Source: a virus
Taxonomy: Duplodnaviria; Caudoviricetes
Reading direction: 5' to 3' (one strand)
IMG/VR virus record: IMGVR_UViG_3300025715_000009
Coordinates: 224,001 to 288,000 of that record
Length of the DNA: 64,000 nucleotides
The notes beneath the pieces are model-generated. The model was given only the letters and a program-made list of their open reading frames with translations. It did no database searches and was not told the origin of the DNA. Both the position numbers and the translations under genes were made by a program. Shown piece by piece: positions 1 to 64,000 of the stretch; position 1 is the stretch's first letter, and the number at the start of each line of letters is the position of its first letter.

Positions 1-998
1 CTAAGTGATATTGGTGCAATTAATTTCTCTTCTTCAATATCATCACCATCCGCTCCTCCAACTGCTGCTTTTGGATTAGATAATATAGCAGTAACTCTTT
101 TGCCGCCTGAAGAATAAGTTTTTGTAGTCGATATTCCCTTGGCAACAATATTTGTGTTATTGCCTCCACCAACACGATAATAAACTTTTATCTTTTCACC
201 TTTTTCTGGTGTTTTAACAATTTGTGATGAACCCCACTTTATTGTCATTCTATTTTGAGCATCTATTTCAATCATATAGGGTGGAATTTTATCTGCCATT
301 GATATAAGTTCTGGTTGTTGTGCTTCTGGTGAAACAAATGATTGAACTTCTATATGTTCTTTACCAGTTGTTTCTGAATATACTCGAATAGATTTTTCTA
401 TTACAGGATAATTTATAAGCACGACCTGTTCATTGTCTACACCATCTAAAAAAATATCTGAATCTATAAATGTTCTGCCTTGATAATATGGTATATTACT
501 TATTTCTTTTATTTTATTGTCTTCTGTTCCAGTGTTTATTAAATGTTCATAATCATAATTTGGTTTACCATCTGATGCTATTTCTAAACACTCAAATGTT
601 ATTGCATCCCCATTTTTATCCGTTGCTTGTATAGCATCTCTCTTAGGAAGGACAAAAGATGGAACCCATTGGGTTAATTTCATTGTAACATTTGCTTTAG
701 ATGCTTTAGGTAATGATGGTCTGTGGTTAATTAATTTTAATAGATTAATTACAGATTGTCTTTGTGTAGCAGTTGAAATAAATAATTCACGAGCAATCCA
801 ATCTGCTCTCTCTGCAAATTTTTGTATAATAAATGATACAAGTTCAACTGTCATTCTACCAGCATTACTTTCAAGAAAGTCGTCCCACTCTTGATTATAT
901 TCTGGATGTTCTTGTATAAGTTCTTTTATATCTTCTATTATTGTATCAAAGTCAAGCGAAGTATATGAAAATTTTGGTAATTGTATTAATTTATCCAT
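1..998 (-). CDS. Baseplate wedge subunit, T4 gp6-like (5' part; runs off window)
   Basis: Not in ORF track; read manually from ATG at 998: MDKLIQLPKFSYTSLDFDTIIEDIKELI...WDDFLESNAGRMTVELVS...ELFISTATQRQSVINL, the typical gp6/baseplate-J N-terminus; next to gp25-like gene. Confidence 0.85.
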   Translation of the reverse strand, partial: MDKLIQLPKFSYTSLDFDTIIEDIKELIQEHPEYNQEWDDFLESNAGRMTVELVSFIIQKFAERADWIARELFISTATQRQSVINLLKLINHRPSLPKASKANVTMKLTQWVPSFVLPKRDAIQATDKNGDAITFECLEIASDGKPNYDYEHLINTGTEDNKIKEISNIPYYQGRTFIDSDIFLDGVDNEQVVLINYPVIEKSIRVYSETTGKEHIEVQSFVSPEAQQPELISMADKIPPYMIEIDAQNRMTIKWGSSQIVKTPEKGEKIKVYYRVGGGNNTNIVAKGISTTKTYSSGGKRVTAILSNPKAAVGGADGDDIEEEKLIAPISL

Positions 999-1002
999 TT
1001 AT

Positions 1003-1365
1003 TTACTCCAAATCAAAATTATAAGTCAAAATATTGGCACTTTCAGGTGGCTCGCTTTTTAAAACAAAAGATAGTTTTACTTGAATAAGATTTTCATCCT
1101 CTAATGAAATGATATCTAAACCTAAAATATTTACTCGTGGTTCATATTGAGAAATTTGGTCAGTTATGAGATTTTCAAGATAGGCCGTGGTTTCATCATC
1201 TATTTGATTAAATAAAATATTTCTTAAACCAACACCAAAATATGGTTGCCCTACTCTTTCACCTGGATTAGTCATGAGGATACGTGTTATTGATTCTGCA
1301 ATCAATTCTTTGTTTTGTTTTATGACAAAAAAATCCTTGTCATAAAAAGCGAGTCCGTTTGCCAT
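1003..1365 (-). CDS. Baseplate wedge protein, gp25/GPW family
   Basis: ILMTNPGERVGQPYFGVGL...YEPRV motifs. Confidence 0.9.
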   Translation of the reverse strand: MANGLAFYDKDFFVIKQNKELIAESITRILMTNPGERVGQPYFGVGLRNILFNQIDDETTAYLENLITDQISQYEPRVNILGLDIISLEDENLIQVKLSFVLKSEPPESANILTYNFDLE

Positions 1366-1386
1366 ATACTTTATCTTTATGTAAAA

Positions 1387-1980
1387 TTAGATTTGTGCGT
1401 ATAATTTATTAAATTCATCTTCTAATTGAGCATTGTTAAACACTTCATTTAATGCTTGTGGACTAACTGTAGCATAATCCATACCAGAGAGTATGGCATC
1501 AATTACTTCATGTTTTCCTCTAAATGAAGCACCTACTAATTTTATATTTGATTTGCTTATTTGTTTTAATTTATATGCTTGTTTAAACAAATCAGGGTTC
1601 TCATTTTTATGTTTATAAACCATGGTGTAGTCAACACCAAATTCTATTGCTTGATTTATTTGAACAATGTCATATATTGTAGTTGTTGCTACTTGATAAT
1701 TTTTAGATTTTAATTCTTTAATAAAATTATAATGTTTTGGATGAAGCATCACTTTAAAAATTATATTTTTATTTTTAAATTTTTCAACTTCATGCATATT
1801 AGACACTTGAATAAAAATTTTTTTATTTAATCTATTTGGTATAGAAGCAACCATATCTAAAAATTGTTCAGTTGTTATTCCTTCTTTTTCTAATAGATAA
1901 GGATTAGATGTTACACCTTCTATAACTGGAAGCCATTCAAGAATATCTTCTTTTTTAACACTGTCTAAAAAATATGTCAT
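1387..1980 (-). CDS. Transaldolase/fructose-6-phosphate aldolase (FSA/TalC-type) family protein
   Basis: YFLDS, GVTSNP, Schiff-base Lys in IIFKV, GASFR, DYATV motifs. Confidence 0.8.
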   Translation of the reverse strand: MTYFLDSVKKEDILEWLPVIEGVTSNPYLLEKEGITTEQFLDMVASIPNRLNKKIFIQVSNMHEVEKFKNKNIIFKVMLHPKHYNFIKELKSKNYQVATTTIYDIVQINQAIEFGVDYTMVYKHKNENPDLFKQAYKLKQISKSNIKLVGASFRGKHEVIDAILSGMDYATVSPQALNEVFNNAQLEDEFNKLYAQI

Positions 1981-2711
1981 AAATCCTCCAAGTCTTGTGG
2001 TATATCAACTCCATGGCTTTTATGAACCATTTCTATTAATTTAATAGACAATCCATGTTCTAAGAAGGATATTTGTTCAAGCCCTTCTTTTTTGGCCAAA
2101 TCACTAACAAAGTAATTAATATTATTAAAGTCCATTCTTTTAAATAAACATGGGTGGAAGATAAAAATTCCAATATGCTGCTTGTATTCTTCAATTGGCA
2201 ATAAACCATTCTTTGAGTATGGAATAGGAGAACGCGAAAAATATAAAACATTATCATCATGACTTACTATCTTACAACTTCTATTTAATTCTATTCTGTT
2301 TTTATCATAAAACTTAGTATAGCAAGTTGTAATAAAATCTTCAGGACCATATTGTTTTTCAAGGTGTTTAAACCACATTTTATTTATTTCTTGATGGTCT
2401 AACATTGGTTCATCTGATGGAAATGATACATACCAATCGTAGTTAGGATATTTTTTCCAAACATGATATGACCTTTCACTTCCACATCCTACTTGTTCCC
2501 ACATATAAAAATATTCTATATTTCTATTTTTACAATGTGTTGCTACCTCTTGACTATCTGTTGCAACAATTAAATGGTCGGCTATTTGTGCTGATAAAAC
2601 ATTATTAATTACTTTATCAATTATTTTTTCACCATCTATTTCAGCAAATAACTTGTTTGGAAAACGCTCGCTCTTTAATCTTGCAGGTATAATTGCTAGC
2701 ATGTTATTCAT
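1977..2711 (-). CDS. kdsB: 3-deoxy-manno-octulosonate cytidylyltransferase (CMP-Kdo synthetase)-like
   Basis: IIPARLKSERFPNK, VATDS, SDEPM, LYFSRSPIPY, HIGIF, EGLEQ, GVDIPQDL motifs. Confidence 0.88.
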   Translation of the reverse strand: MNNMLAIIPARLKSERFPNKLFAEIDGEKIIDKVINNVLSAQIADHLIVATDSQEVATHCKNRNIEYFYMWEQVGCGSERSYHVWKKYPNYDWYVSFPSDEPMLDHQEINKMWFKHLEKQYGPEDFITTCYTKFYDKNRIELNRSCKIVSHDDNVLYFSRSPIPYSKNGLLPIEEYKQHIGIFIFHPCLFKRMDFNNINYFVSDLAKKEGLEQISFLEHGLSIKLIEMVHKSHGVDIPQDLEDL

Positions 2712-3450
2712 ATATTTGTTGTATTACCTCTTTTAGTTGATTTGATGGTATCATAACTTGACCATCACATAAAGCATTTTCACAATCTGGATGTGTTTCT
2801 AAAAATATACCATCTGCTCCAGCAGCAATATATGCTCTACCTAATGTTATGGCATTATCTACTTTATCTCCAGGATAGTTTTTATTAGGGTGAGTAATAT
2901 CACATAAAACAGGAAAAGAACATCTTTTCATAATAGGGACATGACGTGGGTCCATGAATACTTGGTTATATCCTAACTGTGTTCCTCTATCTGTTATTAT
3001 AATTTTATCAGCACCATATTTCCAGGCATTATTGGCTATATTAATCATATCTTCAGGGCCTACAAATTGAGGTTTTTTAATATGCATGCCTAAATTATGT
3101 TTAGAGCAGAAAGCGGCGGCCTCTTTTAATAAAGAGTGTTGTTTGGCTAAATAGGCAGGAATTTGAATTAAATCAATTTGTGAAAAATCATATTTTATAA
3201 AGTCTTCTGGTGTATGAACATCAGTGCATATTTTTATTTTATATTCGTATTTTATATCTAATAGGAAATCAATTGCTTGTTGTGGGTTTATGCCAGAAAA
3301 TCCAGTAGTTGTTGTTCTATTATCCTTTCTCCAAGAAGACTTAAAATAAAAATCAACATTTAAATCAGAAATTGATTTGAGTAAATCATTTATTGTTTTT
3401 TGTAATATGTCTTTGCTCTCTATTACGCAAGGTCCTGCTATTAAAATCAT
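2704..3450 (-). CDS. kdsA: Kdo-8-phosphate synthase-like
   Basis: IAGPCVIES, FKSSWRKDNRT, TDVH, QIPAYL, KKPQF, DITH, GIFLETHP, ALCDG motifs. Confidence 0.9.
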   Translation of the reverse strand: MILIAGPCVIESKDILQKTINDLLKSISDLNVDFYFKSSWRKDNRTTTTGFSGINPQQAIDFLLDIKYEYKIKICTDVHTPEDFIKYDFSQIDLIQIPAYLAKQHSLLKEAAAFCSKHNLGMHIKKPQFVGPEDMINIANNAWKYGADKIIITDRGTQLGYNQVFMDPRHVPIMKRCSFPVLCDITHPNKNYPGDKVDNAITLGRAYIAAGADGIFLETHPDCENALCDGQVMIPSNQLKEVIQQIYE

Positions 3451-3460
3451 ATTATTTATA

Positions 3461-3487
3461 AAAATGGTCAGACTTAGAGTCTGACCA
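3461..3487 (-). terminator. Intrinsic terminator between the radical SAM cluster and kdsA
   Basis: Perfect 10-bp stem TGGTCAGACT/AGTCTGACCA, followed by a T-run on the minus strand. Confidence 0.7.
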
Positions 3488-3504
3488 AATATAATTTTTA
3501 ATAA

Positions 3505-3777
3505 TTATTTTATAAGTTGTAGTTTTTTCTTATCAAAATCCACATTCCAAGAATTTTCTGATGTAGTTATAATATTATTTTCTTTTTGCATTTTTTCAAA
3601 CCATGCATCATAATTAATTTGTGCATTGGTCAATTCTTGTATTAATTTTTCAAACACAAATTTGTTGTCTTGTGGTGTAAAATCTTTAATTAAAGATTTT
3701 ATTGCTAAAAGACCTGTATTTAGCATTCTTATTTCTTGTGCTTGTTGTTCAGATAAATCGATTTCTTTTATTATCAT
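3505..3777 (-). CDS. CXXX-repeat peptide modification system accessory protein-like
   Basis: Helical 90-aa protein ending W..M.......W.VDF; directly downstream of CXXX maturase; paralog of 4953-5240. Confidence 0.65.
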   Translation of the reverse strand: MIIKEIDLSEQQAQEIRMLNTGLLAIKSLIKDFTPQDNKFVFEKLIQELTNAQINYDAWFEKMQKENNIITTSENSWNVDFDKKKLQLIK

Positions 3778-3805
3778 ATTTACTCCTTTATATAAAGTAT
3801 GCTTT

Positions 3806-4960
3806 TTATAAACTATTATCTAGTTCATTATATTTTTTCCAATAAATTTCTGCCCATTTTGATTGAATTTTATGAATTTCACAAATATTAGTTTGACGAT
3901 AAAACTTTCCACATTCAGCATAAGCTGATCCTATACACCATGCACAATTAGACTCAACGGGGCATGATATGCATTCTGGTTTACTTATATTGGCCCTTGT
4001 TTGATCTCTAATAAGTTTAAATCTATCTTTATGATAAAATCCATTAAAAACATCACCAACATAAAAATCTAATTCTTTTGAAGACATAGTATGTGGCATA
4101 AATCTAAAACATGGATATATTTTACCATTTATACTAAGTGCTGGCATTGCACCAGAACCACACCATCCTTTATCTGGTTCTTGCATAGGTTTACCTACGC
4201 CAAATTCTTTACTTATAATTGACCAATATAAATCATTTTTGTGTTGTAAAACAAAATCAACACATTTTTCCATTTGTTCATCTAAAATACTTAAATCTTT
4301 TTCTTCTAAGTATAATGGTTCAAAAATAAAGTTTTGATTTATATTGCGCAATCCTAAGTCCAAATGCATAAATTTTAAAGAATCATATAAATATGGAATG
4401 CTTTCTTTATTAAGAGTAGATTTAGTTGTTGCATTTTCCAATCCAACATATTGTATATACCAATCCCAATATTTTAAAATATCATCCATGCTATTACTTC
4501 TATTTAGATTATGTATTGTTGGGCTTCCATCTACAGATATTCCAAGAGAAATATTTCCTTTAAATTCTTCTAAAAAATCTCTTACATTCGGGTCACCAAA
4601 TAAAGTTCCATTTGTAGAAATAGAACTTCTCCATCGTGTAGCCCATCTATGATTTTTTATTGTAGATGCAAAAATAAAATATCTTAATATGTCTCTTGTT
4701 AAAATTGGGCGCATTAATGCATCACCACCAATGAAATCTAAAATCAAACCTTGTTTCATTATCCATGCTTCTGATGTTCCCATAACTCCAATTGGATCTG
4801 GATCATCTAAAATAAGATCAATAAATTTTTTTGCATATTCTAAAGGTAAATCACCTGGTTTTTTATTTAATTCATAACAATATTTACATCGTAAATTACA
4901 ATCTTCTGTAACATTAAAAGTAATATTAAATCCAGCATATTGTGGTTGTGGTTCAATCAT
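3806..4960 (-). CDS. Radical SAM/SPASM peptide maturase, CXXX-repeat target family-like
   Basis: ITFNVTEDCNLRCKYC, FIGGD, STNG, SVDG; SPASM Cys CGSG..IYPCFRF..CISC..CAWC..C; start placed at ATG 4960 after AGAGG SD. Confidence 0.9.
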   Translation of the reverse strand: MIEPQPQYAGFNITFNVTEDCNLRCKYCYELNKKPGDLPLEYAKKFIDLILDDPDPIGVMGTSEAWIMKQGLILDFIGGDALMRPILTRDILRYFIFASTIKNHRWATRWRSSISTNGTLFGDPNVRDFLEEFKGNISLGISVDGSPTIHNLNRSNSMDDILKYWDWYIQYVGLENATTKSTLNKESIPYLYDSLKFMHLDLGLRNINQNFIFEPLYLEEKDLSILDEQMEKCVDFVLQHKNDLYWSIISKEFGVGKPMQEPDKGWCGSGAMPALSINGKIYPCFRFMPHTMSSKELDFYVGDVFNGFYHKDRFKLIRDQTRANISKPECISCPVESNCAWCIGSAYAECGKFYRQTNICEIHKIQSKWAEIYWKKYNELDNSL

Positions 4961-5240
4961 TTTTACCTCTATGCACAATAAGAGCTGAGTTTTCAAAATC
5001 TAATGAGATGTTTCTTTCTGATATATTGTATTTTTCTATAATCATATTCCACCACTTTTGTTCAAGCCATAAACTTTCACCTCTTGCAGTTATAACTGAA
5101 TTTACGTATTTATTCATTGTTTCTTGATCAATATTAAGTGGAATAGTTTTGATCATCTGTCTAGTTGTTTCTAATTTGTTTAATATAATGTTCATAGAAT
5201 CAATTTCTTCTTTTTCTATTTGTATTGAAGTGATCATCAT
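4953..5240 (-). CDS. CXXX-repeat modification accessory protein-like (paralog)
   Basis: WWNMIIEKYNI...ISLDFEN C-terminus resembles 3505-3777. Confidence 0.6.
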   Translation of the reverse strand: MMITSIQIEKEEIDSMNIILNKLETTRQMIKTIPLNIDQETMNKYVNSVITARGESLWLEQKWWNMIIEKYNISERNISLDFENSALIVHRGKND

Positions 5241-5248
5241 TTTCTCCT

Positions 5249-6202
5249 TTAGTATTTAAAATATCCAAGACATGGTTTTTCACACTCTTTTTCATATTTA
5301 CATTTAGAACAAATTTCTGGAATTGGTATATTGTTTTTTATTATTTGAGCTTTATTAGATAAAGCATTTTCTATTTCTGATAATGTTTTATATTGATTTT
5401 GTTTTATAGTAATTTTAGAATTGGAATAACAATATATCACTTCTCCGCTTGGAAGAAAATCAGTTGGTATAAATGTATGGCCACAAATTTTATCTTGTTT
5501 ATTGTATTGTTTAACAAACAAATACTGATCTTTAGTACTATACATGCATTTATATAATATATTATCTACACCAACATTTAATCCTAATTTTAGGATAAAA
5601 GAAATTAATTTAATCATATTTTCACCAATTATTGTATTTCCCAAAAAGTTTATATTTTTCTGTTCATCATTAGATGGACATGCAGTGCTTATTCTAATTG
5701 TTGATATATTGGGAACTTGTTTATGTAAAAAATCTATATATTTTATATATTCCTCCACATTAAAATCAATTGGGAATGTAATCCTTACAGGCATAAAATC
5801 ACAACCAAATGGTTGTTTTTTATTTAAGACAGCATAGATATCATTATAATTCTTTTTAAAAATAAAAATTCTATCTAAAACATCTAATTCACTAGCATTT
5901 ATTAAAAATGCCAATGAATTATTTTGTATATATTTTATTAACAAATTTTTTACGTTTTCTGAAAAAAGAAAATTTGTTATAAGAAATGGATCATTTTCTT
6001 TTTTTAAAGAATTTAAAATTATATCAAAATTTGGATGAAGTGTGGGTTCACCACCCATGATAGGTGCTATTGGATCTTTTATTAAAATATCATTAAATGT
6101 TTCTATATCCATATGTTGTTTTATTTCTAGATTTCTAGTTATTTTAGCAAAACAAAAAGAGCAATTTTTGTTACATGCGTTAGTTAATACAATATGAGAC
6201 AT
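5249..6202 (-). CDS. Second radical SAM protein with C-terminal SPASM/twitch-like Cys cluster
   Basis: LTNACNKNCSFC, MGGEPTLHP, C-terminal CSKC..ECEKPC. Confidence 0.88.
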   Translation of the reverse strand: MSHIVLTNACNKNCSFCFAKITRNLEIKQHMDIETFNDILIKDPIAPIMGGEPTLHPNFDIILNSLKKENDPFLITNFLFSENVKNLLIKYIQNNSLAFLINASELDVLDRIFIFKKNYNDIYAVLNKKQPFGCDFMPVRITFPIDFNVEEYIKYIDFLHKQVPNISTIRISTACPSNDEQKNINFLGNTIIGENMIKLISFILKLGLNVGVDNILYKCMYSTKDQYLFVKQYNKQDKICGHTFIPTDFLPSGEVIYCYSNSKITIKQNQYKTLSEIENALSNKAQIIKNNIPIPEICSKCKYEKECEKPCLGYFKY

Positions 6203-6210
6203 TATTTACC

Positions 6211-6771
6211 TTAGTTTAATAATATATATGCAGAATGATTACCATTTTTTCTTTTATGTAAAATAAATCTTTTAGAATTATTTTCTTTTAATCTATTGAC
6301 CAAATTATCATATAATTTTATTTTATTCTGTTTATTAAAATAATAATATATATGTTCAAGATTCATATCAAAATTTTCAGGACAATCACACCAATAGAAT
6401 ATACTTTCAACTTTATTTTCTAATGTCATTTTAGACATAACAATATAACTTGTCTGTTTTAAATCTTGATCCAATGGATATTCAGCTTCAAATTCATATT
6501 TTTCAATAGAAGAAAATGTTATATAATAACTTTCAAGAACATTGTTTATAAAAGCAACATAGCATCCATTTAAAAATACGTCAAGATTGAAAACAAAATC
6601 TTTAATAGATTGTGGAATTAAATTAAATTTAGATGAAAATAAAAAATATTCAGCATCTATTTTGCCAGTATTAATTTCTGTTTTTATAATATGATCTCTA
6701 GGTGGAGATAAAATATCTTCGCGCCAAACTAATTCGTTTTCATCTAAATTATAAACTAAATCATATGACAT
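6211..6771 (-). CDS. Hypothetical protein (paralog of 6772-7290)
   Basis: Shared YYYFNK.N.I.LY.NLV..L motif and C-terminal A(Y/W)IL.N. Confidence 0.7.
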   Translation of the reverse strand: MSYDLVYNLDENELVWREDILSPPRDHIIKTEINTGKIDAEYFLFSSKFNLIPQSIKDFVFNLDVFLNGCYVAFINNVLESYYITFSSIEKYEFEAEYPLDQDLKQTSYIVMSKMTLENKVESIFYWCDCPENFDMNLEHIYYYFNKQNKIKLYDNLVNRLKENNSKRFILHKRKNGNHSAYILLN

Positions 6772-7290
6772 TTAATTAATTAAAATCCATGCAAAATATT
6801 CATCATTTGTTTTAGATAATAAATAAAAAATCATGTCTTTTGAATTTAGCAAATCAACTAAATTATTATATATTTGAATATTATTTTTTTTATTAAAATA
6901 ATCATATAACTCTGATGATTTATAATAACGATATAGTAATTCAGTTTTTTCTAAATCTGTTTTTGCAATTATTAAATCACTTAATTTAAATAATTCTGGA
7001 TCAATTTCAACATTAAAATTATAATTTTCTTTTGGATCAAAAACTAAATAATATTCTATATGAGAATTACCATCCATCATAATTATTGAAGAATTTTCAT
7101 GAAAATTGAATTTTTCTATGATAGAAAGATGATCTGATGTTATTAGAGATTTTTTATTATTATATTGATATCCATTATAAATTAATTCTTTTGAATTAGA
7201 ATCAATTATTTCAAAATTAGTATTATCATTTTTAAATAAAATTTCATATATAAAATTTTTTGTACCAAGATTATAACATAAATATTTCAT
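6772..7290 (-). CDS. Hypothetical protein (paralog of 6211-6771)
   Basis: Same motifs; SD AGGAGG upstream. Confidence 0.7.
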   Translation of the reverse strand: MKYLCYNLGTKNFIYEILFKNDNTNFEIIDSNSKELIYNGYQYNNKKSLITSDHLSIIEKFNFHENSSIIMMDGNSHIEYYLVFDPKENYNFNVEIDPELFKLSDLIIAKTDLEKTELLYRYYKSSELYDYFNKKNNIQIYNNLVDLLNSKDMIFYLLSKTNDEYFAWILIN

Positions 7291-7299
7291 ATTTTCCTC

Positions 7300-8229
7300 C
7301 TAAGCTCTTCCTGAAGCATCAGCACCTTGTCTAGCAGAATTAGCACATCCACTACTACATGATGAAAGACATGTAGCATTACAGCCACTAAGACATAAAT
7401 TATTACATACGGTGTTACAACTGGTTAAACAAGTATTGGAACATCCAATACCACATGTTCCAGTACAATTGATAGATGCACATGTTGATGTGCAACTGTT
7501 TGTACATGTTCCAACTGTACATGTATTTGCGCATGTTCCAACTGTGCAAACATCACCACATGTAGCAGAACAAGATAATCCACATGGTGAACATGACCAA
7601 CCAGATCCAGAAACGTATCCCTTACAACCATTAGAACAGCCACCACCACAACGCCCAGTACAATCAACTTTACAACCAGTTTGACAATTTACACCACAAT
7701 AGTTTTTACAACCATTTTGACAATTTCCAGTACATAAAGTACCACATACATTATCACATGCAGTAGAACAAGTTCCACTACACCCATTGCATCCATTTTT
7801 ACATGTAGCAGTACAATCAAAGGCACATGAGACACCACATGTTGATAAACAAACAGATGCACATGTTATTGAACAGCCAACACATTTTGCTCCATTAGCT
7901 GCATCATCAACAACTTGACGAACTTCTTCAAGGTGTTTATTTAGAATAAATGTTGGACTTGGAAATGTTGTATTTGTAAAGTTAAAATTTATTCCGGTGC
8001 TTCCGATAGCATTACTATAATCAACTAATCCATTGACACCATTTCTTAAATCTATTATTACTTGTGGACTTGCTTTTGATCCCTCGGTTGGCAATGTAGT
8101 CCACGAAACAGTTGATAAATCTCTTTTAGGTCTTTCAACGTTTATATGGTTCATTGTTTCTGTTAAATCAATATCATTAATTGGTTTTTCAAAAAGAGGT
8201 TTGTTTGAATAGGTTTTTTCATTAGACAT
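7300..8229 (-). CDS. Cys-rich CXXX-repeat protein, probable radical SAM target, with fibre-like N-terminal domain
   Basis: About 115-aa Cys-free N-terminus, then 44 Cys mostly every fourth residue; SD AGGAG. Confidence 0.85.
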   Translation of the reverse strand: MSNEKTYSNKPLFEKPINDIDLTETMNHINVERPKRDLSTVSWTTLPTEGSKASPQVIIDLRNGVNGLVDYSNAIGSTGINFNFTNTTFPSPTFILNKHLEEVRQVVDDAANGAKCVGCSITCASVCLSTCGVSCAFDCTATCKNGCNGCSGTCSTACDNVCGTLCTGNCQNGCKNYCGVNCQTGCKVDCTGRCGGGCSNGCKGYVSGSGWSCSPCGLSCSATCGDVCTVGTCANTCTVGTCTNSCTSTCASINCTGTCGIGCSNTCLTSCNTVCNNLCLSGCNATCLSSCSSGCANSARQGADASGRA

Positions 8230-8240
8230 ATTAATTCTCC

Positions 8241-8293
8241 TAATTGAATCTAGTTATTATTATCTTAAGTATTTTAATAACTAGATTCAATTA
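8241..8293. promoter_or_regulatory. 19-bp perfect inverted repeat with AAGATAA promoter-like motif in its loop
   Basis: TAATTGAATCTAGTTATTA-ttatcttaagtattt-TAATAACTAGATTCAATTA, immediately 5' of the SD of the CXXX gene. Confidence 0.6.
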
Positions 8294-8319
8294 TTTGTTA
8301 AAATTATTATATATTATAA

Positions 8320-10605
8320 CTATGCCATTAATATCATTACCCATACTCTTGATGGGGTGGAATCTTCTTTTTTCTCCATAACTTTTGCGAATATTTTTCC
8401 TTGACCATCTTCACCGGCTCGCTTAACAGTAGCAAAACCTATTTTGCTTGATGTAATTAATAAATCACCAATTTTACAAGGCTCATCAATCCAAACTTTT
8501 ACTCTTCCAGATATTCCCACTGGGAGTTTATTCTCTTGATTTTCTGCACCAAGAGCATAACCAAATGTATCAGAATAAACACCAACCACCGCTGCATCTC
8601 CTCTATTAGAACAAGGAGCTACACCATATTCTGTTTGAACCAAAACCATACCAGGTTCTGCATCTAATGCTTTTGGCATAAATTCTGCCAAATCGTTCCA
8701 CACTGCATTATATACTCTTGTGGCATATAAATAGCCATCTAAATTTAATCTATCTGTTGCTGTAGGATCGGTTGTACCAGAATAAAATTCACCAGTTGTT
8801 TTAGAAGTAAATTTTCTCATTAGTTCTGCTGTACTACCAACTTTTCCAGCTTCCCATTTATCTGTTGTTTCATTCCACTTAAGCTGAGCATCATTATCAC
8901 CTTCAGTAGTTGTTTTTGCTCTTCTTACAGAGACCGTGGCATCACCATCTGCTCCTGGGTTTGCAAATTTAATTAAAACATCAGAATCAGATACTTGACT
9001 GTTTTGTGAATCAATATATACTGTTGTCCCACTTACAGTTAAATTACCAGGGATAGTAACATTACCATCACCAGAAATAGTTAATAAAGAAGAAGTAGAT
9101 GACCCATTATTTGCTGCAAATATAATTTGGTCCCCTGCATCTCTACCAATTTCATGTCTAACAATTGTATTTGATCCGCTTGTTTCACAAACAATTTGAG
9201 CAAAATCATCTACTTCTGCTAATGGTTTAAATAAAACTTCATTGGTATATATTCTGGCAAGTTCTTTGGTTGAAGATCCTATTTCCATGGAATCATTATT
9301 AAGAGGTATAATATTACCAGACATAATCATATTATTTTCAACAGAAATTTTTCCTGTTCCAGATGTGCTTAACACAATGTCTTGATTTGTAGTTGCTGTT
9401 ATAGAAGTATTTGTACTTGGAAGACTTGCTTGAACAATTTCACCATATGTTACCCCATCATTAGAAACTTTAAGTTTTCCACTGTCTACTTTTATAATAT
9501 GACTTGTTCCTAAATAAATTGTAGATTCATCAAAATGTCCAGTTTGTGCATAAACATTACCAAATTTGTGTGTTGCATCTCCTAAATCTACTTGCCCATT
9601 ATTTGCTGGAATTAAATCTTTTCCATTTTGAATAGCAGATACATTTTGTAAGTAATTAAAATCAACAACAGCATTTCCTGAAACATAATCTTCTACCCAT
9701 ATTTTTGATGCATATTGAGAAAGAGATGCTGATTTATAGACAAGTAATGTAACTCTATCGGTTGCCACCATACCAGTAGTATAACTGACATCTAATTCGA
9801 TTGTACTTGTATCAATAATTGTATAATCATCTCCAAGTGCTAATAAAAGACCATTATAATAAACAAACAAATCAGACCCATCTAATGAAAACTGTTCATC
9901 TGAAATAAATCTATATTTTGCTGGTGCAACAAGAGGGAAGCCAGATACATCACCTGCAAGTCTTAATGTTGTTACACCATCCCAAGAACCATCTACTGGA
10001 ATAATTTGATAATATGGATCTACTTTTGTAGCTATTCTTAATTGATCATTTGTTGAATCATAAAATAATCTACCAGCTAAAGAAGCAGCCCAAGTTATTC
10101 CTGTTCCTGAAACTGGAGTATCAAATGCTGTAAATCCTGTTAAATGATCATGTAGTCGATGTCTTGAACAATTTGGATTTATTATAACATTTTTATCAAA
10201 ACCAGTATTAGCATTTGTAATTCTTATATCACCACTTACCAAACTAATTGATAATGATGCTGGAAGAGCAGCATCCATAAGTGAAATAACTGTGTTATAA
10301 GATATTGGTTCACTTTGTCCTGTTGTATTAATAGAGTACTCTACCCCATTAACATCAAAATAATAAATAGTGGTTGGTTTTAATCCAGAATTGCCTGATC
10401 CATCTCCTATAGAAAGACCAAATTCTTGATAACCAGCAGCAAATGTATCAAAATCTTCTACTACTGTAACTGTACCTTTTGTAATCCATCCAGTTGGATC
10501 AGCAGCTGCATTTGCTATTTTTGATTGTTTAATTGCAGCATTAACTGCAATTTGTAAGTCACTTAAACTTTGACTTTGTATTTGTTCAGCTCGTAATTTG
10601 GGCAT
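8320..10605 (-). CDS. Tail fibre/spike protein with C-terminal intramolecular-chaperone (peptidase G2-like) domain
   Basis: RVYNAVWNDLAEF...PGMVL...VVGVYSD...PVGISGRVKV...GDLL; beta-rich fibre segments shared with the 2090-aa protein. Confidence 0.75.
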   Translation of the reverse strand: MPKLRAEQIQSQSLSDLQIAVNAAIKQSKIANAAADPTGWITKGTVTVVEDFDTFAAGYQEFGLSIGDGSGNSGLKPTTIYYFDVNGVEYSINTTGQSEPISYNTVISLMDAALPASLSISLVSGDIRITNANTGFDKNVIINPNCSRHRLHDHLTGFTAFDTPVSGTGITWAASLAGRLFYDSTNDQLRIATKVDPYYQIIPVDGSWDGVTTLRLAGDVSGFPLVAPAKYRFISDEQFSLDGSDLFVYYNGLLLALGDDYTIIDTSTIELDVSYTTGMVATDRVTLLVYKSASLSQYASKIWVEDYVSGNAVVDFNYLQNVSAIQNGKDLIPANNGQVDLGDATHKFGNVYAQTGHFDESTIYLGTSHIIKVDSGKLKVSNDGVTYGEIVQASLPSTNTSITATTNQDIVLSTSGTGKISVENNMIMSGNIIPLNNDSMEIGSSTKELARIYTNEVLFKPLAEVDDFAQIVCETSGSNTIVRHEIGRDAGDQIIFAANNGSSTSSLLTISGDGNVTIPGNLTVSGTTVYIDSQNSQVSDSDVLIKFANPGADGDATVSVRRAKTTTEGDNDAQLKWNETTDKWEAGKVGSTAELMRKFTSKTTGEFYSGTTDPTATDRLNLDGYLYATRVYNAVWNDLAEFMPKALDAEPGMVLVQTEYGVAPCSNRGDAAVVGVYSDTFGYALGAENQENKLPVGISGRVKVWIDEPCKIGDLLITSSKIGFATVKRAGEDGQGKIFAKVMEKKEDSTPSRVWVMILMA

Positions 10606-10707
10606 ATTAAACCCTCCATTTTTAGATTTAATTTATCTTTCAAGCATATTTTATAAAAGTTCATTATATGAAAACAAAATGTATATTTATATACAAATAA
10701 AGGATAT

Positions 10708-10860
10708 ATGGAAAAATATAAAACAATAAGAATGCGAGAAGCATTTTGGAAAGAGATTAGTCATTTATCTGTTGAGTTAGATAAAACAATGGGTGAGACT
10801 ATTAAATATCTTTATGATTATTATAAGACTAACGGTGGCAAAGGCATAATGAAAAAATAA
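10708..10860 (+). CDS. Small ribbon-helix-helix-like DNA-binding protein (50 aa)
   Basis: Not in track; AAGGA SD, then MEKYKTIRMREAFWKEISHLSVELDKTMGETIKYLYDYYKTNGGKGIMKK (strand-helix-helix pattern). Confidence 0.6.
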   Translation: MEKYKTIRMREAFWKEISHLSVELDKTMGETIKYLYDYYKTNGGKGIMKK

Positions 10861-10883
10861 ATGGGGCTCGTTACGAGCCCCAT
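10861..10883. terminator. Terminator hairpin between convergent genes
   Basis: ATGGGGCTCG-tta-CGAGCCCCAT, T-rich tail on minus strand. Confidence 0.8.
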
Positions 10884-10902
10884 CTAATTAAGTTAATTTA
10901 AC

Positions 10903-13900
10903 TTATTTAACAACTCTAACTTCAACCATCACTTTATCACCGCTTACCAATGTAATATCATCAGTTCCATTAAATGTAAGTCTCTTTTCACCACCAGTAT
11001 AGTTATAGTTCCATTCAGTATCAGCTAATCTTAAACCGTTGAGATATGCAGCAACGTGATAACCAGCAGCTCTCATTGTAGATGGAGATGCAGGGAAAGA
11101 ACCAGTTGTTGGAAGCTCAGCAAGAGTAAGAACAACATAATCATTAGTAACATCACCAGAAGTTGCAGTTTTTTCTTCATATCCAATGTCAATAGATCCT
11201 TCATAAGCAACTTTCAATGCACCAAGGATAGATGTTGCTCCACCAGGAAGAGAAGTAGCACCAGCATCAGAGAATGGAATAGCAGCAGTTCTACTATCTT
11301 TGAGTGTTAATTCACCAGCAGCAGAGAGAATAACATTACCACTGCTTGCAGTGGAAAGAGTTAAGTTATTTCCTGTGACTGTGAAATGAGAAGCAGCTGT
11401 ACCATCAATTGCAATCACTGCACCATCAACATCAACTCCTGTTACACCAGTTACTACAACACTACCAGAAGTAGTTGTCTTAAGAGTAAGGTCTGCGGAA
11501 TTAACATTGAGATAAGATGCAGAACTGCCATCGAGTTCAAATGCTCCAGATGCATTAACATCAAGTTTTGTAGCACTAACAACAACATCTTTTCCTGAAG
11601 TAAGATTAACATCATATGCTCCAGTTGTAGAGAGAGTAAGAGCAGCACCAGCTACTGTGAAATTAGAAGCAGCAGTTGCATCCAAGCTAATGCCAGCAGC
11701 ATCAACTGTGAAAGCACCAGAAGCATCAAGATCCATAACTCCAGTAGCATTAAGGATTACTGTTCCACCAGATTGAGCTAAATTACCAGCTACTGTTGTA
11801 GCATCAAGTGTTGTATCACCAGTTACATCAAATTTGGCAACTACATCAACTCTATCACCAGTTGCAAGAGCCTTAATAGAGAGAATATCAGCACCAGCAG
11901 CTTCAGTAACATTAAATTCATAATTGTCTGTTACTTGCCATTCAACTGAACCATTATCCATTGTGACAACTCTTGTTCCTGTCTCACCATCATAAATCTC
12001 ATCAAGAGTATCAGATCCTGTCATTTCAGCTCTTAATTCATTCAATGCACCAACAATTGATGTACCGGTGCTGAATCCAGAAAGACCAGTTACACCAGTT
12101 TGAGAAAGAGCAAGACCAGAAGAGAGATATTGATCTTTGAGTGTCAATGCACCAGCAGAAGAGAGAGCAAGAGCACCAGAAGTAATTGTAGAGAGAGTAA
12201 GATTTCCACCAGTTACAGAAACATTAGAAGCAGCCAAACCATCAATAGAGAAACCAGCAGCAGCTCCAGTATCTACAGTAACAGCACCAGCAGAAGAGAT
12301 AATTACTCCACCAGAAGTTGTTGTAGAAAGAGTAAGAGAAGCTTCTGTAACATTAATTAAAGAAGCAGCATCTGCTTGAGCAGTAAGAGCACCTGTTCCA
12401 GCTTCAAGAGTAAGACCAACAGCTGTAATAGATGCGGCATCTGCAGAAGAAAGTTGTAAGTGTGTTCCACCTGTTCCAGAGGCAGCAAGATTAATATCAG
12501 CACCATCAGCATCAATTGAACCATCAAGATTCATTGCACCAATTACTTGTGTTGCACCAGTTTGTACAAGAGAACCAGTTGTATTAATGTTTGCAGCATT
12601 GAGAGCGAATGTTCCAGCAGCATCAACATCAACACCACCAGCAGTATTAATTCTTAAACTGTCAACAGCAGTTGCTGTTGTATCAACTTTGAATGTATAA
12701 TTACCAGTTTGATCAAAATCACCATCAAGATTTACATCACCAATAATTTGAGCATCACCAGTTTGTGTAAGAACACCAGTTGTATTAATTGCAGGAGAGT
12801 CAATTGTTACTGAAGTTGTAGCATCAACGTCTAATGTTGCAGCAGCAGAAACATTAACATCACCAGAAGTAATTGTAGAAAGAGTAAGATCAGCACCAGT
12901 TACAGAAACATTAGATGCTAATACACCATCAATTGAGAATGAACCAGAATCAATAGTAATTGGTTTTGTAGCAGCAGCATCAATATCAATACCACCAACA
13001 GTTGAATTAATCTTAACTGAATCATTTGCTGTTCCTGTTAATGATGTAATTATTGCTTTGCCTGTGAGCAACATAACAGAACTACTTGAGTCAACATCTT
13101 CTATAATAATAGATTTTGTTGAAGCAGCTTTAAGATATACATCTCCAGATGTATTCATATTAAATGTTGAACCAGAATTTTCATCAATAGTAAATCCTGC
13201 ATCTACATCAATATCTACTCCACCAGTTGTATCAATCTTAACTGAATTAGCACCAGAACCTGCAGAAACTACGAACTTGGAAGCATCTGTTCCGTCTGCA
13301 AGAGCGAATGACTTAGAAGCAGCCATTGTGAAAACAACATTTGTGTTATCAACTGCAACTGTAGATCCACCATCATAAGCACTATCCATAGAAAGAGCAC
13401 CAGTTCCACCACCAGCAGTAACAATCTCATAGAAGTTTGAACCATCATTTGTAAGTTCCCACTTGTCAGAGCTTTCATTCCATCTAAGAGAAGTATCTGC
13501 AGATGTTCCTCTTTCAACTGTAATAAGAGCATCAAGAGAAGGAGCACCAGTAACTCCAGAGTTAAGAACTATTTGATTATCTGCTACTAACAACTCTTGT
13601 GAATTAACAGTTGTTGTTGTACCAGAAACGTTAAGGTTACCAAGAATCTCAACAGTAGATTGATTAATTCTAACCAAATCTTTTGTTGTTGTTCCTGCAG
13701 AACGCATAACAATTTGATCATTATCTTCATCACCAATTGTGAATACTAATCTTGAATAATATTCGCTAAAGAAATCAATTGGTGTTGAACCTTGTGCTAA
13801 TGTAACGGCATCAATGTAGAAATCATAGTCTTCTGATCCAGTACCATCAGCAATAATCTTAAAGTCACCAGAAGCACCATTATCTGCGCCAAGAGTTGCT

Positions 13901-16900
13901 GTAACTAATGTCCAAGAAGTATATGTTTGTGGGCCATTAATAATTGTAACTTGAGCACCAGCATTTAATTGAACATAAATATCACCTGGAATTGTTCCCT
14001 TAACATAGAAAGAAACAGAGTGTGCTGTTGCAGCTGTAAGACCAGATGTTGCTTGTACTAACAAATCTCTATCAGAAGCAAGATCAAGAGCAGAGAATTT
14101 TATTGAATAAGAACCATAGTACTTATCAGAATCTACTCTTGTAACCCCAGTGCCTTCTGTCCAAGAATCTGCATTTGTACCAGAACCAGCTTCAAAACCA
14201 GGGTTTGTAAGCTTGTTATTTACGTTTAATGTACCACCTCTTGCACCTGTAATTGTTGCATGATCTGTTGGATCTACTGATGTAATCTTAATATTACCAA
14301 CAGAGAGCCAATCAGTATCAGGAATAACCACATCACCTGTAAATTCAGCAACTGGTGTATCAAACCAAACTTTATGATCAGAATTAAAAACAACATCACC
14401 ATTACCAGTTGTATTAAGAGTAATATCTTGATCAACTGGAGCTGTTATTGTTGTTGTTCCATCAATTGTAACTACTGTTGCATCAAGGTCAAGTAAGGCT
14501 CCACCATTGATTTGAACTTCAGTATCAGATGAAATATCAACTAATTGACCAGTTGCAGCAGCAACAGATACTTTACCATCAGTGTTAAGACCAACAGAAG
14601 CACCAGATGCTGTAAGATCAACAGTATCACCACCAATATCGACATCGCCAGTTGCTGCAACAGTAAATGCTCCAGAAACTGTAGAATTGAAAGATGCGCC
14701 ATCATGGTCTACTGCTCCATTGAAGTCAAGTGTTGTAGCAGTAAGATCAACTTCTACGCCACCTGCAAGAGCAACAAGAGTGTCTGAGTCAACAGTAACT
14801 GACTTGCCTGCACCTGCATTAATGTCAACATCACCACCATTAATCTCAACTTCAACAGCAGATGTTGTTGTAACTTTTGTATCAGAATCGATTGTTACTG
14901 TATATCCTGTACCAGCATTGATGTCAATTGCTCCACCAGTAAGATCAATTTCATCAGCTGATGAAAGTTGAACTTCACCAGTTCCAGATGTTGTAACAAT
15001 CATATTAGTATCAACACTTGTAGTAATAAAAGAATCTGCGTTTGCTTTAATTTGCATTGCTGCACTATCAGAAGTAATACTAAAATCACCATTGATTACA
15101 GTTTCAGCATTAAGTGTAATTAATTCAGAAGTAGCTGTTATTTCTTCACCTCTAGAACTGTCAAAAACTATCACGCTTTCATCAGAACGACCTAAAACTA
15201 CTTGACTACCAATAGTTAATCCATTTGCAGTTGTAGGATCTCCTAATTCTATGGAAGAAGCATTAATATAATATGATGATCCAGTTATTGGTCTAACAGA
15301 TCCACCAACATAATCAAAATCTGTGCCTTCAACAACACCGGTACCAGAAGTTAATACAATAACCCATCTATTTGTATCAAGAATAAAAACTGGTTCATTT
15401 GTCTTAAAATAAGTTCCGCCAGCCTTTGCTGTTGTAAATGCAGCTTCATCTGCAAATGTTTTTCCACCACCAGCACCCATTGCAATACCTTCAAGCATAG
15501 CTTGTAAGTTAGAATTTCCACCAAGAGAACCACCAGTAGGAATAACACCAGTAATACCATCAACACCAATAAGGTTTGCACCTGCTGCTGTTCCGAGAGC
15601 AACACCTTGAGTTCTTAATAATTCAACATATTCATACAAGTCTTCACGGTTTGCATTAACAGCAGCAATAACAGAAGTTGGTGCTGTGTTGCCAATAGCA
15701 CGTCCAGTCCAATTGAAATCTGTTTGAGCATCATAAGCAAATTTTGCAGTTGCGAGTGCTGTAGAATTTGTTTGAGAAAGAGGAATAGCAGATGTAAGAT
15801 ATTGATCTTTGAGTGTTAATCCAGCAGTTGAAGCAAGAGCGATTGAAGAACCATCAACTGTGACTGCTCCACCATCAATATCTACTGCATTTGATTCAGC
15901 ATTAAGAGTAACCGATCCACCAGATTGGCCAAGATTTCCAACCATTGTTACACCATCAAGAGTAGATGCACCAATTACTTCAAAAGCGCCAGTTACTGTT
16001 GTTGCACCAGTAATTCCCGTTACACCAGTAATTGTAGTTGCTGCATTAACTGCCAATGTATCACCTGCTGCAAGAGCAGAAACATCAACAATTGCTGCAC
16101 CAGTTGAATCACCAACAATAAATTTCTTGGTATCAGTAAGATTGAAACTTACATTTGAACTATCAACTGCAATAGTTGATCCATCATCATAGGCATCATC
16201 AAGAGAGTGAGTAATATCCAACCCACCAGATACAAGACTATTAATATCACCTTGTAATTCTGCAAGAGCTCCTTGAACTGTTGTTGCTGCAAGACCATCA
16301 CCTGCGGTTACACCAATTAAGCTAGCACCAGAAGAACCAGATGCTGTTGAGGAGAGCTCTGTCTCTCTAAAATAACGAGCATCAAGAACGTTAGCTCCAG
16401 TTGTTTCAGCTGATGGACTTAATTCAGTTTCTGTGTAATAACGAGTGTCTAATTGACCATTATTTAACTCTGTTTCTGTGTAATAACGATTATCTAATTG
16501 ACCTGCATCTAATTGTGTTTGTGTGTAGTAAAGATCATGGTGATTATGTGATCCAGAAATACCAACAACATCAGCAAAACCAACGCCTGCAATGAATCCT
16601 TTTACTGGAGCTGTCAAGTAAGAGAAAACTTCCAAGAAAAGAATGTCAATGTTTGTGTTTGATGCAAATGTATAAGCACTTCCATCTGACTTGAAGAAAT
16701 AGAGGGTGAAATCTGTTCCATCATGTCTTAATTCACCATAGACAGTTGCTGCATTTGCCGCAGCACCTGGATCAGAATCTGTACCATCAGCAATTGGTTC
16801 ACCTGTTGCTGAATTTCTGATTTGTACTTTGTAATTTGTAATACCAGCTCCATTTGTTCCAGAGCCGGTAAGTAAAACACCCTTAGCAGTTGCTGCTGTT

Positions 16901-17175
16901 TGAGGTGTATCTGTTGCCGCTGCTCCTTGGACTGCAGTTGTTACTGTTACTGAAGATCCAGTTCCTGATGCTACACCAGTTACCATATCCCAGAGAGTAA
17001 TCAACTTTGAGTCAAGTGCGGCATTTTCAACAGATTTGTTGGCATTAAGATCTGATGCCACAATTTGACCAGCTAAATTAAGCTTAGAATAAGCTATAGC
17101 TGCAGTTGCGGAAATGTGACTGTCTTTAATAATACCGTCACGGATCTGTTCGCCACGAATTTGTGTTAAAGCCAT
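10903..17175 (-). CDS. Giant tail fibre/adhesin-like structural protein (2090 aa) with internal CBM-like domain
   Basis: G/T/A/S/D-rich beta repeats, RYYTETEL repeats, NKLTNPGFEAG...FYIDAV jelly-roll signature; SD GGAGG. Confidence 0.75.
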   Translation of the reverse strand: MALTQIRGEQIRDGIIKDSHISATAAIAYSKLNLAGQIVASDLNANKSVENAALDSKLITLWDMVTGVASGTGSSVTVTTAVQGAAATDTPQTAATAKGVLLTGSGTNGAGITNYKVQIRNSATGEPIADGTDSDPGAAANAATVYGELRHDGTDFTLYFFKSDGSAYTFASNTNIDILFLEVFSYLTAPVKGFIAGVGFADVVGISGSHNHHDLYYTQTQLDAGQLDNRYYTETELNNGQLDTRYYTETELSPSAETTGANVLDARYFRETELSSTASGSSGASLIGVTAGDGLAATTVQGALAELQGDINSLVSGGLDITHSLDDAYDDGSTIAVDSSNVSFNLTDTKKFIVGDSTGAAIVDVSALAAGDTLAVNAATTITGVTGITGATTVTGAFEVIGASTLDGVTMVGNLGQSGGSVTLNAESNAVDIDGGAVTVDGSSIALASTAGLTLKDQYLTSAIPLSQTNSTALATAKFAYDAQTDFNWTGRAIGNTAPTSVIAAVNANREDLYEYVELLRTQGVALGTAAGANLIGVDGITGVIPTGGSLGGNSNLQAMLEGIAMGAGGGKTFADEAAFTTAKAGGTYFKTNEPVFILDTNRWVIVLTSGTGVVEGTDFDYVGGSVRPITGSSYYINASSIELGDPTTANGLTIGSQVVLGRSDESVIVFDSSRGEEITATSELITLNAETVINGDFSITSDSAAMQIKANADSFITTSVDTNMIVTTSGTGEVQLSSADEIDLTGGAIDINAGTGYTVTIDSDTKVTTTSAVEVEINGGDVDINAGAGKSVTVDSDTLVALAGGVEVDLTATTLDFNGAVDHDGASFNSTVSGAFTVAATGDVDIGGDTVDLTASGASVGLNTDGKVSVAAATGQLVDISSDTEVQINGGALLDLDATVVTIDGTTTITAPVDQDITLNTTGNGDVVFNSDHKVWFDTPVAEFTGDVVIPDTDWLSVGNIKITSVDPTDHATITGARGGTLNVNNKLTNPGFEAGSGTNADSWTEGTGVTRVDSDKYYGSYSIKFSALDLASDRDLLVQATSGLTAATAHSVSFYVKGTIPGDIYVQLNAGAQVTIINGPQTYTSWTLVTATLGADNGASGDFKIIADGTGSEDYDFYIDAVTLAQGSTPIDFFSEYYSRLVFTIGDEDNDQIVMRSAGTTTKDLVRINQSTVEILGNLNVSGTTTTVNSQELLVADNQIVLNSGVTGAPSLDALITVERGTSADTSLRWNESSDKWELTNDGSNFYEIVTAGGGTGALSMDSAYDGGSTVAVDNTNVVFTMAASKSFALADGTDASKFVVSAGSGANSVKIDTTGGVDIDVDAGFTIDENSGSTFNMNTSGDVYLKAASTKSIIIEDVDSSSSVMLLTGKAIITSLTGTANDSVKINSTVGGIDIDAAATKPITIDSGSFSIDGVLASNVSVTGADLTLSTITSGDVNVSAAATLDVDATTSVTIDSPAINTTGVLTQTGDAQIIGDVNLDGDFDQTGNYTFKVDTTATAVDSLRINTAGGVDVDAAGTFALNAANINTTGSLVQTGATQVIGAMNLDGSIDADGADINLAASGTGGTHLQLSSADAASITAVGLTLEAGTGALTAQADAASLINVTEASLTLSTTTSGGVIISSAGAVTVDTGAAAGFSIDGLAASNVSVTGGNLTLSTITSGALALSSAGALTLKDQYLSSGLALSQTGVTGLSGFSTGTSIVGALNELRAEMTGSDTLDEIYDGETGTRVVTMDNGSVEWQVTDNYEFNVTEAAGADILSIKALATGDRVDVVAKFDVTGDTTLDATTVAGNLAQSGGTVILNATGVMDLDASGAFTVDAAGISLDATAASNFTVAGAALTLSTTGAYDVNLTSGKDVVVSATKLDVNASGAFELDGSSASYLNVNSADLTLKTTTSGSVVVTGVTGVDVDGAVIAIDGTAASHFTVTGNNLTLSTASSGNVILSAAGELTLKDSRTAAIPFSDAGATSLPGGATSILGALKVAYEGSIDIGYEEKTATSGDVTNDYVVLTLAELPTTGSFPASPSTMRAAGYHVAAYLNGLRLADTEWNYNYTGGEKRLTFNGTDDITLVSGDKVMVEVRVVK

Positions 17176-17204
17176 TTATAATCCTCCTATAAGATTTGTG
17201 TATA

Positions 17205-20200
17205 TTACCAATTTATCGAAATCTCTTCAATTGGAGGTGCATAAGCACTGCTCATTGTAACTCGTAGAATAATCATATATCCCGAGAGAGCTGTGCTATA
17301 TCCGCCACTTGTCCATTTAAAGTTATTTCCACTATATTCAACAAGGCATCCATCATTGTCTGCCCCATGAAAATCAGCTTCATTGTAAGGTTTTTTCAAA
17401 TCAAGCCATCCTGTTTGTCCGGACAGCTTCATCATTATCTTTATATATTGGTTATCAAAAATGTTATCTTTTATTGTAAAAATTCCGTTATTATGAGGTT
17501 CTCCACTATCAATAAATGCACGAATATAATGTCTTTCTCCTGTTAGGCCAGAATAGTTGATTGTTTGATTTGGGTAATAACCAGAAAGAAAATTAATGCC
17601 TGGATATGCCAGTTTTTTATCATATAATAACAAATCTTTATTTCCAAGAATAATTCTACTATTCCACAGATCTTGATAATTGGCAGGAGTGGTATTATAT
17701 TCTTCTACTGGAAGACGATACTTCTCATCAATAAAATATTCATGTTTATCATCCGCTGCTTTTGTCCATGTATTTATTAATACATTTTGGAACAATTTAG
17801 TATTTTCTATAGAACGATGGGGTTGATTTCCTTTTAATTTAATTATAGGGCTTGTAGAATATATATTTATTTGATTTAATGAAATTGAATTTTTATATAT
17901 AATAGGCATTAATGTATTAGGAGTAACTGGTGCTATTCCATCAGTTGTAGTATATTGACTTGTATAATCAAAAGAGAATGGAGTCACTCCTAATTCTGAA
18001 CAATTTGCCTCTATTTGTGCTCCTTTTATATAGGTATTGTTAAATAATGATTGAGCAGTAAATTGTAAATTAAGTTTATCACCAATAGAATAATATCTAA
18101 CACCAGATAAATATTTTTGTGATCCCAATAAAGATTCTGTCAATACATAATTATCAAAAAATATGTTAGTAGGAGTTGCATCCCAGAAAAATATAAAATC
18201 AGGAACAGATCTTGTTTCTCCATTTACTATATGATACAGATTTATTTTATTTTCACCAGGAGTAAGAGAGGTTTTAGATATATTTAATTTAAAATCACAT
18301 TTTTGATATTGTCCAAAATTATTATATGGTGCAATTGATATGATTTCTATTTTACCAAGCGGTGAAATATAAGGCGTCCAAGATTGTTGCTGACCTCTTT
18401 CTGATTCTATAAATCTATCTCCAAGATTTATGCTATCTGCTAAAGTGTCATTAATATATAGAGAAAAAACACCTTTATCAGCATCAGAAAACTCAGCAGA
18501 TTTATTAGTAGATTCTAAGACAAATAAATCTCCTACAACTATTTTATTATATTGTTGATAAGCGGATAATGTTCTAAATGTGTTTACTTGACCTCCAGAT
18601 AAATATCCAGTATAATATGGAGTATTAGTTATTGTTAAATGGGCAGTTAATGGGATAGCATTATCTGGTATAAGATAAGACAAATTATCAAGTTGAGTTT
18701 GTAAAGTTGATAATAGAGTATTTACTTCCTCTCTCCTTGGATAACGAGCATCATGATCTGCATTTAATCCATTGGTATCTGGCATATCAGATAAATCAGT
18801 ATGTGTAAGTGATGAACCTGCTCCTTTTATTTCATACCATTGTCCTTCTGATTCATCCCAAGAATATAATGTATTGTTTTCTAATACAAGAATGACATCT
18901 CCATCATTATTATTTATTGATGGTCTTTGTGCCATTGTTGCTACTGGGGCTTTCCAAGACCCTGAACCAGATGATGATCCAAAATATACTATTAAAGTAA
19001 TTTTATCCGTAGGATTAGTTGGAGTTAGAAATTGTATATCTGTTGAATTGAGAATTATATAATCATCTGTTTTATGTTTTAATACTCCATTCACAAATAC
19101 TTCAAGATTAGATCCAATTGAGTCAAACTCTACATCTGATTTATATGTTTTATTTATTGGAGAATCAGTTGATTGACTTCCTAATTTAATTGTAGCATAT
19201 TTAAATAAATAATCTGGCAATTCATCTGGTCTTGCAGGAGGTGGTCCTGACATACCAGGTATATTGGTTCCAGATGACGGTGTTGATATAAAATCATCTG
19301 CTGATTTTGCATCTGATATTTCAGATGTTGCTCCATACCACCACCAATTATTTGTTGCTTTTTGACCAATATCAAATGCTTGGACTTTATAATAAGGATT
19401 TTCCTCTGCCTCAAAATCAACATCATAATCAATATAATAAGACAAAACTTTACCAGTATTAATATCTATATTTTCTATTGTATAAGTTTGTCCAGATGGA
19501 ATTAAAGCAATCCAGGTTCCTGTTCCTGAAATAGGATCATAATCATTGGATTTATATACAGTATAAGCAGTAGCATGTGCTGTTTCTTCCCAGGCAAGAA
19601 TTAAACCATCTGGAATCATTTGTAAATAATCTTCGTTTACAATAGTTTGTTCATCATCAAGATATTGTCTTTGATCAAGAGACATATGCGTTTCAATTCC
19701 ACCAATAATGGGTGTTGCTATGCCTTTATCCCAATATTTTTGAGTTGAGAAAGAATCTTCCTTTAAAGTAACACCTATTATTCCAAATGATTCTTCGGTT
19801 TGGGCTATTTTTTTATCTGCATCTTCTATAGATGATCCAATAGATACAAGAGTTATTTTTGATCCACCGTTTTGAACATCAATAAGATTTTTAATCCACA
19901 ATGTTCTAAATCCATATAATGTTGATGCATCAGATACATCATTACCAAAAACAGTATCTATTTGGGAAGCCATTGTAGATAATGTTGTTATTATATTATT
20001 TAAAGATGTTTTTAATCCAATAATTAAAGCATCTAACTCCAATCTATTTTTACCAACTTTATCTGTCAAATAAGTATCAATAATAGAAATCATATTTGTA
20101 ATACTTGCTTGCCATCCTACCTGTTGTGACCAATTATCATCTCTACCTGGGATGACACTTGGATTCATAAAAAAGTTATCATAATTTACTTTTGTATATT

Positions 20201-21161
20201 CAATGAATTGCCATACTTCTTGTAATTTATTTTTTATATCTTGTAAAAGAGTATCTAAATTAGAATCATAATAATCTCTGTGGATATATTGATATCCTGG
20301 TGGTCTTGTTCCGCCTGTTGCTTGATCTTGGGCAATAGTTAAATTATTTTCAAAATCATATGATCCATTACCAAAACTATAACTACCATTTTGCCATTCA
20401 CCTTCAGTTCCATATCCTCCAGATGTAGAAGAATAATTAATAACATCAGCGAATCTATTTCCTAAAATTGTATCTGGTATAATAGTTGTATAAGATGGAG
20501 CAGATCCTCCTTCTTCTATTTCACCAGTAATTGGTCCTAATGGTGATTTATCCCCAATAATAGATAATGCATCATTTATCTTCCCAATTGTTTGATTAGT
20601 ATCATTTGGCGGATAAGAATAAGATCCACCTATTAAAACTTTATCTCTATTATCTAAAAATGTAGAAGATGTATAATCATATTCACCCTTGGCTGCCTGT
20701 TGATTTATTGTTATCCCAGATTCTGCTTTGCCTTCAAAACCAGCAGCATTACCCACAAAATATCCAGATTTATATGCTGTTCCAGACATTACTTGTTCTG
20801 CTGTTGTTGTTAAATCAGATCTTTTATATGCTGTATTTTGAGCAGCGCCTCCATTAGGGATTTCTTCGTTATTAGTTATTGGGTTATTTCTTACTTTGCC
20901 ATTGATCTTATATATAATTTCATAATAGCAGCGTATCAATCCTTCAACACCTAATTGTGTCCAATCTATTTGAGAAGATTTAGATCCACCAAAGAGTTGA
21001 GATAAGTTAAAATCATCTTCTTCAGAAGATGATTCAATTTCAGGGGATGCGCTTCCATCTCGAGCCCATAAGAGATTTATTTTTTGTTGGACTGCTCGTG
21101 AACGAGTTTCTTTGATCTTTCTTTTTTTCTCTTCTATACTAATCGCCATTATTTTCTCCAA
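17205..21161 (-). CDS. Large virion structural protein (1318 aa)
   Basis: Long ORF in tail module; VFVNGVL..DDYII and DHDARY segments resemble neighbouring fibres; FN3-like segment. True start may be ATG at 21149. Confidence 0.6.
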   Translation of the reverse strand: MEKIMAISIEEKKRKIKETRSRAVQQKINLLWARDGSASPEIESSSEEDDFNLSQLFGGSKSSQIDWTQLGVEGLIRCYYEIIYKINGKVRNNPITNNEEIPNGGAAQNTAYKRSDLTTTAEQVMSGTAYKSGYFVGNAAGFEGKAESGITINQQAAKGEYDYTSSTFLDNRDKVLIGGSYSYPPNDTNQTIGKINDALSIIGDKSPLGPITGEIEEGGSAPSYTTIIPDTILGNRFADVINYSSTSGGYGTEGEWQNGSYSFGNGSYDFENNLTIAQDQATGGTRPPGYQYIHRDYYDSNLDTLLQDIKNKLQEVWQFIEYTKVNYDNFFMNPSVIPGRDDNWSQQVGWQASITNMISIIDTYLTDKVGKNRLELDALIIGLKTSLNNIITTLSTMASQIDTVFGNDVSDASTLYGFRTLWIKNLIDVQNGGSKITLVSIGSSIEDADKKIAQTEESFGIIGVTLKEDSFSTQKYWDKGIATPIIGGIETHMSLDQRQYLDDEQTIVNEDYLQMIPDGLILAWEETAHATAYTVYKSNDYDPISGTGTWIALIPSGQTYTIENIDINTGKVLSYYIDYDVDFEAEENPYYKVQAFDIGQKATNNWWWYGATSEISDAKSADDFISTPSSGTNIPGMSGPPPARPDELPDYLFKYATIKLGSQSTDSPINKTYKSDVEFDSIGSNLEVFVNGVLKHKTDDYIILNSTDIQFLTPTNPTDKITLIVYFGSSSGSGSWKAPVATMAQRPSINNNDGDVILVLENNTLYSWDESEGQWYEIKGAGSSLTHTDLSDMPDTNGLNADHDARYPRREEVNTLLSTLQTQLDNLSYLIPDNAIPLTAHLTITNTPYYTGYLSGGQVNTFRTLSAYQQYNKIVVGDLFVLESTNKSAEFSDADKGVFSLYINDTLADSINLGDRFIESERGQQQSWTPYISPLGKIEIISIAPYNNFGQYQKCDFKLNISKTSLTPGENKINLYHIVNGETRSVPDFIFFWDATPTNIFFDNYVLTESLLGSQKYLSGVRYYSIGDKLNLQFTAQSLFNNTYIKGAQIEANCSELGVTPFSFDYTSQYTTTDGIAPVTPNTLMPIIYKNSISLNQINIYSTSPIIKLKGNQPHRSIENTKLFQNVLINTWTKAADDKHEYFIDEKYRLPVEEYNTTPANYQDLWNSRIILGNKDLLLYDKKLAYPGINFLSGYYPNQTINYSGLTGERHYIRAFIDSGEPHNNGIFTIKDNIFDNQYIKIMMKLSGQTGWLDLKKPYNEADFHGADNDGCLVEYSGNNFKWTSGGYSTALSGYMIILRVTMSSAYAPPIEEISINW

Positions 21162-21399
21162 AAATTGTCATAACCATATCTCTATATTGTAATGGAGTTA
21201 AATTTCCCATTGTTATTTTTTGTAATCCATCTGGTTTTTGTTTTACAACTTCATAGCGCCATACATTCCATGCTTCACTATAATAAAGATATATAATTTT
21301 ATTATTTATTATATAGTAATGATGAACCATATCATCTAATTGAGGATCGCCATAATTATCAGGGCTTACTATGTCTTCTTTTTCATAATAAATTGTCAT
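21139..21399 (-). CDS. Small hypothetical protein, C-terminal 'xxIF' helix family
   Basis: Ends YRDMVMTIFGE. Confidence 0.6.
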   Translation of the reverse strand: MTIYYEKEDIVSPDNYGDPQLDDMVHHYYIINNKIIYLYYSEAWNVWRYEVVKQKPDGLQKITMGNLTPLQYRDMVMTIFGENNGD

Positions 21400-21401
21400 T
21401 A

Positions 21402-21653
21402 TTACATCAAAATCCTATATTCAAATAAGTGTTTTATAACCATACTATAAAAATCTTGAGATAAAGAACTCAGATCCAACTCCTTACAAGTTTCATCCAT
21501 AACAGGTCTTGATAATTCATTAGTATATATACTTACATTTTCAAGATGTTTTAATGGTTTTGACATTTTTAAAAAACCGAGAACTTTTTCGCCTAAGAAT
21601 ATATAATAAATATCAAAACCATATTTGCTAATTTGTTTAAAATATACTTTCAT
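21402..21653 (-). CDS. Small hypothetical protein, C-terminal 'xxIF' helix family
   Basis: Ends YSMVIKHLFEY; CAAGATAA 4 nt before ATG. Confidence 0.6.
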   Translation of the reverse strand: MKVYFKQISKYGFDIYYIFLGEKVLGFLKMSKPLKHLENVSIYTNELSRPVMDETCKELDLSSLSQDFYSMVIKHLFEYRILM

Positions 21654-21675
21654 AAAATTATCTTGCTGGTTTTTA

Positions 21676-22653
21676 TTAAATTAAACCAGCACCTTGTAAA
21701 ATACTCACATCGGCTGATGATTCTAATTTTGCGGCTAATTTTGGTGATGCTGTACTCATTGATTGAATATATAAAAGAGTAGCACAAAGTGGAATACCAA
21801 GAGGTAAAATAGTGGGTGTTACAACCCATTTAGTATATGCTTTACGCATTGCCTTTATAAACTCACTTTCTTTTGGGATAGGTGGAGTATTTGGCAGTTC
21901 TGGAGATAAAGGAAGATCTGGATAAGGCGGAACTGCTACTTCAAATAGATCGGCCAATTCTACATCTTGATCCCAATCATTTGGGATAGTCATACTTGCT
22001 AATTCTTTTTTTTCATCTATTTCTCTTTTCAGTGGAGTTTGACGTAATTCAATGGTTATAATCTCAACAGATATTTTTATTATTTCTGCAAGCCAATTAT
22101 CGTGTATAGAAATGGATTCTAACAATCTATCTCTTTCTATTATATTACCTTCTGTCTCTGCGATTTTTGCTTTATTTCTAATTTCAAATATAACGTTGTT
22201 ATATTTTTTCATTTCGCTTTCTTGTTTTGCCTGTAATTCTGGAATTGTTTTGCTATTAGTATCATATTCTGCTTGTAAATCTTTTAATTCATCTTTTATC
22301 TCTTGTTGTCTATCTTGTAAATCAGAATATAATTTATCAGCTGATATTCTTCTTTGATTTTCTGCCTTGGTTTTTTCTGCCTCATATTTTTGCATTAATG
22401 ATTGAGATAACTTGGATAAGTCCTCAAAACTCTTGAACATCATTGCCTCTATCTTAGTCATAGTAATTGATAATGCTATGCCAAATGGAATGACAGGTAA
22501 AACACCAGGTAAAAATGGAATTGGCTGAAGAGAGGAACTTGCCACTTGAGCCTGGGAGATGGCATCAATCGTGGCAGACGGTTTTGCAGGCATACCCCTT
22601 GAGGATGTCTTGCCCATTTTAATCGATTGACTTACTTGTGGAATTATTGGCAT
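21676..22653 (-). CDS. Hypothetical coiled-coil protein in baseplate region
   Basis: Long heptad region flanked by Pro-rich segments. Confidence 0.6.
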   Translation of the reverse strand: MPIIPQVSQSIKMGKTSSRGMPAKPSATIDAISQAQVASSSLQPIPFLPGVLPVIPFGIALSITMTKIEAMMFKSFEDLSKLSQSLMQKYEAEKTKAENQRRISADKLYSDLQDRQQEIKDELKDLQAEYDTNSKTIPELQAKQESEMKKYNNVIFEIRNKAKIAETEGNIIERDRLLESISIHDNWLAEIIKISVEIITIELRQTPLKREIDEKKELASMTIPNDWDQDVELADLFEVAVPPYPDLPLSPELPNTPPIPKESEFIKAMRKAYTKWVVTPTILPLGIPLCATLLYIQSMSTASPKLAAKLESSADVSILQGAGLI

Positions 22654-22807
22654 TTTGCTCCCTTATTTTATAATCAATTTCTTGTTTCCAATATTCTATA
22701 GCATTACACAGATTATTATCTGTTATAATAAAAGATGGCTCTATATTTTCAATCATCCATAAATTATTCTGTTGATATATTTTACAAACAAAGTTTCTAT
22801 AGTTCAT
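22619..22807 (-). CDS. Hypothetical protein
   Basis: Fills gap in co-directional operon. Confidence 0.45.
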   Translation of the reverse strand: MNYRNFVCKIYQQNNLWMIENIEPSFIITDNNLCNAIEYWKQEIDYKIREQNANNSTSKSID

Positions 22808-23036
22808 AATTATAATTAAATAAAGAATCTATAATACTATGTTTATATTTATTTTCTATAAAATCTAATGATATTTCTTTACTTACTGCTTTTAACATAT
22901 TTAAAAGAAATGCATCATAAGTTCTAATTATAGGAACTTGATAAGATGTATATATTATTATATATAATGATTTATTCTTTGTAAAAAGAGGAATAATAAT
23001 TTCATCAGCCAGATCATTTCTTTTATATGCTATCAT
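22797..23036 (-). CDS. Small hypothetical protein, C-terminal 'xxIF' helix family
   Basis: Ends KHSIIDSLFNY; 4-bp overlap with upstream gene. Confidence 0.55.
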   Translation of the reverse strand: MIAYKRNDLADEIIIPLFTKNKSLYIIIYTSYQVPIIRTYDAFLLNMLKAVSKEISLDFIENKYKHSIIDSLFNYNYEL

Positions 23037-23947
23037 TCTAACTTTACCTTTTTAGAATCTATTTTAACTCTTGCTCTTGGTGGTGGTCCTGATGGGCCTG
23101 ATGGTGTTGGATGTGTATGTGAGGCATATGTCTGATTTATGAAATCTCTTAATGGTTCAAATAAAACTGCCTTGTTAGAGTTGCCACCTAACTCTATTTT
23201 ATCGGCATCAACAACCATCTTCTTGCCTGTTATTTTTATATTACCATTTTTGTCAATTAATATAGATGTTTCACCACTTGAATCTATATTTACACCATCT
23301 TGATTTATTGTAATAAAAGATTCTTTACCGCCATAATTGGCAATCAATTGACTTTCGCTCTCTGTCATATTCAATTCTGAATAATCTTCAGCATTAGAAT
23401 TAAATCTTATAGTTATTTTATCATCTGTTAAAGTTATAATCTGATAATTAGGTTCTGCTTTTACATCATAATTTTCTTTCTTGTATTCATAATTATCACC
23501 TTGTTTGACCTTAGCAAGAGTAAATTCGCCTTTACTCATTTTTAATATATTTTCTACTTTATTTTCAGGATCATCCAAATCCTGATTTTCAAAACTATTA
23601 TTTTGTGTCTTAATAATAAAATCATTTATTGGATTATCTGCTTCAACTACTCCTGCTACAACATCTGCATCACCTATATTATCTGCTTTAGATTTATCCC
23701 AAGGCATTAATTTAGATCCAACCCAAACTGGTCTTTTACTGTCTCCACCTTTATACATAATATAACCAGATGCCCCAATTGGAGGGACCCATTGCATAGC
23801 CATATTAGGAAGCCCGCCTATTGGAGTGAGTATTTCTGCGAATGCTGGTGTTCTCATTTCTGAGACTTGAACCTTTATTTCTCCTGTTTCTGCAAATTTT
23901 GAATTATCAATAACATAAGCAGGAACAATATACGCTTTTTCTTGCAT
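23033..23947 (-). CDS. Baseplate central spike (gp5/gpV/VgrG-like)
   Basis: N-terminal OB-fold (GEIKVQV...WVPPIG...PVWVG), beta-helix, C-terminal HTH metal-binding apex (SHTHPTPSGPSGPP). Confidence 0.8.
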   Translation of the reverse strand: MQEKAYIVPAYVIDNSKFAETGEIKVQVSEMRTPAFAEILTPIGGLPNMAMQWVPPIGASGYIMYKGGDSKRPVWVGSKLMPWDKSKADNIGDADVVAGVVEADNPINDFIIKTQNNSFENQDLDDPENKVENILKMSKGEFTLAKVKQGDNYEYKKENYDVKAEPNYQIITLTDDKITIRFNSNAEDYSELNMTESESQLIANYGGKESFITINQDGVNIDSSGETSILIDKNGNIKITGKKMVVDADKIELGGNSNKAVLFEPLRDFINQTYASHTHPTPSGPSGPPPRARVKIDSKKVKLE

Positions 23948-24279
23948 TATACCTCATTTAGTTTGCTGTGATGCGGAATTAATATTTTTTTACCAGCAGT
24001 AACATCTTTAATTGGATCTTCTATATTATTATATTGTGCTATTACCCAATCATATACTGCTGTTCCATAAAACTTAATGCTAACTAAATCAAGACGATGT
24101 TCCATGCCTTTTGGTATTACAAAATATTCATCTTGAGCATCAGATATAATATTATCAATTGGTGAAAAATTATAAAATGCTACTCTATTTTGATTAATTG
24201 ATTCATCAAAAATAATACCATAGTGTTTCATTCTACTTGTTTTACTATATGATGGAACTTTAGATTTACTATCAATCAT
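23947..24279 (-). CDS. Baseplate wedge LysM-like protein (gp53/gpX-like)
   Basis: HRLDLVSIKFYG...WVIAQYNNIEDP...GKKILIP. Confidence 0.8.
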   Translation of the reverse strand: MIDSKSKVPSYSKTSRMKHYGIIFDESINQNRVAFYNFSPIDNIISDAQDEYFVIPKGMEHRLDLVSIKFYGTAVYDWVIAQYNNIEDPIKDVTAGKKILIPHHSKLNEV

Positions 24280-24281
24280 AA

Positions 24282-27200
24282 TTATCCTCTTTGTGCATTA
24301 TAATTACCTATATTATCTATAACAGAAGTACGAATATCTTGATAATCTCCCCAATCGTGGAAGATTTCTTTTAGTGTCATTGATATATCAAATCCTCTTG
24401 GGAAGTTAGATGCAGTATATCCTAATTCTTGTATTGGATCAATTGATATATCTTCACAAACCCATCTTGAGAAGAGTGTTCTATTAGCATCTTCTTTGCC
24501 ATCTTCATTATATGTATGAATTGCTCCTTTTTTAGTATGACGAACAAATAAACCATTAAAATCAATAATGATTACAGGTGGGACTGCTAAATTAGGATTA
24601 GACATATCCATAGGGAGGACAAGTGATCTATATTTTTCTACTGTTTTATGAACATATGATGCTGTCCATTGACTTAACCAAGTATCATAAACAGGATTAT
24701 TTTCTAACTTAGGAATATTTTTTGTAGGTCTTGAACTATCTCTAACATCAGGACCACTTGTTACAATATAAGATGTTTTTAAATTAATTTGTCTTGATGA
24801 AGTGTTTGTCCAAATAAAGAATTCATTTGTTCTACCATATCCAGTATGTGAAGACCAAGATGCTTGACGAGATTCAGCTGTTATTTCTGGATTAAATTGA
24901 AGTGGAATGATAAATAATGTTTTTTCAAGAGAAGGATCAGATTTTGCGTGTGTGCTACTTAACCATCTATTTTCACCGTTTGGAGCTGGTACATATGGAT
25001 TTGGATTGACAATAATTCTACCAATACTATTCTCCATTTTATTCTTTAAATCTTGCTTCCACTTATCAATATCATCTCTTTGTCTGATGTCGTGTCTATT
25101 AGTTGTTGTAAATATTTCTTTGTTAAAAGTTATATTTTTTTGATCTACTCTTGGTGAGAAATCAGTTATTTCAAGCTCATTTTTATTTAAACCTGGACCT
25201 TTAGCTGGATTAAGAGTATTTGCGATATCTTTAACAATACTATCATAAATTCCATATGATTGAATTGTTCCATCGGCGAGAAAATCATTTAAATTTCTAT
25301 TATCTGTGTTATGCCCATTTAAATTATAACTTCCATAATTTGTATATAAATCTGGTAGTGGTCCATATTTATACCACTCATTATCATTTGCTATTTTTTC
25401 ATCAAAATAAGCATCTTTTATAAGTGGATTTATATTTGCTTTTATTTCTGTATCACCAACATCATAATATTCTTGATAGACTGATGGTTCTATTGAAATA
25501 GAGTTATCAATATTATGAGCATTAATTCCAGAATATGATTCGATAATAGTTTTATATTTATCCCAATTCCAAGCAAAAATTGAATTACTTGAATCTCTTG
25601 CAGAATAATCTTCTTGTTTATATTCAGCTTTATATTTTGCCCAAATATCTTTTATTTGAGAACTTGATTCTACTTTAATTAAATCTGATAAAGAATAAGT
25701 TTTTCCGTCTTTAGTAAAAGTATCATCTGTATAATAAACATTGGTTTTATTTATTTCTCCATATCCTTCTAATGTTTTTATATTACTTTTGATTGAGCCT
25801 TCAATAAAAAATCTACTTTTTTTTGATATATTTGATATATTATCATTAAATGCTTTTTTAGCACTTCTTTGAGTAACTGAAAAATCATATCCATTCACAT
25901 TTGTTTCATTAATTAAAGCTGAAGATATATGTGGATCATTAAAATTATCATTAGAATATTTTTTTAAATTTTTATTTTGTATGTCAAAAACAGTTCTTTG
26001 ATCACTGAAAGATGTAGAATATGAATATATACCACTTTGAGAAGAATATGGTAAATAATTTGATTTTGATATGTTTTCATTCAACTTCTTCTCAAAATCT
26101 ATCATCTGCCCAATCATTATTTTTAATTGATTTTCTTGAGCATTTGATGTATTTAATTGATTATATCTGGATAATAGTTTTTCATTTAATTCATTCTCAT
26201 CAAATTTTGTTTTATCAGAAAGTATATCACTTATACCTGCAATTTGAATTTTTAAAGTATTAATATAATCACCATAACTTTTATATTTTGCAGCAGGTGA
26301 ATAAGAAATAGGTTGATTTGAATATGGATATAAGGCATTAATAAATTGATCTTTTTTTATTTCACCACGAATATTTTCATCAATTGAACCTTTAGTAAAT
26401 GCAGGTATATTTTGTCCTGCAGAATCAGCAATGTTTTTAAGTTGTGGAGAATTAACTGCTCTTAATGTTTGATCTTTATCTGATGAATTAATTTTACCAT
26501 TTATAAAAACAGTATCTAAAACATTATTAGCCACGGCTCTAAATGCATTGATTGCTAAATGTCTTGCTATATTAGTATTATCATCAGCATTAGTCCCAGC
26601 TTGTTTGTTATCTCGTGGCGTTAGAGATATAGCAGCATTAGATCCTTTTATAGCATTTGTAAGATTAGTATTATCAAAATTGTTTGTAAGTGGTAAAGCA
26701 TTGTTGAAAGCAACAGATAAAAGATCTGAATTAAGACCAAGGCGTTTTTCTTGGATTTTTAATAATCCAATTGGTCGTGCTAATGAATAAATTGAAGCCC
26801 AGTTTATACCTCTAATTTTTTCTTTGTCTGTATCTTGTCTGTCTGGTCTATATGCAATAGTAGCATCTTCTAATTCTGTTATAATAACTGGTTCTTGTGC
26901 TTCACCAAACTCATCAGATATTTTTCTATCTCTTTCAGTGGGTCCTAATTCTCTTGTAGAGAAATCAATATTTAAATTAATATCTTTTTGACCATCTTCA
27001 ATTGTATGCTCTGATAAATCGGATCTATCTTGTGATGTTCTATTATTAATATTGTCTGGTTGATAATAAATAGGATCTTGTGTTTTCTTTGGTCTTTCTG
27101 TATTAGTAAAAGATCTTGTTGTATGATCTGATTCTGATTGTTGTGCTTTATCATTTTGATCAAGTGTATTAGAAGAAAATTCAATATCTGTTTTTATGCT

Positions 27201-28442
27201 ATTTTCAAATTCTTGTAATATATTATTATATGATAAATTATTATTTTGTTTAATAGAAGATTTGGTTGTAATTTTACCATTGTTATATTCTAAATTTGTA
27301 TCAATGAAAGATATATTTTCTACTTTTAATGGATCTATTGTAGATTCAGCGGTTATTCCATCTATACCAGATTTTAATTTTCTATTTGGATCAAAATCTT
27401 TTTCACTTTCTTTTTCTATATTTGTAGTATTATATTGAATAGATTTTTCTGATTTTTGCAAATCAGGGAAATATACATCCCCAATTGTTTGTTGTATTGG
27501 CTTTTCTGAATTTTGTAAACCAGGAAGATAAGTATCCCCTATGGTTTGCTCCCACTCTTTATATTGTCTTACACCAGATCCAAATGCTGACTTCTCATCT
27601 TTATTTGGATTTGAAATAGACATTTCTTTTTCTATCTCTTGTTTTTTATTAAGTCTTTCATTTGATATAATTCTTTGCTCTTGTTTTTTAGACTCAACAA
27701 GCGGAATATATTCTTTTGTTGTTTTTTGTGAAATTGGATTATTTGTTGTTATTTCATCTTCTTGTTTTGTAAATCCAGGATCTTGAATATTGGTATTCAC
27801 TTCTTGTTTTTTAACGGAAGATGGTGTAGAAGTCTCAACTTCTTGTTTAATATTACGAGTATTATCATCCTCCACTTCTACATTTGCTTTTGTATTATGA
27901 TCAAGATTGTTAAAAACATTCATTTCTAATTTAGAAGTATGAGATCTATTTTTCAATTGCAATTCTATTTTGCGTCTTTGTGCTTCTGGAGTATTTACAT
28001 TATTCTCTTGTTTTTGTGAATGTAAAGAAGTAGCATCAATATTTGCGTCAACTTTGCTTGCTAATCTTGAAATATCCTCTTCTAATTCTTTATGTTTAAT
28101 TGCTCTATCATATGAAGTTGAGACTTCTGCACCATCTTTATATTTTCTATTATCTATTTCTTGCAATGTAGATATAGATTTTTGTTGTGCTTCATTATTT
28201 AATAAAATATCGTTTAATTCTTTTTGTTGTTTTTGTCCAATTGAATTAATGTCAACTATACTTTTTTCTTTTCTCACACCAAATGAGCCTATTGTTCTAA
28301 GAGTTTTTTTATTGCCTGTATCAAGAGGTGTTATTGGAGACAGATCTTTATTTCTATGTTTTTCTGGTAGAGTATTTTCTATTCTCTTATATTCACTATC
28401 TGTTCCTACAATATCACCAGGTTTTGTCTCTTGATTAGACAT
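24282..28442 (-). CDS. 1386-aa tail protein: long polar N-terminus plus C-terminal tube-initiator-like domain
   Basis: C-terminal IPLQFNPEITAESRQASWS...GRTNEFFIW...RQINLK...PPVIII...FDISMTLKE; lies between tape measure and LysM-like genes. Confidence 0.6.
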   Translation of the reverse strand: MSNQETKPGDIVGTDSEYKRIENTLPEKHRNKDLSPITPLDTGNKKTLRTIGSFGVRKEKSIVDINSIGQKQQKELNDILLNNEAQQKSISTLQEIDNRKYKDGAEVSTSYDRAIKHKELEEDISRLASKVDANIDATSLHSQKQENNVNTPEAQRRKIELQLKNRSHTSKLEMNVFNNLDHNTKANVEVEDDNTRNIKQEVETSTPSSVKKQEVNTNIQDPGFTKQEDEITTNNPISQKTTKEYIPLVESKKQEQRIISNERLNKKQEIEKEMSISNPNKDEKSAFGSGVRQYKEWEQTIGDTYLPGLQNSEKPIQQTIGDVYFPDLQKSEKSIQYNTTNIEKESEKDFDPNRKLKSGIDGITAESTIDPLKVENISFIDTNLEYNNGKITTKSSIKQNNNLSYNNILQEFENSIKTDIEFSSNTLDQNDKAQQSESDHTTRSFTNTERPKKTQDPIYYQPDNINNRTSQDRSDLSEHTIEDGQKDINLNIDFSTRELGPTERDRKISDEFGEAQEPVIITELEDATIAYRPDRQDTDKEKIRGINWASIYSLARPIGLLKIQEKRLGLNSDLLSVAFNNALPLTNNFDNTNLTNAIKGSNAAISLTPRDNKQAGTNADDNTNIARHLAINAFRAVANNVLDTVFINGKINSSDKDQTLRAVNSPQLKNIADSAGQNIPAFTKGSIDENIRGEIKKDQFINALYPYSNQPISYSPAAKYKSYGDYINTLKIQIAGISDILSDKTKFDENELNEKLLSRYNQLNTSNAQENQLKIMIGQMIDFEKKLNENISKSNYLPYSSQSGIYSYSTSFSDQRTVFDIQNKNLKKYSNDNFNDPHISSALINETNVNGYDFSVTQRSAKKAFNDNISNISKKSRFFIEGSIKSNIKTLEGYGEINKTNVYYTDDTFTKDGKTYSLSDLIKVESSSQIKDIWAKYKAEYKQEDYSARDSSNSIFAWNWDKYKTIIESYSGINAHNIDNSISIEPSVYQEYYDVGDTEIKANINPLIKDAYFDEKIANDNEWYKYGPLPDLYTNYGSYNLNGHNTDNRNLNDFLADGTIQSYGIYDSIVKDIANTLNPAKGPGLNKNELEITDFSPRVDQKNITFNKEIFTTTNRHDIRQRDDIDKWKQDLKNKMENSIGRIIVNPNPYVPAPNGENRWLSSTHAKSDPSLEKTLFIIPLQFNPEITAESRQASWSSHTGYGRTNEFFIWTNTSSRQINLKTSYIVTSGPDVRDSSRPTKNIPKLENNPVYDTWLSQWTASYVHKTVEKYRSLVLPMDMSNPNLAVPPVIIIDFNGLFVRHTKKGAIHTYNEDGKEDANRTLFSRWVCEDISIDPIQELGYTASNFPRGFDISMTLKEIFHDWGDYQDIRTSVIDNIGNYNAQRG

Positions 28443-31285
28443 TAAGTTGCTCCTCCAGCAGTTGTTAATCCAATTGATGTTCTTACTCTTGTTACTTTTA
28501 TTAAATCATAAATTAATTCATTCGTTCTGCCAGTATTAGTTTCAATGGCACTTAGGTGTTGATTTGTTGTTTCTAATGTTTTTGTATAATCTTTTGTCTC
28601 TATTGTTTTTTGTGCATCATTTTCGCCTGTTATCTTGGTCTGGATTTTTGTAACAATATCAGCAACCATTCCCTTACCAACCAAATTATTCATTTCATTT
28701 AGTTTTATGTTAATATTTTCAATTTCAGAAATAACTCCACTGGATATTCCTTTCCAATTACCACCTAATTGTTCTTTAAATAATTTTATTCCATCAGCTG
28801 CTTGAACACCATATTGTGCTATTAATTGAACGCCTTCACCCATTGTTTTATATGACTCTTGTAGTTTTGAAATAGAATTAACAACAAGTGCTATACCAGC
28901 ACCCATTAACAGAAATGCTGCACCTACTGCCAAAATTCCAACTGCACCTACACTACCTGCAGCCCCAATTGCTGTAATTATTGGCGGTAATAATGCTAAC
29001 ATACCCATAAATCCACCAAACACTGGCAATAAAATAAGTGCTATTCCTGCAAGTTGATTAAATGATAACCCTGCTTCGCCAACTGCTTTTACTAATTGAG
29101 TAATTGATAATATGATTATTGCAATTCCAGCTGCAAGCATTAACATAGCAGCACCAACAGCTAATATTTGTTTTGGGCTAGGAAAACTTTTCATTGCTTC
29201 ACCAATACCTTTTAATTTATTTGGTGCTTTATCATCTATTTTAGAAGTAGCATCTCCTATTTTTTCTATTCCTTTTGCTTCAGGAGCTCCTTTTCTTGTA
29301 GACCAAGCATGTTTTATTTTTTGGGTTAATGTTGCACCACCATCTGTTTTCATAGCTTGACCAAGATTTTTAGCAAAAGTCCAAGCTTGTTTTACACCTT
29401 CTTTTAATCCACCAACCCACCCAAAAATATTTTTACCTATTCCACTTGTTAATCCACCAATAATTTTCAAATTCATAATAAATGCTAATAGACCAACAGA
29501 AATAAGAACTTTTAGTGCTGTTCCTAAACCAGCAACAAATTTATTACTACTTGTAGACATTTTATTTATATATGTCAATACAATATTAAATGCTTCTGCA
29601 ATTCCACCAATGATTTTTAAAATTGGCAAAAGAGTGGTTTGCATCATTACTAACAATGAATTTTTTATTCTTGTTAGTTGATCAGTTAATCCTTGGCGAG
29701 CTGCGGCTGCTGCTTCTTCTAATGCTACAGTTTCCTTTGTATCTTTTAATCTTTGAGCATCATATTGTGATAATGATTGAACTTGTTCTAAGTTTAATCC
29801 ATGGGCTTCTGCCATTGCTTTTAAGGCATAAATATTTCCACCATATTGTGCCTTCAAATCTTTGGCAACTTTAACCATTTTAGCAGTCATACCTTCCATA
29901 TTCTTACCTTCACCTTGCATCATAGCAAATCCTTCTGCTGCTGTCATTCCCATAGATGACCATAATAAAACTGATTTTTGAACATTTTCAGGATCCATCA
30001 TTTTATTAATAATTCCAGCGGCATCTTGTGCTTCAAGACCTACAGATGTAAAGGCTGCTGTCATTTTAGCCACTTCTTTAGTAACAACTTTAACATCTTT
30101 AGAAGATCCACCACCAAATGCTTTGAATTGTCTCATTAAACTACCCACAGTGGATCCAACAACCCCAGCTTCAGCATCTGATAATCCGAGTTGTTGTTGA
30201 ACATTTGATAATTCTTGGGCAGCAACTCTTATATCCTTAGACCCAACACCACCTATTAAACTTAAACTTTTAACAAATTCATTAGCAATACCTGGAGACA
30301 TTGAGAGTGCTTTTTGCATCAACATAGAGGTTTCTGTTAACTCTTTAAAATCAGTTTTACTTCCAGCTCCAACACGCATTTTCATCAACTCACTCATTGT
30401 TTCACCAACTTCACTTAAAGATGCTTGTGTTGTTGTTGCTATTTCAGCATTCATCTTCATATAATCAAAAGCAGTATCTCTTACAGCTTTTCTTAAATTC
30501 CAATTTGCAGATGCTGCTTTATCTGTAGAATATTCTACATTATTCCAAGATTCACTTATTTTTTGACCCATCATCCAAGATGTTCTGGCAAGTTCATTTT
30601 GTGTTTGAATTATTTCAGTAAATATTGAGTATGCTGTTCCTAAGCCAATAGTATATTGCATAAAGCTTCTTACTTGATTAGCTACATTTTCTATTTTTCT
30701 TTTTGTTTCTTCATAAGGAGCTGATGTTATTTTTTCTATTTGTTTAACCAACTCTTGTGTTTTCTTTGGATCATGTTCTTTTGACAAAGCATTAATCATA
30801 TCTATTACTGCTTTTGTTTGTTTTGGAGAAAAATCACTTATATTAGTAGAAAATTTTTCCATGGATTTAGTAAATATATCCATTGATTTTAAATCCATAC
30901 TAGCAACATTTTTATTTAAATTATTAAACATTGTTTGAAGTTTATTTACGCCTTCTGCACCGTCTAACTTACCAACATTAAAAATATGTTTAAGGTTTTC
31001 TTGAATACTACTAAGAGAACCAGCAACACCTGCTAATGTTTTATTTTTAATAAATTCTGCTCCTAAAGATTTTCCAAATATTCCCATTTGTTCTGTAGCA
31101 TATCTTACTTTTTCACTTATTTCTTTTACTTGACCAGCTCTAAATTTAAAACTGCTGTCCCAGGCTTTAGAATTTTCTTTAAATGACTGTGTAAAATTAA
31201 TAAATGCAGCATTAGCCCCTGCTATTCCACGAGTAAACATTGCCGTGTTCGATGAGAAGTTAAGTGCAAAATTAATTCCTAACAT
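28442..31285 (-). CDS. Tape measure protein
   Basis: 947-aa Ala/Gly/Met-rich helical protein with hydrophobic C-terminal repeats; gene context. Confidence 0.8.
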   Translation of the reverse strand: MLGINFALNFSSNTAMFTRGIAGANAAFINFTQSFKENSKAWDSSFKFRAGQVKEISEKVRYATEQMGIFGKSLGAEFIKNKTLAGVAGSLSSIQENLKHIFNVGKLDGAEGVNKLQTMFNNLNKNVASMDLKSMDIFTKSMEKFSTNISDFSPKQTKAVIDMINALSKEHDPKKTQELVKQIEKITSAPYEETKRKIENVANQVRSFMQYTIGLGTAYSIFTEIIQTQNELARTSWMMGQKISESWNNVEYSTDKAASANWNLRKAVRDTAFDYMKMNAEIATTTQASLSEVGETMSELMKMRVGAGSKTDFKELTETSMLMQKALSMSPGIANEFVKSLSLIGGVGSKDIRVAAQELSNVQQQLGLSDAEAGVVGSTVGSLMRQFKAFGGGSSKDVKVVTKEVAKMTAAFTSVGLEAQDAAGIINKMMDPENVQKSVLLWSSMGMTAAEGFAMMQGEGKNMEGMTAKMVKVAKDLKAQYGGNIYALKAMAEAHGLNLEQVQSLSQYDAQRLKDTKETVALEEAAAAARQGLTDQLTRIKNSLLVMMQTTLLPILKIIGGIAEAFNIVLTYINKMSTSSNKFVAGLGTALKVLISVGLLAFIMNLKIIGGLTSGIGKNIFGWVGGLKEGVKQAWTFAKNLGQAMKTDGGATLTQKIKHAWSTRKGAPEAKGIEKIGDATSKIDDKAPNKLKGIGEAMKSFPSPKQILAVGAAMLMLAAGIAIIILSITQLVKAVGEAGLSFNQLAGIALILLPVFGGFMGMLALLPPIITAIGAAGSVGAVGILAVGAAFLLMGAGIALVVNSISKLQESYKTMGEGVQLIAQYGVQAADGIKLFKEQLGGNWKGISSGVISEIENINIKLNEMNNLVGKGMVADIVTKIQTKITGENDAQKTIETKDYTKTLETTNQHLSAIETNTGRTNELIYDLIKVTRVRTSIGLTTAGGAT

Positions 31286-31293
31286 TTTATTCC

Positions 31294-33168
31294 TTATTGT
31301 TCAACTGCAGATCCAGTTGCTTGTGCTTTTCTTCTTTGCATAACCTGTCTCTCAGCTTCTAATCCTTCTTCTGGACTTATTTTTCTAACATAAGCCTGTA
31401 GTGTCATTTTAGTTTTATATGACCCATCACTTGTAAAATCATGTTCACTTTCTAATAAAATCCATTGTCTACTAAACATTTGAATTAGTGGATCACGTAT
31501 TATTCCACTTATTTCTTTTCCATCCAAATCAAATACTTTTCTAAGATAACCTTCTTCACCAGCAAAAGAGAAATCTGTTGTCATTATTGTTCTGCCACCT
31601 TCTAATATAGTTCCTATATCTGGATCACCCATAATTTCTACTGTTGCTTTAAATGTATTTTGTGCTATAATTGAAGATAATGTTTGATCCCTTGATGGAA
31701 TGTCATTGCTCATATTACCAGCTTGTAATTGTTCAGCTAATTCTCTTGCACCACCATAATTCTCAATAACTGAATCATATTCTTTTGTGACTGCACCAAA
31801 CGATGTTACTTTCTGCCACCAATTTGGTTTTTTACCCATAAAATCTTGAACTGCTTCAAAAGTATCAAATTTCTTGAGTGTTTCAAGAAATTTTTCCCAA
31901 TTTTTATTTTCTTTTAAATTGGCATATTTTTCTGCTAATTTATCTTTAAACATTCTAAATAATTGTTCGTAAGAATTAAGATCACTTTCCCAATTTAATA
32001 CTCTCTTTTTATCTATAAAATATTTATATGATAAACCATCATTATGAACTACACTTGAACTTAATGGTTCTATAAGAGCGGTTTGATCATTAAAAACATA
32101 TTTTTCTTGTCCTGCTTTCCAAAATAATACTGGTCCTCTTGCAAAATTCTTTACTCCGGCTACCTCTTTAAGCCATTGTTCAAAAAAAGTTAAACTATCT
32201 TTATTAAATATTTTAGAATCTGGGTCTGGATCTACATGCCAATCGTATTCTATTATTGTCCAAACTTCTCCATCATCATTTTTTTTATACCAAGCGTTTT
32301 GTCTTCTATATGTTAGAATCATACCTTTATCTTTAAGAAGTTTTTCATCTTCTTCTGTAATTTGCACTTTAGCCAGCATCAAATTCATCCATGTTATCAA
32401 TGGCATAGTAAATTCAATTGGTTCTATATCATGATCTCCTTGCAAAGGTCTTGCTTTATATCCAGTTGATTTACAGTTAATTATTATTTTTTTCTTGGCT
32501 AATTGTTTTGCAAAAGAGAATGTCTGATGGTCTGGTATTATATTATCTGTTCTACTTGTTCTATTAAAAATAGCAGAACGTGCAACATAGTTAATTACAT
32601 CAATAGCAGTTGGTGGTTGATTGTTGTTCTTTGTTAATAACACTTGCCAAAATTTTTCTGGGTCAGAATTTATTATATCATTCCAATCAAAACATAAAAC
32701 ATCATCAAATACAAATTCTGAATATGGAACAAATGTTCCAGATATAGACACGGCACCATCTTCTTCTATATCAAATTTTACTGATGTTAATTTTGCAGTT
32801 AGAGTATCTTTATGAATTGCACCTTGTTCTCTTATTGGTTTTAATCCAGTCCACCCAAATGATATTTTCATATCTGGTCCTGGTGAGTGTGCAATATCAT
32901 TTCCAATTCTTCCTATATCTGCAAATCTATTTGGCCAAACACCAGATAAATCTTTAATTGAAAAAGAACCTTCACGACCTTGAGGAGCAACACCTTTTAT
33001 ATTCATTTGAGTAATTAATGCTGTGCCATCTGCAGTAAACTTTCCATCTTTTGCATAAAATCCAGTTTCAGATTGATTTGTGCTAATTTTATAATAAGTA
33101 AAACGAGGTGGTCCAAGACAAATTTCTACCCATGGTCGAGATGTATTTACTATAGCATTTTCTATCAT
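31294..33168 (-). CDS. Baseplate hub-like protein (gp27/gpD-like)
   Basis: C-terminal ATVEIMGDPDI...WILLESEHDF...SYKTKMTL. Confidence 0.6.
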   Translation of the reverse strand: MIENAIVNTSRPWVEICLGPPRFTYYKISTNQSETGFYAKDGKFTADGTALITQMNIKGVAPQGREGSFSIKDLSGVWPNRFADIGRIGNDIAHSPGPDMKISFGWTGLKPIREQGAIHKDTLTAKLTSVKFDIEEDGAVSISGTFVPYSEFVFDDVLCFDWNDIINSDPEKFWQVLLTKNNNQPPTAIDVINYVARSAIFNRTSRTDNIIPDHQTFSFAKQLAKKKIIINCKSTGYKARPLQGDHDIEPIEFTMPLITWMNLMLAKVQITEEDEKLLKDKGMILTYRRQNAWYKKNDDGEVWTIIEYDWHVDPDPDSKIFNKDSLTFFEQWLKEVAGVKNFARGPVLFWKAGQEKYVFNDQTALIEPLSSSVVHNDGLSYKYFIDKKRVLNWESDLNSYEQLFRMFKDKLAEKYANLKENKNWEKFLETLKKFDTFEAVQDFMGKKPNWWQKVTSFGAVTKEYDSVIENYGGARELAEQLQAGNMSNDIPSRDQTLSSIIAQNTFKATVEIMGDPDIGTILEGGRTIMTTDFSFAGEEGYLRKVFDLDGKEISGIIRDPLIQMFSRQWILLESEHDFTSDGSYKTKMTLQAYVRKISPEEGLEAERQVMQRRKAQATGSAVEQ

Positions 33169-33776
33169 TAAGGATTCTCCGGTGGTCTATATTGTATAGA
33201 TATACCTTTCTGATTTTGATAGGGTTTTTGCGAATTTTGTCTATATTGTATTTGTATCGTTTGTGCTCTTATTTTTTCTGCTGTTTCTTCATTATAAGGA
33301 ACTTTATTGAATGAAAAAATCTTTGGTCTTATAGCGGCATTAAGTTGTCTTACCCATTGTTCTCTTAATGCTGCCATAGTATTTACTGGTTCTTGAATTT
33401 GACTTAATCCTTCAGATACTTTTACACCTCTTAACATTGATGTAAAATATTTTCTATATGCTGTTTTTGGTATCATTGGATAGCGTGTTTTTAAAACTTG
33501 ATAAATTGTATTAGAAGTAAGGACAACGTTAGCATGTCTTGAATTACGTATAAAATTAATTAATTGTGATGCAAATCCACCTAAATAATGAACATTTATT
33601 CCAACAGTATAAAAGGCATCAGACCCAATTATAAACAACAATGGTCGTGGGTCATGATGCCAGTTTCTATATGTGCAAGCGTATACTCTGCCTATTCCAA
33701 ATGGAACTACATTAGAGTTTGGTCCATAGTTTTTTCGTAATACTTGAGCAAGTCTTGCAAATAATTCATTAGCCAT
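33168..33776 (-). CDS. DNA end protector-like protein (T4 gp2-like)
   Basis: HDPRPLLFIIG...GINVHYL...AYRKY motifs. Confidence 0.6.
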   Translation of the reverse strand: MANELFARLAQVLRKNYGPNSNVVPFGIGRVYACTYRNWHHDPRPLLFIIGSDAFYTVGINVHYLGGFASQLINFIRNSRHANVVLTSNTIYQVLKTRYPMIPKTAYRKYFTSMLRGVKVSEGLSQIQEPVNTMAALREQWVRQLNAAIRPKIFSFNKVPYNEETAEKIRAQTIQIQYRQNSQKPYQNQKGISIQYRPPENP

Positions 33777-33989
33777 TTATTTTTTAAGTTTGAATTTTGG
33801 ATTCTCACCTTTTTCTAATTCTGTTTTTAGTTTTTTATTAAGTTTTCCAAGTTCTGATTGGTCTAATTTTGCAATTGCATCATCGAATTCTTTGCCACCG
33901 TTTGGATTCTCTGTGTCTCCAGTATAATAATCTTTGGGATATTCTTGAACTGGAATTTTATTATAATCTGTTGTCTTTCCTTCTGCCAT
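33777..33989 (-). CDS. Hypothetical protein
   Basis: SD AGGAG, tight packing. Confidence 0.65.
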   Translation of the reverse strand: MAEGKTTDYNKIPVQEYPKDYYTGDTENPNGGKEFDDAIAKLDQSELGKLNKKLKTELEKGENPKFKLKK

Positions 33990-33991
33990 AG

Positions 33992-34252
33992 TTATTCTCC
34001 TGTTTGTGTAAAATTATATCTAAATATTTTTTCTATTAATAATCTTTCTGGATTATCGTATATAGTTGGCATAAATATATCCAAACTACTTGTTTGCATT
34101 TTATCCCAATATATTTGTTTTTTAATTTCTCTTGTTATTAAAAGACGAATATCATATATCTGTCCATTTTTGGATATTGTATCACACCACAAAATAGTAG
34201 CATCATGCATAGTATTATATTTTAATGTATAGATGCTTTTTTCTTTAATCAT
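33992..34252 (-). CDS. Small hypothetical protein, C-terminal 'xxIF' helix family
   Basis: Ends RLLIEKIFRY. Confidence 0.55.
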   Translation of the reverse strand: MIKEKSIYTLKYNTMHDATILWCDTISKNGQIYDIRLLITREIKKQIYWDKMQTSSLDIFMPTIYDNPERLLIEKIFRYNFTQTGE

Positions 34253-34973
34253 GTTTTTCTAAATAAATATCATTGACAAACATATCAGAGTAGAATTCAT
34301 CTCTCTTAGACCATTTTTTAAACAAGAAAATAATTATTCTTGCAAAAAAGTTTGCTTTAGCACCTTGTAATTCAGGAGAATAAATATTTCTTAATTCACG
34401 AGAATATAATTTACCTTTATAATATGTTCCAATATACTCTAATTTTTTAGACCTGGCTATATCAGCAGGAGCAATGATTGCTTCTTGGCCAATCTTTATA
34501 TTAATCAAATCTTTTCCAGCATCTTTATAAGATAAAGCCACCATCTCTGAACAGTTATGCATTCTATCTAATGACAATTTTTTTATTCTTTTTGAACTCA
34601 AGAATGGAAAAATGAATCCTTGTTCGTATGAATAAGCGTGTCCAATTTTATTTTTTGCTGCTTCAAGTATTTTGGATTGTGTCTCAGTATCAATTTTACT
34701 TAATCTGAAAATATCTAATGCTTCTGTTTGTGGAAAATTTTCATATGTTGTTCCAAATGCACCAGCACCAATTGTCCAACCATCTTTATCATAAATAGAT
34801 ACATGGTTATATGCTGATGATGTAAATAATTGTATACCAGCACATAATATTTTGCTTCTCTTTCCACGATATAAAACAACATCACCTGGTTGAGCATCAT
34901 TTGTAAAATCAGACTCGAATCTCTTCCCTATTGTTTTTTTTACTAAAAACGTAAATAATTTCATTATTGCCAT
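34245..34973 (-). CDS. Permuted papain-like NlpC/P60 amidase (YiiX/YebB-like)
   Basis: QPGDVVLY, YNHVSIY (His before Cys), GHAYSY, NCSEMVA, IAPADI. Confidence 0.85.
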   Translation of the reverse strand: MAIMKLFTFLVKKTIGKRFESDFTNDAQPGDVVLYRGKRSKILCAGIQLFTSSAYNHVSIYDKDGWTIGAGAFGTTYENFPQTEALDIFRLSKIDTETQSKILEAAKNKIGHAYSYEQGFIFPFLSSKRIKKLSLDRMHNCSEMVALSYKDAGKDLINIKIGQEAIIAPADIARSKKLEYIGTYYKGKLYSRELRNIYSPELQGAKANFFARIIIFLFKKWSKRDEFYSDMFVNDIYLEKHD

Positions 34974-35063
34974 AGCCCCTCCTAAGATTTTTTAATTCTT
35001 TCAGTTTCTATCTGAATTAAAGTATCAATACTCTCTGCCATAGTTTCTATTGTTGTACCTATA

Positions 35064-35546
35064 TCATCCAACTTTTTCAATAATTTCTCGTTTTGTTTCA
35101 TTAATTTCGCCAACGCTTGAATTATCAATTTTTCTGTCTCTTTCATTTTTACCTCGTTCTAAATATTTTTGCATTCTTTTTTTCTTGGCTTCCATAATTA
35201 TTACTAATTCTGCTCTTCTTACATCTGCTCTTGAACCACCTTCTTGCAATATTTTTAATCCAATAGATTCTAATTTTCTATGGCAAGAATCACAAACTGA
35301 TACTAAATTAGATAAAGAATTATCTTTGCTCACTTTTACTGGGATAAGATGATGTGCTGCTAATTTACCTCTTTTACCACATAATACACATCTGTATCCA
35401 TCACGTTGATATACTTTCCTACGTATATCATCCCAACATTCTGTATAATACTTCTTTTTTATTTTGCTATCTACTATTTGCTGTGCTTTTGTTTTCTTTA
35501 CATTTGGTCTGAAATGCTTTTTGTATTTGAATATATTTTTATCCAG
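35064..35546 (-). CDS. HNH endonuclease with probable CTG start
   Basis: Track ORF extends in frame to CTG at 35546 after GGAGGTG: WDDIRRKVYQRDGYRCVLCG...AHHLIP...NLVSVCDSCH. Confidence 0.85.
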   Translation of the reverse strand: MDKNIFKYKKHFRPNVKKTKAQQIVDSKIKKKYYTECWDDIRRKVYQRDGYRCVLCGKRGKLAAHHLIPVKVSKDNSLSNLVSVCDSCHRKLESIGLKILQEGGSRADVRRAELVIIMEAKKKRMQKYLERGKNERDRKIDNSSVGEINETKREIIEKVG

Positions 35547-35607
35547 AAAACACCTCCAGTAAGTATATTATTATCTTATGAGTTTAATAAAGTTTAATGT
35601 TGTTTAA

Positions 35608-36396
35608 TTATAATCTTTTAAGGTATCTATCCAGATTCTTTACATCTTTCATATTAGATGCTTTTTTCTGAAGAGATTTTAATTGAGGTGGAGAAAATTC
35701 TTTTTTATATTTCCATAACATATAAGCAGCAAGTGATGCTAATATTACAGAGAACTTAAGTGTTGCTTTAAAAGAATAATCTTTAAATGAAAAAGAGAAA
35801 TCAAATAAATCAGTTGCAAATTTTTGTATAAAACCAAATTCAGAATGTTGTAGTTTATTTGGTTTTAGTGCCTCTTTAAATTTTTTGGCTAAAAAATTAC
35901 CTAAATCTATTTGTGATGAGTTAGCATATACGTTTAACGGGAGGAGTGCTCTTGTTTTATAAACAAGAGATATGGGCGGAGAGAACTTTTGTTTAACAGA
36001 AGAAAAATTATCTTTTATCCATTTTTCTGCATCAAATACATATTGCATTTTTTGTTTATCAATATGTTTTAATGTATAATATTTTTCTTCTCCTGGTCTT
36101 GAACGAGATGAAATAAATTCTTTATAAAAGTTTTCTAATTGTTGTTGGGTTGCTTCTCTTTTATTTGTTGGCATAGGAGGTCCAGGCCATTCTAATCTAT
36201 ACCACATCATCCACTCACCTTTATATTCATTAATCATAAATCTTGATGTTGTTAAAATTAATTTCTTTTGTGATTGTGGTATGATTTGAGTGTCTGGATA
36301 TGAACGATTTTGTTGTTGCGGTGGAAGAATTGCATCAACTGCTTTTGTTTGTGGAGTAATAGTAAGTTGTTGTGATAAAAGACTTGCTAAATCCAT
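35608..36396 (-). CDS. Hypothetical protein with hydrophobic segment near C-terminus
   Basis: FSVILASLAAYMLW. Confidence 0.65.
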   Translation of the reverse strand: MDLASLLSQQLTITPQTKAVDAILPPQQQNRSYPDTQIIPQSQKKLILTTSRFMINEYKGEWMMWYRLEWPGPPMPTNKREATQQQLENFYKEFISSRSRPGEEKYYTLKHIDKQKMQYVFDAEKWIKDNFSSVKQKFSPPISLVYKTRALLPLNVYANSSQIDLGNFLAKKFKEALKPNKLQHSEFGFIQKFATDLFDFSFSFKDYSFKATLKFSVILASLAAYMLWKYKKEFSPPQLKSLQKKASNMKDVKNLDRYLKRL

Positions 36397-36668
36397 TATT
36401 GTGTATCTACCTCAAACGCATTATTTTTATAATAATCACTTATTGATATTTGTTGACCAAATATAAATTTAATTACTAATTTATAAAATATTGGCTTAAT
36501 GTTTTTTAATTCTACACCTTCTACTTTGCTATATATTTTTCTAACTTGAAAATCAAATTTACCAATTAAATCATATGCCCAATACATTGACTCTGTTTTT
36601 ACTATTAAAATAGGTCTATATATATTTGATTCACCATAACCACTATGCCATATAGCAAGAATTTTCAT
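36396..36668 (-). CDS. Small hypothetical protein, C-terminal 'xxIF' helix family
   Basis: YKLVIKFIFGQ. Confidence 0.55.
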   Translation of the reverse strand: MKILAIWHSGYGESNIYRPILIVKTESMYWAYDLIGKFDFQVRKIYSKVEGVELKNIKPIFYKLVIKFIFGQQISISDYYKNNAFEVDTQ

Positions 36669-36928
36669 TCTTCTAAGTATCCTTGTATCTCTTCGCGAGT
36701 ATATTTACTAAGCCATTTTTTGAATGTTGCATATTCAAATTCTTCTTTTTCTTCTACTTTTATTTCTTGAATTCTTTTAATATCATCAACTATCTCAGAA
36801 ATTATCTCTTGTTTATTTTCTATTAACTCCTCTATTAAAGAATCAAAAAGCCTTTCGGCCTCACTTGAGATGTTATCTTTCCACAATTTTACGTTGATTA
36901 AATTAAAAAAATCTTCTGCATTTTTCAT
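36665..36928 (-). CDS. Hypothetical acidic helical protein
   Basis: Operonic overlaps. Confidence 0.6.
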   Translation of the reverse strand: MKNAEDFFNLINVKLWKDNISSEAERLFDSLIEELIENKQEIISEIVDDIKRIQEIKVEEKEEFEYATFKKWLSKYTREEIQGYLEE

Positions 36929-37344
36929 TCTTCTGTTTTTATACCTTGTTTAAATGATTCTCGCGACTGCACTCTTTCTCTATCCAAGTCATATAATCTC
37001 TTAAATTTATAATGACTAAATATACCGTCATTACTATAATCCTTCAAACACTCCAGAATAATTGGAAATTTACCAGTCAATGCATGAATTTCTGTAATTA
37101 AAAATGCACTGAATATTGGTAGTCCTGGTAAATTTATAATAAAGAAATCTTTTTGAAAAAAAATAGTTTTATTTTTTTCAATCAAATCATGCACTTGAAT
37201 ATATGTGCTATATTTTTTTAAATTCAAAGATGCTGGAACACTTATCTGTTCTATTTTAATATTGTGTTCTTTCTCAATTGCATCAATTACATTTTGATGT
37301 AGTTCTGCTCCAAAATTTATAAGATTAACTTGTTGCTCTGACAT
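36925..37344 (-). CDS. csx15: Csx15-like (CARF-related) protein
   Basis: LINF..EL....IE...I.VP...IINLPGLPIFSAFLITEIHALTGKFPII matches recalled Csx15 pattern LNFSHPL...VNPPGL..AA.LLAELHG..G.FP. Confidence 0.65.
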   Translation of the reverse strand: MSEQQVNLINFGAELHQNVIDAIEKEHNIKIEQISVPASLNLKKYSTYIQVHDLIEKNKTIFFQKDFFIINLPGLPIFSAFLITEIHALTGKFPIILECLKDYSNDGIFSHYKFKRLYDLDRERVQSRESFKQGIKTEE

Positions 37345-37424
37345 TTTTACCCCCAAAGAAAGATAAATATTCTTTGTATTATCTTATATAATTTTAGAGT
37401 AATGTTGATAATTTTAGATGAGAT

Positions 37425-38096
37425 TTAATCCATGAATTTTATGGCTATATGAAGGCGTTCTTTCTCAGAACAATATTTTAAAGCAAGCAAATTTAATTCT
37501 TCTTCAGAAATATTTTTTAATTTTTCTTTTTCTTCTATATTATGTTTTAATATGCAATCTATTAATGCTTTATTCTTAGCATCTATATTTTTATTCTCTG
37601 AATAATTTAAACTAAATGGTCCTGAAGAATTTTTAATAATAAAACTTGAATTGATTTTATCATCAACATTTAAATCATTATTATAAAAAATGGAAATAAT
37701 ATAATTAACTATTGATTCTACTTTTGTATAATCTTTTGTTTTATAAAAACAAGTATGAAGATTTCCATTTGCCTCTGGAAAAGATTTCGACACTTCTTCA
37801 TAAACATTTATTTTTATATTTTCTTTATTTACTTTATCATGTGGTGCTAATGCAACCACCCATTCGTTTTTATAAAGAGTGATTCTACAAGTCCATGAAC
37901 ATGGTTTTTTGCCATCGTTTATTAAAGTTGATAATTCACGTAATGAACCTTTTGTATTTGGTTGCATAACAATAATTGCTAATTCACCATATCTACAAAA
38001 TGATTTTATGTTAGTATCTAAATTTTCTTTTTTAACTTCTTTTTGAGAATAATGTTTTTCTGGTTCTTGTAGGTTTTTTATTTGTTCAAATTTCAT
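37425..38096 (-). CDS. Hypothetical protein
   Basis: 223-aa ORF, 4-bp overlap with upstream gene. Confidence 0.65.
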   Translation of the reverse strand: MKFEQIKNLQEPEKHYSQKEVKKENLDTNIKSFCRYGELAIIVMQPNTKGSLRELSTLINDGKKPCSWTCRITLYKNEWVVALAPHDKVNKENIKINVYEEVSKSFPEANGNLHTCFYKTKDYTKVESIVNYIISIFYNNDLNVDDKINSSFIIKNSSGPFSLNYSENKNIDAKNKALIDCILKHNIEEKEKLKNISEEELNLLALKYCSEKERLHIAIKFMD

Positions 38097-38368
38097 GAAT
38101 AAAACATCACTTTCTTTTCAAACATATTTTTAATTAAATGTCTTGGATTATCACTTTCATTAAGGGTTTTTAAGATTTCAATACCAATGGGCATTTCACC
38201 ATTAATGAGATTTGTGCGATTTAACATAAAACCTATTTTTTCTCCGTTTTCATTAAAACTAAAATAATGACCAGAAAAATTATTATTATCTTTAATAAAA
38301 AAATATTGGTATACACTACCTGTAATACGAGCATACAATGTATTTGATTTTATATCTTGTATTGTCAT
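38093..38368 (-). CDS. Small hypothetical protein, C-terminal 'xxIF' helix family
   Basis: RHLIKNMFEK; CAAGATAA 4 nt before ATG. Confidence 0.55.
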   Translation of the reverse strand: MTIQDIKSNTLYARITGSVYQYFFIKDNNNFSGHYFSFNENGEKIGFMLNRTNLINGEMPIGIEILKTLNESDNPRHLIKNMFEKKVMFYS

Positions 38369-38380
38369 ATTATTATCTTG

Positions 38381-39073
38381 TTAAATTTTTGTTATTTTAT
38401 ATTTATGCCCAGAAATATCTCTTACTATAACTGGCAAATCACTTTCTTCTATCATATTATTTTTCTCTAATCTATATAATTTTGGATATTTAATATCAAA
38501 CTTTTGTGCAAATTGAACAACTCTTTCTAAACTCTCTTCTTTAAATCTTTCATGGTCAAATAAACTTTCAAGATATAAACCTTTATTTTCACCACTTTCT
38601 ATCAATTTCAAAGTATAAGTATAACAATATTCCCCAGACATCACATTTTTTATAATCTTGGATACTATATCTTCATATGGTGATTTAATTTTTTTAGGTG
38701 AAGAAAAACGCCATTTGTCTATTGCGGGGTCCCAAAACATATAAATGGTTTGACCATCATCTAATGGTTCAATAAATATTGTTGTTTCATCAAATATAAA
38801 ATCCTTATCTTGCTTTAATTCTGTTAGAGATATGTCTTGTGTTTGCCATCCTGGAAAAGATACAAGATATGGTGGATGAAATATTATTCCATTACATACA
38901 TCAGTTAATTCTGATATATGACCTCTTGGGTCTGATTTTAAAAAATATGAACCATCTTCTTCAACTACAGTAATTCCCTTTTCATGGAACCATTTTAGTT
39001 TTTCTTCAAAAGAAAGATTAGACATTAATTTATTTCTTATTAATGTCATTAATGCTTTGGGATTTTTTATCAT
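38381..39073 (-). CDS. RNA ligase 1 (Rnl1)-like fold protein, catalytic motif degenerate
   Basis: CNGIIF..LVSFP, then FIEPLDDGQTIYMFWD..WRFSS in place of EKxDGS..W. Confidence 0.5.
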   Translation of the reverse strand: MIKNPKALMTLIRNKLMSNLSFEEKLKWFHEKGITVVEEDGSYFLKSDPRGHISELTDVCNGIIFHPPYLVSFPGWQTQDISLTELKQDKDFIFDETTIFIEPLDDGQTIYMFWDPAIDKWRFSSPKKIKSPYEDIVSKIIKNVMSGEYCYTYTLKLIESGENKGLYLESLFDHERFKEESLERVVQFAQKFDIKYPKLYRLEKNNMIEESDLPVIVRDISGHKYKITKI

Positions 39074-39074
39074 T

Positions 39075-39314
39075 TTAATTCTCCGATATTTGTCTTATTT
39101 TATTATTTTCGTCATAAATTATTGTAATTCTATTTGGCACAAAATCTATTGCTACTACAGTTTGTGGTCCAATATATCTTACTGTTTTATATCCTAATTC
39201 TTGAATTACTTTTTGGACCATGTTTTTATCTGGCCATACTTGTAATATTTTGTAATATTTCTCTACCAATTCTGGATTTTCATTTCGTAATAATAATTTT
39301 GCTTTCTCAATCAT
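39075..39314 (-). CDS. Peptidase inhibitor I78/I13-like protein
   Basis: VRYIGPQTVVAIDFVPNRITIIYDENNKIRQI resembles R.I.PG..VTMDY.PDRLNI.VD..G.I. Confidence 0.6.
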   Translation of the reverse strand: MIEKAKLLLRNENPELVEKYYKILQVWPDKNMVQKVIQELGYKTVRYIGPQTVVAIDFVPNRITIIYDENNKIRQISEN

Positions 39315-39316
39315 TT

Positions 39317-39574
39317 TTATCCCTCACGTATTGCAGAAATCATATTGTTTTCATTAAAAAAAATATTTATTCTATTATATCCATGATTTAACGGCGTAAT
39401 ATCTTCACAATGAATATATCGTATATCTTTATAACCGTATGTTTTTATTATGTTATTAATTTTCTTTTTGTTTGGCCAAGCAATTAAAATATTTGACCAT
39501 TTGTTTATTAATTCTGAGTCATAGCCAAGTAATAGTAATTTTGCTTTTATAACTGATTCTTCCATATTGGGCAA
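39317..39574 (-). CDS. Peptidase inhibitor I78-like paralog
   Basis: IRYIHCEDITPLNHGYNRINIFFNENNMISAIREG; N-terminus paralogous to 39075-39314. Confidence 0.5.
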   Translation of the reverse strand: MPNMEESVIKAKLLLLGYDSELINKWSNILIAWPNKKKINNIIKTYGYKDIRYIHCEDITPLNHGYNRINIFFNENNMISAIREG

Positions 39575-40233
39575 TATCCTTTTTTATATTCACACCATTT
39601 ACACCCATAACTTTGTGTTGGTTCCCATTTTTTATTTGTCTCTATTTCAAAGATAATATCTTTTATTTCTTTTTCAAACAAATTAATTTGTACATCATTA
39701 AATAATATCTTATCTTCTTCATTTATTCTTGGATAGTAAATAATACACTTAATATCTTTGGGTTGACAATTCCATTTTTTACTTAATATTAAATTATATA
39801 ATTTCATTTGAAAAAGATGATTATCTCTAAAATTTGATTTAGATGTTTTATAATCTGCAAACATTTTATCCTTGATAAATAACTTATCTGCAAGACCATA
39901 AACCCAATAATCTTCTGTTTGCAATTCTAATTCTTGCTCATTAAGAGATTCATATTTAGAATATTTATTTAACCAAGAAAATAAATTTTCAATAGTTTGT
40001 GGAACAAGAGATTTAAACTCTTTATCTAAAGAAGATTTATATTTATTTACTATTTCTAATATTTGTTTATAATTCTTGCCAGTATAAAATTCTGCCACCT
40101 CATGAATCATTTGACCAAACATTGTATCAGAGGTGATTGGTTTTTCTAATTTAAGTTCTTTATTATAATATAAATCATATTTCAATTTACAAGATTTATA
40201 TGTCTTTATTCCAGATGCTGAATATCTTTTCAT
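39547..40233 (-). CDS. PD-(D/E)XK nuclease, RecB/Cas4-like
   Basis: YSASGIKTYKSC, GLADKL, DYKTSK, QMKLY, CKWCEY..YC. Confidence 0.85.
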   Translation of the reverse strand: MKRYSASGIKTYKSCKLKYDLYYNKELKLEKPITSDTMFGQMIHEVAEFYTGKNYKQILEIVNKYKSSLDKEFKSLVPQTIENLFSWLNKYSKYESLNEQELELQTEDYWVYGLADKLFIKDKMFADYKTSKSNFRDNHLFQMKLYNLILSKKWNCQPKDIKCIIYYPRINEEDKILFNDVQINLFEKEIKDIIFEIETNKKWEPTQSYGCKWCEYKKGYCPIWKNQL

Positions 40234-40247
40234 TAGTATAAATATGC

Positions 40248-40505
40248 TTATGTGTATTGTGTATTAATTTGTTTAATGTCTATCTCAAATATAGTTTTAA
40301 TCATATCATGAAAATTATTAGATTTATAAATATGGGGCTGTTCTAACATTGCTCCTCCCCATATATCTTTGGTAAAAATTTTACCGCTTCTTAGAACAGT
40401 AAATCCTATATATCTATTGTCTTCTTTATTATAAATATATACATATCCTGCTATATGTGTTGATGAGCCTGCGTATATTATAAACAATTTATTTAAATAA
40501 TTCAT
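40248..40505 (-). CDS. Small hypothetical protein, C-terminal 'xxIF' helix family
   Basis: FHDMIKTIFEI. Confidence 0.55.
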   Translation of the reverse strand: MNYLNKLFIIYAGSSTHIAGYVYIYNKEDNRYIGFTVLRSGKIFTKDIWGGAMLEQPHIYKSNNFHDMIKTIFEIDIKQINTQYT

Positions 40506-40789
40506 CTTACTCCATAATTAAATATTATATCAAATATTGCTTCTTTTTGTTTTTTGGATAAAATTGATGGTGGAAAAATTGCATACCCAGTAGTTAAATC
40601 AAAATAAATATTTCCATACATCTTAGCACTATCAAAATCTATACATTGGGCACATAACCCAGCAACGTTTTTCGTTATTTTATAAACAAAACCATTAAAG
40701 GGATTTCCATTTTGAAAATAAAATGTAATGGCTTTATTCAATAGTGAGTAAAATTGTTCTTCTGTTTTTAATATTATATAATCACTCAA
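40502..40789 (-). CDS. Small hypothetical protein, C-terminal 'xxIF' helix family
   Basis: KEAIFDIIFNY. Confidence 0.55.
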   Translation of the reverse strand: MSDYIILKTEEQFYSLLNKAITFYFQNGNPFNGFVYKITKNVAGLCAQCIDFDSAKMYGNIYFDLTTGYAIFPPSILSKKQKEAIFDIIFNYGVR

Positions 40790-41312
40790 AGCAATCCCTT
40801 ATAACTTCTCTTCTTGTTTCTCTATCTACATCTGCTACTTTACTTTCCATTTCATCTACTTCTTGCACTAATTTTCTTAATTTATATTTTAAATCATCCC
40901 AATCTCGCCAATCTTTAATCATTTCTAATTCATCTGAATAATTCTCATTAAAATCATTCCATGCTTGTTCGGAATAAAAGTCTATTTCATTTTGATAATC
41001 TTTACTGTCTTTATAATCTTCCCAGTTAGGATATTCATCTTGTACTCCATTCATGTTTTCTTCCCAAGACTCTTTAGCCATTAATTCCAAGTTTTCATAA
41101 TCATCTGCTGCCTCACCAGTCTTTAACATCTCATCAAGTTTTTCTGATACATTTTTTACAACTTGAGCAAGTTTGTTTTTATCTTTCCACTCCCAAAAAC
41201 TGAGTTCATTATCTAATAATTTAAATGCTGTATCACCAGATAATTCATAATCAATATTATGTTCAAACCTTTCATCATAATAATCAACGGCATCTTGTTT
41301 AGAATATATCAT
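40782..41312 (-). CDS. Very acidic hypothetical protein
   Basis: D/E/W/Y-rich; SD GGAGG. Confidence 0.7.
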   Translation of the reverse strand: MIYSKQDAVDYYDERFEHNIDYELSGDTAFKLLDNELSFWEWKDKNKLAQVVKNVSEKLDEMLKTGEAADDYENLELMAKESWEENMNGVQDEYPNWEDYKDSKDYQNEIDFYSEQAWNDFNENYSDELEMIKDWRDWDDLKYKLRKLVQEVDEMESKVADVDRETRREVIRDCFE

Positions 41313-41325
41313 TTTTCCTCCATTA

Positions 41326-41348
41326 TTATCTTATAAAATATAAGATAA
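41326..41348. promoter_or_regulatory. Back-to-back AAGATAA motifs at the divergent strand switch (putative divergent phage promoters)
   Basis: TTATCTTATA-aaa-TATAAGATAA, each copy pointing to an SD and ATG. Confidence 0.65.
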
Positions 41349-41370
41349 ATATATATAAAAAGGAGTAAAT

Positions 41371-41952
41371 ATGAATATTTGTGGAATTGACCAATCTTTG
41401 ACAGATACAGGATTGACTTTTTGGTCTAATGGAGAATTTTCCTGGGCTACTATAAATACAGAAAAAACCAAAGATACAAAAAATCCATCGATTGATTATA
41501 CAAGAAGATTAATTCAAATTGCTGACAATGTTGAAAAAATGATTAGTGAAAAAAATATTGATTTAATAGCAATCGAAGGGATGAGTTTTTCAAGCACCGG
41601 AGCAGTGGTTTTTGATTTAGGTGGTCTTTCACATATTTTAAGAGCAAGATTTATTTCATTAGGTAAAAAATTTATTGTCATCCCACCAACTACTTTAAAA
41701 AAATATTGGTTTGGTAAAGGTAATGCAAATAAAGACGAGATGTTGCAAGCCACAATAGATAGAGGGTATAATATTCCAATGTTAAAAAATTATGGAACAA
41801 AAAAACAGCCAATTATGAAAATGAATGATAACGTTGTTGACTCGATGGCACTTTGTATATTCGCTAAAGATATGGTTGAAGGTAAATTAAGTGAAGATTT
41901 TTTAAAGAATATTGAGAAAAGTGAAGAGGTGTTTATTATAGAGGATTTATGA
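41371..41952 (+). CDS. RuvC-like Holliday junction resolvase
   Basis: ICGIDQSLTDTG, IAIEG, PPTTLKK..GKGNANKDEM, DNVVDS. Confidence 0.85.
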   Translation: MNICGIDQSLTDTGLTFWSNGEFSWATINTEKTKDTKNPSIDYTRRLIQIADNVEKMISEKNIDLIAIEGMSFSSTGAVVFDLGGLSHILRARFISLGKKFIVIPPTTLKKYWFGKGNANKDEMLQATIDRGYNIPMLKNYGTKKQPIMKMNDNVVDSMALCIFAKDMVEGKLSEDFLKNIEKSEEVFIIEDL

Positions 41953-42284
41953 AAGCATATAGATTATTAATAGTTCAAATATTTAATTTTAATATAAGAG
42001 AATGGTTTGATGATTTCAAAGAATTAATACCAGTATCTACAGAAGAAAATTTAGAAATTATTAAAGATTTAAAAAAAGCATTTTATAGACGCGTAGCAAT
42101 AGGTGAACCATTTGTTGTTGGTAAGTATATGCCAGATAGAAATTTATATTTAATATGTTCAAGTAGTTATTTAATGCTTAGTAATATATGTTATCTTGAA
42201 ATACTCCAAACTGAAACAGGGAGAGTGTTTAATTTACAAGATAAACTAAACGGTCAAATAATACAGGGTAGAATAGAATATTGA
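41949..42284 (+). CDS. Hypothetical protein, MKAYR family copy 1
   Basis: Tandem paralog of 42398-42742. Confidence 0.7.
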   Translation: MKAYRLLIVQIFNFNIREWFDDFKELIPVSTEENLEIIKDLKKAFYRRVAIGEPFVVGKYMPDRNLYLICSSSYLMLSNICYLEILQTETGRVFNLQDKLNGQIIQGRIEY

Positions 42285-42303
42285 AAAAAGTGAAGAGGTG
42301 TTT

Positions 42304-42356
42304 ACTATATGAACAGGGCTGTTCACTACATGAACTCTGGAGTTCACCATGTGAAC
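42304..42356. repeat. 21-nt-period tandem palindromes TGAAC-N6-GTTCA
   Basis: TGAACAG-gg-CTGTTCA, TGAACTC-tg-GAGTTCA and a partial third unit. Confidence 0.55.
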
Positions 42357-42397
42357 GTATAAATATAGAATAAATATATTACTACTATAGAGGATTT

Positions 42398-42742
42398 ATG
42401 AAAGCATATAGAAAATTAATAATTCAAGTATTTAATGAAAACAATTCCATAAAAAAATGGTTAACTGAATTTAAATATTTATATCCAGTTTCTGAACAAG
42501 ATAAATTAAAAATTGCTAAAGAACTTAAACAAGCATTTTATAAGCGTATAAATTTAGGAAGTATATATATACTCGGAAAATATTATGAAGACAGTGTAAT
42601 GTATTTAATTTGTTCTGATAGAAGAATATTGGGTAGCAATATTTGTTTTCTTGAAGTATTTAGAGAAGACGAATATAAGGTATTTAATTTAATAGATAAA
42701 ATAACTGGAGAAATAAGACAAGCAAGAATAATTGGAGAATAA
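42398..42742 (+). CDS. Hypothetical protein, MKAYR family copy 2
   Basis: Shares AFY.R, GKY, YLICS, NIC.LE, VFNL.DK..G.I. Confidence 0.7.
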   Translation: MKAYRKLIIQVFNENNSIKKWLTEFKYLYPVSEQDKLKIAKELKQAFYKRINLGSIYILGKYYEDSVMYLICSDRRILGSNICFLEVFREDEYKVFNLIDKITGEIRQARIIGE

Positions 42743-43148
42743 AATGTTAGAATATGATATTAAGTATAAATTCGTAGATGAATGGCATAATATATTACAA
42801 AAGACGTTAAATTTAAAAAATTTGAGATTATATGCAATAGAATTAGATGTGTTTACAGACGATGGGAGAAAAAAAGCAGATTTAGTTTATGAAATAGATG
42901 TTGATAAAATTCCAATGAATAATCCGATGTTTGTATTAGAATTAAAGAAAGATAAAATAGATGTTGGTGTTTGTGAACAAGTAAAAAGATATTCACATTT
43001 TATTGAGAGACAATTATATAGAAGAAAACCAGTTCAATGTATTATAGCAGGACCTAATTTTTCTAATTGGGAGTTAGATACTTGCAAAGAACAAAAAGTT
43101 CATGCCTTGCAATATGATCTGTCTGGTAATATGAGGTTAGTAATTTAA
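42732..43148 (+). CDS. NucS/EndoMS C-terminal-like PD-(D/E)XK nuclease
   Basis: E...GRKKADLV...VLELKKD...EQVKRY...IIAG; start may be ATG at 42744. Confidence 0.7.
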   Translation: MENKMLEYDIKYKFVDEWHNILQKTLNLKNLRLYAIELDVFTDDGRKKADLVYEIDVDKIPMNNPMFVLELKKDKIDVGVCEQVKRYSHFIERQLYRRKPVQCIIAGPNFSNWELDTCKEQKVHALQYDLSGNMRLVI

Positions 43149-43456
43149 TGAAATATGCAATAGTTATACATGAAGGAGCAAATCACTCTACATATCATCA
43201 AGGTTTAGATGATAATACACATATTTCAAAAAGAATAAAAAAAATAATTAAAGAACTTCTTCCAGATATAAGTAAAACATATAGAATTGAAAACAATAGA
43301 GTGTGTAAAATAATTGATGAATTTAAACAAAATTATATACATTATATTTGTGTTGACTTATTAAATGGAAATTCAGGTATAATAGGTGATGGTGCTTTAT
43401 TATTTTATGATGAGAATAATAAAAAAAGATTTTTTGATAGGATATTTAATAAATGA
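43148..43456 (+). CDS. Hypothetical protein, MKYAIVI family copy 1
   Basis: Tandem triplet; ends KKRFFDRIFNK. Confidence 0.7.
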   Translation: MKYAIVIHEGANHSTYHQGLDDNTHISKRIKKIIKELLPDISKTYRIENNRVCKIIDEFKQNYIHYICVDLLNGNSGIIGDGALLFYDENNKKRFFDRIFNK

Positions 43457-43761
43457 AATATGCAATAGTTATAGATGAAGAGGAAAACCACCCAGCTTAT
43501 CATCATAAGATTGATAATAATATGCACGTGTCACAAGAAATGAAAAAACTTATAAAGCAACTTTTTCCAGATATAAGCAAAACATATAGAATTGAAAGCA
43601 ATAGAGTGTGTAAAATAATTAGTGAATTTAAACATAATTATATACATTATGTCTGTGTTGATTTATTGAATGATAATCCTGGAATACTAGATGCTCAAGG
43701 ATTATTATTTTATAATGAAGATAATAAAAAACTATTCTTTGATAAGGTGTTTAATAAATGA
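43453..43761 (+). CDS. Hypothetical protein, MKYAIVI family copy 2
   Basis: Closely similar to copy 1 at DNA and protein level. Confidence 0.7.
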   Translation: MKYAIVIDEEENHPAYHHKIDNNMHVSQEMKKLIKQLFPDISKTYRIESNRVCKIISEFKHNYIHYVCVDLLNDNPGILDAQGLLFYNEDNKKLFFDKVFNK

Positions 43762-44084
43762 AATATGTAATAGTTATAGATGATGGACAATGCCATCCTG
43801 CTTATCATAAAATAGATAAAAGTCTACTTCCACAAGATATGGTAAAATTAATAGATAAATATTTAGATCAGAACAAACTATATGAAATACATTATAATAA
43901 TATATGTCAAGTTTTGGGAGAGGTCGATGTTGATTCACGCTTTATGGAATCGTCTATTAAAAAACTTTATTTTTGCAAGAGTATTATAAATGATGAAATT
44001 GGTTTTATTAATAATAATGGTGTGTTAATTTATGGTGAAAATAATAATAAAAAAAGATTTTTTGATAAGGTATTTAATAGATGA
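43758..44084 (+). CDS. Hypothetical protein, MKYAIVI family copy 3
   Basis: Shared termini, diverged middle. Confidence 0.7.
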   Translation: MKYVIVIDDGQCHPAYHKIDKSLLPQDMVKLIDKYLDQNKLYEIHYNNICQVLGEVDVDSRFMESSIKKLYFCKSIINDEIGFINNNGVLIYGENNNKKRFFDKVFNR

Positions 44085-44704
44085 AAAAAGCAAATGTAAT
44101 TACGATAGGAGATTTTACATCTTATACTGTTGAAGATTATAAAGAAATGTGGTCATATCAAGATGAGATTGATTATTATTCATTGTTTTTTTCTATATTT
44201 AATAGACATGATTTTATAAAAAGATTAGATAGATTTTTACAACAGATAGACCATAATGACTATGATCAATATAAAGAATTTATTTTGTATTATATAGATT
44301 ATAAACCAGATATGGTGCATGAATATTCAAATATAGAAGAATGTATTAAAGCAATAGAAACACAAATATCAGATATTGAATATGAAATAAAAAATTTAGA
44401 AGAAGAAAAAAAACAAGCAGAAAATGAATATGAAAAAATAGCCGATGATGTTCGTGAACAAACAGGCAATTATATTAATATACAAAATACTCAATCAACA
44501 TCTAAGATTAGAGTAGCAATTCCTACACCAAAAGATGATTATGATCTTGATGATCAAATAGATGATCTGGAGAGGTGGTCAAGAGAATATTGGGAGAAAG
44601 ATGAAGAAATTGGAAGACAGGAAGAATATTTACAAATGGCTAAAGATAATTTAAATACAGCAACAAATCAACTAAATACATTAGGAGATATGATGTATGA
44701 CTAA
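44081..44704 (+). CDS. Acidic coiled-coil hypothetical protein
   Basis: Heptad repeats. Confidence 0.65.
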   Translation: MKKANVITIGDFTSYTVEDYKEMWSYQDEIDYYSLFFSIFNRHDFIKRLDRFLQQIDHNDYDQYKEFILYYIDYKPDMVHEYSNIEECIKAIETQISDIEYEIKNLEEEKKQAENEYEKIADDVREQTGNYINIQNTQSTSKIRVAIPTPKDDYDLDDQIDDLERWSREYWEKDEEIGRQEEYLQMAKDNLNTATNQLNTLGDMMYD

Positions 44705-45116
44705 TTTTAGAAGAATAGAAGAAAAATCTTATCAACATGATGCTATAAAAAATGCTTTTATTCCAGGATATGGTAGAAAACTTTTAATGAATATTGCCGA
44801 TAGATATCAGCAACTATATGATCATCATTTATTGTTGCGTGATGTTAAAATTAAAGATTATCCACAATGGACAACATTGGGCCCATCACATGAATTAAAT
44901 CTTGGCATACTACCAAAATACTCTCTTAATATTAAGATGGCTCGTGGTGGGTGGTATATGAATTTGAATAAAAGTAATGGCGATTATATAAGCATTGAAG
45001 ATAGAAAAAAAATATTTGATAATCCAAATAATGATAGTATGTTTACAACTGAGACCAGATATGTTGCTGATATGATTGGTGAATTAAGACAGTGGATTAT
45101 CGATCTTTCTCTTTAA
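44697..45116 (+). CDS. Hypothetical protein
   Basis: SD AGGAG; converges on 45097-45519. Confidence 0.65.
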   Translation: MTNFRRIEEKSYQHDAIKNAFIPGYGRKLLMNIADRYQQLYDHHLLLRDVKIKDYPQWTTLGPSHELNLGILPKYSLNIKMARGGWYMNLNKSNGDYISIEDRKKIFDNPNNDSMFTTETRYVADMIGELRQWIIDLSL

Positions 45117-45519
45117 AATCAATGCAGGACTTCTTGACTCTTTTTAACATTATCTTGTAATATTTACAAAACATTCCTGATTTATGTTTTCCAAAATAAG
45201 CACAATACTCACAACCATCATATTTAGGCGAATTAGAAGTTATATGGATTTGTTTTGGTGATAAATCTATATCAATATCATTAATAATATCATATTTTAT
45301 ATTAATTTGATTTCTAAAAATATGTTTCTCTTTGAATTTGATATTTACGCCATCTCCATAATAAATATGACCAAGAAAGTCATCTATTGTTCTACCAATT
45401 AAATATTTATCATATATGAAATATCTCAAGTTAGATGGTTTATTTGGGATTATGCGTATAGTTTGATAGAGAAGATTGCCTTCTCTTTTGCCTTCATATT
45501 TAATATCTGCACTGACCAT
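45097..45519 (-). CDS. Hypothetical protein with C-terminal Cys cluster
   Basis: CEYC..FC..SC. Confidence 0.6.
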   Translation of the reverse strand: MVSADIKYEGKREGNLLYQTIRIIPNKPSNLRYFIYDKYLIGRTIDDFLGHIYYGDGVNIKFKEKHIFRNQINIKYDIINDIDIDLSPKQIHITSNSPKYDGCEYCAYFGKHKSGMFCKYYKIMLKRVKKSCIDFKEKDR

Positions 45520-45569
45520 ATACTAATATATGTCAAAAATCTTATCAAATATCTCTTTTTTCTGAAAAT

Positions 45570-45800
45570 TTAATTAAAATGACCTTTCATTCTCTTATGT
45601 AAAACGGCCCACTTATATGCTTCTGCTCTTTTGCCTTTTAATCCTTTCTTTTTGGCTTGTTTTTCTAATTGGTTTGTAAATCCTTGTCTATCAAGTTTGG
45701 TTAGATATGTATCAACTTTTTTTTCAGTAGCATCACCGCCTGCTGCTGATGCTAATCTTTCATGGCCTAATTTTTCATTTAAAGCATCATCAAATGTCAT
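45570..45800 (-). CDS. Small basic protein, possible internal head protein
   Basis: N-terminal MTFDDALNE then basic tail; SD GGAGG. Confidence 0.6.
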   Translation of the reverse strand: MTFDDALNEKLGHERLASAAGGDATEKKVDTYLTKLDRQGFTNQLEKQAKKKGLKGKRAEAYKWAVLHKRMKGHFN

Positions 45801-46081
45801 ATCCCCTCCTTTAAGATATACTTCATTGCTTCACGTCTTTTATATTCTGAAATTAAATTTAAATCTCCAAGTTCTATTATTTCATTATTAAAAATATTAT
45901 CTCGATAAGAGTATCCACTTATCATATCTTTTATTGTGTTGTCTAATTTTATTCTTGCCGCATGAAAATATAAAGTATCAGCAATTTTCAAATAAATATG
46001 ACCAATCAAACCCATTTTTTGTGGATCTCTATATTTAGATATAATAACTTGACCAATCTTAACCTTGTCTAATTTCATCAT
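45797..46081 (-). CDS. Small hypothetical protein
   Basis: Ends REAMKYILKE; 4-bp overlap. Confidence 0.55.
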   Translation of the reverse strand: MMKLDKVKIGQVIISKYRDPQKMGLIGHIYLKIADTLYFHAARIKLDNTIKDMISGYSYRDNIFNNEIIELGDLNLISEYKRREAMKYILKEGI

Positions 46082-46208
46082 CTTCTAATAATAATTCTTG
46101 ATCATATTTAGAGAATAGTTGAACTATTGTTTCTAAACATAATTGTTGGTTTTTTAATATCTCTTTTAACTCTCTTATCTCATCTATAATCTCTTCACAT
46201 TTATCCAT
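46059..46208 (-). CDS. Small hypothetical coiled-coil protein (49 aa)
   Basis: Not in track; GAGGAG SD, MDKCEEIIDEIRELKEILKNQQLCLETIVQLFSKYDQELLLEDDEIRQG fills the gap. Confidence 0.55.
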   Translation of the reverse strand: MDKCEEIIDEIRELKEILKNQQLCLETIVQLFSKYDQELLLEDDEIRQG

Positions 46209-46770
46209 TTTTTATCTCCTCTATTCCACTTAATACTCTTAAATTATATTTTTCTTGTTCTGTCAAAGATGAAATGTCTGCTTCTTTGTTTCCTCTTTCA
46301 TCTACTTTAATTCCAATATTTAATTTATTATCAATTCCACCCATTGGATATTGTGTTTCTATTACTTGACCAGTATAATCTTGTAATGGCATTTCTACTG
46401 GAGTTGAAAAAGATGTGGTTTGTTTTGGTTGTGGACTATTATAACGAGGTTGTTCATCTAAATATAGATTAATAGCAGATCTAATTGATTCAAATACTTT
46501 TCTTCTTTCATTAGAAGATTCAAAATTAGATTTTACTGTCTTAATTATTACACTGGCAAAATCCAATGCTGTCTCAACAAAATCTTCATCTAATGGTTCT
46601 ACTTCTTGTTTAGGTTCAATTTTTTGTTGTCTTGGTTGAGGCATCTCAATCTTCTTTTCTTCTTTTACTTGTTTTACTCCAGGGATTTCTCTTGCCTTGC
46701 TTTCTCTATTTAATCTTGAGACAGTATCTCTGCCTAGCTCCGCAAGGAAATCGTTGAGACCGAGTTCCAT
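46201..46770 (-). CDS. Hypothetical protein
   Basis: SD AGGAG. Confidence 0.7.
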   Translation of the reverse strand: MELGLNDFLAELGRDTVSRLNRESKAREIPGVKQVKEEKKIEMPQPRQQKIEPKQEVEPLDEDFVETALDFASVIIKTVKSNFESSNERRKVFESIRSAINLYLDEQPRYNSPQPKQTTSFSTPVEMPLQDYTGQVIETQYPMGGIDNKLNIGIKVDERGNKEADISSLTEQEKYNLRVLSGIEEIKNG

Positions 46771-46774
46771 ATAT

Positions 46775-47374
46775 TTACTCCTTTAACCATTTTTCTAATA
46801 TGGTCTTTTCTACTATTTTTGTTCCAGTTATACCCTCAAGAACAATCTTTTCTCCATTAATTTGTTTTATTTTATATGATTCTTGTTGTGGTGTAATAAC
46901 TTCTTGACCAATTACTACTGTTGTTTTTTCTTGTTCTGGTTCTTGTGGCTTTTGTTCTCCAAACCAAATTGAATGTAATTTATTAACAATTGCTTTAACC
47001 GTTGGTTCCAAATTTGATATCATAAGTGCCTTAATATCAGCATCTACATCTTCACCAGGTCTTACTGCTTGAGAATCACAAATCTTATATAAGTGATCTT
47101 GTAATACTCTAACCAATTGTTGTGATTTTTTTACCTTAGGATCAACATTTTTATATGGGTCTTCTGGCATTGGTGGCTGTGCTGCAATTGCCATATCAAA
47201 CTCTCTTAATACACTTTCTACTAATTTTTTTGCTTTATATTCCATATAATAATTCTCCTCAATATTGGGTTGGTTTGTTTCATCCATTTCAGAAATCAAT
47301 TCATCTTGGATTTGGCCTTCAATAATATATTTTTTTAATTCATCCATAATATACCTCTTTTTTATCTTAATCAA
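46775..47374 (-). CDS. Hypothetical protein, possible head-associated protein
   Basis: Multiple (I/L/V)xE motifs; likely start at MDELKK after GAGG. Confidence 0.65.
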   Translation of the reverse strand: MIKIKKRYIMDELKKYIIEGQIQDELISEMDETNQPNIEENYYMEYKAKKLVESVLREFDMAIAAQPPMPEDPYKNVDPKVKKSQQLVRVLQDHLYKICDSQAVRPGEDVDADIKALMISNLEPTVKAIVNKLHSIWFGEQKPQEPEQEKTTVVIGQEVITPQQESYKIKQINGEKIVLEGITGTKIVEKTILEKWLKE

Positions 47375-47383
47375 TTTTAAGAA

Positions 47384-47761
47384 TTAATGATTGAAAATTG
47401 ATTCAAAAACTAAAATATAAAAATTTTTATTATCAATAATAAATTTGTTATTAACAAGAAAATTTATAAATATAGTTGGAATTATTGTTTTAGACAAAGT
47501 TTTTACAATGTCTAAATTTGATAAAACATATGATTCTAATTTATTACAAATAGAAAGAACATTATATCTATTAAAATCTTTTATTATTCCTTTATCTTTT
47601 ATTAAAAAAGATTCTGCTTTGTCTGAACCAAAAATTTTTAAATATAATTTATTATCAAATGTGGCTAATGACATTTCACCAGAATAGCCACCCATATATG
47701 GACCAACCATTATATGCATGTATGATCTTGTTCCATCTCTATATTCAAATAAATTTCTCAT
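47384..47761 (-). CDS. Hypothetical protein, C-terminal 'xxIF' helix family
   Basis: Ends YILVFESIFNH; TAAGATAA 4 nt before ATG. Confidence 0.6.
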   Translation of the reverse strand: MRNLFEYRDGTRSYMHIMVGPYMGGYSGEMSLATFDNKLYLKIFGSDKAESFLIKDKGIIKDFNRYNVLSICNKLESYVLSNLDIVKTLSKTIIPTIFINFLVNNKFIIDNKNFYILVFESIFNH

Positions 47762-47775
47762 AAGGTTATCTTAAT

Positions 47776-47809
47776 AAAAAAAAGGCTCACAATACAACGT
47801 ATTGTGAGC
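47776..47809 (-). terminator. Intrinsic terminator
   Basis: GCTCACAATAC/GTATTGTGAGC 11-bp stem plus T8 on minus strand. Confidence 0.85.
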
Positions 47810-47838
47810 AAATGCGAATGGAGGATATACTTTAAGAA

Positions 47839-48123
47839 TTACTCGTTCAACTTTGTAGGAGGAGTAAAAGTAATTCTCGCGGCGATCTTGTCTGCAATCA
47901 ACACATCTTCTTCAGACCAATCACCTTTTTCTTTGGCCTCTACGAATTTAAAAATCTTATTTAAATCTCTGACTTTGATGCCAGTTTTTTTACTAATTTC
48001 CTTTTTTTCTTCTCCAACATCTTCTGCAATTGATCTGGCCTCCTCTTTTAGATTCTTGATTCTGTCCCACCCTTTGCGAATGTCATCAATTGCTTCTTCA
48101 TTAATCATATCAAAGTTTGCCAT
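47839..48123 (-). CDS. dsDNA-binding protein, T4 DsbA/GapR-like
   Basis: RIKNLKEEARSIAEDVGEEKKEI....GI..RDLNKI helical pattern. Confidence 0.55.
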   Translation of the reverse strand: MANFDMINEEAIDDIRKGWDRIKNLKEEARSIAEDVGEEKKEISKKTGIKVRDLNKIFKFVEAKEKGDWSEEDVLIADKIAARITFTPPTKLNE

Positions 48124-48142
48124 ATTTACTCCTTATATATAA

Positions 48143-48517
48143 TTATGCTTCTATTTTTTCTTTTTCTAACAATCTCTTGGCAATTGTGGCTATAATATTA
48201 ATAGTCACTTTTTCATCACCATCTCCCATTTCTCCTAAAATAATATCTTCACCTTCTGGGGTTCTACATTTTATTTTACCCTCCTCAACATAAATAACTC
48301 CAAGGGCATTTGGTAGTTTTGGATAAAAATCACCACTTGCTTCAGGCCAAGTGGAATCTATTTTCCACGTTGTAGTAGATGGTGAATTATATATTTGTGA
48401 TTTATCAATCCAAATGTTATCACCTGTTGTGATTGTATATATTGCTTGTGGACCTGCAGATGTATTGCTATAATCACCTACAACATTAGATGATATATTT
48501 GTTATGGAATATTTCAT
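48143..48517 (-). CDS. Hypothetical protein
   Basis: SD GGAGG. Confidence 0.65.
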   Translation of the reverse strand: MKYSITNISSNVVGDYSNTSAGPQAIYTITTGDNIWIDKSQIYNSPSTTTWKIDSTWPEASGDFYPKLPNALGVIYVEEGKIKCRTPEGEDIILGEMGDGDEKVTINIIATIAKRLLEKEKIEA

Positions 48518-48529
48518 TTTTACCTCCTA

Positions 48530-48742
48530 TCATTGAGATAATGCTTTTTTTGCAATATCTGCAATAATTTCTGTTTTTATATCAATAGATTTTCTATGTT
48601 TACAAAATAAACACTCTACATTACAGTTTATATATTCTGTTTGTATTATTACTTTATGTAAATTGTCCCATGTAGAATAATTTTCTTGTATACTATTTTG
48701 TTTATACAAAGGACAATCTGTTTCATTACATATATTAATCAT
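48530..48742 (-). CDS. Small Cys-containing (Zn-binding?) protein, copy 1
   Basis: MINICNETDCPL...CLFCKH..DIKTEII. Confidence 0.65.
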   Translation of the reverse strand: MINICNETDCPLYKQNSIQENYSTWDNLHKVIIQTEYINCNVECLFCKHRKSIDIKTEIIADIAKKALSQ

Positions 48743-49016
48743 CTTGATTTAATAGTGCATTTTTTGCTAATGATACTATTATCTCACTTTTCATGTCTAA
48801 TTTTTGAAAATATTTACATGATAAACAATATTTTGGTGTTGAAGCTGTTAATTCATTTTTGATAATTAAAAGATTTGTTATTTTATTCAAAGATTGTATA
48901 TTAGCAACATTATTTTCTAATAGTTTTAATTTAGCATCTATGGACTGTAAAGCTTTTTTCTTATTTTCATTGTCTTTATGAAGAGGACAGTCTATTTCAT
49001 TACAACAGTTTATCAT
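48735..49016 (-). CDS. Small Cys-containing (Zn-binding?) protein, copy 2
   Basis: MINCCNEIDCPL...CLSCKY..DMKSEII. Confidence 0.65.
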   Translation of the reverse strand: MINCCNEIDCPLHKDNENKKKALQSIDAKLKLLENNVANIQSLNKITNLLIIKNELTASTPKYCLSCKYFQKLDMKSEIIVSLAKNALLNQDD

Positions 49017-49645
49017 TTTACTAATGCAAGAATATTGTGAAGTGTTATTTCTGGATTTGGATCAACATTAACAACTTGCAATTCTCCTTGTTGAATTAAG
49101 AAATCATAACCAGCCTTTACTCTTTCTTTAAATAGAAAAGTTTCTGTCTCAAATAGATCTTGAGCATTGTCTTGAGTTGAATTAATTAATTCTTGTGGTC
49201 TTTGAAGAAAGAAAGCATAGTGTGGTTTTACATTATGTGAAGCAACTTTATTCATCCAAAAAGCAAAATCAACTGACAAATCATATTTTTTTAATAGTTC
49301 TTTACCATAAAATTGATATGCAATTGTGCTATACCAATATCTATCGCAAATCACCGCCTTACCTTCTTGTAAAGCAGGTATAATTACTTTAGAAGTATGT
49401 TCTGATCTATCCAATAAAAAGGCAAAAAGATTAGATAACGGATCAAGATCATATTTTTTTGTTTTACACATATCACTTAGCATTGAATTAAATGGAGCAT
49501 CATTATCACCTGGTTGAAATGTATATATTGCCGGGATATTTACTTCATTTAATTTTTTTACTAATAGTTTAGCAACCGTGCTTTTACCAGAATGATCTTG
49601 ACTATCTAAGACAAGTAATTTATTCCTACATTTCTCTAAATCCAT
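49013..49645 (-). CDS. tmk: Thymidylate kinase (dTMP kinase)
   Basis: P-loop DSQDHSGKST, FLLDRSEH, VICDRYWYSTIAYQ. Confidence 0.88.
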   Translation of the reverse strand: MDLEKCRNKLLVLDSQDHSGKSTVAKLLVKKLNEVNIPAIYTFQPGDNDAPFNSMLSDMCKTKKYDLDPLSNLFAFLLDRSEHTSKVIIPALQEGKAVICDRYWYSTIAYQFYGKELLKKYDLSVDFAFWMNKVASHNVKPHYAFFLQRPQELINSTQDNAQDLFETETFLFKERVKAGYDFLIQQGELQVVNVDPNPEITLHNILALVK

Positions 49646-49648
49646 TAT

Positions 49649-50134
49649 TTACTCCGATTTATTTGGGTTGTCCAAGAAATCTTGCAATTTTTTAGGGTCT
49701 TTCAACATCTCTATATATGCTTCTTCGCCTACCAACGGAATGATATAAACACCCCAAGTAGTGCAATATTTTTCATTTGTTCGAATTACTTTTATTCCTG
49801 CCTGCTCATACCAATTATTTATGACAGGACACCAAGAATCTGAATATAATAATCCAGAGTTAGGTTCTGCTTTTAATGACATTGAACCAGTGCAAGCAGG
49901 GCAACTTTTTGTAGGGAATTTACCTTCATCATCTTGAGATAATTTTACATCACATTCTTTGATCCACTTATCCTTTAAATAACCTTGATAATCAAATAAT
50001 GATCCGCATATAAATGTAGAACCACAAACTTTTCTAAATAGGGCTTGTGAGCATGCAAAAAATGGGCAACCTTTTTCTTTGAACCAATTTTCTTTCCAAG
50101 AGTTGAATTCATCTTCTGTAAAATTTTTTCTCAT
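49649..50134 (-). CDS. Cys-rich hypothetical protein
   Basis: Multiple Cys including CPAC. Confidence 0.65.
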   Translation of the reverse strand: MRKNFTEDEFNSWKENWFKEKGCPFFACSQALFRKVCGSTFICGSLFDYQGYLKDKWIKECDVKLSQDDEGKFPTKSCPACTGSMSLKAEPNSGLLYSDSWCPVINNWYEQAGIKVIRTNEKYCTTWGVYIIPLVGEEAYIEMLKDPKKLQDFLDNPNKSE

Positions 50135-50817
50135 AATTTCCTTTTTAAGAAATCATTAAATGCTTTATTTAATTTGTCCTCATATTCCAATATTTCAGTA
50201 ATATGATTATTAGTAGATTGTGGAATAGATCCAGTTTTTATACGATATATTCCAGCATTATATGATGCAAGACCTAAATATGCATTTTCTGTCTTAGAAA
50301 TACACTCAGCAAGATGTTTTATTCCTGTAGCGGTGTTTTTGTTTATATTAAAAAAATCTGCTTTACTCCATTTATATATTTTGTCATTTAATTGAAATAA
50401 TCCCCAATCTCTTGATCCATTTGTGTTTAATCCACTTTTGGCTGTAGGATTAAACTTGCTTTCTCCCCAAGCAAGAGCAAATGCAAGCATAATAGGGACG
50501 TCCTGTTTCAATGCTTCTGATAAAATAATGGTTGTTATTTGTGTATCATTTGTATATTCATCAAAAAAAGAAATAAATTTCTTTATACCTTTGTTTTGAA
50601 TTATTTCATTTATCTCTAATCTGGTATAATATGTTGATTGAGAAGTAAAAATTGGTTTATATAATTCGAGCAAGATATTATAGGTAGATGTAGTGGGTGA
50701 TTCAGGAACGAATAAGGAAGATGAAAGAAGAGAAAAAACAACAGCTATAAGAAAAAATAAATTATTTCTTCTTTTTTCCACTTTTATCACCAAGCAAAGC
50801 AAGTTGTTCAGCTTCAT
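50131..50817 (-). CDS. Lytic transglycosylase (SLT domain) with N-terminal membrane anchor
   Basis: AWGESKFNP, DWGLFQLN, ASYNAG; hydrophobic N-terminal segment. Confidence 0.88.
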   Translation of the reverse strand: MKLNNLLCLVIKVEKRRNNLFFLIAVVFSLLSSSLFVPESPTTSTYNILLELYKPIFTSQSTYYTRLEINEIIQNKGIKKFISFFDEYTNDTQITTIILSEALKQDVPIMLAFALAWGESKFNPTAKSGLNTNGSRDWGLFQLNDKIYKWSKADFFNINKNTATGIKHLAECISKTENAYLGLASYNAGIYRIKTGSIPQSTNNHITEILEYEDKLNKAFNDFLKRKL

Positions 50818-51016
50818 CCATGTTTACAAAATCAATATCACCTTTTTTATTTATAACCATAAATTCTTTATATTCTGAGTTGATTATCTGCACACTATCA
50901 ATTTCACCAGTATCTAAATTTCTATATACTATTGCTTTAGTATATATATATTCGTCATTTTCTTCTGTATTAGAAAATAATACATTTAAGTTATCAAAAA
51001 AATCTTCTCTTTTCAT
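50762..51016 (-). CDS. Hypothetical protein
   Basis: Operonic overlap. Confidence 0.55.
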   Translation of the reverse strand: MKREDFFDNLNVLFSNTEENDEYIYTKAIVYRNLDTGEIDSVQIINSEYKEFMVINKKGDIDFVNMDEAEQLALLGDKSGKKKK

Positions 51017-51483
51017 TTTATTTCACCTTTTTTATTTATTGATATTACTGTTTTACAAGATGGACATTTAAATCTGCCTGCTTTACGAACTTGGAATTTT
51101 TGTTGACAGGATGAACATTCTATTGTCAAAGGAAACAAATAATTCTTATCGTGGATTTCTTTTATATCAGAAATAAATATGCAAGATTCTTTTAAGCCCA
51201 ATAGATTAAACATTTCTATTATTTTATTATTGGCATTTAAAAAATAGATTTTTTTAAGATTTTGAAATGTAGAATTGACGCTTACTAAAGATGCTATACC
51301 TTGTGATGATATAAATTCTAATTCTTTTAAATCATATATTATTATATCTTCTTTTGTTGCACTTAAAATAAGAGTTATATAAGAAGCAACATCTTGTGCA
51401 TTATATACATCTAATGATCCACGTAATTCAATAAATTTAATACCATCAACAGATTTCTCAGATGAGTTGTGAGTTTTAATCAT
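51013..51483 (-). CDS. STAS-domain anti-sigma factor antagonist with C-terminal Zn ribbon
   Basis: LRGSLDVYNA, DLKELEFISSQGIASL, FNLLGL; CSSC..AGRFKCPSC. Confidence 0.85.
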   Translation of the reverse strand: MIKTHNSSEKSVDGIKFIELRGSLDVYNAQDVASYITLILSATKEDIIIYDLKELEFISSQGIASLVSVNSTFQNLKKIYFLNANNKIIEMFNLLGLKESCIFISDIKEIHDKNYLFPLTIECSSCQQKFQVRKAGRFKCPSCKTVISINKKGEIK

Positions 51484-51486
51484 AAA

Positions 51487-51515
51487 AAACCTCCGTAATT
51501 ATCTTACGGAGGTTT
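51487..51515 (-). promoter_or_regulatory. SD-sequestering hairpin/terminator with AAGATAA motif across its loop
   Basis: Minus strand AAACCTCCGTAA-gataa-TTACGGAGGTTT-tttATG; the GGAGG SD lies in the 3' arm. Confidence 0.7.
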
Positions 51516-51525
51516 ATCATAAAAG

Positions 51526-53136
51526 TTATTTATGATATTCTTTAATGTCTACATAGATATTCTTACCATGAGGGACAGTGGTATTTTCTGTGGTAACACA
51601 CCAAATAGTCTTAATACCATGATTATCAAAACTATGTTCAAAATATCCATCAGTAAACATTACAATTGGGTAGGACTTTAGCTTTTCATTTAACATCCAA
51701 TCAAATGTTGCCTGAACGTCAGTGCCTCCTCTTCCCTTGATGGTAATTTTTTTGTAATCACCTCTCTTATATTCTTTCCAGACATCCTTAACTTCAGTAT
51801 CCCATTGCACAACAACAAGCTGACTTACATCTTTAACAATGTTTTCAATTTCTGAGAAAAAGACTTGAACTTCATGATCACCAATTGATCCTGAAGTATC
51901 AATTCCAACAACAATTTTGTTGCTGAATTTTTTAATTCCAGGGAGAGGAAGCCCACGGCGATTTCTCTTGCTCCAGTTATTCTCATAAATATTGCCAGGA
52001 GAGTTTACTGTTGCTGAAAGATATTTTCTTAAAAGCACCTTCCAGTTTATTTTTGCTCCTTTGCACAATTCTTCAAGTTTTTGAATTCCTGCACCAGTAG
52101 CATTTCCCCAACTACGAATCTTGGCAGTATCAATTACTTCTTTGATTGCTTGTTCAGCAAGAGCATCTGACTCTTCAAGAACAGAGTGATCATCAATTTT
52201 AGAACCATAAATAGCATCAAAAAGACCATCTCCATTTCCAGGTTGTTTGCCAGTTCCAGCACAATGTGGACATGGCTTGCCAGTTGGATTTCCTTGGTCA
52301 TCTTTTTCTTGGCCATCACCACCACAGTGTTGGCAAGATCCTGAACCACCACCTTGATTCATAAGATCTTGCATTTGATTACGATACTGCTCTCGCTTAT
52401 CAAGAAGCCAGAAGTAAAGAGCTTCAGTAATTGCCTCTCCTTTATATCCTTCAGCGGTTGCTTGATTAAGATATAGAGCACCTTCTGGAAGGACAAGCTG
52501 TCTGTTACCAATGGAGATGGTTGAAATATCTTCATTGATAAGCATATCTGCTGCAATGTTCCAGATGTAGTGATCTTCAAGAGCTCGTTCACCATGAACA
52601 CGAATCAAGTGTTCAATTTCGTGAACAAGAACACCTTCAATCTCTTGTTCTGTAAGAGGTGATGATTCATATTCTTCAATAAGTGGAGCTCCAAATGGAT
52701 CAAGTTTAATATTTCCTTGGTCATCCTTTTGGAAGATTGGAAGCTGACGAATCTTGTCTTTGTCTTGTTTAGATACTATAGGCTTCCCATTGTTATCAAC
52801 TGCAATAGGATTATTGTTTGCATCAACCCATTGCATTTTAGGACGCATTTGTCCACCACGAAGAAATTTAGGATTGAGATATAGGTTGATACGACCACCA
52901 CGAGAGTTCACTCCCATGGTAGGAATCTGTTCTGTCATATAATAATTAAAACGCAGAAGGAATTCAGAAAAGAATGGGGCGTGTTTTACCCATCGTAGAG
53001 AAATATCCTCAACTTCAGGGGGAATTCTTACCTTTTCTACCTTCATTCTTTCATTGAAAACATCTACTTGTTTGTGAAGATATTCTTTTTGCTCTTCAGT
53101 AAGTTCAACTTTATTGGTATTGATTTCGTTAGACAT
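51526..53136 (-). CDS. Metallopeptidase-like (HExxH) plus VWA-like protein (DUF2201-type) with DnaJ-like Zn finger
   Basis: IPTMGV, LVHEIEHL, WNIAADMLIN, CQHCGGDG/CPHCAGTG, DDHS, IDTSGSI, GRGGTD, FTDGY. Confidence 0.85.
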   Translation of the reverse strand: MSNEINTNKVELTEEQKEYLHKQVDVFNERMKVEKVRIPPEVEDISLRWVKHAPFFSEFLLRFNYYMTEQIPTMGVNSRGGRINLYLNPKFLRGGQMRPKMQWVDANNNPIAVDNNGKPIVSKQDKDKIRQLPIFQKDDQGNIKLDPFGAPLIEEYESSPLTEQEIEGVLVHEIEHLIRVHGERALEDHYIWNIAADMLINEDISTISIGNRQLVLPEGALYLNQATAEGYKGEAITEALYFWLLDKREQYRNQMQDLMNQGGGSGSCQHCGGDGQEKDDQGNPTGKPCPHCAGTGKQPGNGDGLFDAIYGSKIDDHSVLEESDALAEQAIKEVIDTAKIRSWGNATGAGIQKLEELCKGAKINWKVLLRKYLSATVNSPGNIYENNWSKRNRRGLPLPGIKKFSNKIVVGIDTSGSIGDHEVQVFFSEIENIVKDVSQLVVVQWDTEVKDVWKEYKRGDYKKITIKGRGGTDVQATFDWMLNEKLKSYPIVMFTDGYFEHSFDNHGIKTIWCVTTENTTVPHGKNIYVDIKEYHK

Positions 53137-53177
53137 ATAATCTCCTGCAGCTATTATATCATAATATATGCTGCTCT

Positions 53178-53207
53178 AAAAAAAGTGTGGGGGCCAAAGG
53201 CCCCCAC
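53178..53207 (-). terminator. Intrinsic terminator
   Basis: GTGGGGGCC/GGCCCCCAC stem plus T7 on minus strand. Confidence 0.8.
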
Positions 53208-53224
53208 GAATGTAGGAGGATCAC

Positions 53225-54445
53225 TTACTTTTTAGTAAGAGCTGCAACAATTTCCTTTGATTCGGCAATATACTTTTTAAGATAAGCATCAATAAAGTCA
53301 TTTCCTTCTTTGGAACACTTACGGGTGAGAGTTTGCATGAAAGCAATGTAAATGTCCTTTTCAAGGCAGTCTGCACTATAGTCATGGATGTTTGCTAACC
53401 AAGAATCAAGAAGTTTTTCAGAAGAAGCAGCTGCTTCCTTCTTGGCATCTTCTTTGTTCTTGCCGTTATTGACTGCAAGCTTGAATGCTTTCTCAAATTC
53501 TCGATCTTTTGTTACTGTCCAGTTCTTGGCAACATAGTTAGAAAGTTCTTCATTGAGACCATAAACTTGATCTCGTTGCATAGACTTGATTCTCTTCTTG
53601 ACAATCTTATACTTACTAAGAACATCGAGAGGTGTGACAATTGTCTTTTGTTCAAGCCAAGTAATGAACTGAGCAGCTGCTCCATTGATAATGGATGGGC
53701 CAATTAGTTCTGTTACGTCCTTAGTATCCATATTCTCGTTTTGTTTAAGAACATCAGAGAATTTCTTCCATGAACGAGGAGTAAGAATTACATCGTCTTT
53801 TTCATTGAGCTTTTTCTCAAGATAACCAGGTTTAGCCTGAATGAATCCAATCACATCAGGATGAACGCCAGCAGCTTCTGCCCAATCAAGCCAGCATTTG
53901 TCATTGACAGTTGTGGTAAAGTGAGCAAATCGGTTGTTAAGAGCTGAGTCCATCTCATTGACATCTGTCCCATCATCCTGTCCAAGGTTTCCTGCGGCTA
54001 CGATGAACCAGTTATCAAGGAGTTTATGAAGACCAACGGCTCGGTCAAGAACAAGCTGGAAAGCAGCTTGCTGAACATCAAATCTTGCTCGGTTGAATTC
54101 ATCAAGGAAGAGAATTCCACCATCTTTGAATTTTTTTCCTTTATTGATAGGATAGGTTTCTGGAATATTAAGATCAGCAAAAGCTCTGAAAGGAATAGTT
54201 TCTGGTGGAAGCCATCGAGATGAACCAAGAGTAAGATCTGGGGTTGGGATACCTCGAAGGTCAGCACTTTCAAGCTGAGAAAGACGAAGATCAATAAATC
54301 CAATATCCAGTTCTTCAGCAATCTGGTAGGTGGCTTCTGATTTACCAACACCAGGTGCTCCATGGATAAATGGAGTTACAGATTGAGTATATCCCTTTTT
54401 AAGAAGAAGGCGAAGTCTAATCTTTAGTTCAGCAATGTTCATCAA
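53225..54445 (-). CDS. MoxR-like AAA+ ATPase
   Basis: Walker A GAPGVGKS, DLRGIP, Walker B LFLDEFNR, AAGN, ALNNRF. Confidence 0.9.
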   Translation of the reverse strand: MMNIAELKIRLRLLLKKGYTQSVTPFIHGAPGVGKSEATYQIAEELDIGFIDLRLSQLESADLRGIPTPDLTLGSSRWLPPETIPFRAFADLNIPETYPINKGKKFKDGGILFLDEFNRARFDVQQAAFQLVLDRAVGLHKLLDNWFIVAAGNLGQDDGTDVNEMDSALNNRFAHFTTTVNDKCWLDWAEAAGVHPDVIGFIQAKPGYLEKKLNEKDDVILTPRSWKKFSDVLKQNENMDTKDVTELIGPSIINGAAAQFITWLEQKTIVTPLDVLSKYKIVKKRIKSMQRDQVYGLNEELSNYVAKNWTVTKDREFEKAFKLAVNNGKNKEDAKKEAAASSEKLLDSWLANIHDYSADCLEKDIYIAFMQTLTRKCSKEGNDFIDAYLKKYIAESKEIVAALTKK

Positions 54446-54494
54446 TTACTCCTTTAAATGTCTTTGATGTAATTATATCTTGAAAATTCTATCT

Positions 54495-54830
54495 CTAAAT
54501 AGGAATAAATCCAGAATGTGGTGTCCATTCCCAATTATGATATTCAAGTTTACTAATTGGACTTTCCCAGAAATTATCTTCTATTTTATCTGGATAAAAC
54601 ATTTTAATTGCTTTATATAAACCATTTGGCCCCTCACCACCATATCCGATAGAGAATCCAGATGCTCTATAGGCGTCATCACCATCAAACACGAAATATG
54701 TTTTACAATTGACAGCATTTTCTGCTTCAATAATAACTTTTACAAGTTTTCTTTTATTGTAAAATTCAAGAGTTTGTAGGCTTTTTTGAGTGACTCCATC
54801 ATTGTCATAACCAATAATATTCATATTCAC
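54495..54830 (-). CDS. Hypothetical protein
   Basis: GFSIGYGGEGPNGL Gly-rich motif. Confidence 0.65.
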   Translation of the reverse strand: MNMNIIGYDNDGVTQKSLQTLEFYNKRKLVKVIIEAENAVNCKTYFVFDGDDAYRASGFSIGYGGEGPNGLYKAIKMFYPDKIEDNFWESPISKLEYHNWEWTPHSGFIPI

Positions 54831-54847
54831 CTCTCAAGAATATATGC

Positions 54848-55555
54848 CTATTTTTCTAACAAAAATCTTGCTTTCATATTTATTGAGCAATTATTTCTTG
54901 ATATGATGTGTTCCATTAAGGAATAAAAAAAAACATCATCTAAATGTGTTCTCATATAAGAAATTATTTCATCAGAAAAGTATACTATATTTGAAAAAAC
55001 TGATAAAAATTCAAATGATACCGCAGATGGCATTGAACAAATAAATTTTACTGCAGGTTCAAATTTAGAATTGTCAGCACGAATAATAGAGATCAAAGCT
55101 CCTTTTCTCTCATTTAAAAAAGTATAAAAATCATTATTCATGCCACAAACAGATTGAAGAAAAAAATCAAAATCAATATATTTAGACATAGTTTTAGGAA
55201 TTATTTCCCATGCTAAAAATACAAGACCAAGATCTAATTTCATGATATATTGTTCTATTAAGTCTTGAGTTATTTCTTGTTTAATAAGAGTTTCAGTATA
55301 TATTGCTTTTGTTATATCTCTTGATTTAAGACCAACTTTTGAAATAACATCTATAATTATAGATTCTGGTAATTTTTGAAGACTGACAAGATCATATCTT
55401 ATCTCTCTTATTTTCCATAATTCTAATAATAAATCATCTGACAGTTGATTTGTTTTAAAAAATCTTTTTAATCGAGATCTATTTCCACCACTACTAAACC
55501 ATTTATAGTCTTTATTAAGTATTTTTTCTTTTATTAAGGCTTCATCTATAAGCAT
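54848..55555 (-). CDS. Hypothetical helical protein
   Basis: 235-aa ORF. Confidence 0.6.
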   Translation of the reverse strand: MLIDEALIKEKILNKDYKWFSSGGNRSRLKRFFKTNQLSDDLLLELWKIREIRYDLVSLQKLPESIIIDVISKVGLKSRDITKAIYTETLIKQEITQDLIEQYIMKLDLGLVFLAWEIIPKTMSKYIDFDFFLQSVCGMNNDFYTFLNERKGALISIIRADNSKFEPAVKFICSMPSAVSFEFLSVFSNIVYFSDEIISYMRTHLDDVFFYSLMEHIISRNNCSINMKARFLLEK

Positions 55556-55971
55556 GATTCAATATATTTTTGAACATCATTTAACATATCTTTATCATTA
55601 TTAAAAAATTTTTCAACAAATTCTTCTGCCATTTCTAAAACAGTATCGATTACAAGATCATTCTCTAATTCTTCATAATCATCATAATCAATATCATTTC
55701 TTGAATATCCATCAGCTAAAAATTCATGGGCCATTTCACTCCAATTAGAGCGAATGGCCCACTTGTCATAATCCTCTTTAGCCTCTTCTACCTTATCATA
55801 TAAGATATTTGCTAATTCTTCAGGAATAATATCATTTTCCTCAAAAACTCTTTGCACATGTGATGAAAAAGAACCAGACGATAAAAGAATTTTAGCCTTC
55901 TCGTTATCTTCCATTCTATCTGCCTGAAAATAAATTGATAAAAGGGATGATTTTTGCCTCAGGAAGAACAT
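55546..55971 (-). CDS. Acidic hypothetical protein
   Basis: Likely true start at MEDNEK (55914). Confidence 0.55.
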   Translation of the reverse strand: MFFLRQKSSLLSIYFQADRMEDNEKAKILLSSGSFSSHVQRVFEENDIIPEELANILYDKVEEAKEDYDKWAIRSNWSEMAHEFLADGYSRNDIDYDDYEELENDLVIDTVLEMAEEFVEKFFNNDKDMLNDVQKYIESCL

Positions 55972-56266
55972 CTTTCATGTTTTTAGCACCAGCTGGATTT
56001 AGAGTATGAAGAATAATTTCATCAAATTTTAGATCTTGAGAGGCAACCCATTTAGCAAATTGATAGCCTGTATTAGGTTCATTTGAGTCAACATAAACAC
56101 GATCATCAAGATCATGATCAAGAAAAAGGACATCAAAAGGACCAAGCAGTTGAACTGCCTCTATGGCATCTTTAACATTATCAAAAAAATAAAGATCATG
56201 CTTAAAAAGATGCTTTTTGAAAAGCTTAATCCTCTCAGGAGAATCTTCAAGTATGAGAGCTTTCAT
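55916..56266 (-). CDS. Cyclic-phosphate-processing receiver-domain protein
   Basis: ILED..R, LFLDHDL, TGYQFAKW, ILHTLNPAG..NM. Confidence 0.8.
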   Translation of the reverse strand: MKALILEDSPERIKLFKKHLFKHDLYFFDNVKDAIEAVQLLGPFDVLFLDHDLDDRVYVDSNEPNTGYQFAKWVASQDLKFDEIILHTLNPAGAKNMKDVLPEAKIIPFINLFSGR

Positions 56267-56624
56267 ACATCCCTCTCTTTACAGCCTTAAAGATATACCC
56301 TGCATCACTTAATACAAGGGTTTTGATAACAAGACTCTTTTTCCATGTTTCATCAACTTGTCTAAATCGTCTATTATATTGTACTGTAAATTGGTATCCA
56401 CCTAAAGCCTTTAATTGCTTTACAGTGTAATGTTTTAAAAGATTACGATAAATCTTTAAGGCACGTGAAAATATAACCTTTATGTTATGATAACCTGGAT
56501 TTGGATTATTTTTAAGAGTTGAAATGGCTTCTTCTACAGCCATCTGTGAAAGTGTTCTTGAATTTAAACGTTTACCTTGGAGAGCAGCTTTAGCCAAAAG
56601 AGCGTTTCTTAAACCAATATCCAC
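56247..56624 (-). CDS. Basic hypothetical protein
   Basis: GTG start after AGGAG. Confidence 0.6.
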   Translation of the reverse strand: MDIGLRNALLAKAALQGKRLNSRTLSQMAVEEAISTLKNNPNPGYHNIKVIFSRALKIYRNLLKHYTVKQLKALGGYQFTVQYNRRFRQVDETWKKSLVIKTLVLSDAGYIFKAVKRGMYESSHT

Positions 56625-56664
56625 GTTTTACTCCTTGAGGATTAGTTGGTATTAAATATGCTTA

Positions 56665-58164
56665 TTATCCGCGTCCTTGTCCAGAATCTACAATATTTCC
56701 ATCTGTATCAAAAGCATCAGCAAATGATTCTACATGGACATCACAATATATAAAGTTTCTTGGACGCATATTTCCGAGCCATGCTTTGCTGGTTATAATA
56801 TATAAAATATTGCCCAAATTATTTCTATATAATGGTCCAAAAGCATTTGGCACCTCATCATAACCATCAGTAAAGAATAACAAGAATGGAACATTGGCAT
56901 AATCAAAAGATTCTTTTAACATGTCTCCATATTTGAATTGTTTTGTCTTTAATTTTTTAATTTGTTCTTGGCGATCATTATCTTTTACATAAGTTGTTTC
57001 TATTTCATGTTCAATTTTATATAAATCTTTTTTCTTGTCAATTTCAAATAGTCCAGGTTTTGCTTCATCAAACACAAATTTATTAGATACCAAATTACCG
57101 CGTTTTTCTTCTTTCAAGAAGTGTTGATTTAAGAATTTATATACACAATTTACAGCATTACCGCCACCACCTCTAGGAGCTTTTGGTTTTTTATCGTTTT
57201 TCCATTCACGAATTGGAGTATAAACTCGTGTATCATATTCCAAAAGGAAAACTCTTCCTGGGATACCACCAGATCCTGCTGAATCTGATTTAAAGAAATC
57301 AGCTATTTCTTTAGCCCACCCATATACTAATTCAAATTCTTCATCACCCATTGATCCAGATGTATCTACACATAAAAATAAAATTGCAGATTGTTTATTT
57401 CTATCATCATCTTTTACTTCAACAGGTCTATTGATATCTGATTTACCGCCTTGTGATGCACCAGATAAAATAGAAAGTTGATATGTTTCATCATCCATCA
57501 TTTTTTTAGAAATTTCTTCTTTAAAGGCAGCAAGCTCATGTTTAATTTTATCCATTGGAAGACGTCTTCTTACAATTTTCTTTACATCATCTCTAAACAT
57601 ATTACCTGCAGCACCTTGCCAATTATCTGGATTCTTTTTACCAGATCTTCTTACCATTTTATCATATATTTCACTTAATGCATCATCTAATTTTGAATTA
57701 TCAGATTTATTAGCCATTATTGAGTGATCATCTATTGAATTGATATCGTCTTTTAATCTTTCACCAGTTCCTTTACCCCACTCACCTTTTTTATTTTTAT
57801 CTTCACCTTCTTTACCACCACTTTCTTCACCAGTTTGATCTTCTTCTTTTGGATTACTTGCCTGTTGATCTTGTGATTTTTGGCCTTTTTTATTTTTATT
57901 AGATTGTTTGTCTTGGCTTTGTTGTCCCTGTTGACCTTGCTGACCTTCTTGTCCTTCTTGACCTTCTTGATCTTCTTGACCTTCTTGTCCAACAACTTCA
58001 ATATTTGATGATCCACCTTCACCATCGCCTTGTTGTACATCTTTAGGGCTTTTCAATATAGTTATTTGTTCTGGTTTCCAATGAACATTTAAAAGACCAG
58101 CTTCATTGAGATTGATATATTCTACATTATCTAATTCTTCGGCTAATTTTTTCCAAATACTCAT
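56665..58164 (-). CDS. VWA-like domain protein (C-terminal half of a split DUF2201-type system)
   Basis: DDHS, VDTSGSM, RGGGGN, FFTDGY; Q/E/G-rich linker. Confidence 0.8.
   Translation of the reverse strand: MSIWKKLAEELDNVEYINLNEAGLLNVHWKPEQITILKSPKDVQQGDGEGGSSNIEVVGQEGQEDQEGQEGQEGQQGQQGQQSQDKQSNKNKKGQKSQDQQASNPKEEDQTGEESGGKEGEDKNKKGEWGKGTGERLKDDINSIDDHSIMANKSDNSKLDDALSEIYDKMVRRSGKKNPDNWQGAAGNMFRDDVKKIVRRRLPMDKIKHELAAFKEEISKKMMDDETYQLSILSGASQGGKSDINRPVEVKDDDRNKQSAILFLCVDTSGSMGDEEFELVYGWAKEIADFFKSDSAGSGGIPGRVFLLEYDTRVYTPIREWKNDKKPKAPRGGGGNAVNCVYKFLNQHFLKEEKRGNLVSNKFVFDEAKPGLFEIDKKKDLYKIEHEIETTYVKDNDRQEQIKKLKTKQFKYGDMLKESFDYANVPFLLFFTDGYDEVPNAFGPLYRNNLGNILYIITSKAWLGNMRPRNFIYCDVHVESFADAFDTDGNIVDSGQGRG
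57921..57990 (-). repeat. 9-nt-period coding repeat (GQEGQQGQ)
   Basis: tgaccttct/tgtccttct units; similar tract at 58402-58460. Confidence 0.7.
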
Positions 58165-58173
58165 ATTTCCACC

Positions 58174-59085
58174 TTATGCTATATCTATTGTGTTTTTAAT
58201 AGTAAAATCATTTATTTCTGCTTTTTTGGCTAAAAATGATTTTTTACCTAAAACAATATCTTCTGCTTCTTGTTTTGTTAATGGCTCAATTTGTTTAACA
58301 TTACCACCAACTGTTTTTACAACCCTTCCATATTGTCCATCTGGTCCACGAATAATATCACCTTTTTTAGGTTTTATAATTTCTGATTGTTGATTTCCAC
58401 TCTGACCTTCTTGTCCTTGTTGACCTTCTTGACCTTCTTGTCCTTGTTGACCTTCTTGATCTTGATTTGGATCTCCATCTTGTTTAGCCTTATTTATAAG
58501 ATATTTATAAAGATCAGCAGAATTACCAATTGGAAGATATTCTTTGGGATTAATTTTATCTCTTGGAATGCTCAATGTTTTTTCCATAACTTTGTCTATG
58601 CCATTCATCTGAGCACCTCTATACTCTTTACTCTCCTTCATTAATCCACCATCAACAAATTTTATAGGGATGCCTGCAAATTCACCATCACGATTAGCAT
58701 CTTCATTAATATAAATATCTTCTACTATGTTATTTAAATTATGGTTAGATTTACCAAGATTAAAATTTCTATTACAATGTCCTCTTTTATAATGAGCAAG
58801 TTCATGATATAAAAGGAAAGCAAGTTGAGATATAGTTAGTTGACTATAAAAACCTTTACCAATATAAAATTGTAATCTTCCCTGATACATAGCAACGCCC
58901 ATAGTTGGTTCAGGATGATCTTGGGTTGGTTCCATCCAATAATAATCAGTATAATTTTTTAATAATTCATATGTAACAGGTTCTGAAGCTCTTATATAAA
59001 GAAGAAAATTTGAAAACTTTTCAGGAAGTTGACTTATTCTTTGATCTTCATTTAAGAGCTCTCTTTTTAACTTATCTAAAAACAC
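58174..59085 (-). CDS. Metallopeptidase-like HExxH protein (N-terminal half of split DUF2201-type system)
   Basis: PTMGV, LYHELAH, NIVEDIYIN; QEGQQGQ tract. Confidence 0.8.
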   Translation of the reverse strand: MFLDKLKRELLNEDQRISQLPEKFSNFLLYIRASEPVTYELLKNYTDYYWMEPTQDHPEPTMGVAMYQGRLQFYIGKGFYSQLTISQLAFLLYHELAHYKRGHCNRNFNLGKSNHNLNNIVEDIYINEDANRDGEFAGIPIKFVDGGLMKESKEYRGAQMNGIDKVMEKTLSIPRDKINPKEYLPIGNSADLYKYLINKAKQDGDPNQDQEGQQGQEGQEGQQGQEGQSGNQQSEIIKPKKGDIIRGPDGQYGRVVKTVGGNVKQIEPLTKQEAEDIVLGKKSFLAKKAEINDFTIKNTIDIA

Positions 59086-59086
59086 A

Positions 59087-61894
59087 TTAACCTCTCATGT
59101 TTTCAAACAATGATTTTAATCCCTTTTCAAGAACTATGCTTTCTTTTTGCATATCATTCTCTCTTGGTTGTTCAATTTCCACTGGGACAAACCAATCTTG
59201 TTGAACAGCATGCCATATGCCTTTGAGATAATTTTCTATTTTATTTCCCTTTAAACCAGAAATAAATTCATTGAATTCATCAAGGAATCCAAGCTTCTTA
59301 ATTTTTGATAATTGAACATTAACAAATTTCTTAATACCGTCTTTAAAGTTTTGAGTAAAATTACTTGATCCTCTTTCTTCTTGTAATGATTCACCAAATA
59401 AATCATCTACATCATCTTTACTACCAGCATCATCAAAATTAAAATCCTTAAGATCAATATCATCAAGCTTACTAAGAGCAGCTTTATATTGATCATCATC
59501 TGCAAGAACAGAAGCAAGTGTTCCCAAAAACTCCATTGTTTTTTCATCTTTTGTATCAGCAAGAGCTTGACCAATAGAAATTGCTAATCCAGCAATCTCA
59601 TCACCAGAACACATAGCATCATCAGTGAATCTCCATATATTAGTTGCAAGATACCAATATTCATTTTTGAATCCTAATTTTTTAATATCTATTCCAGTAA
59701 TTTTCTTTTTATAATTCTCAATTGAACCAATTTGAACTAATTTTCTTGGAATTTCATCAAGAATAATATCTTTGGCTGATCTTGCTACTTGTTCTAATTC
59801 TGCTAATTTATCTTCATCTTTATTATATTTTAAGGCAGTTTCAACATGTTTTAAGAGAACTTGTTCTGTGTCTCCTAAAACCATTTCTTTTTGTGTTTTA
59901 CCATGAGCTGCTTCAATATCTGCAAGTATATTCTTGCCACCTTTCATTAATGATGCTTCAATGATCTTTAAATATCTTTGATGACCTTGATTCATCATTA
60001 AATAATATGCTTGTGGAGATGGAAGAGGTCTCTTTGTCCATTTTTTCTCTTCTGCATTATATATTGGAACTTCTTCTTTTTTATAATTTTTTTCATACCA
60101 TTCTTTTGGTAGTGTTTTGGATGTTCCAACAGGAGTTACGAGATTATCATTTTCCCAGTCCTGAAGAGCAGCCATAGATACGTTTTTAGAAATACGATCA
60201 ATAAGACGTGGGTTAATTTTAACAGGAGTTCCAGTTTGATATGATTCAAGAGAAGTTCTTTGATATTGACCTTCTTCCATACCATTACGAATAACATAGT
60301 TAAGCCATAATGCAGGTGGAATCATTTGCTTCCACTTCTTGGCCAACTCTGGAGTTAATTCAAAATTCTTATGTTTTACTTCCCATTCAGTTGAATCAGA
60401 TGGATTGAAATCTGGTTCTTCTCCTTCTGAAGGAAGAGATGTCATACTACCCATAATGTGAGAAACAGAATCATTAATCTTGCCTTGAACTTTTACAATA
60501 AAACTGAAACGAGTAAGAATAGCACCAGTAATTTTGGATACTTCTTCACCATCTGAATCATCTGAACCACCTTTGCCACCAAGGTTTGATGTAGCTGAAA
60601 CAATTGTTTTTAATGGAAGGAAGTAAATTGTTCCAATTGCTCCAGTTAGTAATAAGTTCATAACTGCAGACATTTTTTTATCTGTTCTTGAGAATTCATC
60701 TAATGCTAATAGCCATGGGTCTTTATTTCCTGGATCAGGTAATACACCCTTTACAGGAACAAGTTCGACAATTGTTTTTTCTGTACGAGATACTTTTTCT
60801 CCATCTGCTTCAACAATTATTTCTTTTTCTTGAACACCATTATACTCTTCATTCTTTGATCCTTCAAATCTATATCCCATAGATTGAAGTTTTTGTTTTA
60901 CTGGAGAATATGATTTATCCCATACTCCAGTTAAAGATCTTTTAAGATATATTGCTTGTAATGTTGTAAGCGCTGCTTGCTCTGGTGAATCTTCAATTTC
61001 ATCAGCTACACTTGCATCGCCTGTAAGTATTTTTTGAACATAATTATATTTTTTGTTGGCTTTTTCAAGATCTTCTTCTTTACCCTCGAATAGCATGTTT
61101 CCAATTTGTACAACTTTAGAATCATTGACAGATTTACCTCTTCCTGTTTCAGTATTATATACTGTTTGAGAAACAGGCATACCACCAAAGATTTCTGTAT
61201 AAATAGAAGCTACTTCAATTGCTTTATATCTTGCGCCAATCATTTTTGCTACTTGAGTTCCGATTGCTGTTTTTGCTTCACCAGGAGAACCGAATACGAG
61301 AATTGAAGGGATGAATTGGGTTTGACGAGTTCTAAATTTTACTTGGAAAGCAAGGCGTCCAAACAATTGCTTCATTTGTTCGACTGTAATTGTGCCTTCT
61401 GGTTTGCCTTCATATGATTGCTTGTATTTTTTATCAATTTTTGTATCTTTTAATTGACCACCAAGACCAAACATATGTTTCATAGCACCAGATTTATCTG
61501 CTTTTACTTCTTCTTCTTCACCAGTATCAAAAGCATCTGGATTTATACCATCATCTGCTTCTGTTAATTTGGTTTTTAATTCATCAAATATAGATTCATT
61601 AGCAACACCTAATTTTGTTCCATTAGTAAAACCAAATCCATAAAATCTAAGCCCACCACTATTTTGTTCAGTAATGTGAAATCTTTCAACACCAGCAGAG
61701 TCAGTAATACCCATCTCACTATCACTTTTTTTGAATATACCAAATACTTTATTTCCAAGTTTTACAATTGATGTTTTAACTGCACCATAAACAGATTTAA
61801 TTTTTTGGATAAGACCACCAGCTATCTCTTTTAACCCTTCATCGAGATTCTGCTGATCTTCCAAGTTTTCATTTAAAAACTTTCCAAGATCCAT
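59087..61894 (-). CDS. Large MoxR-like AAA+ ATPase (935 aa) with insertions
   Basis: Walker A GSPGEAKT, GGMP, Walker B LALDEFSR, ATSNLG, AILTRF. Confidence 0.8.
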   Translation of the reverse strand: MDLGKFLNENLEDQQNLDEGLKEIAGGLIQKIKSVYGAVKTSIVKLGNKVFGIFKKSDSEMGITDSAGVERFHITEQNSGGLRFYGFGFTNGTKLGVANESIFDELKTKLTEADDGINPDAFDTGEEEEVKADKSGAMKHMFGLGGQLKDTKIDKKYKQSYEGKPEGTITVEQMKQLFGRLAFQVKFRTRQTQFIPSILVFGSPGEAKTAIGTQVAKMIGARYKAIEVASIYTEIFGGMPVSQTVYNTETGRGKSVNDSKVVQIGNMLFEGKEEDLEKANKKYNYVQKILTGDASVADEIEDSPEQAALTTLQAIYLKRSLTGVWDKSYSPVKQKLQSMGYRFEGSKNEEYNGVQEKEIIVEADGEKVSRTEKTIVELVPVKGVLPDPGNKDPWLLALDEFSRTDKKMSAVMNLLLTGAIGTIYFLPLKTIVSATSNLGGKGGSDDSDGEEVSKITGAILTRFSFIVKVQGKINDSVSHIMGSMTSLPSEGEEPDFNPSDSTEWEVKHKNFELTPELAKKWKQMIPPALWLNYVIRNGMEEGQYQRTSLESYQTGTPVKINPRLIDRISKNVSMAALQDWENDNLVTPVGTSKTLPKEWYEKNYKKEEVPIYNAEEKKWTKRPLPSPQAYYLMMNQGHQRYLKIIEASLMKGGKNILADIEAAHGKTQKEMVLGDTEQVLLKHVETALKYNKDEDKLAELEQVARSAKDIILDEIPRKLVQIGSIENYKKKITGIDIKKLGFKNEYWYLATNIWRFTDDAMCSGDEIAGLAISIGQALADTKDEKTMEFLGTLASVLADDDQYKAALSKLDDIDLKDFNFDDAGSKDDVDDLFGESLQEERGSSNFTQNFKDGIKKFVNVQLSKIKKLGFLDEFNEFISGLKGNKIENYLKGIWHAVQQDWFVPVEIEQPRENDMQKESIVLEKGLKSLFENMRG

Positions 61895-61914
61895 TTTTGT
61901 TTCTCCTGTATGAA

Positions 61915-61943
61915 AATTCCTCCCTCTTCAAGAGGGAGGAATT
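61915..61943 (-). terminator. Hairpin (terminator/attenuator) between the 193-aa gene and the large AAA gene
   Basis: AATTCCTCCCTCTT-c-AAGAGGGAGGAATT. Confidence 0.7.
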
Positions 61944-61956
61944 ATTGTGAATTGTT

Positions 61957-62538
61957 TTATTTAAGGAAGGAAGCTGCTCCACCTTCTGCTTTTGGTGCAA
62001 CAACTGCTACGCACTTTTCTAATAGATCGGCAAATTTAAGACCAGTAAGTTTTTTGCTAACTTTCCAGTTTGCGTCTTTGAGTAATTCAGTCCAACCTTC
62101 TACATTGCCTAATGCTTCTTCTTCAAGAACCTTACCACTAAGAATTTCTTCTGCAAGATTCATATATTTTTCAATTTCTCTTGCTTCACTTGTTTGTGCT
62201 TTTGGTTCTTCTTTTCCTGCTCTCTTTCTAAGAGCAGCAGCAGCTGCCTTATCTTCTGCTGAACCAAGTGATTGACCCTTTCCAAACTTCATGACATAGA
62301 TGTCCCAAGAATCTGGGTTATTTTCTCTAATAACAAGAAGTGAGTTCTTGGCACTACCAAAACCACCCGCACCACTCTTTACATCAGCAGCACTTGAACC
62401 TTTTGGTTGTGGGATATATGCCCATTTTGCACCTTGTACGGCTTGAGCAAATGTTTCTCCACCACTTGAACCAGCATCTTCTGCTTCGTTGATAATCATA
62501 TCAGCGTTCTCTTCAAGACCTTCTAAGAAATCTCTCAT
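61957..62538 (-). CDS. Hypothetical protein, possible abundant internal head protein
   Basis: MRDFLEGLEENADMIINEA N-terminus; SD AGGAGGT; CAAGATAA motif upstream. Confidence 0.7.
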   Translation of the reverse strand: MRDFLEGLEENADMIINEAEDAGSSGGETFAQAVQGAKWAYIPQPKGSSAADVKSGAGGFGSAKNSLLVIRENNPDSWDIYVMKFGKGQSLGSAEDKAAAAALRKRAGKEEPKAQTSEAREIEKYMNLAEEILSGKVLEEEALGNVEGWTELLKDANWKVSKKLTGLKFADLLEKCVAVVAPKAEGGAASFLK

Positions 62539-62599
62539 TTAATACCTCCTAAAGTATATATTTATATAAGATTATCTTGTGTAATTTCATAGAAATGTT

Positions 62600-62767
62600 T
62601 TAAACAATTTCTTTTTCTTCTAAATAAGCAATCTCTTCAGGTGTTAATTCATAATACAACTCTTCTAATTTAGCAAGAGCTTCATCTTGTAAATTAGGAT
62701 CAAGACCATCTTCTTCACTAATTTCATAAAATTTGAGGTACAGTTTTAGATTGCGTGTTAGTTGCAT
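62600..62767 (-). CDS. Small acidic protein (55 aa)
   Basis: Not in track; AGGAG SD, MQLTRNLKLYLKFYEISEEDGLDPNLQDEALAKLEELYYELTPEEIAYLEEKEIV. Confidence 0.6.
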   Translation of the reverse strand: MQLTRNLKLYLKFYEISEEDGLDPNLQDEALAKLEELYYELTPEEIAYLEEKEIV

Positions 62768-62814
62768 AATATGTCTCCTATACCAATATCTTGTATAAAA
62801 AAGTTAAAAAAATA

Positions 62815-62842
62815 AAAAAAAGACGCTATTTAATAGCGTCTT
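62815..62842 (-). terminator. Intrinsic terminator of tmRNA
   Basis: AAGACGCTAT/ATAGCGTCTT stem plus T-run directly after the tmRNA 3' end. Confidence 0.8.
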
Positions 62843-62843
62843 A

Positions 62844-63114
62844 TGGAGCTGCAGGCAATGACGCCTGGTCCAGAATATAAACACATAATATGCAAATAGT
62901 TTTTACAAGAACTTATTAATCTTGTGCAATTTATTGTTTTTCATGACAAATCAGCTAAAAGTCATTATCTATTTATTAAAGCTGCATTCAGGAAAATAGA
63001 AAACCTATAAATGCAGGTAAAGCAGCAATTAAGCTGCGAGTGCAAAATTGTCGTTTATTTAAACAAAACTTTTATTATGTGTTTTATCTACTCTGTCGAA
63101 ATCTTTTCAGCCCC
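62844..63114 (-). ncRNA. ssrA: tmRNA (SsrA), compact; tag (A)DNFALAA
   Basis: 5' GGGGCTGAAAAGATTTCGAC; 3' GGAC-CAGGC..GCCTG-CAGCTCCA; 7-bp acceptor stem with G3:U; long helix 2; TAAAC-GAC AAT TTT GCA CTC GCA GCT TAA tag frame. Confidence 0.92.
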
Positions 63115-63229
63115 CTGTAATAATTTTTTTGCTTGATAATATAAAATAAAATCTTCTTTTTTCATTTTATACAACTTTACTAAATCAGTTAAATGTGATT
63201 TTTGTTTTATTTTATTTTTATTTTTCCAT

Positions 63230-63484
63230 TTATTCATAACTTTCCCACTCAGAACAAAAATACTCAGAACATATAATTGGTCTATATTTATAAATAGTGC
63301 ATCTAAATGTTTTTGGGTCAGTAAATATACAAAATCTTACTGGTCCAATCGTTTGAGTTCGCTGTGGATATTTTTCAGTCAACTCTTTTGAACTGATGTT
63401 CATATTGTTTGCTATTTCTATCCAATCATTATCATCTAATATATAAATAGCACAACATTTAGCAGCACATGTTGAACATTTCAT
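63230..63484 (-). CDS. YkgJ-like CxxCxxCC metal-binding protein
   Basis: CSTCAAKCC...CIF....RCTIYKYRPIICSEYFC. Confidence 0.8.
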   Translation of the reverse strand: MKCSTCAAKCCAIYILDDNDWIEIANNMNISSKELTEKYPQRTQTIGPVRFCIFTDPKTFRCTIYKYRPIICSEYFCSEWESYE

Positions 63485-63678
63485 AACATAGAACCTGTTG
63501 GCGAAAAATTAACAGGCAATGATTTACCTCCGGTATTAAATTTATTACAGCAATATATATGCCTTTTACATTTCTTATATTGTCCATTACAAAATTTTAT
63601 ATACCAAGGAGATTTTTCATCTTTAACATATTTTTGAACAAATAAACAATTATCAAACCTATCACAACTTGCTTGCAT
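63481..63678 (-). CDS. Small Cys-rich hypothetical protein
   Basis: C....C.F...FC......C.R...P.NFSPTG. Confidence 0.6.
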   Translation of the reverse strand: MQASCDRFDNCLFVQKYVKDEKSPWYIKFCNGQYKKCKRHIYCCNKFNTGGKSLPVNFSPTGSML

Positions 63679-63985
63679 AAATATAGCCTTTTACAAAAGA
63701 AATTTCAAACCCATCAGGGTTATTAAAAACTGTGGTTATCATCTTATGATAAGCTTCATTTTGTATTTTTTTAGTATTTAACCATTTATAACCTATTTCT
63801 ATTTTTGAACGACTTATTCTTGTTGTATATATTTTATTAACCTCAGGATCATAAAAGATTAATTCAGTACCATATCGACTATCTGGCATTACTTCTCTTA
63901 TTGAAAGACAAAAAAGTAATTTTCCTTTCATGGTTAAAAAATCTTGATTGATATATTTTTTATAATCCATTAAATAATGCCTCAA
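63662..63985 (-). CDS. Small hypothetical protein, C-terminal 'xxIF' helix family
   Basis: YHKMITTVFNN. Confidence 0.55.
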   Translation of the reverse strand: MRHYLMDYKKYINQDFLTMKGKLLFCLSIREVMPDSRYGTELIFYDPEVNKIYTTRISRSKIEIGYKWLNTKKIQNEAYHKMITTVFNNPDGFEISFVKGYIYASKL

Positions 63986-64000
63986 TTATTTTGTGTAAAT

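Follow-up and report, generated by a model that had tools for sequence, protein, structure and literature searches.

A predicted tail-fibre unit of a phage encodes a two-armed cysteine-ladder protein, a likely substrate of its own radical SAM cassette

What is a protein with a Cys at every fourth residue doing among the tail genes of a giant phage, and what shape does its chain take? The question is raised by a 309-aa product encoded in the window, by which we mean the whole 64,000-nucleotide stretch analysed here (positions 224,001 to 288,000 of IMG/VR virus record IMGVR_UViG_3300025715_000009; Duplodnaviria, Caudoviricetes). Its gene lies, together with that of a 761-aa fibre-like protein and a cassette of enzyme and helper genes, in one co-directional unit between two terminator-like hairpins, and the unit is flanked by baseplate wedge genes (Table 1). 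A first-pass annotation of the locus had proposed a hairpin needle with its central loop as receptor-binding tip, analogous to the needle of T4 gp37 and stabilised by thioethers or by metal or Fe-S ions.

Translation of the open reading frame places 44 Cys at residues 116-295, i.e. over 180 residues. The tandem Cys-Xaa-Xaa-Xaa pattern of CXXX-repeat targets is plain, with 36 of the 43 Cys-Cys spacings being exactly 4; the remaining spacings are 3 (three times), 5 (three times) and 11 (once). The last of these is the only long gap in the run, C-KGYVSGSGWS-C, which leaves 23 Cys on its N-terminal side and 21 on its C-terminal side, and the division first read from the raw letters is therefore confirmed on the translated frame. 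W211, within the spacer, is the sole Trp of the repeat region, and the only other Trp of the protein is W43. The ladder is rich in Gly, Ser, Thr and Asn, contains neither His nor HxH motifs, and its units have no conserved Asp/Glu/Thr acceptor position. Across relatives, the tail motif C-A-N-S-x-R-x-G-x-D co-occurs with the N-domain.

Table 1. Features of the Cys-ladder unit, in the order of its reading direction (positions are those of the window)
Feature	Positions	Strand	Basis and remarks
Terminator-like hairpin upstream of fibre gene, upper bound of unit	10858..10886	-	13-pair stem and T-run
761-aa fibre-like protein, first gene of unit	8320..10605	-	Module in common with a 2090-aa fibre-like protein, 1e-8
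309-aa CXXX-repeat (Cys-ladder) protein, gene	7300..8229	-	ORF; 44 Cys, period 4; relatives
N-domain, residues 1-115	7885..8229	-	Three predicted helices (19-32, 55-65, 92-111); internal repeat [W/F]...H-h-x-x-h-R
Pre-core helix, residues 92-111, FILNKHLEEVRQVVDDAANG	7897..7956	-	Most conserved stretch; candidate docking element for helper and maturase
Arm 1, residues 116-202, 23 Cys	7624..7884	-	Cys count
Central Cys-free spacer KGYVSGSGWS, residues 203-212	7594..7623	-	Reverse-complement translation; recurs in family
Arm 2, residues 213-295, 21 Cys	7345..7593	-	Cys count, family alignment; last four units conserved, C[YN]xxCxxSCxSGC
Tail, residues 296-309, ANSARQGADASGRA	7303..7344	-	Makes the conserved tail motif together with Cys295
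172-aa protein, no family found	6772..7290	-	Paralogue of 186-aa neighbour (BLASTP 9e-11)
186-aa protein, no family found	6211..6771	-	Paralogue of 172-aa neighbour (BLASTP 9e-11)
Second radical SAM enzyme, 317 aa	5249..6202	-	CX3CX2C at residues 10-17; C-terminal CX2CX5CX3C; PF04055 9e-8
95-aa helper, TIGR04116-like	4953..5240	-	2.2e-8, 34 bits
Radical SAM/SPASM maturase, CXXX-repeat target type, 396 aa	3806..4996	-	CX3CX2C at residues 33-40; all SPASM Cys; TIGR04115 9e-74
Second helper, 90 aa, TIGR04116-like	3505..3777	-	1.1e-8, 35 bits
Terminator-like hairpin after second helper, lower bound of unit	3465..3487	-	10-pair stem and T-run

The CXXX-repeat radical SAM system is defined in NCBIfam and Pfam by a maturase (TIGR04115), an associated protein (TIGR04116) and the target models TIGR04114, TIGR04117, TIGR04118 and PF27846 (tSAM_targ_Cxxx_rpt). 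The best family of the window maturase is TIGR04115, at 249 bits against a curated cut-off of 350, which makes it a homologue and not an equivalog by the NCBI threshold; the maturase of a related locus, L005, reaches 274 bits. Scores against the PapB family (8e-34, 117 bits, cut-off 340) and the SCIFF maturase model (65 bits, cut-off 425) place the enzyme outside both the PapB and the ScfB/CteB families. Its match to the CteB structure 5wgg (1e-17 over residues 27-371) covers nothing of CteB ahead of residue 101; an N-terminal recognition domain of the CteB type is thus missing, and a separate helper presumably replaces it. Both helpers match TIGR04116 over their full length (34-35 bits, under the cut-off of 50), a search with this model of control genomes gave no false matches, and the ESM Atlas clusters nearest to the 95-aa helper bear the name 'CXXX repeat peptide modification system protein'. 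The helper profile gave no significant match in the PDB, and thus no sign of an RRE-like fold. The second radical SAM enzyme shows a weak SPASM match, matches to several radical SAM families and a match to phrog_1802 (2e-6). Matches of the sactisynthase type are weak for both enzymes (RumMC, 8e-6, for the maturase and SkfB, 0.008, for the second enzyme), and an initial search of viral contigs with the maturase as sole query found only a fragment.

Taken with the repeat pattern, these homologies make the 309-aa protein a likely substrate of the cassette in its own unit, the radical SAM enzymes of which probably cross-link it. Thioether-type stabilisation is the most plausible chemistry because a PapB/CteB-related radical SAM/SPASM maturase sits in the same transcription unit. 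Of the stabilising agents named in the first-pass annotation, thioethers thus fit best, and the His-x-His sites of a metal needle like that of gp37 have no match in a ladder devoid of His.

The N-domain would be the part of the protein that the cassette recognises. The two repeated motifs noted there at first, VIIDLRNGVNGL (residues 57-68) and KHLEEVRQVVDDA (residues 98-110), are indeed present and fall on the predicted helices 55-65 and 92-111, and the two halves of the domain align in register as [W/F]...I...H-h-x-x-h-R, weakly (hhalign profile-profile, P = 6e-4, probability 29%). Modelled alone with AlphaFold2, the domain reached pLDDT 70 and pTM 0.64, and a Foldseek search of BFVD and the PDB with this model returned nothing at E <= 0.001. 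Fold candidates from VIA-align were discarded, as the best of them (Z 6.6) was within the noise for helical models and TssK and IglD had Z of only 4-5.7. By sequence, the domain was seen only ahead of CXXX ladders. Its last helix is conserved in the subfamily as HLEEVRQV(V/I)DD, with H99, R104, Q105, V106, D108 and D109 invariant in the alignment of relatives, and most members have a basic residue ahead of the first Cys. An analogous arrangement of last helix and Arg-Cys stands before the ladder in other CXXX subfamilies, which fits a built-in, leader-like recognition element. In four longer relatives (P0001, P0007, P0015 and P0026) the N-domain is internal, and the extra domains, among them a ConA-like lectin domain, amount to 230-480 aa; a Rosetta-stone comparison found no match to these extra domains within the window. 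Because of this internal position, a docking element for the maturase is more likely than the fibre-attachment domain originally suggested, for which the fold searches gave no match either.

By its sequence, the Cys-ladder protein belongs to a small, distinct subfamily, so far in phage and metagenome contigs, whose plan is a helical N-domain that closes with the conserved helix, followed by two CXXX arms and a conserved tail. The needle proposal had been staked on the spacer recurring in homologs, and recur it does: 17 of the 21 complete members have one largest gap (at least 8 positions), a Gly/Trp/Tyr-rich spacer at 0.39-0.52 of the Cys count. The four others have no clear one, P0007 being without a spacer and P0006, P0012 and P0013 having only a 6-residue step, off-centre. 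The spacer stays near-central across a two-fold range of ladder length, 29-57 Cys. Of 21 Trp in the non-redundant cores, 13 fall in the fifth decile of the core (naive binomial ~1e-8, a figure that overstates the significance because the relatives share descent). The comparison supports the central aromatic spacer as a recurrent family feature rather than an accident of one gene, a rule that is new here. The central loop, put forward as a receptor-binding tip, varies in sequence between relatives but keeps its Gly/aromatic bias. The spacer was also considered as a border between the territories of two radical SAM enzymes and this was rejected, since a single radical SAM enzyme was found in L005, which carries the spacer as well.

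Within the ladder, conservation peaks in the first units and, at the other end, in the last four together with the tail, and variation in length lies inside. One pair of relatives, P0026 and P0027, is ~99% identical apart from the central ~130 aa of the ladder; between P0015 and L017 the differences are confined to the last 45 aa, with the middle unchanged. Against all four target models of the CXXX-repeat system the window protein gave no match even at E <= 10, and four of nine relatives matched TIGR04117, at 0.013 or worse. PF27846 is precomputed on most relatives and also on the nearest ESM Atlas clusters, and HMMER composition filters probably hide a target-model match of the window protein. 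A search of PDB sequences with the family profile gave only compositional matches, to erbB-3, and tblastn matches of the ladder in mycobacteriophages were likewise taken as compositional.

The order of helper, CXXX protein and maturase recurs in L005, L015, L017 and L019, and that of CXXX protein and maturase in L012. Carriers of the ladder together with tail-fibre genes range from phages of 45 kb to a 388-kb record. In L005 the gene directly ahead of the cassette encodes 849 aa and weakly matches, over part of the sequence, a family labelled 'tail protein and host specificity' (5e-8), and the C-terminal 160 aa of the window's 761-aa fibre recur directly upstream of the helper-CXXX-maturase cassette in L015 (39% identity over 161 aa, 6e-27). 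The fibre itself has a weak Pfam match to the Peptidase_G2 intramolecular chaperone (0.025), and neither the fibre nor its C-terminal domain has a sequence match in the PDB. The locus gave no blastn match among phage records, and no counterpart of the 186-aa protein was found among the compared ORFs of L005 and SPN3US. It is gene position on which the reading as a virion protein rests, namely the fibre gene in the unit, the baseplate genes around it and the like neighbourhood in L005, L015 and SPN3US. This position suggests that the Cys-ladder protein probably serves as part or accessory of the tail-fibre apparatus and not as a released peptide.

The monomer structure prediction by which the hairpin was to be checked yielded a ladder model without value: AlphaFold2, run on the whole 309-aa protein with nine relatives, gave pLDDT 38 and drew the ladder as helices at low confidence, and the ESM Atlas model stands at pLDDT 0.49. 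The balance of the two arms across relatives (r = 0.79) could be explained by neutral unit-by-unit gain and loss. At the three X positions of the CXXX unit no mirrored preference between the arms was found, same-register composition being more alike.

From the observed sequence anatomy, family recurrence, gene neighbourhood and enzyme homology we infer the chemistry, the fold-back and the virion location that make up our favoured account, which as a whole we judge a little short of probable: the protein is the substrate of its own CXXX cassette, with many of its Cys thioether-linked, and forms a rod that folds back and acts as a tail-fibre accessory. The last helix of the N-domain, HLEEVRQVVDD, and the Ala-Lys/Arg-Cys after it would form a built-in docking element, used by a ~90-aa helper and by the maturase, itself RRE-less. 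During infection the maturase, perhaps together with the second radical SAM enzyme, would turn many of the 44 Cys into thioether cross-links, and a chain that is rich in Gly, Ser, Thr and Asn and would not fold unaided would become a rigid, protease-resistant rod. This rod would most likely make its turn at the spacer, which would bring the two conserved ends together at the N-domain and leave the variable middle as the far end. The product would be made along with the 761-aa fibre, as expected of one unit between two terminators. That the stapled two-armed ladder is a covalent hairpin needle on the tail-fibre apparatus, touching the host with its Gly/aromatic tip and variable distal ladder, is a possibility that we regard as doubtful.

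The nearest named relatives of the maturase (PapB, ScfB/CteB and QhpD) make local rings, for which no hairpin is needed, and a linear rod is accordingly a rival that we consider rather unlikely yet worth weighing. It would be radical SAM-modified and tail-associated, with a local ring for each Cys, the spacer as hinge, kink or docking site for another protein and the conserved tail as its far end. The tail and the last four units would then be a far end that is also the best-conserved part, which is unusual for fibre tips. In favour of the linear rod, CXXX proteins of ~880 aa have an internal ladder with its main gap at 0.29 of the Cys count and a 180-300-aa domain after it, and there the ladder acts as a one-way stalk. 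The arms without mirrored preference and the members without a spacer are consistent with a linear rod; the near-central spacer kept over 29-57 Cys, and the ladder middle as the diverged part of the P0026/P0027 pair, speak for the fold-back.

The needle proposal had further presumed that the N-terminus does not behave as a cleaved RiPP leader. Family searches of the unit's genes found no peptidase or exporter (transporter) in the cassette, and the same was true of L005, L012 and L015, where flanks were readable; a leader-like recognition element, on the other hand, does fit. A released RiPP-like product, with the 115-aa N-domain as a long leader (cf. Nif11 and nitrile-hydratase-type leaders) cut after the conserved Arg/Lys before the first Cys and the core freed at lysis as toxin, signal or defence molecule, is nevertheless improbable. 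The 'leader' can bear the extra 230-480 aa, lectin domain included, the 180-aa core is far above the size of known RiPP cores, and the place in tail-fibre modules is recurrent, here bracketed by terminators together with the fibre gene. In favour of a released product stand the homology to a bioinformatically defined RiPP-type system (TIGR04115, TIGR04116), the conserved pre-core helix, the basic residue before the first Cys in most members and the restriction of the N-domain to CXXX cores. Very improbable is an array of free thiols that bind metal or clusters (stiffening a needle, or storing Fe-S for the two radical SAM enzymes) or pair into disulfides once the cell has lysed, in the manner of twin-CX3C helical hairpins, since strict linkage to a peptide-maturase-type radical SAM/SPASM enzyme and helper is needless for metal binding, His is absent and the Gly/Ser/Thr/Asn-rich ladder disfavours helices, although 44 Cys at i, i+4 would line one helix face, as the low-confidence AlphaFold2 helices would have it, and some cellular CXXX proteins carry the twin-arginine signals typical of cofactor-bearing proteins.

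Thioether formation by radical SAM enzymes is familiar from small peptides that are secreted; the present locus links this type of enzyme to a protein of 309 aa whose gene keeps company with those of tail fibres. If cross-linked and in the particle, this protein would represent a new class, the post-translationally stapled structural protein, and would reveal a new way to make fibre parts that are both very thin and very stable; TIGR04114-04118 and PF27846, so far a matter of comparative genomics only, would thereby gain a function. Should the hairpin needle prove true, virion proteins would have their first case of enzymatic thioether cross-linking, and fibre tips a new mode of construction. 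The family rule (a pre-core helix, a pair of arms with a single Gly/aromatic spacer shortly ahead of the middle, and a conserved tail) offers a handle for experiments and annotation. SPN3US-like phages are culturable, and because their CXXX genes are unannotated or in the wrong frame, earlier proteomics could not have detected the products. Our literature search found no virion proteomics or biochemistry on any CXXX protein, no published biochemistry of the CXXX-repeat system, which is known from comparative genomics, and nothing relevant on TIGR04115, on SPN3US with radical SAM or on phage ranthipeptides.

Among characterised enzymes the closest are PapB and CteB/ScfB, which have in common with the window maturase a SPASM domain with auxiliary clusters and substrates with repeated Cys motifs. 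PapB makes the Cys-to-Asp beta-carbon thioethers of freyrasin, and CteB and ScfB are SCIFF maturases. Ranthipeptide and SCIFF precursors have 6 donor Cys where the window protein has 44 potential ones, and the ladder has no conserved Asp/Glu/Thr acceptor. Leader peptidase and exporter are absent here, and instead of a short precursor with cleavable leader there is a 115-aa N-domain, with up to ~480 aa before the ladder in relatives. In the sactipeptides subtilosin A and thurincin H, nested Cys-to-alpha-carbon links join the halves of a hairpin in secreted peptides of 30-40 residues. To our knowledge these are the only radical SAM products in which cross-links hold an out-and-back hairpin, and they provide a chemical precedent for a ladder that folds back. 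However, sactipeptides have donors in one arm and acceptors in the other, whereas Cys stand in both arms here (23 and 21).

In the needle of T4 gp37, a trimeric tip whose chains run out and back, His-x-His motifs hold Fe ions. The analogy drawn to this needle at first reduces to the proposed geometry, a thin distal rod near fibre genes with the chain running out and back; no similarity of sequence or fold to gp37 was found, nor any fibre-tip match for the Cys-ladder protein in the PDB by either. The ladder has neither His nor HxH, and its stability would come from covalent bonds made by enzymes instead of from metal.

In SPN3US-like jumbo phages (of Salmonella, Erwinia, Cronobacter and Proteus) two radical SAM genes and CXXX ORFs directly follow the large fibre-like gp168 and gp167, the latter annotated as 'virion structural protein 20'; SPN3US itself has three CXXX ORFs at this place, all unannotated. 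Between the maturase of these phages and that of the window, identity is 25-26% across 87% of the length. A comparison of gp165 of SPN3US with the paralogous 172/186-aa pair showed no similarity. The three SPN3US targets are of 130, 134 and 68 aa with an N-region of ~50 aa, and lack both the N-domain of the subfamily and the central aromatic spacer.

With the CXXX-repeat system the locus has in common the Cys at every fourth residue, an adjacent enzyme whose best family is TIGR04115, two ~90-aa proteins matching TIGR04116, and PF27846 on relatives of the target. It differs in that maturase and helpers score under the curated cut-offs and the target itself has no target-model match. In place of a small peptide there is a protein of 309 aa, in which a folded N-domain of 115 aa precedes two arms parted by a central spacer. 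Its unit contains one more radical SAM enzyme and one more helper, as well as the two paralogous proteins, and the whole is set in a phage tail module with predicted co-transcription with a fibre gene.

The CXXX gene is the only one in this phage, whose source record (a virus from IMG/VR of 388 kb, estimated 98% complete, the window being bases 224001-288000 with about 30% G+C) lies within the giant phages. By script count its 309-aa product holds 44 Cys at residues 116-295, with Cys-to-Cys spacings of 4 (36 times), 3 and 5 (three times each) and 11 (once). The sole long gap in this ladder, C-KGYVSGSGWS-C (residues 203-212), has 23 Cys ahead of it and 21 behind and contains W211, the ladder's single Trp; besides Cys the ladder consists chiefly of Gly, Thr, Ser and Asn, and it contains no His. 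The 23 + 21 Cys, the spacer and the lone Trp had all been described in the first-pass annotation, correctly in every part, and the two-arm arrangement extends to a rule for the family. Between the fibre and CXXX genes lies a perfect inverted repeat (about 18-19 bp, loop of 15 nt) that runs up to an AGGAG ribosome-binding site, with no T-run after it on the coding strand.

An exhaustive HMMER search of 1.84 billion representative proteins with the N-domain (residues 1-118) as query gave ten matches in all, eight of which have the N-domain and then a CXXX ladder; most of the complete ladder-bearing matches share the tail C-A-N-S-x-R-x-G-x-D. A profile search added further family members and many other CXXX proteins, the majority with PF27846, and ten additional loci came from scanning viral and metagenome contigs. 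With the core defined as the stretch that opens at the first Cys and closes with the tail-motif Cys, 17 of 21 complete members have the largest gap (8-14, Cys to Cys) at 0.39-0.52 of the Cys count, so a central spacer is present in most homologs. Of the 21 Trp residues in the non-redundant cores, 13 lie within the fifth decile of core length. The exceptions are P0007, with no gap above 5, and P0006, P0012 and P0013, with a gap of 6 at 0.42-0.62. Neither the sequence nor the length of the loop is fixed, and its Gly and aromatic character is kept. As to hypervariability of the loop, raised earlier as a check, the loop does vary, but the X positions of the arms are equally variable and the loop is therefore not uniquely so.

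Among the CXXX proteins, a group of 470-540 aa (P0028-P0031, P0067, P0071, P0078, P0093, P0101) begins with a twin-arginine-like signal and a lipobox (MNDNELMNRRRFFKK...LTS|C); these are presumably cellular lipoproteins, folded or modified in the cytoplasm ahead of Tat export. Contig L018 carries a 422-aa open frame in which an N-domain and a short ladder (15 Cys) continue in frame into a remainder resembling the central region and SPASM part of a radical SAM enzyme; this is a natural fusion of target and maturase, or else an artefact of a frameshift or of assembly.

Features of the minus-strand gene block and its surroundings, related loci on other contigs, and examples of central spacers in relatives
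Feature	Position	Strand	Remark
Terminator-like hairpin	10858-10886	-	upper bracket of fibre gene and cassette
Fibre-like protein, 761 aa	first in block, from 10605	-	CXXX gene next
Last 160 aa of 761-aa fibre, conserved domain	8323-8805; L015:163-636		recurs beside CXXX cassette
Inverted repeat	8235-8293
CXXX protein, 309 aa	7300-8229	-	second in block
Two paralogous unknowns, 172 + 186 aa	after CXXX gene	-	BLASTP 9e-11 to each other
Radical SAM protein, 317 aa	after paralogue pair	-	C-terminal CX2CX5CX3C
95-aa protein	after 317-aa radical SAM	-	TIGR04116 'CXXX repeat peptide modification system protein', 2e-8
Radical SAM/SPASM enzyme, 396 aa	after 95-aa helper	-	top family TIGR04115
90-aa protein, second TIGR04116-like	last in block, to 3505	-	1e-8
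Terminator-like hairpin	3465-3487	-	lower bracket of fibre gene and cassette
KDO-8-phosphate synthase, CMP-KDO synthetase, fructose-6-phosphate-aldolase-like genes	1387-3450		between cassette and gp25-like gene
SPN3US CXXX ORFs	L003 4121-5150
472-aa ORF	L012:2878-4296
422-aa open frame	L018:444-1733
Spacer CNGWLVPTGC	Cys 28 of 57
Spacer CWGGVTAWVC	Cys 13 of 29
Spacer CRGGYTTTNC	Cys 16 of 34
Spacer CWWWLGGNC	Cys 13 of 29
Spacer CDGGGYAHC	Cys 21 of 47
Spacer CSNTVYFWC	Cys 14 of 32
Spacer CRGGYTVTISC	Cys 15 of 32
Spacer CGGNSWSAC	Cys 14 of 36

The block from 10605 to 3505 lies on the minus strand throughout, and the two hairpins enclose precisely the fibre gene and the cassette. One flank of this unit holds kdsA, kdsB and an aldolase gene, then gp25-like and gp6/J-like baseplate wedge genes; the opposite flank holds a further baseplate wedge gene and genes for proteins of 2090 and 1318 aa. 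A module is common to the 761-aa protein and the fibre-like 2090-aa protein (1e-8). Beyond the transcription unit that the CXXX gene shares with the fibre gene, a link to the fibre comes from L015, a 2.1-kb metagenome contig. It carries a homologue (39% identity, 6e-27) of the C-terminal 160 aa of the 761-aa fibre, and immediately after this homologue stand helper, CXXX protein and maturase. Pfam gives this C-terminal domain one weak match (0.025, below cut-off), to Peptidase_G2, an intramolecular-chaperone domain.

The 396-aa maturase matches TIGR04115 ('radical SAM peptide maturase, CXXX-repeat target family') at 9e-74 and 249 bits, below the curated cut-off of 350 bits; the next-best families are the PapB ranthipeptide maturase (8e-34) and then the SCIFF, CcpM and QhpD maturases. 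Among solved structures its one relative is CteB (5wgg, 1e-17), a SCIFF maturase that forms thioethers; the match begins at CteB residue 101, which leaves the N-terminal part of CteB unmatched in the 396-aa enzyme. Homologues of the maturase occur in 70 phage records besides that of Salmonella phage SPN3US. In SPN3US (NC_027402.1) gp167 'virion structural protein 20' is separated from two radical SAM genes by three CXXX ORFs (130, 134 and 68 aa). The three ORFs are absent from the annotation, gp166 (L003 4597-4932) being called over the 134-aa ORF in a different frame, and are therefore undetectable in the published virion proteomics of SPN3US-like phages. A search of the literature on these CXXX proteins found no paper. 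On contig L012, whose maturase is 59% identical to that of the window, the 472-aa ORF upstream of the CXXX gene has a radical SAM motif, so a second such enzyme may recur in this lineage.

That the spacer is a border between two enzymes' work was rejected, because the CXXX protein of L005 has a spacer, yet only a single radical SAM enzyme was found on that contig. This 45-kb phage contig has portal and major-head matches and a gene for an 849-aa protein with weak similarity to a 'tail protein and host specificity' family (E 5e-8); the genes for helper, CXXX protein and maturase follow all of these.

The N-domain had been likened to fibre-attachment domains, which is unsupported: Foldseek against BFVD and PDB gave no significant fold match, and VIA-align of the model gave nothing above noise. 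AlphaFold2 of the N-domain with 16 relatives (pLDDT 70, pTM 0.64) predicts helices at 19-32, 55-65 and 92-111. The two N-terminal motifs noted at first pass map to helices 2 and 3, and the two halves align in register (hhalign, P = 6e-4), which lends weak sequence support to an internal duplication. As P0001, P0007, P0015 and P0026 carry 230-480 aa of other domains, a ConA-like lectin among them, before or within it, the N-domain is no N-terminal anchor; its constant trait across relatives is a position directly before the ladder. In its last helix H99, R104, Q105, V106, D108 and D109 are invariant or nearly so, as are a basic residue ahead of the first Cys, the opening units of the ladder, and its last four units with the tail. 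Other CXXX subfamilies, with N-regions otherwise unrelated, also have a helix of the same pattern, followed by Arg-Cys, ahead of the ladder. The last helix may thus be the built-in element by which helper and RRE-less maturase recognise the protein, and a recognition and scaffold role suits the N-domain better than an attachment role.

A hairpin needle with the loop as its tip, as first proposed, is plausible but unproven. Fold-back is favoured by the near-middle spacer, which holds its position across ladders of 29 to 57 Cys, by correlated arm lengths (r = 0.79; arm 2 exceeds arm 1 by 3.3 ± 2.6 Cys), by conservation at both ends of the ladder, and by co-occurrence of the tail with the N-domain. 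P0026 and P0027, in which a ConA-like lectin domain is inserted in the N-domain, also favour it: they are about 99% identical over 480 aa (lectin-bearing N-domain included) and over the last ~70 aa, and they differ, with indels, solely within the ladder's central ~130 aa, spacer included, the pattern to be expected if a conserved base carried a variable far end. The arm correlation is weak evidence, since random one-by-one gain and loss of units also keeps the arms roughly balanced. Counting against fold-back, the three X positions are more alike between the arms in the same register than when mirrored. Also against it, the differences between P0015 and L017 are limited to the last 45 aa, the nearest characterised enzymes form local rings, and in CXXX proteins of ~880 aa the ladder is internal, a one-way stalk. 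Structure models (AlphaFold2 of the whole protein, pLDDT 38; ESM Atlas, pLDDT 0.49) are uninformative on the matter. Given a modified and tail-associated protein, we consider the chances of fold-back roughly even.

The first-pass interpretation finds partial support, and the best reading is enzymatic thioether-type stabilisation together with a link to the tail fibre. Likeness to T4 gp37, drawn at first pass, is geometric only. The CXXX system is already known, defined bioinformatically; the variant here is new and of real potential interest, as with it RiPP chemistry would reach a structural protein of a phage.

Follow-up and report, generated by a model that had tools for sequence, protein, structure and literature searches.

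Large T4-like phages encode a Csx15 protein that has lost both catalytic residues of the characterized Csx15 ring nucleases, has kept the residues that line the ligand site, stands apart from any CRISPR locus and has the strong conservation of a core gene. Proteins of the Csx15 family bind or degrade alarm molecules of bacterial antiviral defence. We found the phage version in a 64,000-nucleotide stretch (the window) of a sludge phage, and by its sequence the branch to which it belongs is a catalytically disarmed Csx15, which is new relative to the viral Csx15 proteins proposed so far. Our preferred reading, to which we assign a probability of roughly one half, is that the protein binds cyclic oligonucleotides without cutting them and would act as a sponge. 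More tentatively, and at somewhat less than even odds, we propose that this protein is kept across a broad range of large T4-like phages to soak up or sense the cyclic-oligonucleotide alarms of the host (type III cA4, CBASS trinucleotides or both). It would then be the first sponge or sensor of this kind in the CARF superfamily, and might relay the alarm to a partner protein of the phage.

The 139-aa open reading frame (Table 1) was confirmed as real, and 20 public contigs encode an identical protein. A profile search matched it to NCBIfam model NF040560 (CAS_Csx15) with an E value of 4.3e-9 over profile positions 2 to 123 of 125, at 36.7 bits against a curated cut-off of 35 bits, and the same model was matched by 97 of 97 aligned homologs. 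The first-pass annotation had called the gene Csx15-like and suggested a profile-profile check, and this identity holds: hhalign aligned canonical Csx15 with the phage branch at 99.65% probability over 133 columns. The protein also has the five-stranded CARF/SAVED-like fold with a β4-β5 hairpin by which Csx15 is recognized. Sequence and fold make it a Csx15, but it lacks the catalytic features of the ring nucleases in this family.

Table 1. Features of the Csx15-like locus, in window positions.
Feature	Position	Strand	Basis or remark
Csx15-family gene, 139 aa, His-less large-phage branch	36925..37344	-	ATG start; profile match and alignment
GGGGG Shine-Dalgarno-like run	37350..37354	-	5 nt 5' of the ATG
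Motif I N10-F11-G12-A13, Ala replacing canonical catalytic His (NFSH)	37306..37317	-	residue alignment
Tail helix: R124 and R128 invariant (= Ha R118, R122); F131 replaces catalytic Ha R125; then K132	36949..36975	-	
H87 (= Pf H82 / Cli H90) and Y112 (= Ha F106 / CbCash F275, adenine stacking) retained	37009..37086	-	
87-aa gene, overlaps the stop codon of the Csx15-like gene	36665..36928	-	homologs follow in many, not all, loci
262-aa gene, candidate partner	35608..36396	-	homolog shortly downstream in almost all close-branch loci of sufficient length
AAGATAA promoter-like motif	37379..37385	- (coding strand)	genome-wide motif, often before virion genes

We compared a branch set of 102 close homologs (58-100% identity) with 115 canonical Csx15 sequences, the alignment register being fixed because many of the latter show the exact CsCsx15 numbering (H8/R119/R123/R126); the canonical query alignment was picked from His-bearing sequences, so that the canonical percentages describe that cluster and not all Csx15. 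Of the canonical sequences, 114/115 carry the motif-I His (H8 in HaCsx15 and CsCsx15, H13 in CliCsx15), which never occurs in the branch, where Ala (Ala13 in the phage protein), Ser, Thr or Val stands in its place in the 99 members with a residue there. The catalytic tail Arg (Ha R125, Cs R126) is missing as well: position 131 is Arg in 109 of the 115 canonical sequences versus none of the 102 branch members, 100 of which have Phe or Tyr. The residues expected of a cA4 binder are retained, namely the tail arginines (R124 and R128, each 102/102), the stacking aromatic (Tyr or Phe at 112 in 101/102) and the interface His (H87, 97/102). Lys132 is found in 101/102 members and H52 in 92/102, while S39 (100/102), S46 (101/102), E98, C99, K115, R116, R122 and E123 count as branch-specific invariant residues. 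At positions 98 and 116, the canonical R/E pair is swapped to E/R in the branch, which is consistent with the alignment.

In the preprint on HaCsx15, mutation of H8 or R125 abolishes catalysis and leaves cA4 binding and polymerisation intact (10.64898/2026.10.26.761840); the motif-I His is essential in CliCsx15 as well as in HaCsx15, and R125 is essential in HaCsx15. Because equivalents of both HaCsx15 residues are absent from the whole branch, the ring-nuclease half of the earlier reading is disfavoured. Its sponge half stays plausible, and Csx15 membership, orphan status and a dedicated promoter-like motif are confirmed. An active ring nuclease of the proposed AcrIII-3 kind would require relocated catalysis, with K132 in the role of the last tail Arg and either a conserved Ser or one of the histidines H87 and H52 in that of the motif-I His. 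The high frequencies of K132, H87, H52, S39 and S46 in the branch are in keeping with such a relocation, as are the contribution of H90 to CliCsx15 activity and the use of a motif-I Ser by Crn1 (PMC13148439). Position 13, however, varies and hence is not a fixed nucleophile, and neither H52 nor H87 is kept across the wider His-less branch, so that we consider this explanation improbable.

This wider radiation, which extends beyond the close branch, emerged from a profile search of 1.8 billion representatives. In a quick tree computed from few columns and without bootstrap, His-less sequences lie on one side of a branch (33/35 rows His-less, SH-aLRT 95). On contig L014, positions 4496-5347 encode a 283-aa protein (P0111) with two tandem His-less Csx15 domains, which may be a viral counterpart of the Csx15-Csx15 fusions from which SAVED has been proposed to derive; the same contig encodes a homolog of the phage's UvsW-like helicase. 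A His-retaining Csx15, P0122 (Logan SRR14699982 contig), which the quick tree places outside the His-less branch, occurs with its relatives P0134, P0135, P0131 and P0136 among small unannotated phage-like genes, and this group is the better candidate for an active AcrIII-3. Two phage-group contigs, L039 (CAZLSE010000008.1) and L040 (CAZYLG010000001.1), lie within GTDB MAGs labelled Gammaproteobacteria and Thermoplasmatales, where they are probably misbinned.

The loss of both cutting residues from one of the most conserved shared genes leads us to propose that the protein probably traps or senses an alarm molecule instead of cutting it. As a sponge, the disarmed Csx15 would form a dimer, as other Csx15 do, and the dimer would bind a cyclic oligonucleotide, either type III cA4 or a cA3/cAAG-type CBASS signal. 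The ligand may stack on Y112/L75 of one dimer and be clamped by R124/R128 (with K132) of the next in a head-to-tail stack; since the ring would not be cut by the known mechanism, the signal would be held and host nucleotide-signalling immunity blunted. The Csx15 domain of CbCash demonstrates that a His-less domain can bind cA4 (PMC13462974), and PfCsx15 (PDB 9TET) that the family is capable of sponging. PfCsx15 H11A has lost sponging, and HaCsx15 H8A gives no protection in E. coli according to the preprint (10.64898/2026.10.26.761840), so that effective sponging cannot be taken for granted in a Csx15 without this His. Moreover, type III systems produce abundant cOA, which may defeat stoichiometric sponges (PMC13148439). 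Also at odds with the sponge are the more distant His-less members, which lose H87 and often R124, and a degree of conservation above capsid and helicase that is unusual for an accessory anti-defence gene.

The Csx15-like gene ranked first among the 74 proteins shared with one phage record (76% versus a median of 38%), first among 97 shared with a second (63% versus 42%) and sixth among 78 shared with a third (54% versus 42%), in the last case above the capsid protein (49%), and it stood above the helicase in another of the comparisons; the three records are partial and were found via this very gene, which somewhat favours it. An independent search via a neighbouring gene found it in 4/4 phages at at least 46% identity, including one that the direct scan had missed; it was not seen in two very distant, fragmentary matches of that search. 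At identical residues 38-61% of the codons differ, and GC3 tracks each genome, which points to old inheritance under purifying selection and led us to reject a recent transfer. The position of the gene is fixed between nuclease/replication genes and the tail module, usually after a 5'-3' exonuclease gene, and the pairing with the downstream 262-aa homolog persists down to about 31% Csx15 identity. Such a fixed partner suggests a housekeeping role, a further point against the sponge; fold comparisons gave no recognisable match for the 262-aa protein.

Other genes of this region were recorded along the way. A 202-aa gene of no known family (window 33168-33776, - strand) is 45-80% conserved across the same phages and has an invariant YRNWxxDP motif, and a gene at 34245-34973 (-) resembles permuted papain-like (YaeF/YiiX, C92) amidases, below the family cut-off. 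Of two adjacent small ORFs (39075-39314 and 39317-39574, -), the first exceeds the Pfam Inhibitor_I78 cut-off and the second resembles its paralog by eye; neither was seen at the same site in the relatives' loci. Just past the window (G000 293264-293335), a tRNA with anticodon CUA (amber suppressor-like) is among 59 tRNA calls, despite which coding density is 94% under table 11.

The core-gene conservation keeps open a sensor or regulatory role, in which the disarmed Csx15 would bind a host alarm (or other small) nucleotide and signal to a partner, most likely the downstream 262-aa protein, to adjust the phage programme, much as in Cash, where a His-less Csx15 domain relays the signal to the nuclease. 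Besides the Cash precedent and the conservation itself, the constant gene pair under one conserved promoter, the branch-specific invariant residues and other nucleotide-signalling genes in these phages (GGDEF in 2/6 genomes and a receiver-HD protein) fit such a role. Next to the more distant His-less members L090, L092, L012 and L014, however, no partner was detected; the partner evolves much faster (24-55%) and offers no recognisable effector fold, and the phage protein also keeps the tail arginines that sandwich ligand between dimers, whereas Cash binds cA4 within one dimer. We regard a sensor as the main rival of the sponge, though clearly less likely than it. The signalling genes comprise a GGEEF diguanylate cyclase whose N-terminus is hydrophobic (G000 336114-336569; L089:1483-2157, -) and a receiver-HD (HD-GYP-like) protein (G000 367146-368111) that is 56% conserved in a relative, which suggests that the phage manipulates c-di-GMP.

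The first-pass annotation had also credited the gene with its own upstream AAGATAA. The motif is indeed there, and 18/21 homologous loci have AAGATA ahead of the gene, versus a 14% background, but it is not special to this gene, as AAGATAA occurs in 47 of the 187 upstream gaps genome-wide where 6.9 would be expected. Units preceded by AAGATAA include tail-tube, baseplate, fibre and portal genes, while RecA, gp32 and polymerase genes carry a different motif, GCATA(T/C)T; there are exceptions to this split, such as ligase. AAGATAA may be a late promoter. A second genome-wide upstream motif, (A/T)GCATATTT (for example at about 40233-40250 of the window), precedes RecA, gp32, Mre11 and polymerase units and is probably a second promoter class. 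If the AAGATAA promoter is late, a CBASS trinucleotide would be as plausible a target of the sponge as cA4, because Csx15 proteins act on such trinucleotides and prohead proteases can trigger CBASS late.

A promoter class common to virion genes, together with the fixed position and the recovery of the gene in all four phages found via a neighbouring gene, might alternatively speak for a fold repurposed for a core role apart from immune nucleotides, for instance in the virion or its assembly or in RNA/DNA binding. The branch still shares with canonical Csx15, however, residues lining the cA4 site (R124, R128, H87, Y112 and L75), and no such role is known for the Csx15 family. We consider this the most doubtful of the explanations.

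Neither Cas10, RAMP, Cas1 nor a CRISPR-like array was found in the whole 388,268-bp virus record, which is 98% complete, and no RAMP in five related phage records. The absence of cas genes and array, noted at first for the window, thus extends to the entire record, and a phage-encoded type III system elsewhere does not account for the gene, which lacks the type III linkage and Cas10 co-occurrence of CRISPR-associated Csx15. A weak Cas10-palm match in the genome was rejected, as it is the GGEEF diguanylate cyclase. The His-less contexts examined contained no cas genes, the longer ones being large-phage gene clusters, and AcrIII-1, Csx20, Tad2 and 2H enzymes were not detected in these phage records. 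About 25% of cellular Csx15 are likewise orphans (PMC13148439).

A 2024 survey found Csx15 absent from 28,114 phage genomes, and Chi et al. concluded that it is perhaps of little use as an anti-CRISPR (PMC13148439). The October 2026 preprint describes over 20 viral Csx15 from metagenomes as rare and located mostly in prophages, and gives them, without testing, the tentative name AcrIII-3 (10.64898/2026.10.26.761840). The idea of a phage Csx15 as candidate anti-CRISPR thus has precedents; the novelty is the branch, with its absent catalytic residues and core-gene behaviour. Abundant in uncultured large phages and under very strong purifying selection, the branch contradicts the two 2024-2026 papers in which cultured phages yielded no Csx15 and its value as an anti-CRISPR was questioned, as well as the third, which reports viral copies as rare and presumes them active. 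If cOA is bound, these phages would provide a natural test of whether a sponge can succeed against type III CRISPR, a setting in which sponges have been argued to fail, or else evidence that phages read the host alarm; the 139-residue protein suits existing Csx15 assays directly.

In length and topology the phage protein equals the ring nucleases HaCsx15 and CsCsx15 (10.64898/2026.10.26.761840) and CliCsx15 (PDB 9TEU; PMC13148439), with which it shares the NF, Q, PG-L, EIH-G-FP and L-x3-R-x3-R motifs, the binding arginines, the stacking aromatic and the interface His. Unlike these enzymes, the branch lacks the motif-I His and the last Arg, has the charge-swapped pair 98/116 and is a large-phage core gene without a type III CRISPR link. 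Orphan status and proposed sequestration are shared with the cA4 sponge PfCsx15, which is cellular, however, keeps H11 and needs it for sponging, whereas the phage protein is His-less; PfCsx15 gives only a weak profile match to the branch (E 0.003). The vCsx15/AcrIII-3 proteins (URC17498 of Lokiarchaeota virus Skoll and the metagenomic viral sequences) are likewise viral and proposed as anti-CRISPRs; according to the preprint, they are presumed active and lie mostly in prophage regions, whereas the phage branch comprises more than 100 sequence clusters. Some branch members may be among the preprint's viral sequences, and canonical Csx15 queries can reach the branch by BLAST. AcrIII-2/vSAVED (PDB 9R8S) is a pseudo-dimeric SAVED monomer with a catalytic His128 and 4% identity to the phage protein. 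The best PDB match to the His-less profile is the CbCash Csx15 sensor domain (E 1.7e-4; PDB 9YLU; PMC13462974), which also lacks the motif-I His, binds cA4 and has two hydrophobic/aromatic cA4-contact residues at positions equivalent to those of the phage protein, but is fused to a Schlafen tRNase and serves defence, whereas the phage protein stands alone.

Follow-up and report, generated by a model that had tools for sequence, protein, structure and literature searches.

Can a tmRNA tag the chains of stalled ribosomes once pseudoknot 1 (PK1) is gone, and why would a phage maintain such an RNA with an altered T-loop as well? Reviews reportedly hold PK1 to be the only pseudoknot required for tagging, or else ask for some stable structure in its stead, and recent modelling is said to make it the anchor for loading the tag frame. 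The question is raised by a tmRNA gene on the minus strand at positions 62844-63114 of the window, by which we mean the whole stretch of 64,000 nucleotides that was analysed. The source record (388,268 bp, 98% complete according to CheckV, 29.7% GC) has a Gp23-type capsid gene and is a T4-like jumbo phage; runs from digester, activated-sludge and sediment samples contain its DNA. A preliminary description of the locus had reported a tmRNA of 271 nt with an alanine acceptor stem (G3:U, discriminator A, no encoded CCA), the tag (A)DNFALAA and a T-arm CAGGC-GTCATT-GCCTG whose 6-nt loop departs from TTCRA, all of which we could confirm.

The scans with ARAGORN and Rfam that this description had proposed as a check recovered the tmRNA, each with a reservation. 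ARAGORN missed the gene at default settings and with -ps85 called it at genome c[286844,287114], which is window 62844-63114, and placed the tag DNFALAA* at nt 63-86. RF00023 gave an end-to-end match of 41.7 bits (E 6.7e-14), under its gathering score of 47 bits, a criterion that is operational and not biological. The predicted fold is more stable than that of shuffled sequences (z = -4.1), and the gene order is standard and not that of a permuted two-piece gene, as no 3′ acceptor piece lies ahead of the 5′ end. The resume codon is at nt 63, compared with a median of 94 in a sample of 117 bacterial tmRNAs whose median length is 365 nt. The features are listed below in the 5′ to 3′ order of the RNA, with the evidence in brackets; L numbers are related loci.

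62844-63114, minus strand: one-piece tmRNA gene, 271 nt up to the discriminator, CCA not encoded (RF00023 match; ARAGORN -ps85; RNA contig over 62844-63101)
63108-63114, minus strand: 5′ strand of the acceptor stem, nt 1-7, with G3 (all 7 pairs intact in every relative; G3:U never varies)
63096-63107, minus strand: stemless D-loop equivalent ending in UUCGA, predicted SmpB site (binding suggested by known tmRNA structure)
63067-63095, minus strand: 5′ strand of helices 2a-2d, nt 20-48 (in helix 2 as a whole, both partners change in 12 pairs)
63053-63066, minus strand: unstructured 14-nt linker at the PK1 position (gap of about 23 columns against L053 and L074; linker folds at 0.0 kcal/mol)
63029-63052, minus strand: tag frame DNFALAA-stop, nt 63-86 (ARAGORN; same tag in L046, L047 and L076)
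63022-63037, minus strand: helix 5, with the stop codon within its loop (fold prediction and relatives)
62968-63016, minus strand: pseudoknot 2, helices 6 and 7 (8/10 pairs of helix 6 change on both sides; helix 7 is 83% paired)
62928-62965, minus strand: pseudoknot 3, helices 8 and 9 (both-side changes in 4/5 pairs of helix 8 and 1 pair of helix 9)
62905-62925, minus strand: hairpin at the pseudoknot 4 position (64% paired; second stem unsupported)
62871-62901, minus strand: 3′ strand of helix 2, nt 214-244 (structure model and relatives)
62852-62867, minus strand: T-arm with the 5-bp stem CAGGC/GCCTG and the 6-nt loop GTCATT at 62857-62862 (sequence and structure model)
62844-62851, minus strand: 3′ strand of the acceptor stem and discriminator A (read from the sequence; structure model)
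62820-62842, minus strand: intrinsic terminator, hairpin then T run (1 found, 0.1 expected; begins 2 nt past the discriminator)

Most of these elements are those of the standard one-piece SsrA described by RF00023: an acceptor stem formed by nt 1-7/264-270 with the pair G3:U268 and discriminator A271, a stemless D-loop in which UUCGAC has GGAC opposite it, no anticodon arm, a long helix 2, a resume signal at the 3′ end of the linker with U at -5 and A at -4 (ATAAAC precedes GAC), an internal tag frame that lacks a start codon and has a hydrophobic LAA end, a stop codon in helix 5, PK2 and PK3. Judged by these defining sequence features the window RNA belongs to the one-piece tmRNA family, in a form other than the canonical one with four pseudoknots. 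The one-piece SsrA of E. coli is 363 nt long; relative to it, the window RNA is about 90 nt shorter, has PK1 deleted without replacement and shows a hairpin in place of PK4. It further differs from standard SsrA by its 7-codon tag beginning with Asp, by a D-loop in which a single G (nt 12) takes the place of the usual GG, and by the 6-nt T-loop, which is closed by C-G where the canonical pair is G-C and which stands where the 7-nt TTCRANY would be expected. Some details of the preliminary description needed correction. Three T's and not four follow GTG in the 3′ strand of helix 2. Not all downstream pseudoknots have been lost: PK2 and PK3 are kept and PK4 is reduced to a hairpin (in L050 a second PK4 stem is possible by eye; the window RNA has the hairpin only). 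The distance of about 20 nt given between helix 2 and the resume codon is right as a length, but it includes the probable helix 2d, the weakest part of helix 2, which leaves a free linker of 14 nt.

How PK1 was lost can be seen in relatives at the same locus. They were reached through homologues of two nearby genes, a 193-aa neighbour and a VWA gene upstream, and share a conserved gene order. PK1 is missing from L046, L047 and L076 (partial), all three with the tag DNFALAA; L046 and L047 have another T-stem (TCGGT/ACCGA) and an 8-nt loop. L050 lacks PK1, has a canonical T-loop and encodes DNYALAA. PK1 is present in L053, with a canonical T-loop, and in L074, with the T-stem of the window RNA and the 6-nt loop TGCAAT. 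L047 and L050 score 58.3 and 82.3 bits with RF00023, both above the gathering score. In the alignment PK1 is a clean block of about 23 columns, present in L053 and L074 and missing in the short forms, and the linkers left behind do not fold (0.0 kcal/mol). PK1 was therefore deleted outright and not replaced, in agreement with the preliminary description, which had named a PK1 equivalent appearing on folding as the finding that would overturn it; a hairpin standing in for PK1 was sought and rejected on the folding energies of the linkers.

Natural or artificial departures from the four-pseudoknot form are not new, and engineered E. coli tmRNAs with PK1 replaced were reportedly made by Tanner in 2006 and Wower in 2009. 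In E. coli, tagging reportedly survives when a hairpin or single-stranded RNA takes the place of PK1 (PMC3968760, PMC4236655), which like the window RNA points to tagging without the PK1 fold; those are laboratory substitutions, whereas the present case is a natural net deletion kept across lineages. Activity of the window RNA is plausible because E. coli tolerates such replacement. The frame in E. coli is set mainly by A86, the A at -4 (PMC2481249). On the other hand, a 2026 preprint maintains that a stable structure is required at the PK1 position (PMC13692277), and the window RNA has none there. Pseudoknots have been lost naturally in plastid tmRNAs, which have fewer or none (PMC3985003) and lose mainly PK3/PK4 (PMC1168896, table 1), and in Oenococcus oeni, whose tmRNA lacks helix 4 of PK1 (PMC1168896); O. 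oeni keeps helix 3, while in the window RNA the whole of PK1 is gone and PK2 and PK3 stay. Among phages, for which 79 tmRNA sequences are on record (PMC11915505), Bacillus phage G and mycobacteriophages Bxz1 and Wildcat likewise encode full-length one-piece tmRNAs (PMC4131195). The phage G gene is also short (309 nt), but all three resume at nt 86-96, show PK1-type pairing by eye and have canonical T-loops. Phage tmRNAs, pseudoknot-poor plastid tmRNAs and engineered PK1 replacements were thus already known; a natural PK1-deleted phage form seems undescribed in the papers searched, which come from a limited set of journals.

An RNA that scores below the Rfam gathering threshold, that ARAGORN misses by default and whose gene is absent at the same site in L048 could be a decaying pseudogene or an assembly artefact. 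We analyzed covariation in six related PK1-less sequences using a 75-pair model drawn from the window sequence. The model is 84.7% paired, a percentage biased by its derivation from that sequence, and changes on both sides of a pair are stronger evidence than percent paired. Such changes occur in 30 pairs, where shuffles gave 15.7 ± 2.7 (0/500) and slid controls 6-10, and they fall in helix 2, PK2, PK3 and the T-stem, where 3/5 pairs are affected. All 8 aligned PK1-less sequences retain A(-4), G3:U, UUCGAC and the AA-stop end unchanged, and the structure is kept in phages with 64-72% identity in the neighbouring protein. A pseudogene is rejected because of this covariation and the invariant A(-4), G3:U and AA-stop end. 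The tmRNA sequence is also identical in six other assemblies (L040-L045), and a sediment DNA contig covers the T-arm unchanged, with three differences elsewhere. Given that these assemblies, the sediment contig and an RNA contig all agree on the T-arm, its unusual loop is not an assembly error, and decay or artefact as an explanation of the locus is scarcely credible.

The RNA contig comes from metatranscriptome run X9 (sludge). It is a single 260-nt contig at depth 18 that spans 62844-63101 without differences (258/271 nt), and the upstream flank is at depth 2-3. Its match to the genome ends at the discriminator, and two more letters that do not match the genome follow; these are suggestive, being what an added CC would give, although contigs cannot prove ends. 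One low-depth variant disrupts a helix-5 pair. Runs X16 and X18 contained no contig of the window tmRNA, just 33-36-nt matches from tag regions of other organisms, which were left out of the evidence. Expression of the tmRNA is thus probable, on the strength of one run of contigs that may include DNA. Promoter matches did not exceed chance, and the terminator is at the same site in all relatives, even in L048 where the tmRNA is gone. In L046, L047, L053 and L076 the stop codon of the upstream gene abuts tmRNA nt 1, so the 5′ end must arise by cleavage, presumably by host RNase P. A called ORF of 49 aa (window 63088-63237, minus strand) overlaps the tmRNA by 27 nt.

In its proposed role as a streamlined ribosome-rescue RNA, which the presence of all known functional signals, the covarying helices of the relatives and the matching RNA contig favour, the molecule is likely a working tmRNA that would use host AlaRS, EF-Tu, SmpB and RNase P, acquire CCA post-transcriptionally and tag stalled chains with ADNFALAA. 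We infer every biochemical step, among them charging, SmpB binding and tagging, for an RNA whose structure and conservation are shown and whose expression is probable. Transcription would proceed together with the upstream genes and end at the adjacent terminator, host RNase P would cut the 5′ end, and CCA would be added, probably by the CCA-type nucleotidyltransferase that the phage encodes along with two ClpP-like genes. By analogy with known tmRNAs, host AlaRS would charge the RNA through G3:U and the A discriminator, and host SmpB and EF-Tu would bind it; SmpB would have to come from the host since a search for a phage smpB, suggested in the preliminary description, found none. An RF-1-family gene, an RNase P RNA and a second tmRNA were likewise not found in the phage genome. 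On a stalled ribosome translation would resume at GAC, set by U(-5)A(-4), and the added ADNFALAA may act as a degron of the ClpXP/ClpAP type. PK1 would be dispensable if the frame is set by this local signal and not by the knot, with PK2, PK3 and helix 5 keeping the ring folded. The RNA may serve to prevent ribosomes from staying blocked while the phage infects, as one element of a large phage translation kit. To our knowledge a role in infection has yet to be proven for any phage tmRNA.

The same lack of a phage SmpB would suit a decoy, an RNA that binds SmpB, EF-Tu or AlaRS, rescues poorly and so damps host trans-translation. TLD-only RNA like that of mycobacteriophage DS6A is reported to be inhibitory (PMC4131195, PMC11915505), and the window RNA resembles it in being a shrunken phage derivative that relies on host SmpB; moreover, the lowest-energy fold hides the resume codon in a hairpin competing with helix 2d. 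This hairpin is not common to the relatives. DS6A-type RNAs have no tag frame, while that of the window RNA is conserved together with the resume signal, helix 5, PK2 and PK3, with compensatory changes in elements that a decoy does not need, and a normal LAA degron closes the tag. We therefore regard a decoy as very unlikely.

The main doubt concerning a working tmRNA lies in its altered D- and T-loops because contacts between the two are reportedly required (cited in PMC3968760). The elbow is probably rebuilt and not lost. In L074 and the L059 group, D-loop AG accompanies T-loop TGC in what looks like a compensated elbow; D-loop AG with GTCATT in the window RNA could, speculatively, be another, in which G12 and the T-loop C might still pair.

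The preliminary description had also raised a possible resistance of the RNA to host RNases or toxins. In the relatives the two changes do not form one joint design: the one locus presents all four combinations of PK1 (present or absent) and T-loop (canonical or altered), and L050 and L074 each show one change alone, so PK1 loss and T-loop change are two separate events. In a tree of the VWA gene, PK1-less L050 is sister to PK1-bearing L074 (support 100/98), which points to allele exchange at the tmRNA site. These observations are compatible with relaxed constraint, whereby a second copy beside the host tmRNA tolerates changes that are not adaptive while phages swap whole alleles or T-arms at the locus, and so are the loss of the L048 gene with its terminator kept and the loss of pseudoknots in plastids as well (PMC3985003). 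Relaxed constraint accounts less well for the recurrence of the same PK1 loss, with resume positions at nt 61-65, in unrelated phages, or for the odd T-stems remaining fully paired. Drift is also not general in this genome, in which about 54 of 59 tRNAs keep TTCRA loops according to ARAGORN, a program that favours canonical loops; with the same reservation, the odd T-loop is special to the tmRNA. We give relaxed constraint with allele exchange somewhat less than an even chance.

Escape would explain the pattern differently: with its altered elbow and without PK1, the phage RNA would withstand host nucleases or toxins capable of destroying the host's own tmRNA and tRNA, or the altered T-arm DNA would evade introns, integrases and homing nucleases. 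The T-arm is indeed the most variable element, with three different loops among close relatives, in a gut phage-like contig (L378) the loss of PK1 goes together with a loop of 8 nt, the T-loop is where every known group I intron of tmRNA is located (PMC11915505), and tmRNA is a predicted target of CoCoNuT systems (PMC11090510). However, no nuclease has been identified that recognises PK1 or the T-loop of tmRNA, PK1 loss and T-loop change are uncoupled, and the search for a host led no further than a phage CCA enzyme 41% like Patescibacteria proteins. Escape thus appears somewhat unlikely, and relaxed constraint with allele exchange fits the pattern at least as well. Whichever applies, this one locus offers natural alleles that have or lack PK1 and whose T-loops are canonical or altered, in every combination, as a ready test set for claims about PK1 and D/T-loop contacts.

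To determine how widespread such RNAs are, we scanned for a tmRNA 5′ end with an LAA-stop close behind. The pattern requires a GGGGNTG start and an xAA-ending tag, a scope that omits reduced symbionts and other tags. In IMG/VR it returned 18 viral stretches. Among them are genes of other phages, 230-250 nt long, one-piece and without PK1 (L055, L059, L063, L064 and L070), that resume at nt 64-65, and two-piece genes whose 5′ domain is just as short; as read from these sequences, one-piece PK1-less tmRNAs occur in at least three other phage groups. Two versions of the scan over 185,579 prokaryote genomes gave 11 and 85 stretches, nearly all due to chance, and by this pattern no clearly chromosomal PK1-less one-piece tmRNA was found there, nor any exact-pattern match to a 7-codon tag starting with Asp. 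A control pattern with normal spacing gave matches in both collections, with counts that are lower bounds. Several bacterial candidates were set aside: L095 is an N-gap artefact, and in L351 and L382 the gene is of a two-piece, cyanobacterial type and sits on a short contig among mobile-element-like genes. The 237-nt one-piece tmRNA at L378:3120-3359 (minus strand; bin G009, contig C1), which lacks PK1, has the 8-nt T-loop and encodes CCA, lies on a phage-like 117-kb contig in a rabbit-gut Bacilli bin whose normal tmRNA is elsewhere; RtcB-, TROVE- and gyrase-like ORFs are visible by eye near it. Exact patterns of the ends, linker and tag of the window RNA had no match in IMG/VR, where near-identical records are perhaps outside the set. 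All 22 matches of a metagenome pattern scan were due to chance, blastn against cultured phages revealed no relative, and capsid relatives in IMG/VR are fragments without a tmRNA, which as fragments are uninformative on absence. Default tools undercount phage tmRNAs. It would go further to see in the PK1-less tmRNA with a rebuilt elbow a recurring phage-specific design, selected to rescue ribosomes while escaping defences that destroy host tmRNA and forming a sizeable class invisible to default annotation; we consider this unlikely.

The same searches uncovered other phage tmRNA genes. Five in IMG/VR (L054, L057, L060, L061 and L065) are two-piece, with the resume codon about 59 nt past the 5′ end, and also seem to lack PK1. 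L066:6061-6250 is a 5′ tmRNA half that encodes the tag ANDNFAPSGFALAA and has a terminal hairpin; no acceptor piece lies within 200 nt on either side, and the gene may be split or headless. In the viral one-piece tmRNA at L290:4168-4410 (243 nt) the 5′ spacing is normal, with the resume codon at nt 86, and the shortening lies downstream. ARAGORN finds permuted tmRNA genes, unannotated in GenBank, in Caulobacter phage CcrColossus (L083) and Synechococcus phage S-SSM7 (L084), the latter with a hypothetical CDS annotated across it.

The surroundings of the window gene offer further observations. The 59 tRNA genes called by ARAGORN start about 6 kb beyond the tmRNA, and their cluster includes an amber-reading tRNA with a CUA anticodon (G000:C1:293264-293335, minus strand). 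The relative without a tmRNA at the site has a GOLLD RNA (176 bits) and two tRNAs at L048:1696-2129. The 233-aa VWA gene found upstream of the tmRNA in relatives is absent at the window locus. Positions 51526-61894 (minus strand) hold two tandem modules of AAA ATPase, DUF2201 metallopeptidase and VWA-like genes that are kept in relatives. The 193-aa protein encoded at 61957-62538 (minus strand) has no Pfam or PHROG match and was found in 10 clusters only, and its gene is covered by RNA contigs from three metatranscriptomes.
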